A stretch of 64,000 bases of DNA from positions 9,858,001-9,922,000 of the forward strand of contig NW_026889803.1 in NCBI RefSeq assembly GCF_033153115.1. The letters run 5' to 3'. Position 1 is the first letter of the stretch. Every line of letters begins with the position of its first letter. The position numbers were made by a program, and so were the translations under genes. The notes under the pieces are model-generated. The model ran no database searches. It saw only the letters and a program-made list of their open reading frames with translations, and was not told where the DNA came from. The DNA is from Saccostrea echinata. Taxonomy: Eukaryota. Positions 1-64,000 of this stretch are shown here, one piece after another.

Positions 1-398
1 TCGTCTTTGAAAGATGATGAATTTAGAACTTTGAGCGTGTAATGATTAATAAAAATCAAACAAATGATATGAAGTTTAAATCTTGAAAATTAAATAGAAA
101 TGAAAATCAAATTTACAAAATATCTATCTTTAAATTCTTTTGAAACATTAACAATAAATATCTAACTCGAAAATCATAATTCTTCCGTTGTGTCTGTTTG
201 TTATTTTTAAAATCAATTACTACTGAACTAAAATCGTGTTGGACTGAATAGTGAAGAAAAAATAATAATAAAGAAATAATGTGAATCTCTAAAGATTGGT
301 CTAATGTTTTCAAAAAAGTGCGGTATTTATTATAAATTGCATCGAGATCGGCATTACCAAAATAGCTTCTAAAGCGTGTAAATATGAGAAGATTCAAG

Positions 399-716
399 AT
401 GGGGGTGATAAGGGCGATATTCATTTTCTGCTTGTTCAAGACCGCTATGCCTAGTGCGATTGATACTTTCCAATTTTTTGAATTTTGTGACACTAGTGTG
501 TGTAGTTGGATGGGGGAAGGAAAGTACGGGGGATGTCTGCAGACGGATATCCACCAGCTGACATTCAACTATTTTGATTCAAATGGTATGCTAGATTTGA
601 GATGTAGCCATGTGGATGTGATTTATGTGGACAACACACCGTTGAGATGTAAAGATGTAGACCTATTCTTCTTAACTCAGAGACCGCTCACTGTTTATTT
701 GAATGGTGATATGTGT
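399..716 (+). CDS. Exon 1 of a spliced type-I membrane glycoprotein: signal peptide plus 6-Cys ectodomain
   Basis: TATAAA at 331, ATG in good context (AAGATGG) at 399, hydrophobic leader MGVIRAIFIFCLFKTAMPSA, six Cys in the mature part, and a phase-0 donor TGT|GTAAGT at 716/717. Confidence 0.75.
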
Positions 717-1287
717 GTAAGTATTTTATTTTAACCTCATCAAATGAGTATTTAATTACAAAAATAAATGTCTATGTATTAAGAGCTAAGAAATATGATT
801 GATTTGATCATATTTTATTGTGTATGTCAAGTTCTTACAAATTACTAGTACCTTTTCCTGAGAGGTAATAAGCACTGATGTAAATTGTGATGTAAAATGA
901 AATACCTTGTTTGTTTGTTGTTATATCCTTGTCCTACTCCAGAGAGTTATTGACTGTGAATAAATCGCATGCTAAGAACATACATACTAAATTAAAGATA
1001 GCTTGAAAAATGTACTACTAATAATTTAACATACAATATAGGATATTGTTTATTTATATTCATTTGTGTAAACAATACAGTGTATTGATTGCAATGCATT
1101 TAAATTGAAATCAAATATTAAAATCAGATCTGTAATTTTAAAGATATAGCTATAAACACTTTTCACATGAATTCAGTGAAGTGATTTAACTTTGTATACT
1201 TATGTTATATTTGATTTTTAAAACCAATGTAAAACATATATTGACTTGTGATAAAGCTACACTAATTCTGAATAGCAATTTTTGCAG

Positions 1288-1416
1288 CATGTCTCCTCCT
1301 CTAGGAGCACCCGTCCTACCGCCAGTATCAGAAGTACCAAACATCCCACCACCCATACTGCAACCAGTGGTACCACGCGAGCTACCAGTAGCAGCATTTT
1401 AAATGAATTCAGCGAG
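1288..1416 (+). CDS. Mucin-like stalk exon, copy 1 (HVSSSRSTRPTASIRSTKHPTTHTATSGTTRATSSSILNEFSE)
   Basis: TTTTTGCAG acceptor, GAG|GTGATT donor, 129 nt, phase 0-0, and 21 of 43 residues Ser/Thr. Confidence 0.7.
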
Positions 1417-1518
1417 GTGATTTAACATTGTATACTTATATTTGATTTTTAAAACCAATGTAAAACATGTATTGACTTGTGATAAAGCTACACTAATTCT
1501 GAATAGCAATTTTTGCAG

Positions 1519-1647
1519 CATGTCTCCTCGTCTAGGAGCGCCCGTCCTACCGCCAGTATCAGAAGTACCAAACATCCCACCACCCATACTGCAACCAGTG
1601 GTACCACGCGAGCTACCAGTAGCAGCATTTTAAATGAATTCAGCGAG
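1519..1647 (+). CDS. Mucin-like stalk exon, copy 2
   Basis: Same splice sites, 231 bp downstream of copy 1, open in the Ser/Thr frame. Confidence 0.7.
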
Positions 1648-1749
1648 GTGATTTAACATTGTATACTTATATTTGATTTTTAAAACCAATGTAAAACATA
1701 TATTGACTTGTGATAAAGCTACACTAATTCTGAATAGCAATTTTTGCAG

Positions 1750-1878
1750 CATGTCTCCTCGTCTAGGAGCACCCGTCCGACCGCCAGTATCAGAAGTACC
1801 AAACATCCCACCACCCATACTGCAACCAGTGGTACAACGCGAGCTACCAGTAGCAGCATTTTAAATGAAATCAGTGAG
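1750..1878 (+). CDS. Mucin-like stalk exon, copy 3
   Basis: Same splice sites; most substitutions are synonymous in the Ser/Thr frame. Confidence 0.7.
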
Positions 1879-2117
1879 GTGATTTAACATTGTATACTTA
1901 TATTTGATTTTTAAAACCAATATAAAACATATATTGACTTGATAACAAACAAAACTGTTTGAATATGGTATGCTAACATCCCTCCCTTCAAAAAGTAATA
2001 AATAAATAATAAATTTCAAGATTCTAGAGTAGGTAATAAGTGACACACACAATTCAATCAGTTAGTTAACAGTAGACTGAAAAATATCCCTTTGTAAGAA
2101 GATGTATCACTTTGTAG

Positions 2118-2196
2118 ATTGTGGGATTTGACAATGGTGCAAATGAGGGAGACATACATAATGAGGAGATGGGCACCTTCACGACTATTGTGTTAA
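2118..2196 (+). CDS. Juxtamembrane exon (IVGFDNGANEGDIHNEEMGTFTTIVL), start of the TM helix
   Basis: TTTGTAG acceptor, A|GTAAGT donor, 79 nt, phase 0 to 1. Confidence 0.7.
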
Positions 2197-2611
2197 GTAA
2201 GTATTATTCATGACAAGAAAAACATATCAAATGCTTGTTGTATAAAAATGAAAATAATGTATTATTATTTCAGTAGTTTCATCTTGGTAAGAGAACATAA
2301 CTTCACTGGCATGTCGTGGTGTCTTGTGGTAGCAACTTATTATGCTTATGCTTAGCTATGTAGTAGCTATTGGTCTCCTTCTGTTGAAAACAAGTCTTGT
2401 TTGCACTCCATTGGTATTCAATTAATATGTGAAGATTAATCTTAAAAACTTTTTTCCTCAATGCTCTTCAAATATATTACTCACCATCTGCTAATGTGTG
2501 TTGTGTCAAGGTTGCACTACTATGAAAGAGATATTGAAACAGTGAAAAAATGCTCTTGAGGATATTGATAATGGATACCTATGATGATATATTAAAATCT
2601 TAATTTTGTAG

Positions 2612-2865
2612 GTTTTCTTGGACTACTTATATATGTTGGAAATCAAATTATTGACATAAAGAAGAAGTTGATGGAAATCATAACAATTTTGAAAAAATTG
2701 TATGCAATTGTTAAAGGTTTTTGCAAAATGATTTTGAAAGTTTTTAAAGGCTACAAAAATCCAACAATTCAGCACATTCAGAAAGATAATGGTGCACATA
2801 CAAGTAGATATCCACAAAGAGCTAGAAAACAGACTGTTTTCTATGGTGACCCAGTTAAATTTTGA
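2612..2865 (+). CDS. Alternative terminal exon A (SFLGLLIYVGNQ...FYGDPVKF*)
   Basis: TTTTGTAG acceptor, phase 1 compatible with 2196; completes a hydrophobic helix followed by a basic tail. Confidence 0.55.
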
Positions 2866-3035
2866 AAATATGAAACATGCCATTCATAAGAATACATTGC
2901 AACTATATACAGTATCAAGTTTGCAGCTTTAAAATAATTGACCTCTTTGAATGATATATTTTCAAAATTTGTTTGTTTATCAATTAAAAAAATCTTTGTA
3001 GGCTGTAACCATAAGTGTAAAACATTTTATTTCAG

Positions 3036-3232
3036 CTGCTTCATTAATATCATCCTGCCTGGCAATCATATATTTTGTATGTAAAAGCATTGCTTGGCTG
3101 CGAGCTCGTCGTAGAAAAAGGCCATTTTCAGATATAAAAGCATACATTGATGAACAGTTTGAAACTCTCGAAGCCTACAGATTTCGAAATCGCCTTGCAG
3201 GGTTTGGAGAAGAAAATGATACTCTAGTTTAA
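3036..3232 (+). CDS. Alternative terminal exon B (TASLISSCLAIIYFVCKSIAWLRARRRKR...EENDTLV*)
   Basis: TTTTATTTCAG acceptor, phase 1; TM segment, stop-transfer RARRRKR, and a C-terminal x-T-x-V motif. AATAAA signals lie downstream at ~4162 and ~4245. Confidence 0.65.
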
Positions 3233-3384
3233 AATTCCTTTAAAAGTTCTTTTCAATTTGATTATACAGGTATATACAAATATATTTTAAAGATTCAACA
3301 TTACTATATCATCAAAAACATAGTAGTACATTATTATTTTTATTTCATACCAAATGTGTTTACTTTGGAATATAAATGGTAAGA

Positions 3385-3705
3385 TATGCTTACCTTTTAA
3401 TCTGTGTGAAGCTGTTAATTGTTTGCTTATGCTTTTCTTGTGCATTATATATTACCTTTTAAATCATGTTAAGCTGTTTGCTTTTTATGCATCATACATC
3501 ATGCTTATTACTCACCTTTTAGCCCATGTGAAGCTGTTTGCTTATGCTTTTATGCATTATATATCATGCTTATTACTCACCTTTTAGCCCATGTGAAGCT
3601 GTTTGGTTATGCTTTTATGCATTATATATCATGCTTATTACCTACCTCCAAGGCCAAGTGAAGCTGTTTGCTCATGCTTTTATTATACATTATATATCAT
3701 GCCTA
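3385..3705. repeat. 60-65 bp tandem repeat, 5 copies
   Basis: An AAGCTGTT core and TATGCATTATATATCATGCTTATTAC-like segments recur at 60-65 bp spacing. Confidence 0.9.
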
Positions 3706-4468
3706 CAACCTTGTATTGAAATAATCTAGCTTGTCACAGATAAAGAGTAGTATGCTCCCCTTTTACCTTCCTTAATCAAAGTAAGGTTTTCTTTGTTTTT
3801 GTTTTTATATTTTTGATTCATATGATTCAGCTAATACTAATGAATATGTACATATTTGATTTTAAAGTGATTCCGTTCTTTTGTTCAAAGTTAGTCTTGC
3901 TTCATAAAATGTTTGCTTTTAAACATTTAATTCAGTGATAATCATTGGATGTACATTATTGATTTCATAATCTTTGTTCTATGTTGTTGCTCTATATTGT
4001 GATTCATTACTACTTTGTTTACATCTTTACATAGAAATGTGCCAAAGATCTATTGAATTATACTTTTGAATATTTTGTATATACATGTACTGTGATTTGA
4101 TGATTTTTAAATATATATATATTTTTTTGTTGACATGGCATGTTAACAAGATCTGGTTTTTAATAAATGTTTAAATGATATACTGTATTCTTTATCCTTC
4201 AGCATGATTGAAATGATGTCCCTGTTTAAATCTCTTTTACGTTGAATAAACGATGTCTTAAAAGGTATTGACTGAAATAGCATTGTGTTGAGCAAAAGGG
4301 TATTGACATTGTTTCACTCAAAATAAAGGTCATGAATAGTTTTTGATCATCTGATAAGGATTATCAGTGTGTGGTATGAATATAAAAGCTGTTTGACTAA
4401 CAAAGTTACTTGTTAACCTGTTTAATGGTATTGAAATTCTTAGACATGTGTATGTCTAATAAGGATAG

Positions 4469-4499
<31 letters not shown>

Positions 4500-4929
4500 C
4501 AAAACAAAAAAAAAAACAAAACAAAACAAAACAAACAAACTTTGCTAAGAGTTATCTATCTTTGCGTGTACTTCATAAGCCTTTGAACTGAATCTCCTAT
4601 TTCAGAGAGAATATAAACATTTCTATTTACCCCTCATAAATCTTGTAACAAAGAATGTGTTTATTGCATATTTATATTTTCATTGCATTTGTCATTTGTG
4701 GATGCATTTAAATCATACAGTTCAAAGTCTTCTAGAAGTTCTTTGGATTTTGGCTCATTTACACAGTGATATAAGTATTAAGACATTAAGCCTTCAATTG
4801 ATTATAAAGTGTAAGTATGTGAGCCTTCTAACTTATTTTACATCTTTGGTATAAACAAAAATAGAAATGGGTGGAGTTTAAGACTAAGCCTTCAGTTGAT
4901 TGTATGTTTTCATATAGTCACTGCTTGGG

Positions 4930-5420
4930 GTTGGCATGTGAGCCTTTGAACTTAATCTACATATTTGGTAGACATTATATAGTACAGTAGGCGAGGCTAG
5001 CCTCTGAGCCTTTTACTTTAATTTACACACTTGGTAAACTTTATATAGTACAGTGGGTGGGTTAGCCTCTGAGCCTTTTAATGTAATTTACATACTTGGT
5101 AAACATTCTCTGACTAGCCTCTGAGCCTTTTAATTTAATTTACATACTTGGTAAACATTTTATAGTACAGTGGGTGGGGATTAGCCTCTGAGCCTTTTAA
5201 TGTAATTTACATACTTGGTAAACATTTTATAGTACAGTGGGTGGGGATTAGCCTCTGAGCCTTTTGGTTTAATTTACATATCTGGTAGACATTATATAGT
5301 ACAGTGGGTGGAGTACATACTTGGTAAACATTATATAGTACAGTGGGTGGGGATTAGCCTCTGAGCCTTTTGGTTTAATATACATATCTGGTAGACATTA
5401 TATAGTACAGTGGGTGGAGT
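4930..5420. repeat. Subterminal ~66-68 bp direct repeats (probable TIR-internal repeats)
   Basis: AGTACAGTGGGTGG..TTAGCCTCTGAGCCTTT..TTTACATACTTGGTAAACATT recurs about 7 times, some copies partial. Confidence 0.9.
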
Positions 5421-5578
5421 TGATGTGTGCTAGTATCCCCACCCTACTACTACTTCATACGTGTATTAGTTAGGTCAGCTGCCCCTTACATTACGTTCTA
5501 AATATGTTTAATAATTCAATATAGCATTGAACCAGACAGCTGATTGTTATTCGGAATTAAACAATCTTTCCTTAACAG

Positions 5579-5681
5579 ATTTTTGCCTTCATTGTTGCAC
5601 TTCACACTTGTCTGTCGTCAGTATAAACTTGACGGTTTTCTGATTGAGGTACCAGTTGAATTCCACCAAAAGGACATACAG
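5579..5681 (+). CDS. Penultimate exon of an uncharacterised host gene (FLPSLLHFTLVCRQYKLDGFLIEVPVEFHQKDIQ)
   Basis: TTAACAG acceptor and CAG|GTATGA donor, phase 2 to 0, in frame with the next exon. Confidence 0.75.
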
Positions 5682-6147
5682 GTATGAACGATTCTCTTAC
5701 ATCCACTGAACGGTCCTTTATCAGTACTTAAACACAGCTAAGCAAGCCACCTAGATGTATTAATAGATTTCTTGAGCAGTTGCTAATCCATCAATGAGAC
5801 ATACAATGACGTAGATATCAATAACACAATATTTAACGTACTTAATTTTACATTACTCGTATATGATTATTTAAACAGATAAACAATGAAATGTTAAATT
5901 CTTTCTTTGTAAGTTCGGGAAATAACGATGCATTTATTGCAAAAAGAAAACAACAACAAAAAAACAACAAAAAACGCATCGGTATTTCGGTGATGAATTC
6001 CTATTTCATTTTTTCCAGTACATCCACCTGGAGCAACTGCTTCACTGGACAATGAAAAATCATAGTCACTGCAAAATAATGAAGATATATTAATATGCTT
6101 TATAGTTTGAAGAAATAACATTTATCAAAACTTCATTTTATGTCCAG

Positions 6148-6573
6148 GTTTTCGCCAAGACGTTTAGAAGAATACTAAAAGTAATATCAGACAACGACCC
6201 AAAGGAAGTGAGATGTATGAACAAATCCTATGTTGCAAAACGAGGATGGGTTTTTGAGTTCAATAATGTGACGTTTTTCATAACAACATTTGGACCGTTT
6301 TATCCAAAAACAAACAGCAGATATGCGTTCGGTTGTGAAAACTGCTTTATTTTACTTCAACCGGAGTTGAGTTTTGCGCTTCATGATTTATCGCCAAGCA
6401 GTTCAGAGACAAGTTACGAAAACCCTACAACAGAAAGGGACAGAATTAGGTGTGCATACAGCAAGGCGGGGAGACCGTATATAATACCACGTGATATTAC
6501 TCAGCCAATGGCATGGGACATGATAAAGCCCATCGCAGATGATGATGCAATCATTCAGTGGTGGACACAATAA
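6148..6573 (+). CDS. Last exon of a YqcI/YcgG-like protein (5' exons outside the window)
   Basis: TGTCCAG acceptor and 142 codons to TAA. The motifs W.FEF...FFITTFGPFY...SRY...LLQP..SF and R..IR recall the YqcI/YcgG C-terminal half. Confidence 0.7.
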   Translation, partial: VFAKTFRRILKVISDNDPKEVRCMNKSYVAKRGWVFEFNNVTFFITTFGPFYPKTNSRYAFGCENCFILLQPELSFALHDLSPSSSETSYENPTTERDRIRCAYSKAGRPYIIPRDITQPMAWDMIKPIADDDAIIQWWTQ

Positions 6574-7140
6574 ATTACATGTGTTATGAAGAGTTCTTGA
6601 AATTTTCTTAACACCGGTCAAAGATTTTTAATTTATTTTATAAAAACGATGAATAACTTTTTTCAGTGTCATAAACTACACATTTTTGAAATTATTTTCT
6701 CGTGTCGTGACTACACATTTATTATCCATTGACATAAACTTAAAATGTATTTATTTTATAATGAAAGTTTAACTACACAAACAATTCGGATCTAATGTGT
6801 GTAGACCATAAACTTTTTAAATATCTATCTTATAAATTTTATGCATTTCATGTAATTCTGCCAAAACATGAAGGAATATTAATTTTCAAGATAATACCAG
6901 TGACATCCTTCAGCTTCATTACATAATGTAAAATATTGATTTTCTAGAAGTGGGTATATTATATTTTAAAGTCTTTTGTTGCAATAAACATGTTCAAACG
7001 AAATAATAATATTTATTTATTACTTAATTACTTTATTACTTAATATTTATTACTTATTTAATCTTTTAGAAGGATAATTGAAAATGAACTACTGGTATAC
7101 ATATTTTAGTAAGAAATACATTGAGACAAACATCAAAGTT

Positions 7141-7489
7141 CAGGGACGTAGCATCGTTTTTGAAAGGGGGGGGGGCAGCCAGAGGAAAAATTTCAACTTA
7201 TCTGGAAAAAAAAACTTGACAAGCAAAAAAAAAAAAAAGGAAAATTGTCCGAACTCGAAAATCCTATTTCGTGGGGGTTGGGTTGGGGGGTTGGAGTGAT
7301 AGGTTCCAACTTCTTTCAGTACCAAATTTTATTTATGCACTACTACAAAACCCTTATTAGACTATTCTACAACAAAAAGTCGGGGGTCAACCGGCCTTTC
7401 AATTAACATTTCAAATAGTAAAGAAAAAGTCTTTGGAAAAAAAAGGGGGGGTAGCCCCCCCCCTTCCCTCCCCCGTTGCTACGTGCCTG
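7141..7489. mobile_element. MITE with CAGG...CCTG TIRs
   Basis: CAGGGACGTAGCA / TGCTACGTGCCTG inverted ends, flanked by an AAGTT duplication. Confidence 0.75.
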
Positions 7490-8364
7490 AAGTTGACCCA
7501 TAAAAGATTTCTGGTATTGAGAGGTACATGTGGGGGATATTCAGTCATAGAATATGGACCTTCCTTTATTTATGATTTTCATAATTATCCCCAAATTATT
7601 TTAGGAAACATCTTCAAGAAAGTCTATATAAAACAAATCTGTCTTTCCTATGCTAACTTGATCTGTACAACTTTTTTATACCAAAATTCAGCTCAATATC
7701 TGCAAGCCCAAATACTTGGCATCGAAGAACTCCTATCAAGGGGATGTGTATACTGTAAATTGACTAGTATAACAAACATTCTGAGAATATTGCATAAGAA
7801 ATATCATTGAAGTGGAACAAAATGCAAACTTGATCTGTACATGTACTCAAGGTACACTCACATACCAAAAAGCACCTCAATTTCTGCAAGCATTTAGAAA
7901 AGTGTGGAAAACAAAGTGGGACAGACTGACAGACAGAGGACAGCTGGACAGACGAGGAGGAAACCGATAGTCCCCTCCGATTTCACCTGTAGGAGACTAT
8001 ATAATAACTTTGAAGCGCGGAACTTTAGAATATAGCAAGAATGCGAAACTATACCGGAATTAGACACGAGTCAAGAAATTTTAAATTGAACTTCATATGC
8101 CATTAGATAGTAACGGCTAAATAAAATTTCAACTTGGCCATGTTATTTGACAGAATTTTAACCATATTTACAATTAGATATCAAAAATGCCTTTTGCTGC
8201 AAGGGTGTTTTATTCTAATTAATCATACGTGAATTTTTAATGAAGGGTCGTTGAGCGTCATAACAATCTAGCCTCGACAGTTGTCGCTGTACTTGCTTGA
8301 TATAATGTATCGATTATCTTGCTAGTCTATGACAAAGTCCCTGTTCTGCTGATAAACAATCAAC

Positions 8365-10852
8365 ATGTTCCCAACATATGTAGTGCTATGCTCGGCATGT
8401 CTTTGGAATCTTTTTCTCCAAGTGACACAAGAACGAGTTATAGAGGAGAGCACTGATGACTTTAGCTTTGATGGCCTCCCCGGGGCTCAGCATGAATTCA
8501 AAATAGAGGTTCCTGCAAGCCAGGAAGAATGTTTTGTACAGAGGGTGGCACAGAATGCTAATCTTCATGCATCATTTGAGGTAGGCGGGTCGTATACAAA
8601 ATACTAGTAGCAAAACCATAATGTACTAACTGGCATAGGCAATATCTATAGAGTCTTACCGTATTCTAGTATTCCAAATTCAATTTCAAAATTTTGTGGA
8701 TCGATGCACAAGGAAATATTTAGTATTTATATTACATTACTTAAGGACACTTAAAATTTCTCGGGTCAAAAAGTACTCGATGTCTGTTCCCACCTGTCGT
8801 CCGGCCGTCGTTTGTAATTGCTTTTGAACACTTTACGCTTCTTTCTGAAAATAGACGAACCACGTTTAACCAATTTGGACACATAGTATTTCATGAAAAA
8901 AGGGAGAGTAAAAGTTGTTAATTTCGTGGTCCGCTCTCCTCCAGGGTTGATAAATGAGATGAAATCTCTAAGATTAATACAATCATAAATTAAATTACTG
9001 CTTTATATATTATACACGTATTCCTCTTGCCATCCAGACTGTCTGCTTGATAATTTTCAGTCATGGGTCCTATACAAAAATCAGAAAAACCTCAGGGTGA
9101 GGCTTAGTTGATCATATACATCTGCAAATAACTCTCTTTTTTCAGTTCTGGGTTCCTTGCTGACACGTATAGTATACAAGTATTATACATCTGAAGCTAG
9201 GTACATGTACATGTCAGTTGATAAAAAATTCATGCCTCAGGTATAGATACTAGTATTCCTTCGAACGCTCTAGTTTATTATTATTACCCGGTAATTAAGC
9301 ATAAATTAATCATTTTATTTCATTCCTTGACAGGAAAATTCTATGATTCTTGCATTTTTTACACAGGTTCTTCGAGGCGGCGATCGTATTGTAGATTTCT
9401 ATGTAAAGGATGGTTATAATAATATGATCAAAGAAATTACCTATAAATCAGAGGGGAGTATAGAATACACAGCTCCAATCAATGGTATGGCTGATATAAA
9501 TTGTCAAGATTATGCTTTATAGCTTGTAATATGAAAATAAAGAGACATTTAGTCGATCTATATTAAACATCGAATGTTGTCAGCGCGGAAAACATTTGTA
9601 CTTGCTATCTTGATTTCTGGAAATCATCTATATTTTTAAAAAAAAAAGAGGGGGGGGGGTGTTAAATCTGTTGAAATCCGTAAAATTAATGAAAAGGATA
9701 GATATCAATAGAGGCACTTAAACGCTAAATAAAGAAACCTTGACATATTTGGTAACGTACGACATCACCTTATATAAAAAATATATTCGGACAGTAAAAT
9801 GTATACTCTTGATTTTTTCCCCAATACATCTTTGTTATTGTACAATTCATTTTTACTATGCATATCTCTATTACAGTGTATATGTATAATGCATAAAAAA
9901 TTGTTAATTTTTAAAAATACTATTATTCAACTCTTGTTTTTCTTTTCTTTTTCCAGGAAATTTTCAAATATGTGTTCAAAATATTCATAGCAGATTTCTA
10001 TCGAAGTTAGTATACATTTATATTGTGACGGTGGTTGAAGAAGAATGGAGCAAGTACGTTGCGGAAATAGAGGGATTACATACAGCAGTCCAAAATTTCA
10101 CGGTGAGGCATCTAAACACCACTTGTAATTGAAAGTTATTACTTACTGTTGCTGTAACTTGCGTAAGCGGGTTATATATGTATTTTTTTCCCGCAGTAGC
10201 TGCAACCGTTAATTACCCGTACTAACAAAGAAAGACTTTTTATATTTATATCTATGTATATAATCATAAAAAATTAGATGAAGTAGGTATAAGTACGTTA
10301 AATATTGTACTGTTGTTATGTACGTCATTGTATGTTTCACTGATTGAAAATACCTTGAAAAAACTCCTTCTTACCGGCGTTTACCGATTGACGAAGAAAG
10401 TGGTTTTTCAAAATAAAGGAGAAAAACAGTGGATGTTAATATTAAGATTAGATTGTATTAGATCGCGTTGGAATTCAATTGTACTGAATGTTTGTCTGAA
10501 AGGAATGAAAAATTGAAAAGAACAGGGAAAAGAACTTCATCTGAAAACTTACAAATTTCTTATACATTGAATTTTTTCTATTCAAAACGCCTCTCTATAA
10601 AATTTTGCTTCCTTGCAGACATCCATCACAGAGGTTCAAAAGTCCATAGACAAAGTACGATTGCACCAAGCTACTAGTAGAATGAACGTCATAAAGGACT
10701 GGTATTTACTGACCGGAAATAATGCTTACGTCATGTATTGGTCCGTTTTCCAGATTGTTTCTATTTTAGCAACGTCTTGTTTTCAAGTGTATTTTGTAAG
10801 AAAATTATTTAATATCCCCAATGTGACTCCTTCTTCCAAACCAAGAGCTTAG
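8365..10852 (+). CDS. TMED6: p24/emp24 GOLD-domain cargo receptor, TMED6-like (237 aa; exons 8365-8580, 9367-9484, 9957-10102, 10619-10852)
   Basis: Signal peptide, GOLD domain with two Cys (EECFVQ, FQICVQN), coiled coil, TM (YWSVFQIVSILATSCFQVYFV) and tail RKLF...KPRA. All introns are GT-AG with consistent phases. The exact paralogue assignment is less certain than the family. Confidence 0.9.
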
Positions 10853-36195: not shown

Positions 36196-38068
36196 TATTT
36201 GTTGATTTAGTCAAATTCACCACTTCAATAATAACTAGAACTGTCCAAAAGGGACAAATACCCCCGCTGGGTTTTTCAGAGAAGTGACAAATCACTAATA
36301 TTTTATGCATCTAAGAGGTGTTCACACTTTACTTAAATTGCTCATTACATATTTTTAATGAAGGAAACTAAGGTGCAACCTAATAAAACATCAATACTAA
36401 TTATTACATTTTTTATTACATTGAAAAAATAAATTACAACTATCTATCATCATGAGACATGACACTCTGCAAATTAATTGTTGAAAAAAAAAAATCATAT
36501 TTAATTATACAAAATCAAATTAATCTTGATAACTTTACATCCAAGTCATTTTAAAAATAAAAGGCTGGTCATCCAGTAAATTCATGTATGCATTTTGACA
36601 GACTATAAATTGAGAGAGATCTTTAATTCTTCTGCCAAATTCCCAGGAGATACATATATAGATGCTTGATCAGAGATGCCCTAACAGTTTCCCACATTGA
36701 ACTCCTTTAATTAATCTTTAACTGGATGCATATCCACTCATTAATCCCAAGGGACAAATGGATTTAAGATAACTGCTTTGTAATGCACTGTGTACAATAG
36801 AAAAGGTATATCTATGTCATTCTATTGAAAACAAAGATTTTTTTCCTTTTAATCTGTTACAAAACTTTATATAATGGAAAAAAAAGAACTGTGTAATCTT
36901 GATGCAACATATTTAATAGGGTTACTGCATGACTCTTGGATTTGTAGGGATTATCTGTCAAAAAAACTTTTTTTAATACTTGGTGATTTTATTTTTAGTT
37001 TTAATGAGTAGTTTTAAGCTGTAGTTCACATTTTTGTACAGATGTACCAACTGGCAGTTCTAGATTCTATGTCTCAGACCTATATAAATCCAACATGACT
37101 AAGTCAATAAAAACAAAACAAACAAAAAAACACCTGTAAAATGCAGAAAAATTAACCAATAATGATGAGAATAGCAGGTGCACACCTTCATATAATGAAT
37201 AAAAAGTTTACAAATTTTTCAGACAAATCTATGCAATAGTCTCTGAGAAAAGGTCCAGACAAAATCGCGTAATAAAAATGAAAAAAAAAAAAAACACCTG
37301 TAAAATGCAGAAAAATTATCCAATCATGATAAAAATACCAGGTGCACACCTTCATATGAATAAAAAGTGTACAAATTTTCAGACATATCCATGCAATAGT
37401 CTCCAAGAACAGCTCTGGACAAATCTCCTCTACAGACAAACAGACAGACTTACAGACATGGTGATTCCAATATACCCCCCCTAAACTTTGTTTGCAGGGG
37501 GGTATAATTATGAATCATAATTTTATGGACAATGGTCCTACCAATAAGATTTTTGTCATGTTTCTTATTTGATGAACATTCAATTTCAAGAATCGACTCA
37601 AAAAGAAATCCACAAAAATAAGTGTTCATAATGATAAAACCACAGTATGCCCTCAGTATATATGCTAGATGTCAAAGGTAAAGATGGACATTTTTCAAAT
37701 GTATTATTGCATCTTCACTCATAGCCCTGCCCAAACAGCAGAACTGTTGACACAGGATTCATGATGAATTTCATGAATGGTAGAAATGTTCATGATTATT
37801 CAAACCATGTATTTAGTTTGTTTGCTACAGAAAGAAGACCAAACAAATTTTACTTTTTACCAAAAATTTATGGCCCCTGGGGTAAGGATAATTAAATTGA
37901 CAAGTTGTGTTCTTTCCACACAGATGTTACAAAGCTGAAGTATATCATTACTGACACACAGGAATAGCTATACTTTATCTTGGTGACACAGGTGACCCAA
38001 AAATGAAGACAGCCCAAAAAAAAAGCTGCCCAAAAAAATCACTTAAGCATTTGTAATGCTTAAAAAAT

Positions 38069-41000
38069 TCAGTAATCCCAATCTTTAACTTCCATAATTC
38101 TCATAGTAATCAATGCTTTGAAAATTATTTTACGGTCTTCACTCTTTAAGAAATTGAGCTGTTTTGTGTAAAATAATATTGGTTCTTCATCCTTTGTTGA
38201 ATCAAATTTCACAGATCCAGGTTTGTTTCTTCTTTTTATTTTTTCAAAGCTTTCTGGTTTGATTTTCAGGAAAGTAAATAATACCTGCAAAAATAAATTT
38301 GACTATTAAATCTTTTAAACAAATAAGCCATCTTTCCAAGTCAAGGGTTTGTGATCCACTCCACTCCACATACACCCTTGACCAAATAGACTGACTTTGA
38401 CGGGGTTTACTATCGCACCATCTAGTGAAATTACACGTTTTGAACTCTATTGCCCTCTGCTATTGACCAATTAGAGTAAGCGATTTAAATAGAGAATGTG
38501 AGACAATATTGAAAGTTGTTAATAAATTCACTCCAAAGCCGAGACAATCCTTTAACTTGGTCATTTAATGTAAAGATATTTTCGTTGGGACAATAACTCG
38601 ACAGGTGTGTTTTTCTGTTAATAACGATTAAGTTTCTGGTTAGATAAAACAATGTTTTTGATTGGCTCATGCAAACTTTAATGAGGGAAATCAGAGAGCG
38701 CTTTCTAACCTGTTGGTCTATTTGATCAAGGGTTTATGTGGAGCGGAGTGGATCAGAAACCCTTGACTTGGGAAGATGGAAATAAGCATGCTTCATTTCT
38801 AATTTCGAAAAATTGTCTTTTTTTCTTCTTCATATAATTGAGATAGAATTTTCCATGTACATAAATGTCTCCCCTACAGATATGGTTGGGAGAAGGATTT
38901 TACACAGATGTCTGCTATGACCTTGACCTTTGCCCTATAAACTTGGTTCAAGATCACTGCACACTTATTACCCAAAAGCATTCTGTGGGTGAAGTATGAC
39001 CAAGATTGGGCCAAGGGAAGAGGAAATATGGTTTTTACAAAAGGATCAGCTATGACCTTGACCAAAGAGCTAGAAACTTGGTTGAAGGTCATTGCAAACC
39101 CTTTACCCAAAGGCACCAACTGGGTGAAATATGAGTCAGAATGGGCCTAGTGGTGAGAAAATATGGTTCAGTCAAGTGATATCAGATGGAAAGACATGCA
39201 AGATGAAAAGACTGATCCCTATAGGGTGCCCGCAGAGCGAGGCTCTAATTACAGTCTCCATTATCTTCAGAAGAAAATTTTTAACTTTATATTTATATAT
39301 ATTTCTTTATATGTGAAATATTCATGAAAAAGCAGAGTTCATGAATATTCATCAATGTAATTTTCATGCACAAATATTCATGATCCAAAAATGTCCAATA
39401 ATAATTAAGTTCATAACATTCCAAGCATTCAGAATAAATCATTCATCTTGCATTTACATGTATTGGTGTTCACTTTGACTCACGTTTGAGTGCTGTTTGC
39501 ACTCTGCATTTGCTCACCTTTCAGTGTTCAAAGACCATTCACTCACCGTTCGCTCACCATTTGTTCAGTGTTCTCTCACCTATCAAGTGGGAGAGTTTTC
39601 AGGGACTGTAATATTGACTCAGATTAAATGTTACTTACAGTTTTCACTTACATTTGTCTTTTGTATGACCATTCCAAGTAGACCTCGTTTTAAAACAGAA
39701 CTTTCCAAATACGCTAGCAGTTCTCCAACATGCTGGGCATATACATTTGATGACAGACCACCAATAGAGCTTGTACTGGAACTTGTCTCCTCATTTACAG
39801 TTTCCAATGTTGATGATGAAGAGCATGACTTTTTCTTAACTGGTGAAAAATCTGTTCCTTCTTCAGGATTTTTTCTTTTTACCTATTTAAAAGATGTTCT
39901 TCATATTCTATAATCTTAAATATAACAAAAAATTAGTTTTGATCATGCTTTAATATAGTCTTAACAAACACTTTAGTAAGATTGTATTTTTTATTCCAAA
40001 AATAGTAATTATTGTTCTTCTTCTGTTCTCTTAAATCATATTTTACATAATCAAATCTGATTACATTATTCTACTAATTTCATTAAACTACTATAAGTTA
40101 GCAAATCAGAACTATGAATTAGATCATGTGCTGGTAAAAAGTTAAGTATAGTCCTGACTGGACATAACATAACATGAGAGTGGACCCAGGGTTGTTTCTG
40201 TGTTTGATTTTGGTTAGCTCAGTATTTGCTCCTTGTACCCTTTGGGTCAACAGAAAGAGAATGCAACCTCCATCATTCAAATTAACTTTACACACACAAG
40301 TTTGAAGGGATTGATTGATTGTGTGTTGTTTTACGTCCCGTTCGAGAATTTTTCACTCACATAGAGACGTCACCATATACCAGTGAAGGGCTTCAAATTT
40401 ATACCTTTACTCGGCACTCAGGGCCATTGAGCAGTGAGGATTCTTTATCGTGCCAATGCCTAACGTGACACAGGGCCTCAGTTTTTAAGGTCTCATCCGA
40501 AGGACCCACAACTTTCACTACAAAGTGCTGAGCACTTGGCGAAGGAACAGTTACTACCTATTTTTTCATCAACTTAAGTCAGTCGCGGCCGTGATTCGAA
40601 CACATGACCTTCTGATCATAGAGCGAGCGCTCTACTGACTAAGCTACCATGAAGGGAAGCCAAAGTTAAAAGTTTTGATAATACTGGCCATTTGGTTTAA
40701 AGATATCTGACAAATTATAAACTGAAAGGGTGGATATGACCTCAAAGCACTTGCCCAACTTAATGCTCAACAGATGGAGAGAATACCCAAAATCAGGTAT
40801 TACCCATGAAATCACATATAATACACAATAGTGTGTATCGTTGAATCTGCGAAATCAGGTAACCTGTGCAACTTTCCTCAAAAGCAGAAAAATAAAGCAA
40901 ATAAGGTGCATTATGTCAGTAAGCATGGTATGTACCTCAATGTCTAAGGGGTTTAGAGGTCAAAAGTCAAAAACCACATGACTAACATGGTCGAAGTAAA

Positions 41001-44000
41001 AAGAATGACGGCAGCATCATTATTTTTCAATGTAACTATGATAAACAAATCACTTCAAGTGTTTTGTGTCTATTTCACAAGTATATTCCCTTAGCTTATG
41101 TGAAAAGTTTATGATGAGTATGACAACTGGCAACAACGATGATGAAGACAAAAGATAAAAAAAAATGATCAGAAAAGATTACTTAAGCCTTTAGCTCAGG
41201 TGTGCTAAAATCTCCAGCTCTATCATAATCCATCATAATGTATATGTATACATATGATTTAAAGTTTAAGTCTTACCTCACAGACACTTAATATAATCCT
41301 TGGATCATCACATTTAGTGACAAGAATATCAGCTTTTGAGGAGATTTCTTGTCCAAATATTGTGGCATGTCCCATTGGTAAATATGATTGTGTCCTACAA
41401 ATCAAATAATTTGTTTACAATTTTTTTTTAAAATTAGAACATGTAGTAATACACATCTGCACTCCATAGTAACCATATCAGCACAAATGGTCTGTGGCCC
41501 ATATGAATCACCTGTAATTAAACACAACCCTGCAAAAGCTTAATAAAACACTCTGTTTGCCAGTTAACATCAATATCATAATTTGAGCAATGTGACCCAT
41601 ATGGCCTCTTGTTGTGATTAATTGTCATGCAATGACAATTAAACACCACAGAAGGCAATGAGCTACATGTACATTGCTCTAAAAATTAAATATAAGTTTG
41701 CTTCCATATCAATTTTACAAATTTCATCCCAAGAAGATCTAATATAGTACACTACAGTCAACAAGGATCCCTTATTTTCCGCAAGCTCTTGTAAAATGCA
41801 TTTTGGCACAGGTGTCTGAACCCGTCACCTTTCCTGTTCTTGAGAAGAAAATTTTCCGAGGTGTTCCTGTGTATAATTTTGATCTCCTATTGTGGCCCTG
41901 CCCTACCCCTGGAGTGTCATGATTTGAACAATATTAAATCTATATGTACACTACCTATGGATGCTTCTGTATCAATATGATTTATAACGGCTTTGCTGTT
42001 CTTGAGAAGACGATTTCTACGCAAATTGCCCATATATTCCTATGTAAAACTTTGATCCCCTGTTGCAGACCCCCTGTTCCCCAGGGGTCATGATTTGAAC
42101 AAAACTAATCTACACTATCTGAGGATGTTTTTGTATAATTATGACTATTCAAGGCTTTGCTGTTCTTACAAAGATTTCTGAAGATATTTCCAATATAATT
42201 CTATGTGATCTACACTATCTGAGAAAGATTCTATATTAATATGATTAATGAAGGCTTTGCTGTTCTTGAGAAGAAGATTTTTCAAGATATTTCGTACATA
42301 AATATATGTAAAACTTTGATCCTCTGTTGTGGCCCTGTCCTAACTCCAGGGGTCATGACTTTGCCAAACTTGAATTTACACTATGTAATGAAGCTTTCAT
42401 ATATGTTACATCTGTTCTGACCCAGTGGTTCTGGAGGAGAAAATTTTTAAAAGATGCTATTAAATTTTCACTAATTCTTAATTATATCCCCTTGAAAGAG
42501 GGTGTTGCCCTAGGCCATCATTGGAACAACCTGAAGTCGCTTCATCCAAGGATGCTTTTTTGCAAGTTTGGTTGAAAATGGCCCAGTGGCTCTGGAGAAG
42601 TCAACAATGTGAAAAGTTAACAGACGATTGGACAGACGGACGATGGACAAAAGGTAATCAGAAAAGCTCACTTGAACATTCGGTTCAGGTGGGCTAAAAA
42701 TATGCTCACAACAAAGATTCAAGGTCACTGCACACCCATTATCCACAAGCAATCTATGGATGAAGTATGAGACAAATAGGGCTATGACAAGAGAAAATAT
42801 GCTTCAGGCAAGGGTTTTCTAAAAGGATGTGCAATTACCTTGACCTCTGATCTAGAAACTTTATTCTTTACCAACAAGCCATCTATGGTTGAAGTTTGGA
42901 GCAGACAGGAGCAAGGGGGAAGAAAATGTGCTCCAGACAAGGATTTTACATAGATTTGATGTATCATTGACCTTTGATCTAGAAACATGGTTCAAGGTCA
43001 CTACATATACATCCTTTATTGATGAAGGTTTAGCAGGATTAGACCAAGGGGAGATAAAATATACTCTGGAAAAGTGATATAGGACAGACAATTGGGTGGA
43101 CTGACAGACTGACTGATCACTATAATAGGGCTCCAGCAGAGAGGTACCTTAATAATTAGTGTGCAGTGCTAGTGTAGAGAGGGTTCTTAATGGCGTTTCA
43201 ATCTTCTTCTTACCTGTCTTTTTCAAGTACGTTAATATAATCACAAATTAAATAAATACATGTACATGTATAGAAGATTGACTCCCAATGGCTAATTCAT
43301 GAATACACTATCAGCTGAAGAGCAGTATTGAGGAGCTAAATTTGGAGTGCACTTTTTCATGAATGTTTAGAGTATTCCAGGATATTCATAAAAGAAATGT
43401 TAAGGAATAGTTCTACACTGGTATTAATTGTTACCATTACTGCAGCATCCATCATCCAATATGGTGATGAAAGAGAAGGTCAAGACATTCTCAGGTCTTC
43501 TTTACTATATATATTTAGCACAACATGAAGCTACATGGCAGAAAAATTAAATGCAGGATTTTTTAAAACTTGACAATGTCATTTACTTTGAAATTATGTC
43601 ATTGACCAATTTAAAATGTTTTGCAATGCATCTAGTGTGTTTATATATATATGTCAGATGTATGTCTTTATCAACTGTTTTAAATTTATGTGAACTAAAG
43701 AAAAAATCTAATTTTACTAAATTTGTGACAGTTTAATTGCTCTCACTCTTATGTATCTTTGTTTAAAGCTTGATGAAAAAATCTTGAACAATTTCTTTGA
43801 AACTGATCTATACACTAAGCTAAACACAATTCATAATATTCATTTTACTCATTCTGTTTCTGCCTAAACCAAGAGATGGAACAGGACACATAGTCAGAAA
43901 TACTGAATAAATTTTTCTTTTTTTTTTTTTTTAATTATGTAACTCAAATATGGACCAATGAATATTTGTTTGGACCAGTATATTTCATCAAATCAAAGGT

Positions 44001-46589
44001 CCACTTAACCATTGAATTTTTTTTTAATTTAAAAAACTTCACTAGTATTCACATTAGGCAAGTTCTCAGCCTGAGAATTTCATGACTTTTTCCTGTCATT
44101 GCTATGTTGGATGATGATTACTGCAGTAATGGACAGTCGGTTAGTACCAGTGGTTCTAGAAATGTACCAGGGTTCTTGTATATATACTTACATGACTTTA
44201 AATTCAAACAATTTAAGAAATTTTTCAAAGAGAATTTGATAATCAATTTCATATGGCAACTGGCTCTCTCTTTTTTCGGGCTGGTGTATTTGCTGCATGG
44301 TGTCAAACAGAAAATATCCAAACTCTTCACAGTTTTCACTGAACCTAAAATGCCAATAAAAAAAAATGTAACCACTTTTATATTTAAACTATTCAAGACT
44401 GAACTGATTTCTGCTTTTTCCTAGCCAAAGTGCTCAGGTGAGCAATGTGGCCCCTGGGCCTCTTGTTTTTTTGTTTTTTTTTTGTTTTTTTTTAAATAGT
44501 CTGCAGTGTTTTCAATAAGAGCTGGCAACCAGCAAAATTAACTGCCTGTACAAGAAATTTTGCTGGCTATGAGATTTTAGTCATTGGGATTTTGCCTATA
44601 AGATTTCAGTCATTGGGATTTTGCCGGGGTTAATGGTACATGAAATCCATAGATTTAATCGCAACTATCTACATGATCTAGAGTAACTTCCCTTGAGTGC
44701 ACTCTTTTTCTTGAAAGTTTAATTTGATCCAAATTTCACATACTAGGCTACAACTTGCGAGAGTAAAGTTTAAAGAATATTTCTTTTTTATTTAAGTAAG
44801 TAAATTCTTTATTTCCAATTCTGGGCCCATTCATGGCATATGAGAACAAATCAAACATAAATAAGAGAAGAAACAAATAAACAATAGAGAGGGCAAGAGA
44901 ACCAAAAGATAGATAACAAAGTAGCTAAGGTTTTGACAACGAACTCTGTATATTTACTGCTTCATTGACATAAGCTAAATATTTAAAGATTTTGATGATA
45001 TTGTATTATTTATAACTCCAAAAGTGAATGTTTAGTAAAATGTCTTTTTGGTGACAGAATCTAACAAAATCATCTAGAAATTGCTGTACAGCTGAACATT
45101 GCCAAATTAAATGATATATTGTTTCTTCCTCTGCTTTACAAAATGTACATAGAATCATGATAGATTAGAATATATAATGATTGATTCTATATTGAAGCCA
45201 TTGTAATTTACTGTTTTGGGTTGTTACAAAAGGTAGATACTAAATTGCTTTCCAGTGCATGTGTGTATCTGTCAAGTTGAAGAAATTTGACCATTTTCCC
45301 ATACCCACAGGTTTTATTACTGATTTATTTTGCACATCATGCATAGGCTTTGATCCTTTTTGGTCAACACAAAGACTTTGATATCGCATGGAATTTCTGG
45401 TTTATGAATGTATCCATTTTAAATTTACAAAAGTTATACCTTTTTAAATTTATCAGTATTGCTTGTTGTATGCCTGTATAAGTTAAATGGTTGATATGAA
45501 TATCATATAATTTTGTTGAATGTTGTCTAATGTTAAGAAGTTACTATTCTCATCTAAAAGATCATGTAAATATTTTTTTTCCTTTACATACCAGGACTAA
45601 TAGAATACTGTTTTTTTTTTTTTTTACTGATTTTTAATCTTTTTATCTTGTCTATACATTTCAAGATTTGATTTCCATAAAAGAACTAAAAATCAATTTA
45701 TTAATTTAAGACCTTTTACAACACCTAATGGTGGTTTGGTAAAGTAATAAATATGATTAAGGTGTGATATAAGAAGTGATTTAATAATGTAATTCTTTCA
45801 ATAGGAGTTAAGTTTCTTTTTTTCCATTGCTCAATGATGGTCTTAATTTTTGCCCATTTTTTTTTTTTTTCATAATTCAATTTAATCATCTTTGCTAGGC
45901 CATATGAATTAATTTATAATTTGTTGAGGATGTAAATTTGTGTGTGAGGGGACTCACAAAATCAATGAAAATTGAGCCTCCACACATTCTAATGTTACCA
46001 CAGTCAGGCACAGTGATTGATTCATGAAAACCAAATGAAATCATACAGTATGCAATTTTTAAGTAGGTCCTTTTGGATAAACTGTGTACAAGTCTTATTT
46101 AGTTGATGATGAATTGCCCTGCTATTCTAAAAGTGCTCAGTCTCCCATTTCAATAATATCAACTTACAATTTAAGCTCTTTGACTGTTGTCTTTGGAAAC
46201 CACTCCTGTACCCACTGCTTATAAGGTTTGGTCTCATCATATGGTATCTCCTCCAATGAATCGAAATCAACACACGGTAAACTGCATATTTTAACAATTT
46301 CATCAATTCTAGATAATTCAGCGTCTGTCAAATTACATAATGACCATTCTGTTCGTACCAGTTCAAATGGGCTTGTCATTACCCTTCTAATGCCAAATTT
46401 ATCTATCAAACCATTAGACCAAGAGCTCGGGTTACTTGGAAAGTCGTTTTTGTCTGAGCTTCCATGCGAACTGGGACAAGAAAAATCGCTATTTGTTGAA
46501 GAGTCATTCTTTGTCATTGTACTTGACAACGGAGGGGAGGGTGTCTCTTCTTTCTCCATTTTATCATTAGTTTTCTTTTCACTTTTCAT
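38069..46589 (-). CDS. PD-(D/E)xK restriction-endonuclease-fold protein, 379 aa (exons 46589-46168, 44344-44192, 41394-41277, 39882-39652, 38284-38069)
   Basis: Five exons with GTAAG donors and YAG acceptors, phases 2,2,0,0, giving a 1140-nt ORF with no internal stop. Motifs are EIDYQ, KADILV, VCE|VK and YAQHVGELLAY. The start codon is the first in-frame ATG and is less certain. Confidence 0.8.
38328..38779. mobile_element. MITE with ~60-bp TIRs in the last intron of the nuclease gene
   Basis: CCATCTTTCCAAGTCAAGGGTTT... / ...AAACCCTTGACTTGGGAAGATGG, with TSD AAATAAG. Confidence 0.85.
40311..40649 (-). mobile_element. tRNA-derived SINE
   Basis: Same core as the 14033 copy, reversed, with a (CAAT)n tail and TGAAGGGA on both flanks. 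Confidence 0.85.
41830..42698 (+). mobile_element. HINE with degenerate central repeats
   Basis: Repeats of GGCTTTGCTGTTCTTGAGAAG..GGGGTCATGATTTGAACAA and a 3' AAAAGCTCACTTGAAC..CAGGTGGGCTAAAA end. Confidence 0.75.
44790..45860 (-). mobile_element. Degenerate L1/Tx1-type LINE 3' fragment
   Basis: Minus-strand remnants WKKRNLTPIERITLLKSL, KLQWLQYRINH and CTFCKAEEETIYHLIWQC (zf-RVT-like), with stops and frameshifts. Confidence 0.75.
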
Positions 46590-46663
46590 CTTTTGTTTCT
46601 GTTCCCTCTCTGTGTCACGTTTAAAGTTTTCAGACCAAATTGTACCGTAGCAAATTCGTATTC

Positions 46664-46760
46664 CGTCGGGTAACGGGACGTTTCGCTCCTATTGACGTTT
46701 CTCGCCGAGACCATTCGTCCCCAAAGACCTTTTGCGCTAAGACGTTTCGCGCTACATTTA
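46664..46760. mobile_element. DNA-transposon terminus with GACGTTTCG-like subterminal repeats
   Basis: GGTAACGGGACGTTTCGC followed by ~16-bp repeats; it abuts the 5' end of the nuclease gene. Confidence 0.5.
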
Positions 46761-47769
46761 ATCTAGAGAATAGAACATTATATATAAATATTAAATTGTT
46801 TATATCTATTTCCATATCTAATTTATATTGTCTTTATTTTTAAAAAATAAAAATTATCAAATGTTATTTTTTGCTGTTTTAAGTTAATTAATAAATTAAT
46901 TCATCCAGATGCAGATATATCCCCTACTACCCAAACTCCGTCACCATAAGCGGAAAACACGTCAGGTTACTCTCTGAATTATTTTTTTTATTTGTTTCAT
47001 GTTTGCTACACTTAGTAATGAACTTAAACATTGTTTTCAGAACTATCTAAAAAAAAAAATCAGTTAATATTGGACTTATACAAAACTACTATAAATAGAA
47101 CGCGTATCACATCCTAGTTAGAATAATCTAGCTGTGTCTCGGGACAAGCCCTCACCACCGGGTCCGCAGGACAATATCTAACGATAGAACGTTCTATCTA
47201 ATCACATCCGTGTACATATCGTCCAATGAACCTAACTCCGTCACCATGCCCTCTACAATATGTCAACGTATTAATTAGAAAATAAATTTCCAGTTTAGTT
47301 TTTTCTCCCTTCATCTTAAACTTGTAGACATAGAAAATTAGCTTTGACGATTTTTAAAAATGGTATTAAATTGCATTTTAGGAAAAGTATCAACAACAGA
47401 GAAAATAACGTTAATATAACATATTTTATATGTAATAACGTCATGCTACGTTATCTCCAACGTGTAGCATATACGGATAAATTGAAACGAAAAATGAAAT
47501 ATTTTAGGCCGTATTCAATATGGTATGTCATATTAATCCTTTAATTGGCAAAGACGTTCATAATTATAATTATGACTGACATGTAAAAATGAGTATATTG
47601 ACGCACCTGTCGGAGGTATCGATGGAATAGTGCCTAAAGGAAAAAGTACTTACTGATTTCACATAAAATATGATAGATACAATAGATCATGTGTAACTGT
47701 TTTTTTTTTTATTTTTGACGCATTCTTGAACTTAATTGTAAAAATTTATCGGCATTTGATGGTAGATTT

Positions 47770-48635
47770 TCAGAACTTTCAATTATGTTACTAAAAATTC
47801 TTGATATCCCAAACATAATGTCCTATACTAAGAGTAATTTTATGAATTCATTAAAACAATCCATGAATAAAAAATACTCACTTGATTGGCAACACTCAAA
47901 TGAAACACTAAAAGAGGGCAAACTTGTCACTTATTTATTTCTGAAGAACAATTTTAGATTGGAAAAATATCTAATTTTATTAAAACCTGAATACAGAAAA
48001 CCAATATGTAGATTACGTGTATCAGCGCACAGACTTTTCATAGAATTAGGCAGATATAATAACACACCCAGATCAGAGAGAATATGTAAAAATTGTATGC
48101 TTAATTAAACTGAAGATGAAGAACATTTCCTTATTCACTGTAGCAAATTTTCAAAGGAAAGAGAAGACCTATTTAACCTGATCTCATCTAAAGTAAAACA
48201 TTTTACAGATTTGCCTGATAAACAAAAATTATTCTGGATTCTAAATTGCGAAGAACTAGATATACTAAACTCTCTCGGAAGATTTTTACAAAAAATATTA
48301 CCATAAATTTTAGGAATGTAACTTTTTTTTATTATTATTAATTATGTAAAAGTATGATACTTTCAAGTATATGGTTTAGTAATGTATGCATATATATATA
48401 TATATGATGCACTGTATATATACCTATAAAACAAGTCTTATGTTCATATAAAATATTTTGGGTATTCCCCTACTTGTATGTCTTTTCTATCAATCAAGCA
48501 ATTCTTTCCCTCTTATGTATATGTATATTGTATTTCGTGTGTATGATCATAATCATTATATACATTTTAACAATGTACTTTCTTTTTGCCCCATGAGGGC
48601 CCTTAATTGGTCAATAAACGAATTGAATTGAATTG
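47770..48635 (+). mobile_element. 5'-truncated CR1/L2-group LINE 3' end
   Basis: GKLVTY..K..F.LEKYL...CRLRVSAHRLFIELGRY...ERICKNC...EDEEHFLIHC, then AATAAA and a (GAATT)n tail. Confidence 0.8.
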
Positions 48636-48649
48636 TTACTTGTTACATT

Positions 48650-48806
48650 TAAGGAATGTTTTTAAGTTTTGTGTGAGTTTTTGGTGTGTAAATCACACAG
48701 ACTTGTCACGTGGGCACATTTAATATATATGCCTAAAATATGCCTACGTGCAAGTCTGTGTGATTTACACACCAATAATTCACACTAAACTTGAAAACAT
48801 TCCTTA
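48650..48806. repeat. 157-bp palindromic MITE/hairpin
   Basis: TAAGGAATGTTT..GTGTAAATCACACAGACTTG / CAAGTCTGTGTGATTTACAC..AAACATTCCTTA. Confidence 0.9.
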
Positions 48807-51769
48807 TATTTACATTTTACAAGTTCAAAAGCAACAATATTATGCTCAATATCTGAATTTCTTGCTGCCCTATATCGTTACATTTTTATTAACGTCTCTG
48901 TAGCCTCATTGTGACGTCACTTTACCGCGAGTTTCACCATGTATATTTCTACGCGTGAGTATACACAAAAATAATTTAATTTTGTTTGTATTCTAGCCTC
49001 TGATTGGTTAATATCCAAAAAGGAACACAAATTATATCTGTATAACCTGGTTTGGTATGGGGACACACCCCCCTGACAACCAGCTGAATCGTCTGTATCC
49101 ATGCAATCCTCTCATTTCCAGTCCTCGGGATTCATGGAAAATTCCAGATTTAATAAATGTAAACAGTAACTCGGATCTTACTACATGTAAACAAAAAACA
49201 TGGCTGCTAGGACTATGTATCAGTTTTTACCTCCCCTTGCTTCCCATCACTTCCGTTACTAGGGTTGTATTATTGAGCGGCAAATTTGAACTAATAAAAA
49301 GCAACGAAATTTTACACCAACAGTAGTTTAATGATTTTAGAATTAAATTATAAGGAATGACTCTAATTCTTGGCCAAATTATTCGAGTATAACCTGGTTT
49401 GGGTCAGTTTACGCTGTTTTATAATCCGCTTCGCATAGTAATGTATGCATATATATATATATATGATGCACTGTATATATACCTAATATCAATGAAATAT
49501 GTCAATATTGTTCTGGAGCAGGCCTGCGCTCTATAAATTTTATAGTAAAAATTGAACAAATGTTGTCCATTTTTTCCTCTTTCTGAAAAACAACACAAAA
49601 TCCGAATAGTTTGTGACGTCATAGGAACAAAAATTGCTAATAACCTACTTTGAAACTATAATATTTTTTGTTAATTTAAATTTTTATACAATATATACAA
49701 TTCAGCACATTTCAAGATATATTCAAAATATGACTTTTGTGGGGGCAAAAATATGCATATACCGCATATAGTTCTTTTATAAAACTGTCTTTTCTTGTTT
49801 ATTTTACAGTTACTGTACTATTAACATATACGTCTATTTTCATGATTTCGATAAAAGAAGAAAAGAAAAAAAATGTCAATATTAATAACGATGTGAATAA
49901 TCCATTTATGCTGATTCCGTTGCCCCCCCCCCCCCCCTTCCCAATGTTGTTCAGGACCTGAATATATGTTTCATTACTTTCTAATTTGTTTATGTCAAAT
50001 TTAAAAAGTACTTTTTTATCCGTAAAAACATCCAACTGCAGTCCTTGCTGATATACATGATACGTGTTATACATTCAAATTTAAATTTTCACCATGACCT
50101 CATGAACGTTTCTCTAGTTAGATTGACTTTAAAAATACTTTGTTAATTAAAGGTGGAGTCGGTAAATAAAACAGTTCTTCTTCTCTTTTGATATGACTGG
50201 TAGAAAATGCATGATGTTAAAATTTTCAATTATTTCTTTGACTGAAATGCTGTTTATGGCCACGGAGATTATTTTCTGGGGAACTAATTTTCGTACTACT
50301 TAACAGTTTTTCAAGATTTTCATTCTTAAAAAAATCGACAAAACGAACGAAAGAAAATTGCAGTAAATGAAACTGAAACTTTCATATTTTATAGGAACTA
50401 AAACTATTGACTTTTCTAATTTTACATGATTATAACAGAAAGTTCTTTTTCTGCATGCACAGCAGCGGCCGATCTATTTGTGGTTATGTTAGAATGTGCA
50501 CATGGGGAAATGAGATGTTTTTTTTTCATTGCTTCGTTGGAATAATTCCTCATTGATCCATACATGAAAGTTATGATTAAAAGTTTTTAAAATTTTGCTT
50601 AATACTAAGTCTAAATGGTTGATATTATGTTTCAACTTGTTTTTAATTTCTCATCACATATTTATTAATTTTATGATTTTACAAAAATGTGTTTCATGAA
50701 CTGCTCCCCAACACGGGCGTGCGTAAGATATAAAACAAAACGTATTGAGTTTCCGGATATGAATAAACAGGGCCTAAAATAATAAATAAATTAGAATAAG
50801 AACTGAATTTTGTTTTGAATACACTACAGTTGCAAGTGACACAATGCAGTCTTTTTCCTGCACTTCACATACATATCTATCACACACTAATCGGCATTAT
50901 CACGTGACAAAGATCAAGGATATCAGCACGTGAAATTTGTACGATCTTTTTGTTTGCATGCAGACATTCATAATCAATTATTTTAGAAATGTTGCCTTTG
51001 TCCTTGAATCAAACAGTTTGATGATAATACATTCCTATCTTTTATCTCAGTCTGATTTTCATAATAATGAATTTATTGCTTTGGATAAATATTGATCACT
51101 GAAAATTAAAGTGTAAAAATAATGCACAGTAAAGTAAAGCAAGTGTAAAAATGTTTCATGTATTTTTTTCTAAATGGATTTTTTTCTATGACTCTTTCTC
51201 GTGAAAATACTTCAAAATGATGAAAGTATTTTTGCGGCCGATTTGATGCTTTGCATCAATTTAACCTGTTTTATATTGTTGGGTTAATGTCTGTAAAAAA
51301 AAAAAGCCAAGAACTATACAGTTTTCAAAAATAATACGGCCTTATAGGTGGATGTATAGCTGTACTAGTATATCAGTTTACAGTTCAAGGTTGTTGTTAA
51401 GGACAGCAAAGCTTTTTGGGGAAAAAAAGCTATACTTGTATTATCATTTTGTTGAACCACTGACATATGAAAAAGATATAACACCTGCTAAAAAAAAAGG
51501 AAAAAGAAATGTTTCGCTGGGTAGAACACACGTTTCATAATCTGATGCGAACCCGTCTAATTACTGCAAAACAGTTTCTAAAACTGTTCAAACTGCTAAC
51601 TACGAAGTAGTCAATATAGGCATTTTTTTTTCAATTAAATCAGCATCAAAGGCCTTCCTGTTTAAAGCTGATATTACAAATTACAAATTAATCACTCTCT
51701 CTCTTTTTATTCTTGCTTGTCAGATATTTCAATTAATTGAAAAAATTTAGCGTATTAGTGATTTTTTTA

Positions 51770-52740
51770 AATTGGTAATTCCAACTTTAATCTTGGCTTT
51801 TCCGACTTTAATCTTGGCTTTTCCAGCTTTAAAGTTGGTAATTCCAACTTCTAAAATGGTAATTCCAATTTAATCTTGGCTTTTCCAACTTCTTCTAGCC
51901 CTTTTCCTTAGCTTTTTTTAAATTACCAATTTTATAAATGCAAAATTAATACACTGAAATAGACTGGTGAGCAATTAATCTGTGTCAATTATTTTTAACC
52001 TTGTCCTTCCCCATGACCTCACATATAACTTCCAACTTTTAATTAAAAACCCTTATTTTCTTTTGGTCCATCTTATATAATTATATAGAGAATAACTTCC
52101 TACAACTCCATACATGGCAGGATTTCAACCAAGCCTATTTAAGAGATCAGCCATATATTTTGTTTTGTATGAGAGAATAAGAGTAAACAAATGAGAGCAT
52201 TATAAGGTGTTTGCTATATAGGATGAATCAACACTATATATTACACGCTACAAATACAACAGAAATAAATGTATCAATTCTGTATATAAAAACAAAATGA
52301 AATAATTCCTTCTTTCATCATAATTTAATGATTACTTTCTTTCCATTGTAATTACATAATTATATAAAACGGCAACACGAGTCCAGCTACAAAGTATCTG
52401 AATATACATGTATAAAGCCATACAAAGATGGAAAGGACAAGATTAAAGTTGAAAAAACCAAAATTAAAGTTGGAATTTCCAACTTTAAAGTTAGAAAAGC
52501 CAAGGTTACATGTAAAGTTCTAAAAGTAAAGATTTAAGTTGGAATTACCAACATAAAGGGAAATTACCAACTTTAAAGTTGGAAATATCAAGATTAAAGT
52601 TGGAATTACCAACATAAAGTTGAAATTACCAACATAAAGTTCAAATTACCAACTTTAAAGTTGGAAAAGTAACTTTAAAGTTGGTAAAGCAACTTTAAAG
52701 TTGGAAAAGCCAAACTTATATAATTAAAGTTGGAATTTCT
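51770..52740. mobile_element. Foldback-like element whose inverted arms are tandem arrays
   Basis: Left arm (TTCCAACTTTAATCTTGG)n at 51770-51890 and right arm (AAGATTAAAGTTGGAA..ACCAA)n at 52440-52740. Confidence 0.7.
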
Positions 52741-53036
52741 GTAGTGGTAAAACATCAAAAAATTTCAGACTTTACATAGTATCATTTCTATAATGCTTCC
52801 ACGATAAAGCCTACATGTACATGTAGTACTATAATTGTGAATGGAAGATTAAAATCGAGGAATCTGAAATTGGCAACAGATTCTGGCAAAGAAAAAACAA
52901 CAACAACAACAACAAAAATTAAACAAGAAAAGAAAAACAAAACAAAACAAACAAACAAAACAAAAACAAAACATACAGCCAATCCCCCAAAATAATCTGA
53001 AAAATATGCAACGGACATATAAGCGCCCCGACTTAA

Positions 53037-53601
53037 AGGGACCTGGACAATATTTGCATTGTTTACATTTTAAATGTCTATGCTTATTCAAAAAATTTAA
53101 CCAGTAAAATGAATTGAACTTACATGAATATTCTAAGAATTCAATGACAATGCCATTCTTTACGTCACGTCAAATATCTGTTTTTGTAAACAGGGCACGA
53201 GCTCTGTTATTGTTAATGTTTACGTTTTACCGGATGTATTCAATTTGTTAAACTCTGTACACATCATTGAGCTCGGACTGACGATATTGGGCTGCTTTGC
53301 TTTCTTACATTTCTACTCTGAATTTTCTGAATTATAGTTTTAATATTTTTCATTAATACACAATAAAATTTCTAATTTTCTTAAGTATTATATGGATAAA
53401 GTTTACTTCGTGAGGAGCAAGGATGTGTGTCAACCAAACGCGTCCCGAAAATCGTAGTTTTAATAATTTCCATAGATAAAAGAAGTTTCTGAACACTTTT
53501 TTATTATATTTCCTGCTAAATGCTTTAGCAACATACAAGTCATGATAATAAGTACAGAAAATTTGAGAAAATATTAACTTCAAATCTATGTCCAAGCCCC
53601 T
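53037..53601. mobile_element. Non-autonomous Kolobok-like element
   Basis: TTAA|AGGGACCTGGACA ... TGTCCAAGCCCCT|TTAA. Confidence 0.75.
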
Positions 53602-54719
53602 TTAACAGCACTTTTTAAACTCACATGGTTTTTCGCACAAATTAACGTCACATTGTTACAATGCGATATTTTGTAACGAGACAGCAAATATATTTTAAAA
53701 ATGATTGTTCATCTTATTTTTTTATTTCACTAACTAAAACACAATTCACAGATAATAATTGGTAGGACTTTGATATACTCTTGGATGATAAATTATAACA
53801 TTTCCTAAATTGTTTTTGTGGTTTCCTGCCTATTGCAGCTGTCCTGTATCCGTTCTCTTTAAAGCAAGAGCTTTTTGCAGAAATACAGTTCTTCATTTTA
53901 ATCTTTCTTATGACTTTTATGGAATTGTTGTTTCATGTTTCATTATTCAATCCTTTTCTTCAACTCTTTTCCTGCAATGCTAAATTCTTGAAGATTCTCT
54001 CTAGATTATGGATGAATTTTTTTGCCTCGCCTAGACACAGACATACAGCTCCTGTAACTTGTATTTTCTGTTCATTAACATGATTCCATAGCGCAAGATG
54101 ATAACAGTATTTCTCATCTGTCCGACTTCTTTCTGTGTTAAAAAGCTGGCATTTTTCAGTCACTTCCTGAAAACTAGCATCATAAAAGATCCGTACCACT
54201 GCAAAATTACAAAGTTTCAAAAACCTAAATACCTATGGTAGAATTATATAGTTGTACCATTCTATTGATAAACTCCCCTTTAAAACATCGACTTTGAAAC
54301 TTGAGATAATAATTTTAAAGGACATGTACTCTTGACATGAGATATGTAATACATCTCAGGATTATGTTGTCATACTAAAGTTAGATAGTGCTAATTCTTA
54401 TTGCAAGAAGAATGTGATCTTAATTTGTGCAATAACAGCTATACAAGCGTTTATATATTATTTAATCTTTCATTAATTAGAGCTTCATTGAGGACACTGA
54501 GGAAAATCTAACTGCTCATTTCTTCCTCATCCCGCTTCCTTCTAAATGTTTGGAACATATATGTAAGGGTTGAATATTTTGTATATATTGAAACATAATT
54601 TCCATTTATTTAAGAGTGGAATTTGTCCTTATTCATGACCTTCACATATCCTTGAAGAGTTACATGTATCTCCTTCTCTTCTTAATAAAAAAAATCAACT
54701 GGTAAAAAATCTATGGAGG

Positions 54720-55525
54720 AGAGAGCATCCCCTGCCGACCGGTCACACCCGCCGTTTGCTCCTTGTCATGATCGGGAAAAAAACAAACCTGAAAAATCCG
54801 TTGACAGTTCATTATATAGATAATGGCCTAACAACTAGTATGAAAAACGTCAGTTAGTATTTGACTCAATGATAGGTTGAATGCGCTGAAAAGGTCATTG
54901 TATCGACCGTAAAACTTGCAAAAAGACGACTTCAAACGTTGATAATTATCCTTGTTTCAACAACTTGTTTGTCAATAGCTTGCCTCGTTTTAGAAATTGT
55001 TCATACATGCTCGCTTGCGTATCGAATCAACTGAGAGACATAAACCCCATATGTAGGTGATAAGGGCATATTGCTACGTAAGTAAGTGAAGTTTACGATT
55101 GAAAAGTTGAAGTCATCACGTTTATCATAATGGTTTGTTGTTAGGTTACCATTAACGTCTTTTTCTAGTAAAATATCTAAATATGAAAATTAAACAGATC
55201 TGTCAGATTCAGTGGTATCTGTCAGATTCAGTGGTATCTTTTCTTTCAAGCTCATTGGGATATATCGAGTTGACATATGAATGAAAGTAACTACATGTAC
55301 ATGTATTGTTAATTGATAATACGTCGTCGATATATAGAAATGTCGAGTTGAAGGCCACAACAAGTGTTTTCTTCTTCTCATGTAGACGTTTTTGAATAAA
55401 TTCTGCTTCATATGAATACAAAAATAGGTCTGCTAATAAGGAGGCGCAATTGGTGCCCATGGGAATTCCAAAAGATTGTTGGAAGACCTGATCTCCAAAA
55501 ACAACATAGACATTGTCAATCAGAA
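54720..55525 (-). mobile_element. Degenerate Penelope-like RT fragment
   Basis: LIDNVYVVFGDQVFQQSFGIPMGTNCASLLADLFLY...YIDDVLSINN, frameshifted downstream. Confidence 0.8.
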
Positions 55526-55529
55526 ACGA

Positions 55530-56420
55530 TAAATCCTCACTGCTCAAAGGTCCTGAGTGCCGAGTAAAGCCCTTCATAGGTATATGGTGCCGTCTCTATG
55601 TGAGTGAATAATTCTCGAAAAGGACTTAAAACAACACACAATCAATCAGTCAATCCCTTCACGCTTAATTGAGCGTTTAAAGTTAATTTGAAAGGTTGAG
55701 GTAGCATTATCTTTCAGTGGACCCAAGGGGTACAAGGAGCAAATACTTAGATATAAACCAAAGCAAACACAGAAAGAATCCTGGGTCCACTCTTGTGTTA
55801 TGTCCAGTCAGGACTATACTTAACTTTTTACCAGCACATGATCTAATTAATTCATTGTTCTGATTCGCTTACTAATAGTAGTTTAATGAAATTAGTAGAA
55901 TAATGTAATCAGATTTGATTACGTAAAATAACTATCATCATGTGATGTTTTGAGAGAACAGATTAAGAACAATTATTTTTGGAATAAAAAAATAAAATCT
56001 TACTAATTTTCTTTATATTTGAGTTTACATAGAGAATATGAAGAACATCATAGGTAAAAAGAAAAAAAAATCCTGAAGAAGGAACAGATTTTTCACCAGT
56101 TAAGAAAAAATTACGCACTTCATCATCAACATTAGACACAGTAAGTGAGGAGACAAGTTCCAGTACAAGCTCTATTGGTGGTCTGTCATCAAATGTATAT
56201 GCCCAGCATGTTGGAGAACTGCTAGCGTATTTGGAAAGTTCTTTTTTAAAACGAGGCCTACTTGGAATGGTCACACAAAAGACAAATGTAAGTGAAAACT
56301 TGAGTAACATTTAATCTGAGTCAATATTACAGTCCCTGAAAACTCTCCCACATGATAGGTCAGCGAACGCTGAACAATTGGTGAGTGAACGGTGAGTGAA
56401 TGGTCTTTGAACACTGAAAG
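55530..56420 (+). pseudogene. Inverted duplicate of ~39520-40430, containing an orphan copy of nuclease exon 4 (56054-56287)
   Basis: Introns, a SINE piece and the exon all align. The exon is open (78 codons) with intact AG and GTAAGT sites. No other exons of the gene were found on the plus strand. Confidence 0.85.
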
Positions 56421-56451
56421 TAAATACAGAGCGCAAACAGAGAGTGAAAGT

Positions 56452-56657
56452 TGCGGGTCCTTCGGATGAGACCTTAAAAACCGAGGCCCCGTGTCACGGT
56501 AGGCGTTGGCACGATAAAGATCCCTCAATGCTCAATGACCCTGAGTGCCGAATAAAGGTCTTAATTTGAAGCCCTTCACCGGTATATGGTGACGTCTCTA
56601 TATGAGTGAAAAATTCTCGAATTGGACGTAAAACAGCATACAATCAATCAATCAATA
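56452..56657 (+). mobile_element. 5'-truncated SINE
   Basis: GGTCCTTCGGATGAGAC core and (CAAT)n tail. Confidence 0.85.
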
Positions 56658-56712
56658 TGCTCTCACTAAAGTGACATCATATTCCATTTATATGTCCTAT
56701 CTAGAGGAGTCC

Positions 56713-56783
56713 TAGTCCGAAATATCTGGCACGTAAAAAAAAAAGGTGAAAAACGCCTGGAAAACATCAGGTATTTCGGACTA
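56713..56783. mobile_element. 71-bp MITE with 9-bp TSD
   Basis: TAGTCCGAAATA / TATTTCGGACTA flanked by GAGGAGTCC on both sides. Confidence 0.75.
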
Positions 56784-57158
56784 GAGGAGTCCCTGCTGTT
56801 ATAGGGCCTACTGTTTGCATATAAAAGCGAATTGACTTTTGAAATTAATTTTGAAACAAGTAAAGATGAACTTTATTACATTTTCATCAGTGAAATACTG
56901 TGATTTATTTATTGAATAAAAGTGATATTCTCTCAGTGTGAAAGGATATCAAAATGATATTCTCTCACAGTGTGAAAGGATATCAAAGTAAGTAAAAAAA
57001 TAATTTCTGGCCTGTCATAAGATAGAGATAGTAACTAACCATCTTGATAGAGCTAAAACTGCAAATTTCTTCCCAAATATGTTGCTAAAATCCATACTAT
57101 GTAATGTTTTCAATCTCACAACTGCTAAGCTATGACCTCTCAACTATGACGTCAAGCT

Positions 57159-57236
57159 CGTGAGACAGGATTTTTTTGATATTTTCACTCGTGCTTCGCA
57201 CTCGTGAAAATATCAAAAAATCCTGTCCCACTCGTG
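57159..57236. repeat. Palindromic hairpin element
   Basis: GACAGGATTTTTTTGATATTTTCAC ... GTGAAAATATCAAAAAATCCTGTC. Confidence 0.8.
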
Positions 57237-57867
57237 AAATAATTCCATATTCATCTACAAAACATTGAATATCCTCTATTTATTCACTTAAAATGTAAAT
57301 CTGAAAATATAAATATAAGCATTGGATTGTTATTTTTTTGACATGCTTTGTTTCATAAGAAGTAAAATAATGTTTGCTTGCCCTCTCCAGACTCAGGATA
57401 AAAAAATGGGTAGGTAGGTAGATAATATTCTTTTTTAGATTTAAAAAATCTTCAGAATATGAAGTTAAAACAGTTATTAATGGGATGAGAAAATTTCGGA
57501 AAGAATGAATTGTTTTCTGGAGGTTTAAAAAAAGTTTTGATTCGGTCCGTTTAAGTCAGTCGGACAGGAGAGGGCAAACAATCATTTTTTTTTTAAAAAA
57601 AGATAGCCTTTAGAAAAAAAGTGAAAAGTCAAATCACAATTACGATAAATCTTTTTTATTGATATTTCATTTAATATTATAATTATCGTATACTTCATGT
57701 AAAATCTCCACAAATCGTAAAAATCCCACAAAGATTGAAATTGATCATCTATGAAATAGCATGTATATATACCAAAGAGGTTAAAATTGATCAATTTTTC
57801 ATTAAAAAAATGATCAATTCTTCATTAAAAAATACAATTTTTCTATATGAGTGAGTTTTGGCTCTGG

Positions 57868-58102
57868 TGGGTTCAAATCCCACTGTGGGAACTGGAGAAG
57901 GGTTCTTCCGATTAGCCTGTTTAAACGGAGGCCCCGTGTTGCAGAAGGTGCTGGCACAAAAAAGATCCCTCACCGCTCAATGGCCCTCAGTGCCAAGTAT
58001 AGGGCCTAGGTTAAAATTTGCAGCCCTCCACCGGCAAGTGGTGGCGTCTCCATATGAGTGAAAATCTCTCGAGAGGGACGTTAAACAACAAACAAATAAA
58101 CA
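57868..58102 (+). mobile_element. SINE (B box to tail)
   Basis: GGTTCAAATCCCACTGTGGGA, core, and (CAAA)n tail. Confidence 0.85.
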
Positions 58103-58751
58103 CAAGCAATACCATGTTACATATATCACGTATCATTGGAAGTAGGGCAAAACGTTCTATTATTAGTCATTCAAAAATTCAATTAAAGGATTTTGGATGG
58201 CGCTTCACAAATGACCAAGCCCTGATTCCAGAGTAAAGAAGCATAAATGAAATAAAATGTCATTAATATGTTGAGCTTCTTTGGAGTAAAATTTTACCAT
58301 CATAACAGTACACGAATATGATTTCATCAGAAGTTACACTTTACAACTATTCTGAATAAAGAGTGCAAACTTGACTTCAGCAATATCTATTAGACAAATT
58401 ATCATGATATTCGAATTCAGATTGTTGTCACAAAGTTTATCTCTTTAGTTATTATCATGGTGTCAAGATAAGAATATTTATAATTAAAATTTAAAACAAT
58501 ATTGAATTTTTTTTAAAATTGTTGAATTTTCATGATTTTTTAAATAAATTAAACTTTGACTTATTCCCATCATATTCATATCTAAGTATGTTGTTGCATT
58601 TTTGGTATTTCAGTGAGGTAAAAAGAGGTCCCATGTAGCATATTTTGGATTAATCAAATACCACACACATAAAAATTTTAATTATTTGACTAAATATAGG
58701 AATATTTTTAGAATATTTAGCTTACAGATGATTTCACAGAAATCAAATAAT

Positions 58752-60377
58752 TTATTCTGTATATTTGATGACCGTCACATTTCCACTCTTGTACTCCCCC
58801 ACCCACAGTCTTCCCAGTGAGTCCACACTCAGTGCTCCACAGAAATCCAGACTACGGAGAAACTGACCGTCCTGATCAATGATGTGGGTACAGGAATTCC
58901 CGATATCCTTTACTATTATACGACCAGCAGAGTCTGTAACAATACTGGTAGGATTAAACTGCTTCTTCATCGATTGTTGTCCTTTATATCGGAATCGGAG
59001 TTTTCCTACCTTGTTCACCACAACAACATCCTTGCCATTGCAATCAGAGGCACATATATCACCGTTGTTGTTCTCCGCCACAAAGAGCATCTTATCTCCT
59101 TCTTTATATAGTGGGTTACCTTGGTCGTCCTTCTCTATCTCCTGCTTTATTGTTTGACTTTCATAGCGGACAATTTTATAATGTTCACCATTAGATGTGC
59201 GCATACTAACCAGTAAGTCACCAGATTGTGTGCAACACAGTCCTCCTGCTTTCCATCCCTGTGGTGCTGTGATATGTGCTGTTGTATGGTGGACATCATA
59301 AATTACTTTATTTACTACATCAGTGTATAGCAGATGTCCTTCTTTTGAAATTGAAATGTCACCAGGATAATTTAGACAAGTGGAAGTAACGGTCTCCTGT
59401 ACAGAACCCTGTATGTTAAAACGAGTAATGGTTTTATTCCTCCCCGTTATCCACACCTCCTCTGTATTAGCACATGCCATCCTCATCAACGGTGTTATTC
59501 CAGTGTGGAAGGCTGAGATTTCCACGGCCTTGTCTAGGAGCTCATTGGATACATCTAATCTGTAGATCGGTTCTGTTTGGATCTTGGGTTCCTTTAGTTT
59601 TCCGAAAACGTGGTAAAGTTTGCCTTTATCTATGTCCTTGGACACGAACATTGGTAGTTCCAGTTCTATATGTAAAGGAAGCTTAAGATACTTCTGAACA
59701 TTGCTTTCATATTTTGTGATGTAACCAACATTCTTGGATTGAGAGATCTCTTTGTTTTGCAGAGAAATTTCATTAAGGCTTGCAAGAACATTTTTGATCT
59801 CCTTCTGGTATTCTTTTGATTTCTTGATGCCATTTCCTCTCATTTCTGCAATATCTCTCTTGTTCTTTGCAACAATTTCTTCAATAAATCGCTGCCATTT
59901 TTGTCCATGCTCTGTAACTGATTGTTCTAATTCGTCACATTTAGCATTTAAAGTCGCTAATTTGGATTCTATTTCTGTATCTGCTTTTTCAAATTTTGGA
60001 ATGATATCGTCTTTTAGATAAGCTGTGTCCTTCTCCACAAGCTTTTTCATGTCATCAACGATGTCCTTAATTTCAATAATTCTATGACCGTTATGGGCTC
60101 CGCTGAGACATTTAAAGCAAACTTCTACATCACAATTCTGACATTTAACAGTGCACTTTTCGCCACTATGGGCTTTGCAGTTTGGAAATGAAAGGTGGAA
60201 TTTTCTCTCTCGGTATTTGACAACCTCGTGATTAGAGGATGATGACGTCATATAGTGTTTTCCGACACATTCTTCGCATAAGTTGACCTGGCAGGGATTA
60301 CAGTGAAGGAGGGCGGGTCTCCTGTCACAGTAGTGACAAAGGATGACTTCCTGTGCTTTAGTTGTACCGGTGGCCAT
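58752..60377 (-). CDS. TRIM-like copy 3, intact: RING-less B-box1/B-box2/coiled-coil/NHL-like beta-propeller protein, 541 aa
   Basis: CHYC..HCNPC..LCEEC..H and CKAH..C..CQNC..VCFKC..HNGH B-boxes, a heptad region, and propeller repeats. One coding exon with an acceptor at ~60413; ATG at 60377 (the track starts at an upstream TTG). Confidence 0.95.
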   Translation of the reverse strand: MATGTTKAQEVILCHYCDRRPALLHCNPCQVNLCEECVGKHYMTSSSSNHEVVKYRERKFHLSFPNCKAHSGEKCTVKCQNCDVEVCFKCLSGAHNGHRIIEIKDIVDDMKKLVEKDTAYLKDDIIPKFEKADTEIESKLATLNAKCDELEQSVTEHGQKWQRFIEEIVAKNKRDIAEMRGNGIKKSKEYQKEIKNVLASLNEISLQNKEISQSKNVGYITKYESNVQKYLKLPLHIELELPMFVSKDIDKGKLYHVFGKLKEPKIQTEPIYRLDVSNELLDKAVEISAFHTGITPLMRMACANTEEVWITGRNKTITRFNIQGSVQETVTSTCLNYPGDISISKEGHLLYTDVVNKVIYDVHHTTAHITAPQGWKAGGLCCTQSGDLLVSMRTSNGEHYKIVRYESQTIKQEIEKDDQGNPLYKEGDKMLFVAENNNGDICASDCNGKDVVVVNKVGKLRFRYKGQQSMKKQFNPTSIVTDSAGRIIVKDIGNSCTHIIDQDGQFLRSLDFCGALSVDSLGRLWVGEYKSGNVTVIKYTE

Positions 60378-60639
60378 CTTTGGCAATGTTACAAAGTTCC
60401 TACCAATTCAATCTAAATACAGTTAAATTACTCAATAAATTCTCAGTTCAGGTCTTAATATGTGTAACTTTTGCTTAAAATTCCATTCAAAGGAGGGGAG
60501 TACAAGTTAATTTACAAAACCTTAATCTTTAACTGTTTAATGAAGAGGTTCACGTGTATAATTGCATTTTTCATGAACTGTGTATGTGTTTCACGTAATG
60601 TACTGTATTCAATTATCTTCTCTATTGAGAAGACATCTC

Positions 60640-61490
60640 TATATTACTCTCCCTCAAGAAGTAATAACTCCTTGTTGGGGAGTAACAATGAGCCGTAAAC
60701 TTCTCAATAGATAATATTAAATGAGTAGTTAACTTCTTAATAGAGAATACATTCCATTAAGTTTTTGATAATGCAGATGTTTTGTTTGTAGGAACAGTTT
60801 TAATAGTGTCCAAAGTTGTCCCTAATTGATGTTGCCTGTGAACCCCCCCCCCCCCCAGTAAATAATATGAAGTTGAACAAAAAAGGAACTGTTTGACTGG
60901 ATAGTTTTCCTTGTAAGAGATCTATATTTAATATATTATACAAATTTAAAAAATTTAAAAAGTGCACTTTGCAATAGCAGATTTCTTTTACAATAAATCT
61001 AGCCTCTTACACGAGTATTCAGAGGCAAAATATGATATTATTCAAATTATTTCACATATGTTTATGAAGTGCAAGCTAGAATTCAAACTTCAAAGTACAG
61101 GCACTGCATAAACATTTACATTCGTTTTCGCTTTCAGTGTTATTTTTATATTTATTGAGATTTTAAATGCTAGCTTGCACTTCATAAACATATATTAAAC
61201 ATATATAGAATAATTTGAATATCATTTGCCTTTCAATACTTGTGGATAAAAGGGTTAGATTTTTTAAAAAAATATTCTGTACAAAGAGCATTTTAATTTG
61301 TTATTTTGTATATAGAATATCTCTTTCTTAGAAAACTGTTAAGTCAAAGTTTGTTATTACTTCATTACTATGATGTGCAGGGTGTAACTCTGAGAGTATT
61401 CTCTATTTGAGAAGTTGATGGCTCGTTTTATACTCCCCCTCAGATACTTCCCCTTGAGCAGAGGGCTGAGTATAAAACGAGCCATCAATG
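60640..61490. mobile_element. Long imperfect foldback in intron 1 of TRIM copy 3
   Basis: Several mirrored blocks, e.g. ATGTTTATGAAGTGCAAGCTAG / CTAGCTTGCACTTCATAAACAT and GAGCCGTAAACTTCTCAATAGA / TCTATTTGAGAAGTTGATGGCTC. Confidence 0.75.
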
Positions 61491-61567
61491 GTGCGGGATT
61501 ACAATTTTATGTTACCCTAAAACATGTAATATTTCTAGAATACACGTATCAAATTTAAAAAAATATT

Positions 61568-61690
61568 ATTACCTTTCTGTTTTCATGTCGGCCTGCTTCA
61601 TTGTTCGATCGTCGCAAAATTAACTTTCGGTTTGAAAAGCTATTTTATATTTTTATATGTAGAGTTGTCTCGCCTGCTATGCATTTTTTA
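61568..61690 (-). promoter_or_regulatory. Probable non-coding first exon and promoter of TRIM copy 3
   Basis: AAG|GTAATA donor at ~61572, paralogous blocks at 26091 and 31486, and an IRF-like ACTTTCGGTTT. Confidence 0.5.
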
Positions 61691-62155
61691 TCCAAGCTGT
61701 CTTCTCTGTGTGAAAATATTACTCTGTAAAAAAGAATTCTCTACTGTGGTTAAGTGGTTTTTCTGGCTCAAATTCCTTTCTATGAACAATGCACTTGAAT
61801 TATTAAAATACAAGCCACTATAAGTATGGGGGGGGGGGCTGTTTGTAACACTGATAGTATGAAAAGCCCCCCCCTCTTCCCCCTTTGTCAAATCTGTTAT
61901 ATTATTGCATTCAAAATATTTTTGTCGAAAGAACTGGAGCCTAACCCCCCCCCCCCCCTCCAGCTTAGCTTTCTAGCAAATAAAAAAAAATCACTAAGAT
62001 CACTGCATAACGGAAAAGAAAGGTGGAAAATTTTACTAAAAGTTTGGATTTTGAGTGTACAAATTTACCTGCGAATCATAGAAAACAATGAATACATTAC
62101 TTGTGTGAAGTGTGCAACGCTTCCAATACTAACGTTTGCTTTGATAGACAAAAAG

Positions 62156-62401
62156 CAGGCCCGTAGCAACGGTTTCGAAAAGGGGGGAGGCAACTTCCCA
62201 AAAACCTGACAAGCAAAAAAAAACCCCCTAAACTGACCAAAAGTAGGGGGGCAACTTCCAAAAATTATCTGACAAGTAAAAAAAAAAAGACAATAAAGGG
62301 GGGGGGCAACCAGTATCTGAAGATTTACTATAGCAAGAAACTATACTCAGAAAAAAGTTGCCCCCCCCCCCCGCCCTGGCCCCCCGCGTTCTACGGGCCT
62401 G
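62156..62401. mobile_element. MITE, same CAGG...CCTG type as 7141-7489
   Basis: CAGGCCCGTAG / CTACGGGCCTG with an AAAAAG duplication. Confidence 0.8.
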
Positions 62402-63323
62402 AAAAAGCACACACCATTCAGCACATACACGTGTGATTCGATGTGACGTGGGTTTAAGTATATCAGTGCTCACACGTCCACTGAAAGTTCAGTCTTCAGA
62501 CTTTCAGTGAAAATGTAATTAGTCATCGTATACTTGTTACCTACGTAATACTAAAGTCTTCTTTTTTTTTAAATTTGACAAAGTCACTAAATTCTTCAGG
62601 AGCATACTCAAAAAGTGAATTCATTACTTTTTTTCCACAAGCTCGACAAGTATACAAAGCCCAATTCTGTCAAAGCCGCCCTGAATACTAGTATAATTAT
62701 ATATCCTTATAGCTGTATTTATTGTAATGTTAAGTTTAGAAAATAGTGTAACTCTGACAAAAAAGTGCACATAATACAAAATTAAGACATACACACTTCT
62801 ACTAAGATTAAAATAAGAACCTAAATAAGGCTAAATAATGAAAGGATATTATAAAACAGCCAATGAAAGGGAGAAAATTGAATTATTTCCAAGCAAATTT
62901 GATTAATTAGATTAAAATATTCATTGTCATCGTAAGAATGACACTTGCTCCAAAACTTACATCGTCGCGTTATATGGTTTTTCATATTATATAAGCCCCA
63001 TGTAAGCCACAGTAAGAAGTAAATCGATATAGTGGCACCCACTAAATGCAGAACTGATGAAAAACTGGACAAAACGGAAAGCATTTTTCTTTTGTATTTC
63101 ATTTGTATTTTTCACCAATACCTTTTTAAAGTAATTATAATTGTGTTCTTTGCAACAAAAATAATAATTCAAACAGACTTTTAGATACAATTATTTTCTC
63201 CTCCATAAAACATCATTTGGTCAAGAAAGTCTATTGGTAAGAGGTAGAAGTTGTGTAGCTAAGGACGGCTTTGTTGGTTGAAACCCATGACGAGTCAAAA
63301 AGTCGATTATTTCCTGTCCGCCC

Positions 63324-63540
63324 GGTGTAAAGACGAATAATGACCCCCATAGAATAATGACCGGGGGTCATTTTTCGACGTCGAATAATGACCCCCGGTC
63401 ATTATTTAACGGCGAAAAATGACACCCGGTCATTATTCGACATCGAAAAATGACCCTTTTGCCCGTAGAAAAAGAGTCATCACCCTAAAAACATGCATAC
63501 CCCACGTGAAGAAAAATGACCCCCGTAGAATAATGACTCC
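63324..63540. mobile_element. DNA-transposon end with AATAATGACCCC subterminal repeats
   Basis: Direct and inverted (A)ATAATGACCCC / GGTCATTATT repeats. Confidence 0.55.
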
Positions 63541-64000
63541 TTGTTAATTGAAGCGGATTAAAGTTGAAACTTTTAGGGGGCAAAATAAAAATAATAAATC
63601 AAGAGACTTGTTGGTCAAAATGTTCACTTGAGCTTCATTGGGAATAAATCGATGATATATTGATCTCATTACATTATACAATCATTGCTGTTTTTAAGGT
63701 CAATTCAATGATTCAGAATCTAGTGGAGTTAAAGATTTATCGATTCCAAAGGGCGAGGAGAGCATTGTTTCTCGATGGTGGAAAATCACTGATCGTCCTG
63801 ACAGAAAAAAAACAGCAATAATTGTTTTATTATATGATTCAACGATTAATTTGATACAAACTGATTAAGCAGACATGTCAAGTTTCTTGTTTATATTTGC
63901 TCAAGTCCTAACCAAACACAGTGAAAGAATAGGAGTTAACATAAGCATAACCAGTATTAATTTTGCATTTGAAATCTAGTTTTGGTGCAATGTAGAAAAA

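What the first reader, a model, noticed from the sequence alone, without database searches (positions are those of the whole stretch)
2118..3232. Alternative terminal exons swap half the TM helix and the whole cytoplasmic tail; one ends in a class-I PDZ-binding motif
Seen: the exon ending at 2196 (phase 1) stops mid-TM. Two downstream phase-1 exons (2612-2865 and 3036-3232) each complete a hydrophobic helix followed by a basic cluster, and exon B ends EENDTLV*. A third, weaker path via a 13-nt microexon (2274-2286) and 2356-2425 gives a nearly tail-less form ending ...TPLVFN*. Known: x-S/T-x-V-COOH binds class-I PDZ domains and is used by viral proteins such as adenovirus E4-ORF1 and HPV E6. 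Inference: one ectodomain with switchable signalling or trafficking tails.
Basis: partly seen in the sequence, partly recalled or inferred. Interest (0 to 1): 0.7.

Follow-up and report, generated by a model that had tools for sequence, protein, structure and literature searches.

The report
Oyster provirus glycoprotein with swappable tails
A spliced gene inside a virus-like Maverick element in an oyster genome carries a row of alternative last exons that likely let one surface protein be made either without a membrane anchor or anchored with different inner tails, but in the RNA examined this copy made only the tail-less form.

Summary
The gene lies in the right arm of an 18.6-kb Maverick/Polinton (AGT…ACT termini, TCATAC duplication). 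It encodes a signal peptide, a Cys domain, three S/T-rich stalk exons and half a membrane helix ending at phase-1 donor 2196.

RNA contigs (4 of 4 runs) and both RefSeq models splice 2196 to 2274/2277 and read on to a stop at 2290, giving a tail-less …IVSSW. Exons A and B then lie in the 3′UTR. No junction to A, B or exon C was seen, though contigs drop rare forms.

Family evidence supports the swap. Nine of 20 paralog loci carry two or three such phase-1 exons in varying order. Exon B has dN/dS 0.14 against a diverged copy that also ends ENDTLV. Three RefSeq isoforms of a Crassostrea virginica homologue share 186 residues and then switch helix half and tail; one tail is A-type.

Best reading: an alternative 3′-acceptor cassette that likely yields secreted and anchored forms of a fast-evolving viral surface protein. 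PDZ binding is untested. Partly supported; new variant; interest 0.6.

The parts
384..716 (+). Exon 1: in-frame ATGs at 384 and 399, hydrophobic signal-peptide-like stretch (judged by eye), Cys-rich domain of about 90 aa; phase-0 donor
   Evidence: (joint 716>1288 in 4 of 4 runs); RefSeq models start at a later Met (447), without the signal peptide
1288..1416 (+). S/T-rich stalk exon 1 (129 nt, phase 0) in a 231-bp tandem repeat
   Evidence: stalk is 48% Ser+Thr
1519..1647 (+). S/T-rich stalk exon 2
1750..1878 (+). S/T-rich stalk exon 3
   Evidence: joint 1878>2118 in 4 of 4 runs
2118..2196 (+). Common exon: juxtamembrane segment and first half of the hydrophobic helix; phase-1 donor
2274..2290 (+). 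Proximal tandem (NAGNAG) acceptor 2274/2277; read-through to TAA 2288-2290 gives the tail-less end; unused GTAAG donor after 2286
   Evidence: (2274 in 3 runs, 2277 in 1)
2356..2425 (+). Exon C candidate (hydrophobic, near tail-less); in frame only through the 13-nt piece; broken in close paralogs and in 3 of 4 RNA alleles
2612..2865 (+). Exon A: short helix half, amphipathic helix, basic R-Y-P-x-R-x-R-K...Y-G motif; family-conserved type; no junction seen at this copy
   Evidence: (33% identical to the C. virginica X1 tail, E 1e-14)
3036..3232 (+). Exon B: helix half, basic stop-transfer cluster, conserved [FY]-R-x-R-N-R-L motif, class I PDZ-type end T-L-V; no junction seen at this copy
   Evidence: (dN/dS 0.14)
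2291..4167 (+). 3'UTR of the observed transcript, containing C, A and B; contigs reach 4095; AATAAA at 4162, ATTAAA at 2983 between A and B
4780..5454 (.). Right terminal inverted repeat of the Maverick, ending ...ACTACTACT
5455..5460 (.). 6-bp target-site duplication TCATAC, also found before the left terminus 18.6 kb upstream

Best explanation
This is a spliced accessory gene of an oyster Maverick/Polinton in which one donor (2196) faces a row of alternative 3' acceptors: the nearest gives the tail-less, likely secreted form seen in RNA, while acceptors A and B would give membrane-anchored forms with different tails, likely as minor or condition-dependent products. Shown: the element context, the splicing of the ectodomain exons, use of the proximal acceptor, and conservation of A- and B-type exons across diverged elements. 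Annotated in a relative: the same switch as three RefSeq isoforms. Inferred: use of A and B at this copy; secretion (a GPI anchor is not excluded) of the short form; PDZ-scaffold binding by B; membrane or nucleic-acid contact by A's amphipathic helix and basic motif; and a role as a host-interaction or immune-evasion surface protein, much as adenovirus E3 glycoproteins act in anchored and soluble forms.
For: Element: inverted termini and TCATAC duplication; integrase, adenain-like protease and A32-like ATPase upstream. Family: 25 exon-1 matches in the genome. 9 of 20 paralog stretches hold two or three exon types, with order A-B in some and B-A in others, which rules out consecutive use. 25 of 26 picked exons keep an AG giving a phase-1 hydrophobic start. 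B vs L033: 45 of 64 residues identical, dN/dS 0.14, Fisher p 3e-8; A 0.34-0.56. C. virginica LOC111109991 X1/X2/X3 share 186 residues and then diverge into A-, P- and D-type tails; paralog L066 has the same three types in tandem with pPolB-like sequence upstream. C. gigas isoforms diverge after the same junction, most into short ends with no basic tail. In four paralogous elements the capsid is 88-92% identical while exon 1 is 45-47%. RNA alleles carry only missense changes in A and B.
Against: 0 of 4 RNA runs (3 samples, 2 studies) show a junction into A or B; three single contigs run unspliced from 2274/2277 to 3527. Both RefSeq models of this locus use only the proximal acceptor. Close paralogs are decaying: B acceptor lost in L004, frameshifts in A and B in L005. 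The element looks young (close copies 93-97% identical), so open frames here need not reflect current selection. DNA-only codon-position tests were weak (p 0.02 for B, 0.035 for A), a non-coding control gave p 0.043, and tests against L043 showed no bias. 10 of 20 paralog stretches showed none of these exon types. The C. virginica evidence is annotation; neither its DNA nor its reads were seen, and its place in a Maverick was not checked.
Confidence: 0.6

Rival explanations
1. A and B were alternative exons in the ancestral virus but are silent fossils in this integrated copy, which makes only the tail-less product.
For: Only the proximal acceptor appears in 4 of 4 runs and in 2 of 2 RefSeq models. 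Sister copies are losing A, B and C. The element looks young, so intact frames are expected without selection.
Against: Contigs drop rare variants. Both acceptors and frames are intact, and expressed alleles show only missense changes. A homologue is annotated with three such isoforms.
Confidence: 0.3
2. The gene is a captured or domesticated oyster receptor family with host-type alternative tails, and its position in Mavericks is incidental.
For: It has spliceosomal introns and host transcription. 8 of 18 upstream stretches had no Maverick core-gene hit within about 10 kb. The named exon-1-type homologues are all from oysters.
Against: The gene lies between the element's termini. 7 of the 9 multi-exon paralogs have pPolB-like sequence upstream, and three show a terminal-repeat match about 5 kb downstream. 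No host protein family matches.
Confidence: 0.07
3. A and B are separate small ORFs translated from the long 3' region, or consecutive exons of one multi-pass protein.
For: Both lie in the observed transcript, and A has an internal Met.
Against: Each has a conserved phase-1 acceptor and its own stop, the order swaps between elements, and the C. virginica isoforms join them to the ectodomain.
Confidence: 0.03

Closest known systems
Maverick/Polinton (adintovirus, polintovirus) elements
   Same: Inverted termini with AGT...ACT ends, 6-bp duplication, integrase, adenain-like protease, ATPase, 18.6 kb (defining features from passages of PMC8097293).
   Different: PMC8097293 reports no introns in the genes of intact vertebrate elements. 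PMC8502044 section 3.2 lists PLA2X, GasderminX and cupiennin-like membrane-active genes, but no spliced type I glycoprotein. Here an accessory gene has five or more exons and an acceptor cassette.
Adenovirus E3 glycoproteins, e.g. E3/49K
   Same: Type I glycoprotein of a related virus lineage in a variable region, with anchored and soluble forms (passages of PMC13437282). Alternative 3' acceptors sharing a poly(A) site in adenovirus units are recalled, not checked.
   Different: E3/49K becomes soluble by shedding, not splicing, and has Ig-like CR1 domains. The domain here found no structural match, so homology is not shown.
Host receptors with spliced tails (CEACAM1, CD46; NCAM recalled)
   Same: One ectodomain with alternative tails or soluble forms (PMC11646291 and PMC12043084 seen only as search listings).
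   Different: Here the switch falls in the middle of the helix, so each exon supplies its own helix half, and the gene is carried by a virus-like element.
Viral class I PDZ-binding motifs (Ad E4-ORF1 TLV, HTLV-1 Env SSL, HPV E6)
   Same: B ends T-L-V, the same triplet that PMC4810129 lists for E4-ORF1; the C. virginica X2 tail ends S-S-L, as listed for HTLV-1 Env.
   Different: No binding data, and the B form was not seen in RNA at this copy.

Membership tests
Maverick/Polinton | Terminal inverted repeats with (AGT)n...(ACT)n ends | tested here: met
Maverick/Polinton | 6-bp target-site duplication | tested here: met
   TCATAC on both sides
Maverick/Polinton | Retroviral-type integrase | tested here: met
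   L071 ORF hits PHROG transposase at E 8e-13; the C6 copy hits Pfam Chromo, and rve below its cutoff
Maverick/Polinton | Adenain-like cysteine protease | tested here: met
   Peptidase_C5, E 4e-5, above the curated cutoff
Maverick/Polinton | A32-like packaging ATPase | tested here: inconclusive
   Pox_A32, E 2e-4, 21.4 bits against a cutoff of 22.8
Maverick/Polinton | Protein-primed PolB and double jelly-roll capsid | tested here: inconclusive
   No polymerase or capsid family hit in Pfam or PHROGs; these labels rest on position, size and recalled motifs; the PolB-like sequence is in three ORF pieces
Intact vertebrate Mavericks (PMC8097293) | Intronless genes | tested here: not met
   GT-AG joints in RNA for this accessory gene; the core genes were not tested
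Alternative terminal exons | Two or more acceptors used from one donor at this locus, with different products | tested here: inconclusive
   Only 2274/2277 seen; contigs cannot show absence; met in annotation for a C. virginica homologue
Alternative terminal exons | Each exon has its own poly(A) site | tested here: inconclusive
   ATTAAA at 2983 after A, AATAAA at 4162 after B; contigs run through both exons
Class I PDZ ligand | C-terminal S/T-x-hydrophobic | tested here: met
   B ends T-L-V, as does L033; 4 of 10 full-length B/P/D tails end [ST]-x-[VL], against 19 of 593 background ORF ends; the tails are related, not independent
Class I PDZ ligand | Binding to a PDZ domain | not testable with these tools
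   Needs a pull-down or peptide assay
GPI-anchored protein (short form) | Omega site, spacer and hydrophobic C-terminal tail | not testable with these tools
   Only about 11 hydrophobic residues, best 19-aa hydropathy 0.62; no predictor available

The most novel reading that the evidence does not exclude
Oyster polintoviruses run an adenovirus-like splice switch: while the element sits quiet in the host, the nearest acceptor makes a secreted decoy, and during active replication distal acceptors make a PDZ-anchored signalling form and an amphipathic, basic-tailed form of the same fast-evolving surface protein. This would be regulated alternative splicing of a surface glycoprotein in a Maverick, which my searches did not find in print.
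Probability: 0.25. Interest if true: 0.8.

Novelty: new variant of a known kind. Interest (0 to 1): 0.6.

Why it matters
Whether Mavericks are true animal viruses, and how they deal with host cells, is an open question. A spliced surface-glycoprotein gene that diverges far faster than the capsid, with conserved alternative anchors and tails, points to host-surface interaction. It also shows that ORF-only annotation of these elements misses intron-containing cargo. The claim can be tested with existing oyster RNA reads, and it explains a set of 'uncharacterized' oyster RefSeq genes as likely viral cargo.

Tried and rejected
No run was on record as RNA; the GT-AG joints show spliced RNA. Laying four runs on paralog L053 gave no cover of its gene, so its splicing could not be read. 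Holes in run X5 around 2559-2643 prove nothing.

Pfam gave no meaningful family for exon 1, A, B or the full homologues (A had only weak chance-level hits); PHROGs gave none. The exon-1 model (pLDDT 77.7, pTM 0.64) had no match in BFVD or PDB by Foldseek, and best Z 3.4 by VIA-align; weak LRR and solenoid rows are only a lead. The ESM Atlas gave no usable hit. Three large multidomain hits (P0010, P0030, P0031) are unrelated bacterial-type repeat proteins and were dropped.

No relatives were found in viral or metagenome contigs, and no earlier scan findings. A multi-pass reading was rejected because the exon order swaps and each exon has its own stop. The codon-position DNA test was too weak to use, since its non-coding control also passed. 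Complex prediction was not used, because a short peptide and a host PDZ domain do not fit the tool.

Full report
OBSERVATION. The 79-nt exon 2118-2196 ends in phase 1, in the middle of a hydrophobic run. Exon A (2612-2865) and exon B (3036-3232) have AG acceptors and open phase-1 frames of 83 and 64 codons, and B ends ENDTLV-stop. The 13-nt piece 2274-2286 has a GTAAG donor, and 2356-2425 ends TPLVFN-stop. Two of 5 acceptor-like sites in 2200-3300 open such long hydrophobic-start frames, against 5 of 718 in the rest of the window.

CONTEXT. The genome is 923 Mb, and the locus matches Saccostrea echinata LOC133171708 (name). Upstream of the window lie an integrase, capsid-like ORFs, an adenain-like protease, an A32-like ATPase and a PolB-like gene. 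The capsid and PolB labels rest on position and recalled motifs, because no family model hit them. The window's repeat at 4780-5454 is inverted 18.6 kb upstream, the ends read AGTAGT and ACTACT, and TCATAC flanks both sides. These are the Maverick end features given in passages of PMC8097293. The gene therefore lies in the right arm of an endogenous Maverick.

RNA AT THIS COPY. Four runs (3 samples, 2 studies; all contigs; 'RNA' is the tool's guess, but the joints are GT-AG) show 716>1288, joints among the three stalk exons, and 1878>2118. They then show 2196>2274 in 3 of 4 runs or 2196>2277 in 1 of 4. In three runs a single contig continues unspliced to 3527; the fourth run is in pieces. Zero of 4 show 2196>2612, 2196>3036 or 2286>2356. 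The product ends IVSSW or ISSW at TAA 2288-2290, exactly as in the two RefSeq models. Its best 19-residue hydropathy is 0.62, too low for a membrane span, so secretion is inferred; a GPI anchor could not be tested. Contigs drop rare variants, so minor use of A or B remains open. Exon C loses one base in 3 of 4 runs and has a stop in both close paralogs; the A and B alleles differ only by missense changes. Laying four runs on paralog L053 gave no cover of its gene.

FAMILY IN THE GENOME. Exon 1 has 25 matches among 30 candidates scored. I fetched 20 stretches around these matches, not counting the window and its two close copies. Nine hold two or three recognisable exon types (named A, B, P and D here), one holds a weak single A, and 10 hold none. 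The order is A-B in the window and L033, B-A in L052/53/69, P-A in L051/54/61 (L051 also has a decayed B), and D-P-A in L066. Of 26 exons picked by homology or inspection, 25 keep an AG that opens a phase-1 hydrophobic frame; many are truncated by stops or frameshifts, and L004 has lost B's acceptor. Ten of 18 upstream stretches have Maverick core-gene hits, one of which likely belongs to a neighbouring copy; 7 of the 9 multi-exon loci have PolB-like sequence upstream. In four of these elements the capsid is 88-92% identical to this element's while exon 1 is 45-47% identical.

SELECTION. Exon B against L033 has 45 of 64 residues identical, dN/dS 0.14 and Fisher p 3e-8. Exon A gives 0.34-0.56 in four comparisons (Fisher p 0.02 for the one tested). 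These used protein-guided alignments. A DNA-only codon-position test was weak (p 0.02 for B, 0.035 for A), a non-coding control also passed (p 0.043), and the broken L043 copy showed no bias. The signal reflects the lineage's past, not necessarily this copy, which looks young (close copies 93-97% identical).

OTHER OYSTERS. The representative search returned 31 proteins; 28 are exon-1-type domains, the named ones all from oysters, and 3 were dropped as unrelated. C. virginica LOC111109991 isoforms X1, X2 and X3 share their first 186 residues, up to mid-helix, and then carry three different helix halves and tails. X1 is 33% identical to exon A (E 1e-14), X2 matches L051's P exon (E 8e-11), and X3 matches L066's D exon. 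C. gigas isoforms diverge after the same junction, most into short ends with no basic tail; their I-H-M-V-R-N end resembles read-through of the window's 2286 donor, which is an inference without C. gigas DNA. That RefSeq isoforms usually rest on RNA-supported introns is recalled; I did not see those reads or check their genomic context.

PDZ MOTIF. T-L-V fits class I and is the triplet listed for adenovirus E4-ORF1 (passages of PMC4810129). Of 10 full-length B/P/D tails (window B, L033 B, L053 B, L051 P, L061 P, L066 P, L066 D, C. virginica X2 and X3, P0053), 4 end [ST]-x-[VL], a fifth ends S-F-F, and 9 end in a hydrophobic residue. The background is 19 of 593 and 223 of 593. None of 6 distinct full-length A tails fits class I. 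The tails are related, so this is suggestive only, and binding is untested.

MECHANISM. One donor competes for several acceptors. The nearest is the default and gives an unanchored ectodomain (splicing shown, secretion inferred). Acceptor B would complete a type I helix with a stop-transfer cluster, a conserved R-x-R-N-R-L motif and a PDZ-type end. Acceptor A would complete a shorter helix followed by an amphipathic helix (hydrophobic moment 0.63) and a basic motif. A role at the host cell surface is inferred from the architecture and the fast divergence. The ectodomain model found no structural match. Odds: working cassette 0.6, fossil exons at this copy 0.3, host gene 0.07, separate ORFs 0.03.

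WHAT IS KNOWN. PMC8097293 (passages) reports no introns in intact vertebrate Mavericks. PMC8502044 (passages and section 3.2) lists other membrane-active cargo. 10.1101/2025.04.19.649669 (passages) finds polintovirus regions abundant in bivalves but ignored introns. PMC11957031 (passages) reports introner insertions in dinoflagellate elements. PMC13437282 (passages) describes adenovirus E3/49K. Searches found no description of this gene or of alternative splicing of Maverick cargo. Subscription papers, Repbase and supplements were not seen and could hold one.

VERDICT. Observation confirmed; interpretation partly supported; new variant of a known kind; interest 0.6.

Noticed in passing
window 6106-6573 (+): Exon or ORF resembling the YqcI/YcgG family (Pfam E 5e-6, just under its cutoff), outside the element.
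   Followed up: partly
window 15698-17237, 22122-23315, 58752-60407 (-): TRIM-like B-box/coiled-coil/NHL genes; the last hits B-box and NHL in Pfam and is one ORF, the first two are in pieces and were judged by eye.
   Followed up: partly
window 1167-1941: The stalk is built by tandem duplication of a 231-bp exon+intron unit: 3 copies here and 1 in each close paralog. Homologue isoforms also differ in stalk repeat number.
   Followed up: partly
window 384-447: RefSeq models start at Met 447 and so lack the signal peptide; RNA contigs begin at 388-413, and two cover ATG 399.
   Followed up: partly
L059:7728-8219, L063:2030-2452: A different subfamily has a whole helix plus tail in one ORF ending T-S-F, again S/T-x-hydrophobic.
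   Followed up: no
L006:4258-8215: The PolB-like gene of this element is in three ORF pieces; whether these are introns or decay was not tested.
   Followed up: no
window 3454-3702: A 65-bp tandem repeat in the 3'UTR has acceptor-like ends; similar sequence follows exon B in L043-L046.
   Followed up: no
window 2809-2850 (exon A end): The basic R-Y-P-x-R-x-R-K...Y-G motif, kept in A-type exons across genera, recalls arginine-rich chromatin-binding motifs of other viruses (recalled, untested).
   Followed up: no

Follow-up and report, generated by a model that had tools for sequence, protein, structure and literature searches.

The window analysed here is a 64,000-nucleotide stretch of the Saccostrea echinata genome (G000:C54:9858001-9922000). 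Its first 5.4 kb contain a spliced gene and an array of short tandem repeats that ends abruptly, and two exons of a host gene follow (Table 1). A preliminary description had read these 5.4 kb as the right arm of a Maverick/Polinton, with TCATAC as its target-site duplication (TSD). Elsewhere in the window we noted by eye three B-box/TRIM-like genes or remnants on the minus strand (15698-17237, 22122-23315 and 58752-60407), comprising one intact 551-aa ORF and two interrupted ones; genes of this kind are expanded in oysters. A 174-aa open stretch, also on the minus strand (46164-46688), resembles by eye a nuclear-receptor hinge exon. Tandem arrays with units of 128-164 bp and 20-21 bp occupy 19803-20983, 31846-39168 and 51766-52729, and such arrays are typical of oyster satellite-bearing mobile elements.

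Table 1. Features at the left end of the window (positions are those of the window; TIR, terminal inverted repeat)
Feature	Position	Strand	Remarks
Right arm (accessory region and right TIR)	1-5454		Core genes all upstream of the window
Cargo exon 1	384-716	+	Hydrophobic N-terminus (predicted signal peptide) and ~86-aa domain with six Cys, predicted to fold as a short parallel-beta solenoid
Cargo exon 2, Ser/Thr-rich stalk unit	1288-1416	+	Unit 1 of the triplicated 231-bp intron-exon repeat
Cargo exon 3, stalk unit	1519-1647	+	RNA contig, exon reading, RefSeq model
Cargo exon 4, stalk unit	1750-1878	+	RNA contig, exon reading, RefSeq model
Cargo exon 5, acidic linker and first half of hydrophobic segment	2118-2196	+	Phase 1 end; RNA contig
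Last exon of RNA contig and RefSeq models	2274-3527	+	Stop after five codons; remainder read as 3' UTR
Candidate alternative last exon B	2612-2865	+	Completes hydrophobic segment, followed by a long amphipathic stretch and an Arg-rich end
Candidate alternative last exon C	3036-3232	+	Completes transmembrane segment; basic stop-transfer run, short tail
Right TIR, ~675 bp	4780-5454		Left TIR ~380 bp
~67-bp minisatellite array within TIR	4939-5420		Left TIR with fewer units
Terminal (ACT)3	5446-5454		Mirror of left-end (AGT)3
6-bp TSD TCATAC	5455-5460		Copy also directly before left TIR
Host exon after element, acceptor of 19,335-bp intron	5579-5681	+	RNA contig, single-copy
Host last coding exon	6148-6573	+	YqcI/YcgG match weak (E 0.008, below cut-off)

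Element ends and insertion site

The ~67-bp array lies where the preliminary description had placed it, and the spacing of 124 nt between the terminus and the start of the host exon was likewise as described. After the array come 34 bp, the last 11 of which are CTACTACTACT at 5444-5454, and then the TCATAC hexamer. A mirror TIR preceded by the same hexamer had been predicted upstream. Searching the genome with window positions 5000-5460 returned 17 matches, one of them inverted, at G000:C54:9844885, and TCATAC stands directly before it, as predicted for the TSD. The mirror end is therefore present, and the string foretold for it was correct except for one base. This left end begins (AGT)3 and shares 39 of its first 40 bases with the right end, giving an element of 18,570 bp (G000:C54:9844885-9863454). 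The chance of a 6-bp match at the local base composition is ~5e-4. Furthermore, perfect 6-bp duplications were found in six of six related elements with both ends located, the focal one included, a count that omits C6b, C33 and two further loci in which both ends were not found. The other five (C42, C16, C6a, C57 and C5) measure 18.4-20.7 kb and each has a different hexamer. Positions 1-5454 are multi-copy, with copies 93-97% identical on C6 and C33, in keeping with their reading as a right arm, and run X2 contains the same right end adjoining another flank. An exact 13-mer search with the right end gave 12 sites, below the control number, because left ends and sister families differ in sequence.

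One could instead see the array and the ACT run as the edge of a host minisatellite, and the arm as host DNA. Oyster genomes are rich in minisatellites, and RefSeq annotates the arm gene as a host locus. This reading is refuted by the mirror end and its TSD, by the recurrence of these ends at six insertion sites, each with its own hexamer, by the second flank in run X2, and by the core viral gene profiles and capsid fold presented below, and we leave it next to no probability.

The TIRs are unequal, the difference between ~380 bp on the left and the longer right TIR being due to extra minisatellite units on the right. Identity of the inner TIRs is 87% between left and right (~13% different), which is exceeded by the comparison with copy C6b (left-left 96%, right-right 93-97%). 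The asymmetry was thus inherited and provides no age estimate, and TIR divergence as an age clock was ruled out. No empty-site allele was found among the loose ends listed for run X2, and the locus has no second copy in G000. In the left arm (L018:2069-3388), a perfect 660-bp tandem duplication spans the inner TIR and the start of a PC4-like ORF, and is either very recent or an assembly artefact. The right arm also contains a 65-bp tandem array (3454-3702) and an A-rich run (4472-4539). One claim of the preliminary description, an ORF ending at ~41, was not borne out: a TAA (40-42) and an AATAAA (48-53) are present, but this frame spans only 14 sense codons and is preceded by an in-frame stop immediately before the window begins. 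With divergent genes on either side and ~75% conservation in sister copies, the stretch is more likely a promoter region than a gene end.

The element is located inside a 19,335-bp host intron, 634 nt past the donor. We found that a contig of run X7 joins both window host exons at GT-AG with 0 mismatches, and that the loose 5' end of this contig corresponds to the two host exons on the left side of the element; host mRNA therefore joins exons across the insertion site. This holds for X7, a run listed as 'RNA?' in which 14 of 23 contigs are at least 99% alike, and whose animal may or may not carry the element here. In carriers, the element would be removed from the host mRNA. The arm is multi-copy whereas the adjoining host exon is single-copy, and the genes of the arm are thus element cargo rather than host genes, in agreement with the preliminary description.

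Core genes and the interrupted polymerase

The preliminary description had anticipated a protein-primed polymerase (pPolB), an rve integrase, a packaging ATPase, an adenain-like protease and a capsid protein upstream, and all five were found within 18.6 kb upstream. The core genes all lie on the + strand, in the order 148-aa ORF, 116-aa ORF, 379-aa rve integrase, 153-aa ORF, 133-aa ORF, 441-aa ORF, C5 protease, A32-like ATPase, 128-aa ORF, 162-aa ORF and polymerase, and all core ORFs other than pPolB are continuous. The integrase combines rve (PF00665, E 4e-10, above the Pfam cut-off) and chromo (PF00385, E 9e-8) domains, and the protease matches Peptidase_C5 above the cut-off (PF00770, E 2e-5). 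The ATPase, which has a Walker A motif in its sequence, matches Pox_A32 (PF04665, E 1.4e-4) with 21.9 bits, just under the cut-off of 22.8. The C-terminal part of the 148-aa ORF is PC4-like (Atlas 0.87, a lead). The 153-aa ORF occupies the position expected of a minor capsid gene, after the integrase, and is conserved in relatives; it had no match in Pfam or PHROG.

A model of the 441-aa ORF built with 73 homologues is a double jelly roll (pLDDT 85.6) whose top matches are the capsids of PBCV-1, iridovirus, Sputnik and mavirus. Against the PBCV-1 capsid, Foldseek gave E 7e-14, and the superposition had a Z of 27.5 and an rmsd of 2.9 Å over 358 aligned residues. On the evidence of this predicted structure, the 441-aa ORF is the double-jelly-roll major capsid protein. 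Its named homologues are bivalve proteins (Ostrea edulis, 86%) and IMG/VR holds one relative (40%); a search of PDB sequences with the capsid profile gave no match by sequence.

The polymerase has 2788 homologues, several of which, at 45-50% identity, contain PF03175 or are named DNA polymerase, and motifs A, B and C are present in its sequence. The pieces of the focal polymerase gave no PF03175 match of their own against Pfam, the matches listed against PDB sequences were zinc fingers only, and two scans of IMG/VR yielded no polymerase relative. Cys and His motifs were noted by eye near residues 260 and 351, and the N-terminus may include an OTU-like region. The last exon contains a frameshift that is absent from the four copies compared and that may be real or an assembly error. 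Because of this frameshift, the focal copy is probably no longer autonomous, unless the assembly is at fault.

Just upstream of the window lies a further spliced element gene, on the minus strand (L019:7028-7518). An X7 contig joins its two exons with 0 mismatches, and the gene is conserved in four sister copies. By eye it may be PC4-like, which would make it the second such gene, head-to-head with the glycoprotein gene described below.

The genome contains at least 95 Maverick capsid matches (95 scored of 474 candidates). The nearest copy, C6b, is 97% identical and fragmented. C42 is 82% identical to the focal copy and 99.8% to C16, and this mutual identity points to recent activity of the C42/C16 sister family. 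Contigs C5, C6, C33 and C36 hold most of the 95 capsid matches and of the 25 matches to the arm gene, and some of the elements on them adjoin or sit inside one another. C42 (L025:7900-9010), as well as C16 and C6a, has extra right-arm genes without a focal counterpart, namely a second stretch that weakly resembles a protease and an ORF of ~130 aa rich in Cys and His.

The polymerase ORF breaks at the motif B glycine and again just after motif C. The gaps measure 91 and 89 nt, are both in phase 2, and have GT-AG ends and pyrimidine tracts. When we surveyed the best 30 of the 73 polymerase matches in the genome, intron 1 (81-93 nt) was present in nine loci and intron 2 (83-93 nt) in five, at conserved positions; two further loci have non-GT-AG inserts at the second site, and the remainder are continuous. 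In the tree, the nine intron-1 copies form one group (94/91), within which eight have support of 98/98. Identity to the focal copy is 50-64% in the intron interiors and 75-88% in the intervening exon, and this exon differs from that of C16 by 25 synonymous and 6 non-synonymous codon changes. Both introns were also found in two of nine metagenome loci, those two being identical at both junctions. Among the best 120 polymerase homologues, 22 are interrupted in this region: nine at the same glycine (all in the focal clade), nine one codon later and four nearby. For one of these other 13 breaks the DNA was seen; this locus, L107, is interrupted by a GT-AG intron of 376 nt that lies 4 nt downstream of the focal one, so that at least two intron positions at motif B exist in different lineages. 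A clean nested gain, with intron 2 arising after intron 1, was not supported: a two-intron copy falls outside the one-intron group (101-column tree, 88/82), and loss is thus as possible as later gain. L107 (JBEVXV010000478.1), a contig whose Polinton polymerase contains an intron, is assigned to a bacterial 'Sedimenticola sp.' MAG. Several of the polymerase and capsid homologues are MAG-labelled Maverick proteins, likely animal DNA in symbiont bins.

Alternatively, this could be an ordinary Maverick in which the polymerase gaps are post-integration insertions, a product of decay and not functional introns. According to the available part of one report (PMC8097293), the majority of Maverick loci have decayed, and their insertions are taken for introns by gene predictors. 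Frameshifts are indeed present in the focal polymerase and several sister copies, and no spliced polymerase joint was found in runs X1, X2, X3, X7, X18, X23 and X24, with two raw RNA runs giving only 10 and 41 reads over 10 kb. A joint near intron 2 in X3 has non-canonical ends, and one contig of the X3 RNA library reads through both introns unspliced; an X7 contig matches polymerase exon 2 without mismatch up to the final base of the exon, where the match ends and 14 letters stay unplaced. The gap positions, however, are not random among copies as decay would have it, but identical, with GT-AG ends and pyrimidine tracts, across different insertion sites and metagenome contigs. In addition, the intron interiors diverge much faster than the exon between them, and the nine homologues that stop at the same glycine come from other datasets. 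We therefore regard decay as very improbable. The pattern of positions and divergence suggests that the pPolB gaps are spliceosomal introns, kept while the lineage still copied itself.

A spliced cargo gene for a predicted membrane glycoprotein

The cargo gene of the arm is transcribed and spliced. X7 contigs, with 3-4 mismatches each, contain the GT-AG joints 716>1288, 1416>1519, 1878>2118 and 2196>2274; joint 1647>1750 is not among the X7 joints listed. Two RefSeq proteins of Saccostrea echinata (XP_061162482.1 and XP_061162483.1, LOC133171708) match this exon structure, and their final five or four residues are encoded by the exon at 2274. The three stalk exons belong to a 231-bp tandem repeat (1167-1941), which is a triplicated intron-exon unit. 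A further X7 contig covers 3612-4084, and transcription may reach further 3' in the arm.

The last exons of the gene appear to be alternative. Candidate exons B and C are both open and have acceptors in the right phase. The RNA and RefSeq models of the focal copy use a third acceptor, at 2274, and stop after five codons, and junctions to neither B nor C were seen in RNA of the focal copy. In the C5 subfamily, B and C are kept at ~30% identity and in unchanged order, and in the C42 subfamily they occur in swapped order (B at E 0.05; C by eye). The head domain is modelled with confidence (pLDDT 93). It had no significant structural match in Foldseek searches of PDB (E > 1) or BFVD, the weak ones being LRR and beta-solenoid proteins (Z at most 4.3), and none in a word-indexed protein search, Pfam, PHROGs or PDB sequences (E >= 2); these searches do not imply a new fold. 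As an LRR, the domain scored at most 0.84 in Atlas, and none of ten members had a Pfam LRR match. Together these features predict a type I membrane glycoprotein with a Cys-rich head and a mucin-like stalk, in which alternative last exons would choose the anchor and tail.

We found that the cargo sits at the same place in the closest copies and in both TIR-bounded subfamilies checked (C54, C6b, C33; C42, C16, C6a; C5), at 39-90% identity, and it has thus travelled with the element for long. A profile of ten copies retrieved 44 clusters; the ten looked up comprise eight named bivalve proteins and two unnamed ENA records. Relatives with both tail types are annotated as ordinary genes in oysters and mussels. 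The tail of Crassostrea virginica isoform X1 is 33% identical to B (E 8e-14), and isoform X3 of the same cluster has a C-type tail by position and character, with no BLAST alignment to C. A Pinctada tail was likened to B on the same grounds of position and character, again with no BLAST alignment. In Mytilus, single genes have isoforms X1 and X2 that start with a common N-terminus and then continue into a C-type or an Arg-rich B-type tail. Homologues of the cargo gene include LOC111109991 in C. virginica, LOC134695483 and its kin in Mytilus, and FSP39_014899 in Pinctada.

We give an even chance to a putative role of the glycoprotein in attachment, or in a surface modification that serves the element. 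Somewhat less probable is that the gene belongs to a host family, for example of immune or adhesion surface proteins, and was captured as a passenger with no role in the element cycle. Its introns, its transcription and its annotation as a host gene in several bivalves are in line with this, as are the intron-bearing cargo genes known from nematode Mavericks in the available part of one study (bioRxiv 2022.07.12.499685). Moreover, placement inside an element was confirmed for seven of the 25 cargo matches, all in this genome. Against a host family speaks the shared placement across diverged subfamilies, and in Mytilus nearly identical relatives recur on as many as 18 and 21 contigs, as expected for a mobile element. 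Capture from the host would be compatible with the Maverick call itself.

Interpretation and comparison with known systems

Taken together, these results make it very likely that positions 1-5454 are the right arm of a full-length Maverick/Polinton that is flanked by a 6-bp TSD in an intron of an oyster gene, and whose lineage likely uses the host spliceosome for its polymerase and some accessory genes. Apart from the minor capsid protein, for which the 153-aa ORF is a candidate by position, each defining Maverick/Polinton feature tested was found. The length of the element, like that of its relatives, falls within the 13-25 kb range of the group. The one usual trait that the element lacks is intronless core genes, given the two GT-AG gaps in pPolB. 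By itself, a Maverick terminus is nothing unusual for an oyster.

The rve integrase of Mavericks makes a 6-bp staggered insertion, their (AGT)n ends serve protein-primed replication by pPolB, and the capsid, protease and ATPase of the family could package DNA. By this scheme, the integrase would have inserted a linear, TIR-ended DNA with a 6-bp stagger, the (AGT)3 ends serving as the origin for protein-primed replication. From its intronic position, the element would be spliced out of host mRNA. The host would transcribe and splice the lineage, as was observed for two accessory genes and is suggested for the polymerase. The glycoprotein would project from a membrane, its head carried at the tip of a glycosylated stalk, and splicing would select its anchor and tail.

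A broader picture, which we offer as speculation and think improbable as a whole, is that of a bivalve-wide Maverick lineage with adenovirus-like, splicing-based expression. Motif B introns would have been gained more than once, and transcripts retaining the intron would encode the terminal-protein and exonuclease parts but not the catalytic motif C. A surface glycoprotein not described before, switched by its last exons between short-tailed, Arg-rich-tailed and anchor-less or GPI-like forms, would act as the envelope or attachment protein of particles or remodel the surface of the carrier cell, and would now be annotated as a host gene in oysters and mussels.

The findings have consequences for surveys and annotation. 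This lineage would be classed as degraded in surveys that require ORFs without introns or that rely on prokaryote-style gene callers, since 22 of the best 120 polymerase homologues break at or next to motif B. The bivalve membrane proteins that RefSeq calls 'uncharacterised' or 'WSC4-like' belong to a family that in this genome is transcribed, spliced Maverick cargo, and transcriptome work in oysters and mussels reads such cargo genes as host genes. A transcribed surface-protein cargo also offers a handle on whether animal Mavericks form particles and move between hosts. What the locus contributes is a complete element bounded by TSDs, a series of introns within one genome and RNA contigs for the cargo. 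The literature searched, as far as its texts were available, describes neither spliceosomal introns in the polymerase of an animal Maverick nor such a glycoprotein.

Compared with the Mavericks of animals, as described in the available part of PMC8097293, the element is alike in its size class (12-25 kb), TIRs, (AGT)n/(ACT)n ends, 6-bp TSD and an accessory region beside the core. It also shares the int-mcp-pw-Mcp-pro and atp-pm-pz-ppolb gene order, with the names of the small ORFs assigned by position only, and has both modules on one strand, as in the Mavericks of Xenopus tropicalis described there. Intact vertebrate Mavericks are reported in the same text to have intronless core genes (Barreat & Katzourakis 2021, PMC8097293), whereas here pPolB has two GT-AG gaps and the inner TIRs are ~13% apart, with an asymmetry common to a sister copy.

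Adintoviruses, in the accessible portions of two accounts (Starrett 2021, PMC8502044; Buck 2024, bioRxiv 2024.03.25.586562), are alike in having an rve integrase with a C-terminal chromodomain, a hexon-type capsid, an adenain, an ATPase and a PolB, ours with a possible OTU-like region. The membrane-active accessory genes described in those portions are PLA2X, GasderminX and a cupiennin-like gene; they include no spliced single-pass glycoprotein on a mucin stalk. Nematode Mavericks (Widen et al., bioRxiv 2022.07.12.499685) resemble the oyster element in their intron-containing accessory genes and in a predicted single-pass membrane protein with a signal peptide. According to the available text, their core genes are intronless, their fusogen is an 866-aa gB-like protein, and no Maverick transcription was detected. 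The oyster protein, in contrast, is ~250-330 aa long, is not gB-like, and is spliced and transcribed.

Spliceosomal introns inside DNA mobile elements have precedents in the polinton-like introner elements of dinoflagellates (PMC11957031) and the TLEWI Tc1 elements of bivalves (bioRxiv 656579), as far as the available parts of these reports describe them. Introners are repeated intron-making transposons, mostly gained after integration, and TLEWI Tc1 elements are without TIRs and look domesticated. The likely introns of the oyster element, unlike either, are short and divergent, and have been passed on to TIR-bounded copies that occupy separate insertion sites.

Follow-up and report, generated by a model that had tools for sequence, protein, structure and literature searches.

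Within the 64,000-nucleotide window, by which we mean the whole stretch of Saccostrea echinata DNA analysed, the minus strand carries a gene of five coding exons (Table 1). The spliced exons yield 1140 nt with one terminal stop and a product of 379 amino acids, and the introns (1823, 2797, 1394 and 1367 nt; phases 2, 2, 0 and 0) are all of the GT-AG type. Stop-to-stop open reading frames of at least 80 amino acids were found for exons 1 and 4.

Contigs of four public runs, which stem from at most three samples and two studies, are interrupted by gaps of exactly the intron lengths, covering all four junctions in runs X2, X3 and X5 and three of the four in X1. None of these runs is recorded as RNA, their RNA status being a guess, and the contigs document splicing while carrying no information on expression level. 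Contigs that start at 37848 or 37875 cross exon 5 and join exon 4; exon 1 is covered as well, one contig extending to 46644. The five-exon, 379-residue product proposed in an earlier note on this DNA is thus borne out, and that the gene is real is practically certain. The same note called the gene hidden, which it is not: our model is identical to the RefSeq protein XP_061197000.1 (LOC133205250, isoform X1, Saccostrea echinata), annotated as “uncharacterized” and without a function. All eight motifs quoted in the note were located in the product, namely SNPSSWSNGLIDKFGI (residue 52), YEIDYQ (172), SSKADILV (210), SVCE/VKRK (228, split by intron 3), PVKKK (245), YAQHVGELLAY (279), GLLGMVIQKTNVLFTFLKI (298) and LNFLKSEDRKIIFKAL (351).

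Table 1. Coding exons and associated features of the window (positions count from its first letter)
Feature	Position	Strand	Content
Coding exon 1 (aa 1-141)	46168..46589	-	Ser/Thr-rich low-confidence N-terminus; helical subdomain preceded by the conserved P..T/S.S.W arm (W57)
Coding exon 2 (aa 141-192)	44192..44344	-	Helix 142-161; core helix A 173-185 with predicted metal ligand E173
Coding exon 3 (aa 192-231)	41277..41394	-	Core strands 2 and 3: D214, E231 (codon of E231 is the final codon of the exon)
Coding exon 4 (aa 232-308)	39652..39882	-	K233; disordered insert bearing an NLS-like patch of basic residues (SPVKKK); core helix B (Q281-H282-x-x-E285); strand 4 (G301)
Coding exon 5 (aa 309-379 + stop)	38069..38284	-	Strand 5, further strand, C-terminal helix with D358-R359
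3' untranslated part	37848..38068	-	Covered by contigs that also cover exon 5
Inverted partial duplicate of exon-4 region	55526..56440	+	82% DNA identity to 39493-40451

The inverted duplicate holds an orphan copy of exon 4 at ~56057-56287 (88% amino acid identity; dN/dS 0.70 over 76 codons), beside which no further family exon was found within the window. The gene itself is flanked by TRIM-like loci, 14.5 kb and 12.2 kb away, but does not lie within one. TRIM-like neighbours occur at one or two of 11 paralogue loci (one clear, one weak; 600 kb), where a uniform model predicts 0.79 (P(≥2) 0.18; the 11 loci represent 11 of ~36 family places). Given a dispersed family whose members have TRIM neighbours at roughly the frequency that chance predicts, the immune role that had been deduced from the TRIM cluster is unsupported, and the adjacency looks incidental.

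Predicted fold and structural relatives

According to an AlphaFold2 model (pLDDT 84.2, pTM 0.82), the product is occupied by a single folded unit, with pLDDT block means above 90 for residues 51-160 and values of ~50 for residues 1-40. The modelled elements comprise helix 173-185, strands 190-193, 215-218 and 226-233, helix 276-288 and strands 298-305 and 308-315. Their topology and the placement of key residues agree with the PD-(D/E)xK fold as outlined in PMC3424549. E173 opens the first core helix (173-185) and fills the position of the accessory Glu; D214 immediately precedes strand 215-218 and takes the PD-motif position where core strand 2 begins (here with A preceding); and E231-V-K233 closes core strand 3 (226-233), filling the (D/E)xK position. 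From these strand and helix positions we infer that E173, D214, E231 and K233 would converge on one metal site. The order of elements recurs in the model of a second family member, a Mytilus protein with 21% identity and the site residues E225, P265-D266, E288 and K290, yet the two models have most of their alignment in common and are incompletely independent.

Structural matches fall mostly into the PD-(D/E)xK superfamily. VIA-align over 48,161 chains returned three matches at Z ≥ 8, led by two chains that, judging by the usual labelling of mitoribosome entries, are presumably mL65 (MRPS30/PDCD9; Z 11.9, 220 residues aligned, rmsd 4.7) and mL37 (Z 11.0, 208 residues, rmsd 4.3). The nuclease domain of DrdV (Z 8.3, 137 residues, rmsd 3.2) and BpuSI (Z 7.8, 144 residues, rmsd 4.0) follow, these restriction-enzyme matches lying at about the tool's stated background level, and Uma2-type proteins, Cas4, HsdR and Hjc rank next. 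The Mytilus model gave the identical top four (Z 12.1, 10.7, 8.3 and 7.9).

Whole-chain Foldseek scores were low (TM ~0.3), with E ≤ 1e-3 in three of 500 matches for the query model and none for the Mytilus model. Structure neighbours in the Atlas were HSDR_N (TM 0.45/0.74, 201 residues), DUF6826 and fungal kinase-linked clusters; in the Atlas feature search the nearest named clusters, HSDR_N and PDDEXK_12, scored only 0.76-0.80 and serve as a lead only. The viral structure library contained no match at E ≤ 1e-3, its top rows being DUF5898 and PD-(D/E)xK proteins. At the sequence level, a nine-sequence profile found no solved structure; a 91-sequence profile returned three weak matches (E 0.016-0.17) confined to one helix, which were discarded as chance. 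Taken with residue conservation (see below), the models and structural matches argue for the fold and for the E/D/ExK/Q assignment made previously, and the protein almost certainly adopts a PD-(D/E)xK restriction-endonuclease fold.

The type IIG/IIL enzymes BpuSI and DrdV and the HSDR_N domain (PF04313) have in common with the oyster family a PD-(D/E)xK core followed by a hairpin and a C-terminal helix, although none of them matches the family at the sequence level. Unlike BpuSI, DrdV and HsdR, the oyster protein is eukaryotic, encoded by five exons and devoid of methyltransferase, specificity or helicase modules; it has two additional features, a helical subdomain and, downstream of ExK, a disordered insert of basic character. 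The match to mL65 and mL37, the best solved one for two family members, is longer (Z 10.7-12.1 over 208-240 residues) and includes the N-terminal arm, at an identity of 3-8%. Those proteins are single-copy, non-catalytic rRNA-binding subunits, whereas the oyster family is multi-copy and fast-evolving, displays an E/D/ExK consensus and lacks a presequence. They are termed “repurposed endonucleases” that contact rRNA without catalysis (PMC8998825).

Among predicted models, one counterpart is an unnamed, Mucoromycota-dominated cluster of 329 members (TM 0.54/0.75; query residues 50-375), and the suggested likeness to an expanded fungal family thus finds support at the level of predicted structure. 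DUF6826 (PF20713; TM 0.43/0.61) and the N-terminal part of Pkinase_fungal proteins (TM 0.46/0.25) are further modelled counterparts; all three align within query residues ~50-376, each comparison pairs one prediction with another, and no significant link was seen in sequence. Fungal REase-like families are lineage-expanded, as is the oyster family, on whose side no kinase fusion was seen. Two of 91 members matched DUF6826 without reaching its Pfam cut-off (best E 0.047) and the query was unmatched; a DUF6826 search of the genome gave no match anywhere, the controls going unmatched too. Crinkler/RHS (CR) REases are likewise eukaryotic REase-fold domains in expanded families; they are described as nuclear and as occurring also in free-living eukaryotes (PMC5289972 and PMC6131194). 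In the oyster protein no ubiquitin-like/LFLAK header, signal peptide, NTPase or kinase was detected. The Crinkler affiliation put forward earlier is thus unsupported as regards the header, the NTPase or kinase partner and a hydrophobic N-terminus alike: residues 1-50 contain no hydrophobic stretch, and the maximal 10-residue hydropathy in residues 1-45 is -0.29.

A dispersed family with repeated loss of site residues

The protein belongs to a family of 170 clusters at E ≤ 1e-3, whose named members come from bivalves and one nemertean. It occupies ~36 places across 22 contigs of the Saccostrea echinata genome, and seven of 11 paralogue loci yielded the complete set of five exons, with boundaries that correspond. 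The DNA that paralogue loci have in common is limited to exons and scattered repeats; no common partner gene was found among their neighbourhoods, where shared open reading frames are repeat-like or retroelement-like. Purifying selection is indicated by dN/dS values of 0.40 for the comparison with the nearest paralogue (dS 0.40) and 0.21-0.39 for those with five saturated paralogues. The best 150 library matches measure at most 479 amino acids, and an exon 1 search aimed at longer proteins brought up nothing but relatives of 304-386 amino acids. Pfam searches with the exons, with the complete protein and with close homologues assigned no family, and across 91 members no family was matched by more than two (Pfam) or more than one (PADLOC, NCBIfam). 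Literature searches by topic, mostly of titles and abstracts and covering work other than Zhang et al. 2016, yielded no paper on the family; six gene identifiers went unmentioned in article main texts, and four Magallana identifiers gave no match in supplements of three papers, including 11 of the 16 files of PMC8917759. This is an undescribed animal REase-fold family without Pfam or functional annotation, dispersed and evolving by birth and death.

Counts over 75 full-length members place D214 (67/75), E173 (53/75), K233 (49/75) and E231 (48/75) at ranks 3, 5, 6 and 7 among 95 charged-majority columns (median 18), with P preceding the D214 column in 50 members and a family consensus of S-x-P-D. 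Other columns are also well kept, including G301 (73/75), H282 (70/75), W57 and R359 (69/75 each) and Q281 (60/75). The four site residues are the majority state at ~20% identity, which implies that catalysis was retained in many lineages. D/E/K, whose conservation the note proposed to check, occur together in 31 members and all four residues in only 27, the remaining 48 lacking at least one. The query copy has the complete set, as do its nearest full-length relatives P0001, P0005 and P0020. In the family tree, a quick IQ-TREE run, well-supported branches require the catalytic state to have changed 14 times or more. The label “probably active” is reasonable as a prediction for the query copy, and we lean towards this copy being catalytically active. 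Of the 18 sequences closest to the query, 16 carry the basic patch; family-wide it is present in only 39 of 75.

Proposed function and competing explanations

We propose a stand-alone PD-(D/E)xK protein, likely a nuclear enzyme that cuts DNA with the help of metal ions and for which a conflict role is the best fit, a model-based reading whose chances we put at about even. Going by established PD-(D/E)xK chemistry and by residue position, Mg2+ would be bound by D214 and E231 with assistance from E173; K233 would orient the attacking water together with the scissile phosphate, and Q281/H282, located on the second helix, would form part of the active-site lining. The basic patch in the disordered loop right after K233 would likely drive nuclear entry; that the substrate is DNA in the nucleus may, on the models, be true or false with similar probability. 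Paralogues in the dispersed birth-and-death family appear to have lost catalytic residues many times independently, and this combination of dispersal and independent loss makes a conflict role the best fit. The weakest step concerns what the enzyme would do, namely cleave invading viral or mobile DNA or kill the infected cell, while dead copies might serve as binders or regulators; a defence role is tentative and rather unlikely. The wider notion of an expanded bivalve/nemertean family of intron-bearing enzymes that forms a nuclear restriction system aimed at viral or mobile DNA, in which dead paralogues are regulators or decoys and which is the closest catalytically complete relative of mL37/mL65, is improbable.

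Animals are not known to have many PD-(D/E)xK enzymes other than retroelement endonucleases and those involved in DNA repair and RNA processing. A family with dozens of unfused copies in each oyster genome and a restriction-enzyme-like site would provide bivalve immunity with a candidate DNA-level effector open to direct testing, a point that bears on viral disease of farmed oysters. The modelled closeness to mL37/mL65 offers a lead on the origin of these mitoribosomal proteins; if the nuclear restriction system were true, the family would show the nuclease type from which they were recruited. If inactive, it would still be a well-defined new pseudo-nuclease family.

The chief competing explanation, somewhat unlikely in our estimate, is a (nearly) dead REase-fold scaffold that binds nucleic acid or protein, like mL37/mL65, and in which the acidic residues and Lys persist as relics undergoing decay. 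Several observations suit it: losses at the four positions are scattered across the tree; E231 loss does not co-vary with the loss of K233 (Fisher p 0.21) or D214 (p 0.13); E231 is replaced by K in close paralogues on contigs C9 and C3 and by Q in one on C13; H282, R359, T307 and G301 are more conserved than E231 or K233; and non-catalytic proteins top the structural ranking. The majority state of the four residues within the top seven charged columns argues against relics, as do the complete sets in the query copy and its nearest relatives and the co-varying retention of E173 and K233 (p 0.002, with no correction for relatedness or for the 21 tests made). An active enzyme could instead act on RNA, in transcript decay, shut-off or processing, which we regard as unlikely. 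RNA-acting members exist in the superfamily (PMC3424549), the closest solved folds touch rRNA (PMC8998825), and a separate sequence-recognition domain is absent; however, the closest catalytically active matches are the DNA restriction-enzyme domains of DrdV, BpuSI and HsdR, and the NLS-like patch suggests the nucleus, though it is compatible with nuclear RNA.

The protein could also be the nuclease cargo of a mobile element, the dispersal of its copies reflecting transposition rather than host use. The many genomic places fit this idea, and eukaryotic Crinkler-type REases have been tied to transposons (title of Zhang et al. 2016, cited in PMC5289972), but matching five-exon structures at the majority of the 11 paralogue loci, the lack of shared DNA or a partner gene beyond exons and repeats, and the age and divergence of the copies (dS 0.4 to saturated) render it quite unlikely. 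Least probable by far is a divergent mL65/mL37 paralogue acting in mitochondria. The mL65/mL37 matches, the best obtained, cover residues 45-377, yet at an identity of 6-7%; the Ser-rich N-terminus with a net charge of -1 is unlike a presequence; the query has no Pfam match, and PDCD9 (PF07147) is absent from the 25 of 33 families listed for 91 members. Moreover, a separate gene of the PDCD9 family sits on C9 of this genome, and hhalign against the exons of that gene was not significant (probability 0.2). The best short segments of this comparison, themselves not significant, fall at the PD and G-x-x-x-x-x-T motifs.

Gene structure and transcripts

The gene LOC133205250 resides in AT-rich, eukaryotic DNA and comprises five coding exons, separated by introns of 1823, 2797, 1394 and 1367 nt, all of the GT-AG type. 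The joined exons encode 379 aa, and all eight motifs quoted in the earlier note are found in this spliced product. Contigs from four public runs (X1, X2, X3 and X5; at most three samples from two studies, presumably RNA) skip exactly the four intron lengths, with CT..AC ends on the plus strand, and thus bear out the junctions, four of which are spanned in X2, X3 and X5 and three in X1. Contig depth is zero in repeat-free intron bins, e.g., 44952-45599. Since the search of the genome recovered the gene only as separate exons, without an intronless copy, the contigs indicate spliced transcripts. The product is identical to RefSeq XP_061197000.1 (LOC133205250 isoform X1, “uncharacterized”), and further isoforms of 335 and 325 aa are annotated. 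Accordingly, the five-exon gene is real, yet not “hidden” as the earlier note had it.

Eight coding variants are listed from the contigs, five of them silent. C251R occurs in all four runs and gives back the KKKxR patch of the family, while S250L and E173D are confined to X5. Intron 4 harbours a MITE-like element that is also matched at a locus on contig C14, and high-copy repeats with very high contig depth in introns 2 and 3 recur at 9-11 of 11 paralogue loci.

Features of the window and related loci (positions relative to the window; G000 denotes contigs of the same S. echinata genome)
Feature	Position	Strand	Remarks
Five coding exons, LOC133205250	46589-46168, 44344-44192, 41394-41277, 39882-39652, 38284-38069	-	spliced translation
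MITE-like element, ~450 bp	38328-38779		intron 4; 64-bp terminal inverted repeats (92%)
High-copy interspersed repeat	40309-40650		intron 3
High-copy interspersed repeat	41830-42700		intron 2
Duplicate carrying an orphan exon-4 copy	55526-56440	+	inverted duplicate; 82% identity to 39493-40451; no other family exons nearby
TRIM-like locus	17397-15773	-	B-box/coiled-coil/NHL-like, single-exon, frameshifted; no RING match
TRIM-like locus	23566-21975	-	B-box/coiled-coil/NHL-like, single-exon, frameshifted; no RING match
TRIM-like locus	60377-58755	-	B-box/coiled-coil/NHL-like, single-exon, intact; no RING match
Further TRIM-like copy	G000:C54:9929189-9929932
Degenerate family copy amid TRIM-like genes (L031-L037)	G000:C29:5170001-5240000
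Pair of closely similar family copies	G000:C72:2.198-2.211 Mb and G000:C117:0.352-0.380 Mb		both on small contigs
PDCD9/mL65-family gene (L071, L072)	G000:C9:11510060-11515857
Exon-like ORF	6106-6573	+	Pfam YqcI/YcgG, E 5e-6, 26.9 bits (cut-off 27)
Retroelement-like ORF remnant, short	47719-48108	+
Retroelement-like ORF remnant, short	55209-55595	-	weak RVT_1 match (E 0.014)

Predicted fold and putative active site

An AlphaFold2 model built from 91 sequences (pLDDT 84.2, pTM 0.82; low confidence at residues 1-45 and 240-258) arranges the core as helix 173-185, strands 190-193, 215-218 and 226-233, helix 276-288 and strands 298-305 and 308-315. Core order and residue placement match the topology which defines the PD-(D/E)xK superfamily (PMC3424549): strand 2 starts with an Asp, strand 3 bears Glu-x-Lys and helix 1 a Glu. 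The protein is thus predicted to adopt this well-known fold, as the earlier note had proposed. Among 48,161 chains, VIA-align ranked mL65 best (Z 11.9; 220 aligned, rmsd 4.7), followed by mL37 (Z 11.0), the DrdV nuclease domain (Z 8.3) and BpuSI (Z 7.8), and the matches at Z 4-6 are mostly further superfamily members. The chains labelled s and 5 are presumably mL65 and mL37, respectively. A review describes this pair as “repurposed endonucleases” (PMC8998825). A Mytilus family member, 21% identical, yielded the same top four matches, with an alignment largely overlapping that of the first model, and the Foldseek ranking was consistent, at weak scores (TM ~0.3). In an Atlas model search, mollusc clusters were followed by a cluster of 329 members, most of them Mucoromycota (TM 0.54/0.75, residues 50-375), which supports the fungal likeness pointed out in the earlier note; further neighbours were fungal kinase-linked clusters, DUF6826 clusters and bacterial HSDR_N (TM 0.45/0.74).

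Conservation was assessed in 75 full-length sequences (9 close ones and, of 150 listed matches, 66 of length 290-480; shorter ones left out). The residue of LOC133205250 is retained at E173 in 53, D214 in 67, E231 in 48, K233 in 49, Q281 in 60, H282 in 70 and E285 in 46 sequences, and a Pro precedes the D214 column in 50. Among 95 charged-majority columns D214, E173, K233 and E231 rank third, fifth, sixth and seventh. LOC133205250 carries the complete E173/D214/E231/K233 set, but only 27/75 members are complete, and on a quick tree the well-supported branches require no fewer than 14 changes of the D/E/K state. The E231 codon closes exon 3; at nine paralogue loci where exon 3 is intact, the residue is E (6), K (2) or Q (1). 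Losses of E231 appear to follow a route permitted by the splice site, because E, K and Q, which occupy this column in 72/75 sequences, preserve the exon-end AG.

Family, paralogues and TRIM neighbourhood

The 379-aa protein matches no Pfam family, and Pfam, PADLOC and NCBIfam hold no profile for its relatives. Searched with a profile, 1.84 billion representatives yielded 170 clusters at E <= 1e-3; of 20 representatives checked, four were nameless and the named ones came from oysters, mussels, scallops, a pearl oyster and the nemertean Lineus. The closest Atlas feature clusters are likewise nameless and mostly molluscan. With three protein queries, 36 places separated by 100 kb or more were matched on 22 contigs of this genome; these places are matches rather than confirmed whole genes and may include alternative haplotypes. 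The five-exon set was recovered, with matching boundaries, at 7 of 11 paralogue loci examined. The family is constrained but fast-evolving: relative to the closest paralogue (dS 0.40), dN/dS is 0.40, and relative to five paralogues with saturated dS it is 0.21-0.39. The orphan exon-4 copy (dN/dS 0.70) is likely a decaying fragment, and the C72 and C117 copies may represent a recent duplicate or alternative haplotypes.

Literature searches by topic and gene identifiers returned no paper on the family among those covered; Zhang et al. 2016 and its supplements may list such proteins. The architecture is not that of a Crinkler effector. A Crinkler-like protein in PMC12957317 differs in being ADP-ribosyltransferase-linked, and a term search showed that neither oysters nor bivalves are mentioned in that paper.

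Distances from the gene to its two nearest TRIM-like loci are 14.5 and 12.2 kb, and a first look counted 1261 TRIM-like candidates genome-wide. TRIM-like neighbours occur at one or two of the 11 paralogue loci, interleaved with the degenerate copy on C29 (5.18-5.22 Mb) and as a weak match on C9, while a uniform model expects 0.79 (P(>=2) 0.18). The neighbourhood therefore provides no evidence for the immune role previously read from it. The C29 block, where remnant exons lie amid several broken TRIM-like genes akin to those of the window, may be an ancient segmental duplicate that took in a TRIM and an REase gene together.

Proposed activity and alternative readings

LOC133205250 is a spliced gene of a constrained multi-copy family with a conserved E/D/ExK. 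As a nuclease, its product would hold Mg2+ through D214, E231 and E173, with K233 placed at the scissile phosphate and Q281/H282 lining the active site; after nuclear import, DNA would be the substrate. The N-terminus is not hydrophobic and has a net charge of -1, which argues against the protein being secreted or imported into mitochondria. In 16 of the 18 closest sequences the loop behind K233 contains a P-x-x-K-K-x-R-like patch (a looser basic motif in 39/75), and we infer nuclear import from the sequence. Most speculative is a role in defence or cell death, for which the only arguments are that the family has expanded in particular lineages, diverged fast and been inactivated repeatedly, a pattern comparable to that of eukaryotic conflict REases (PMC5289972, PMC6131194).

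A dead scaffold is unlikely, albeit a reading to be reckoned with, and an enzyme acting on RNA is somewhat less probable still. That the nuclease is mobile-element cargo seems improbable, as no common partner gene or flank was found at the paralogue loci. A mitoribosomal paralogue is very improbable: the genome has a separate PDCD9 gene, and its comparison with the family profile is not significant, nor are its best short alignments, which lie at the PD and glycine-strand motifs.

Elsewhere, the window contains two retroelement-like remnants and an exon-like ORF that matches the YqcI/YcgG family, which is known chiefly from bacteria.
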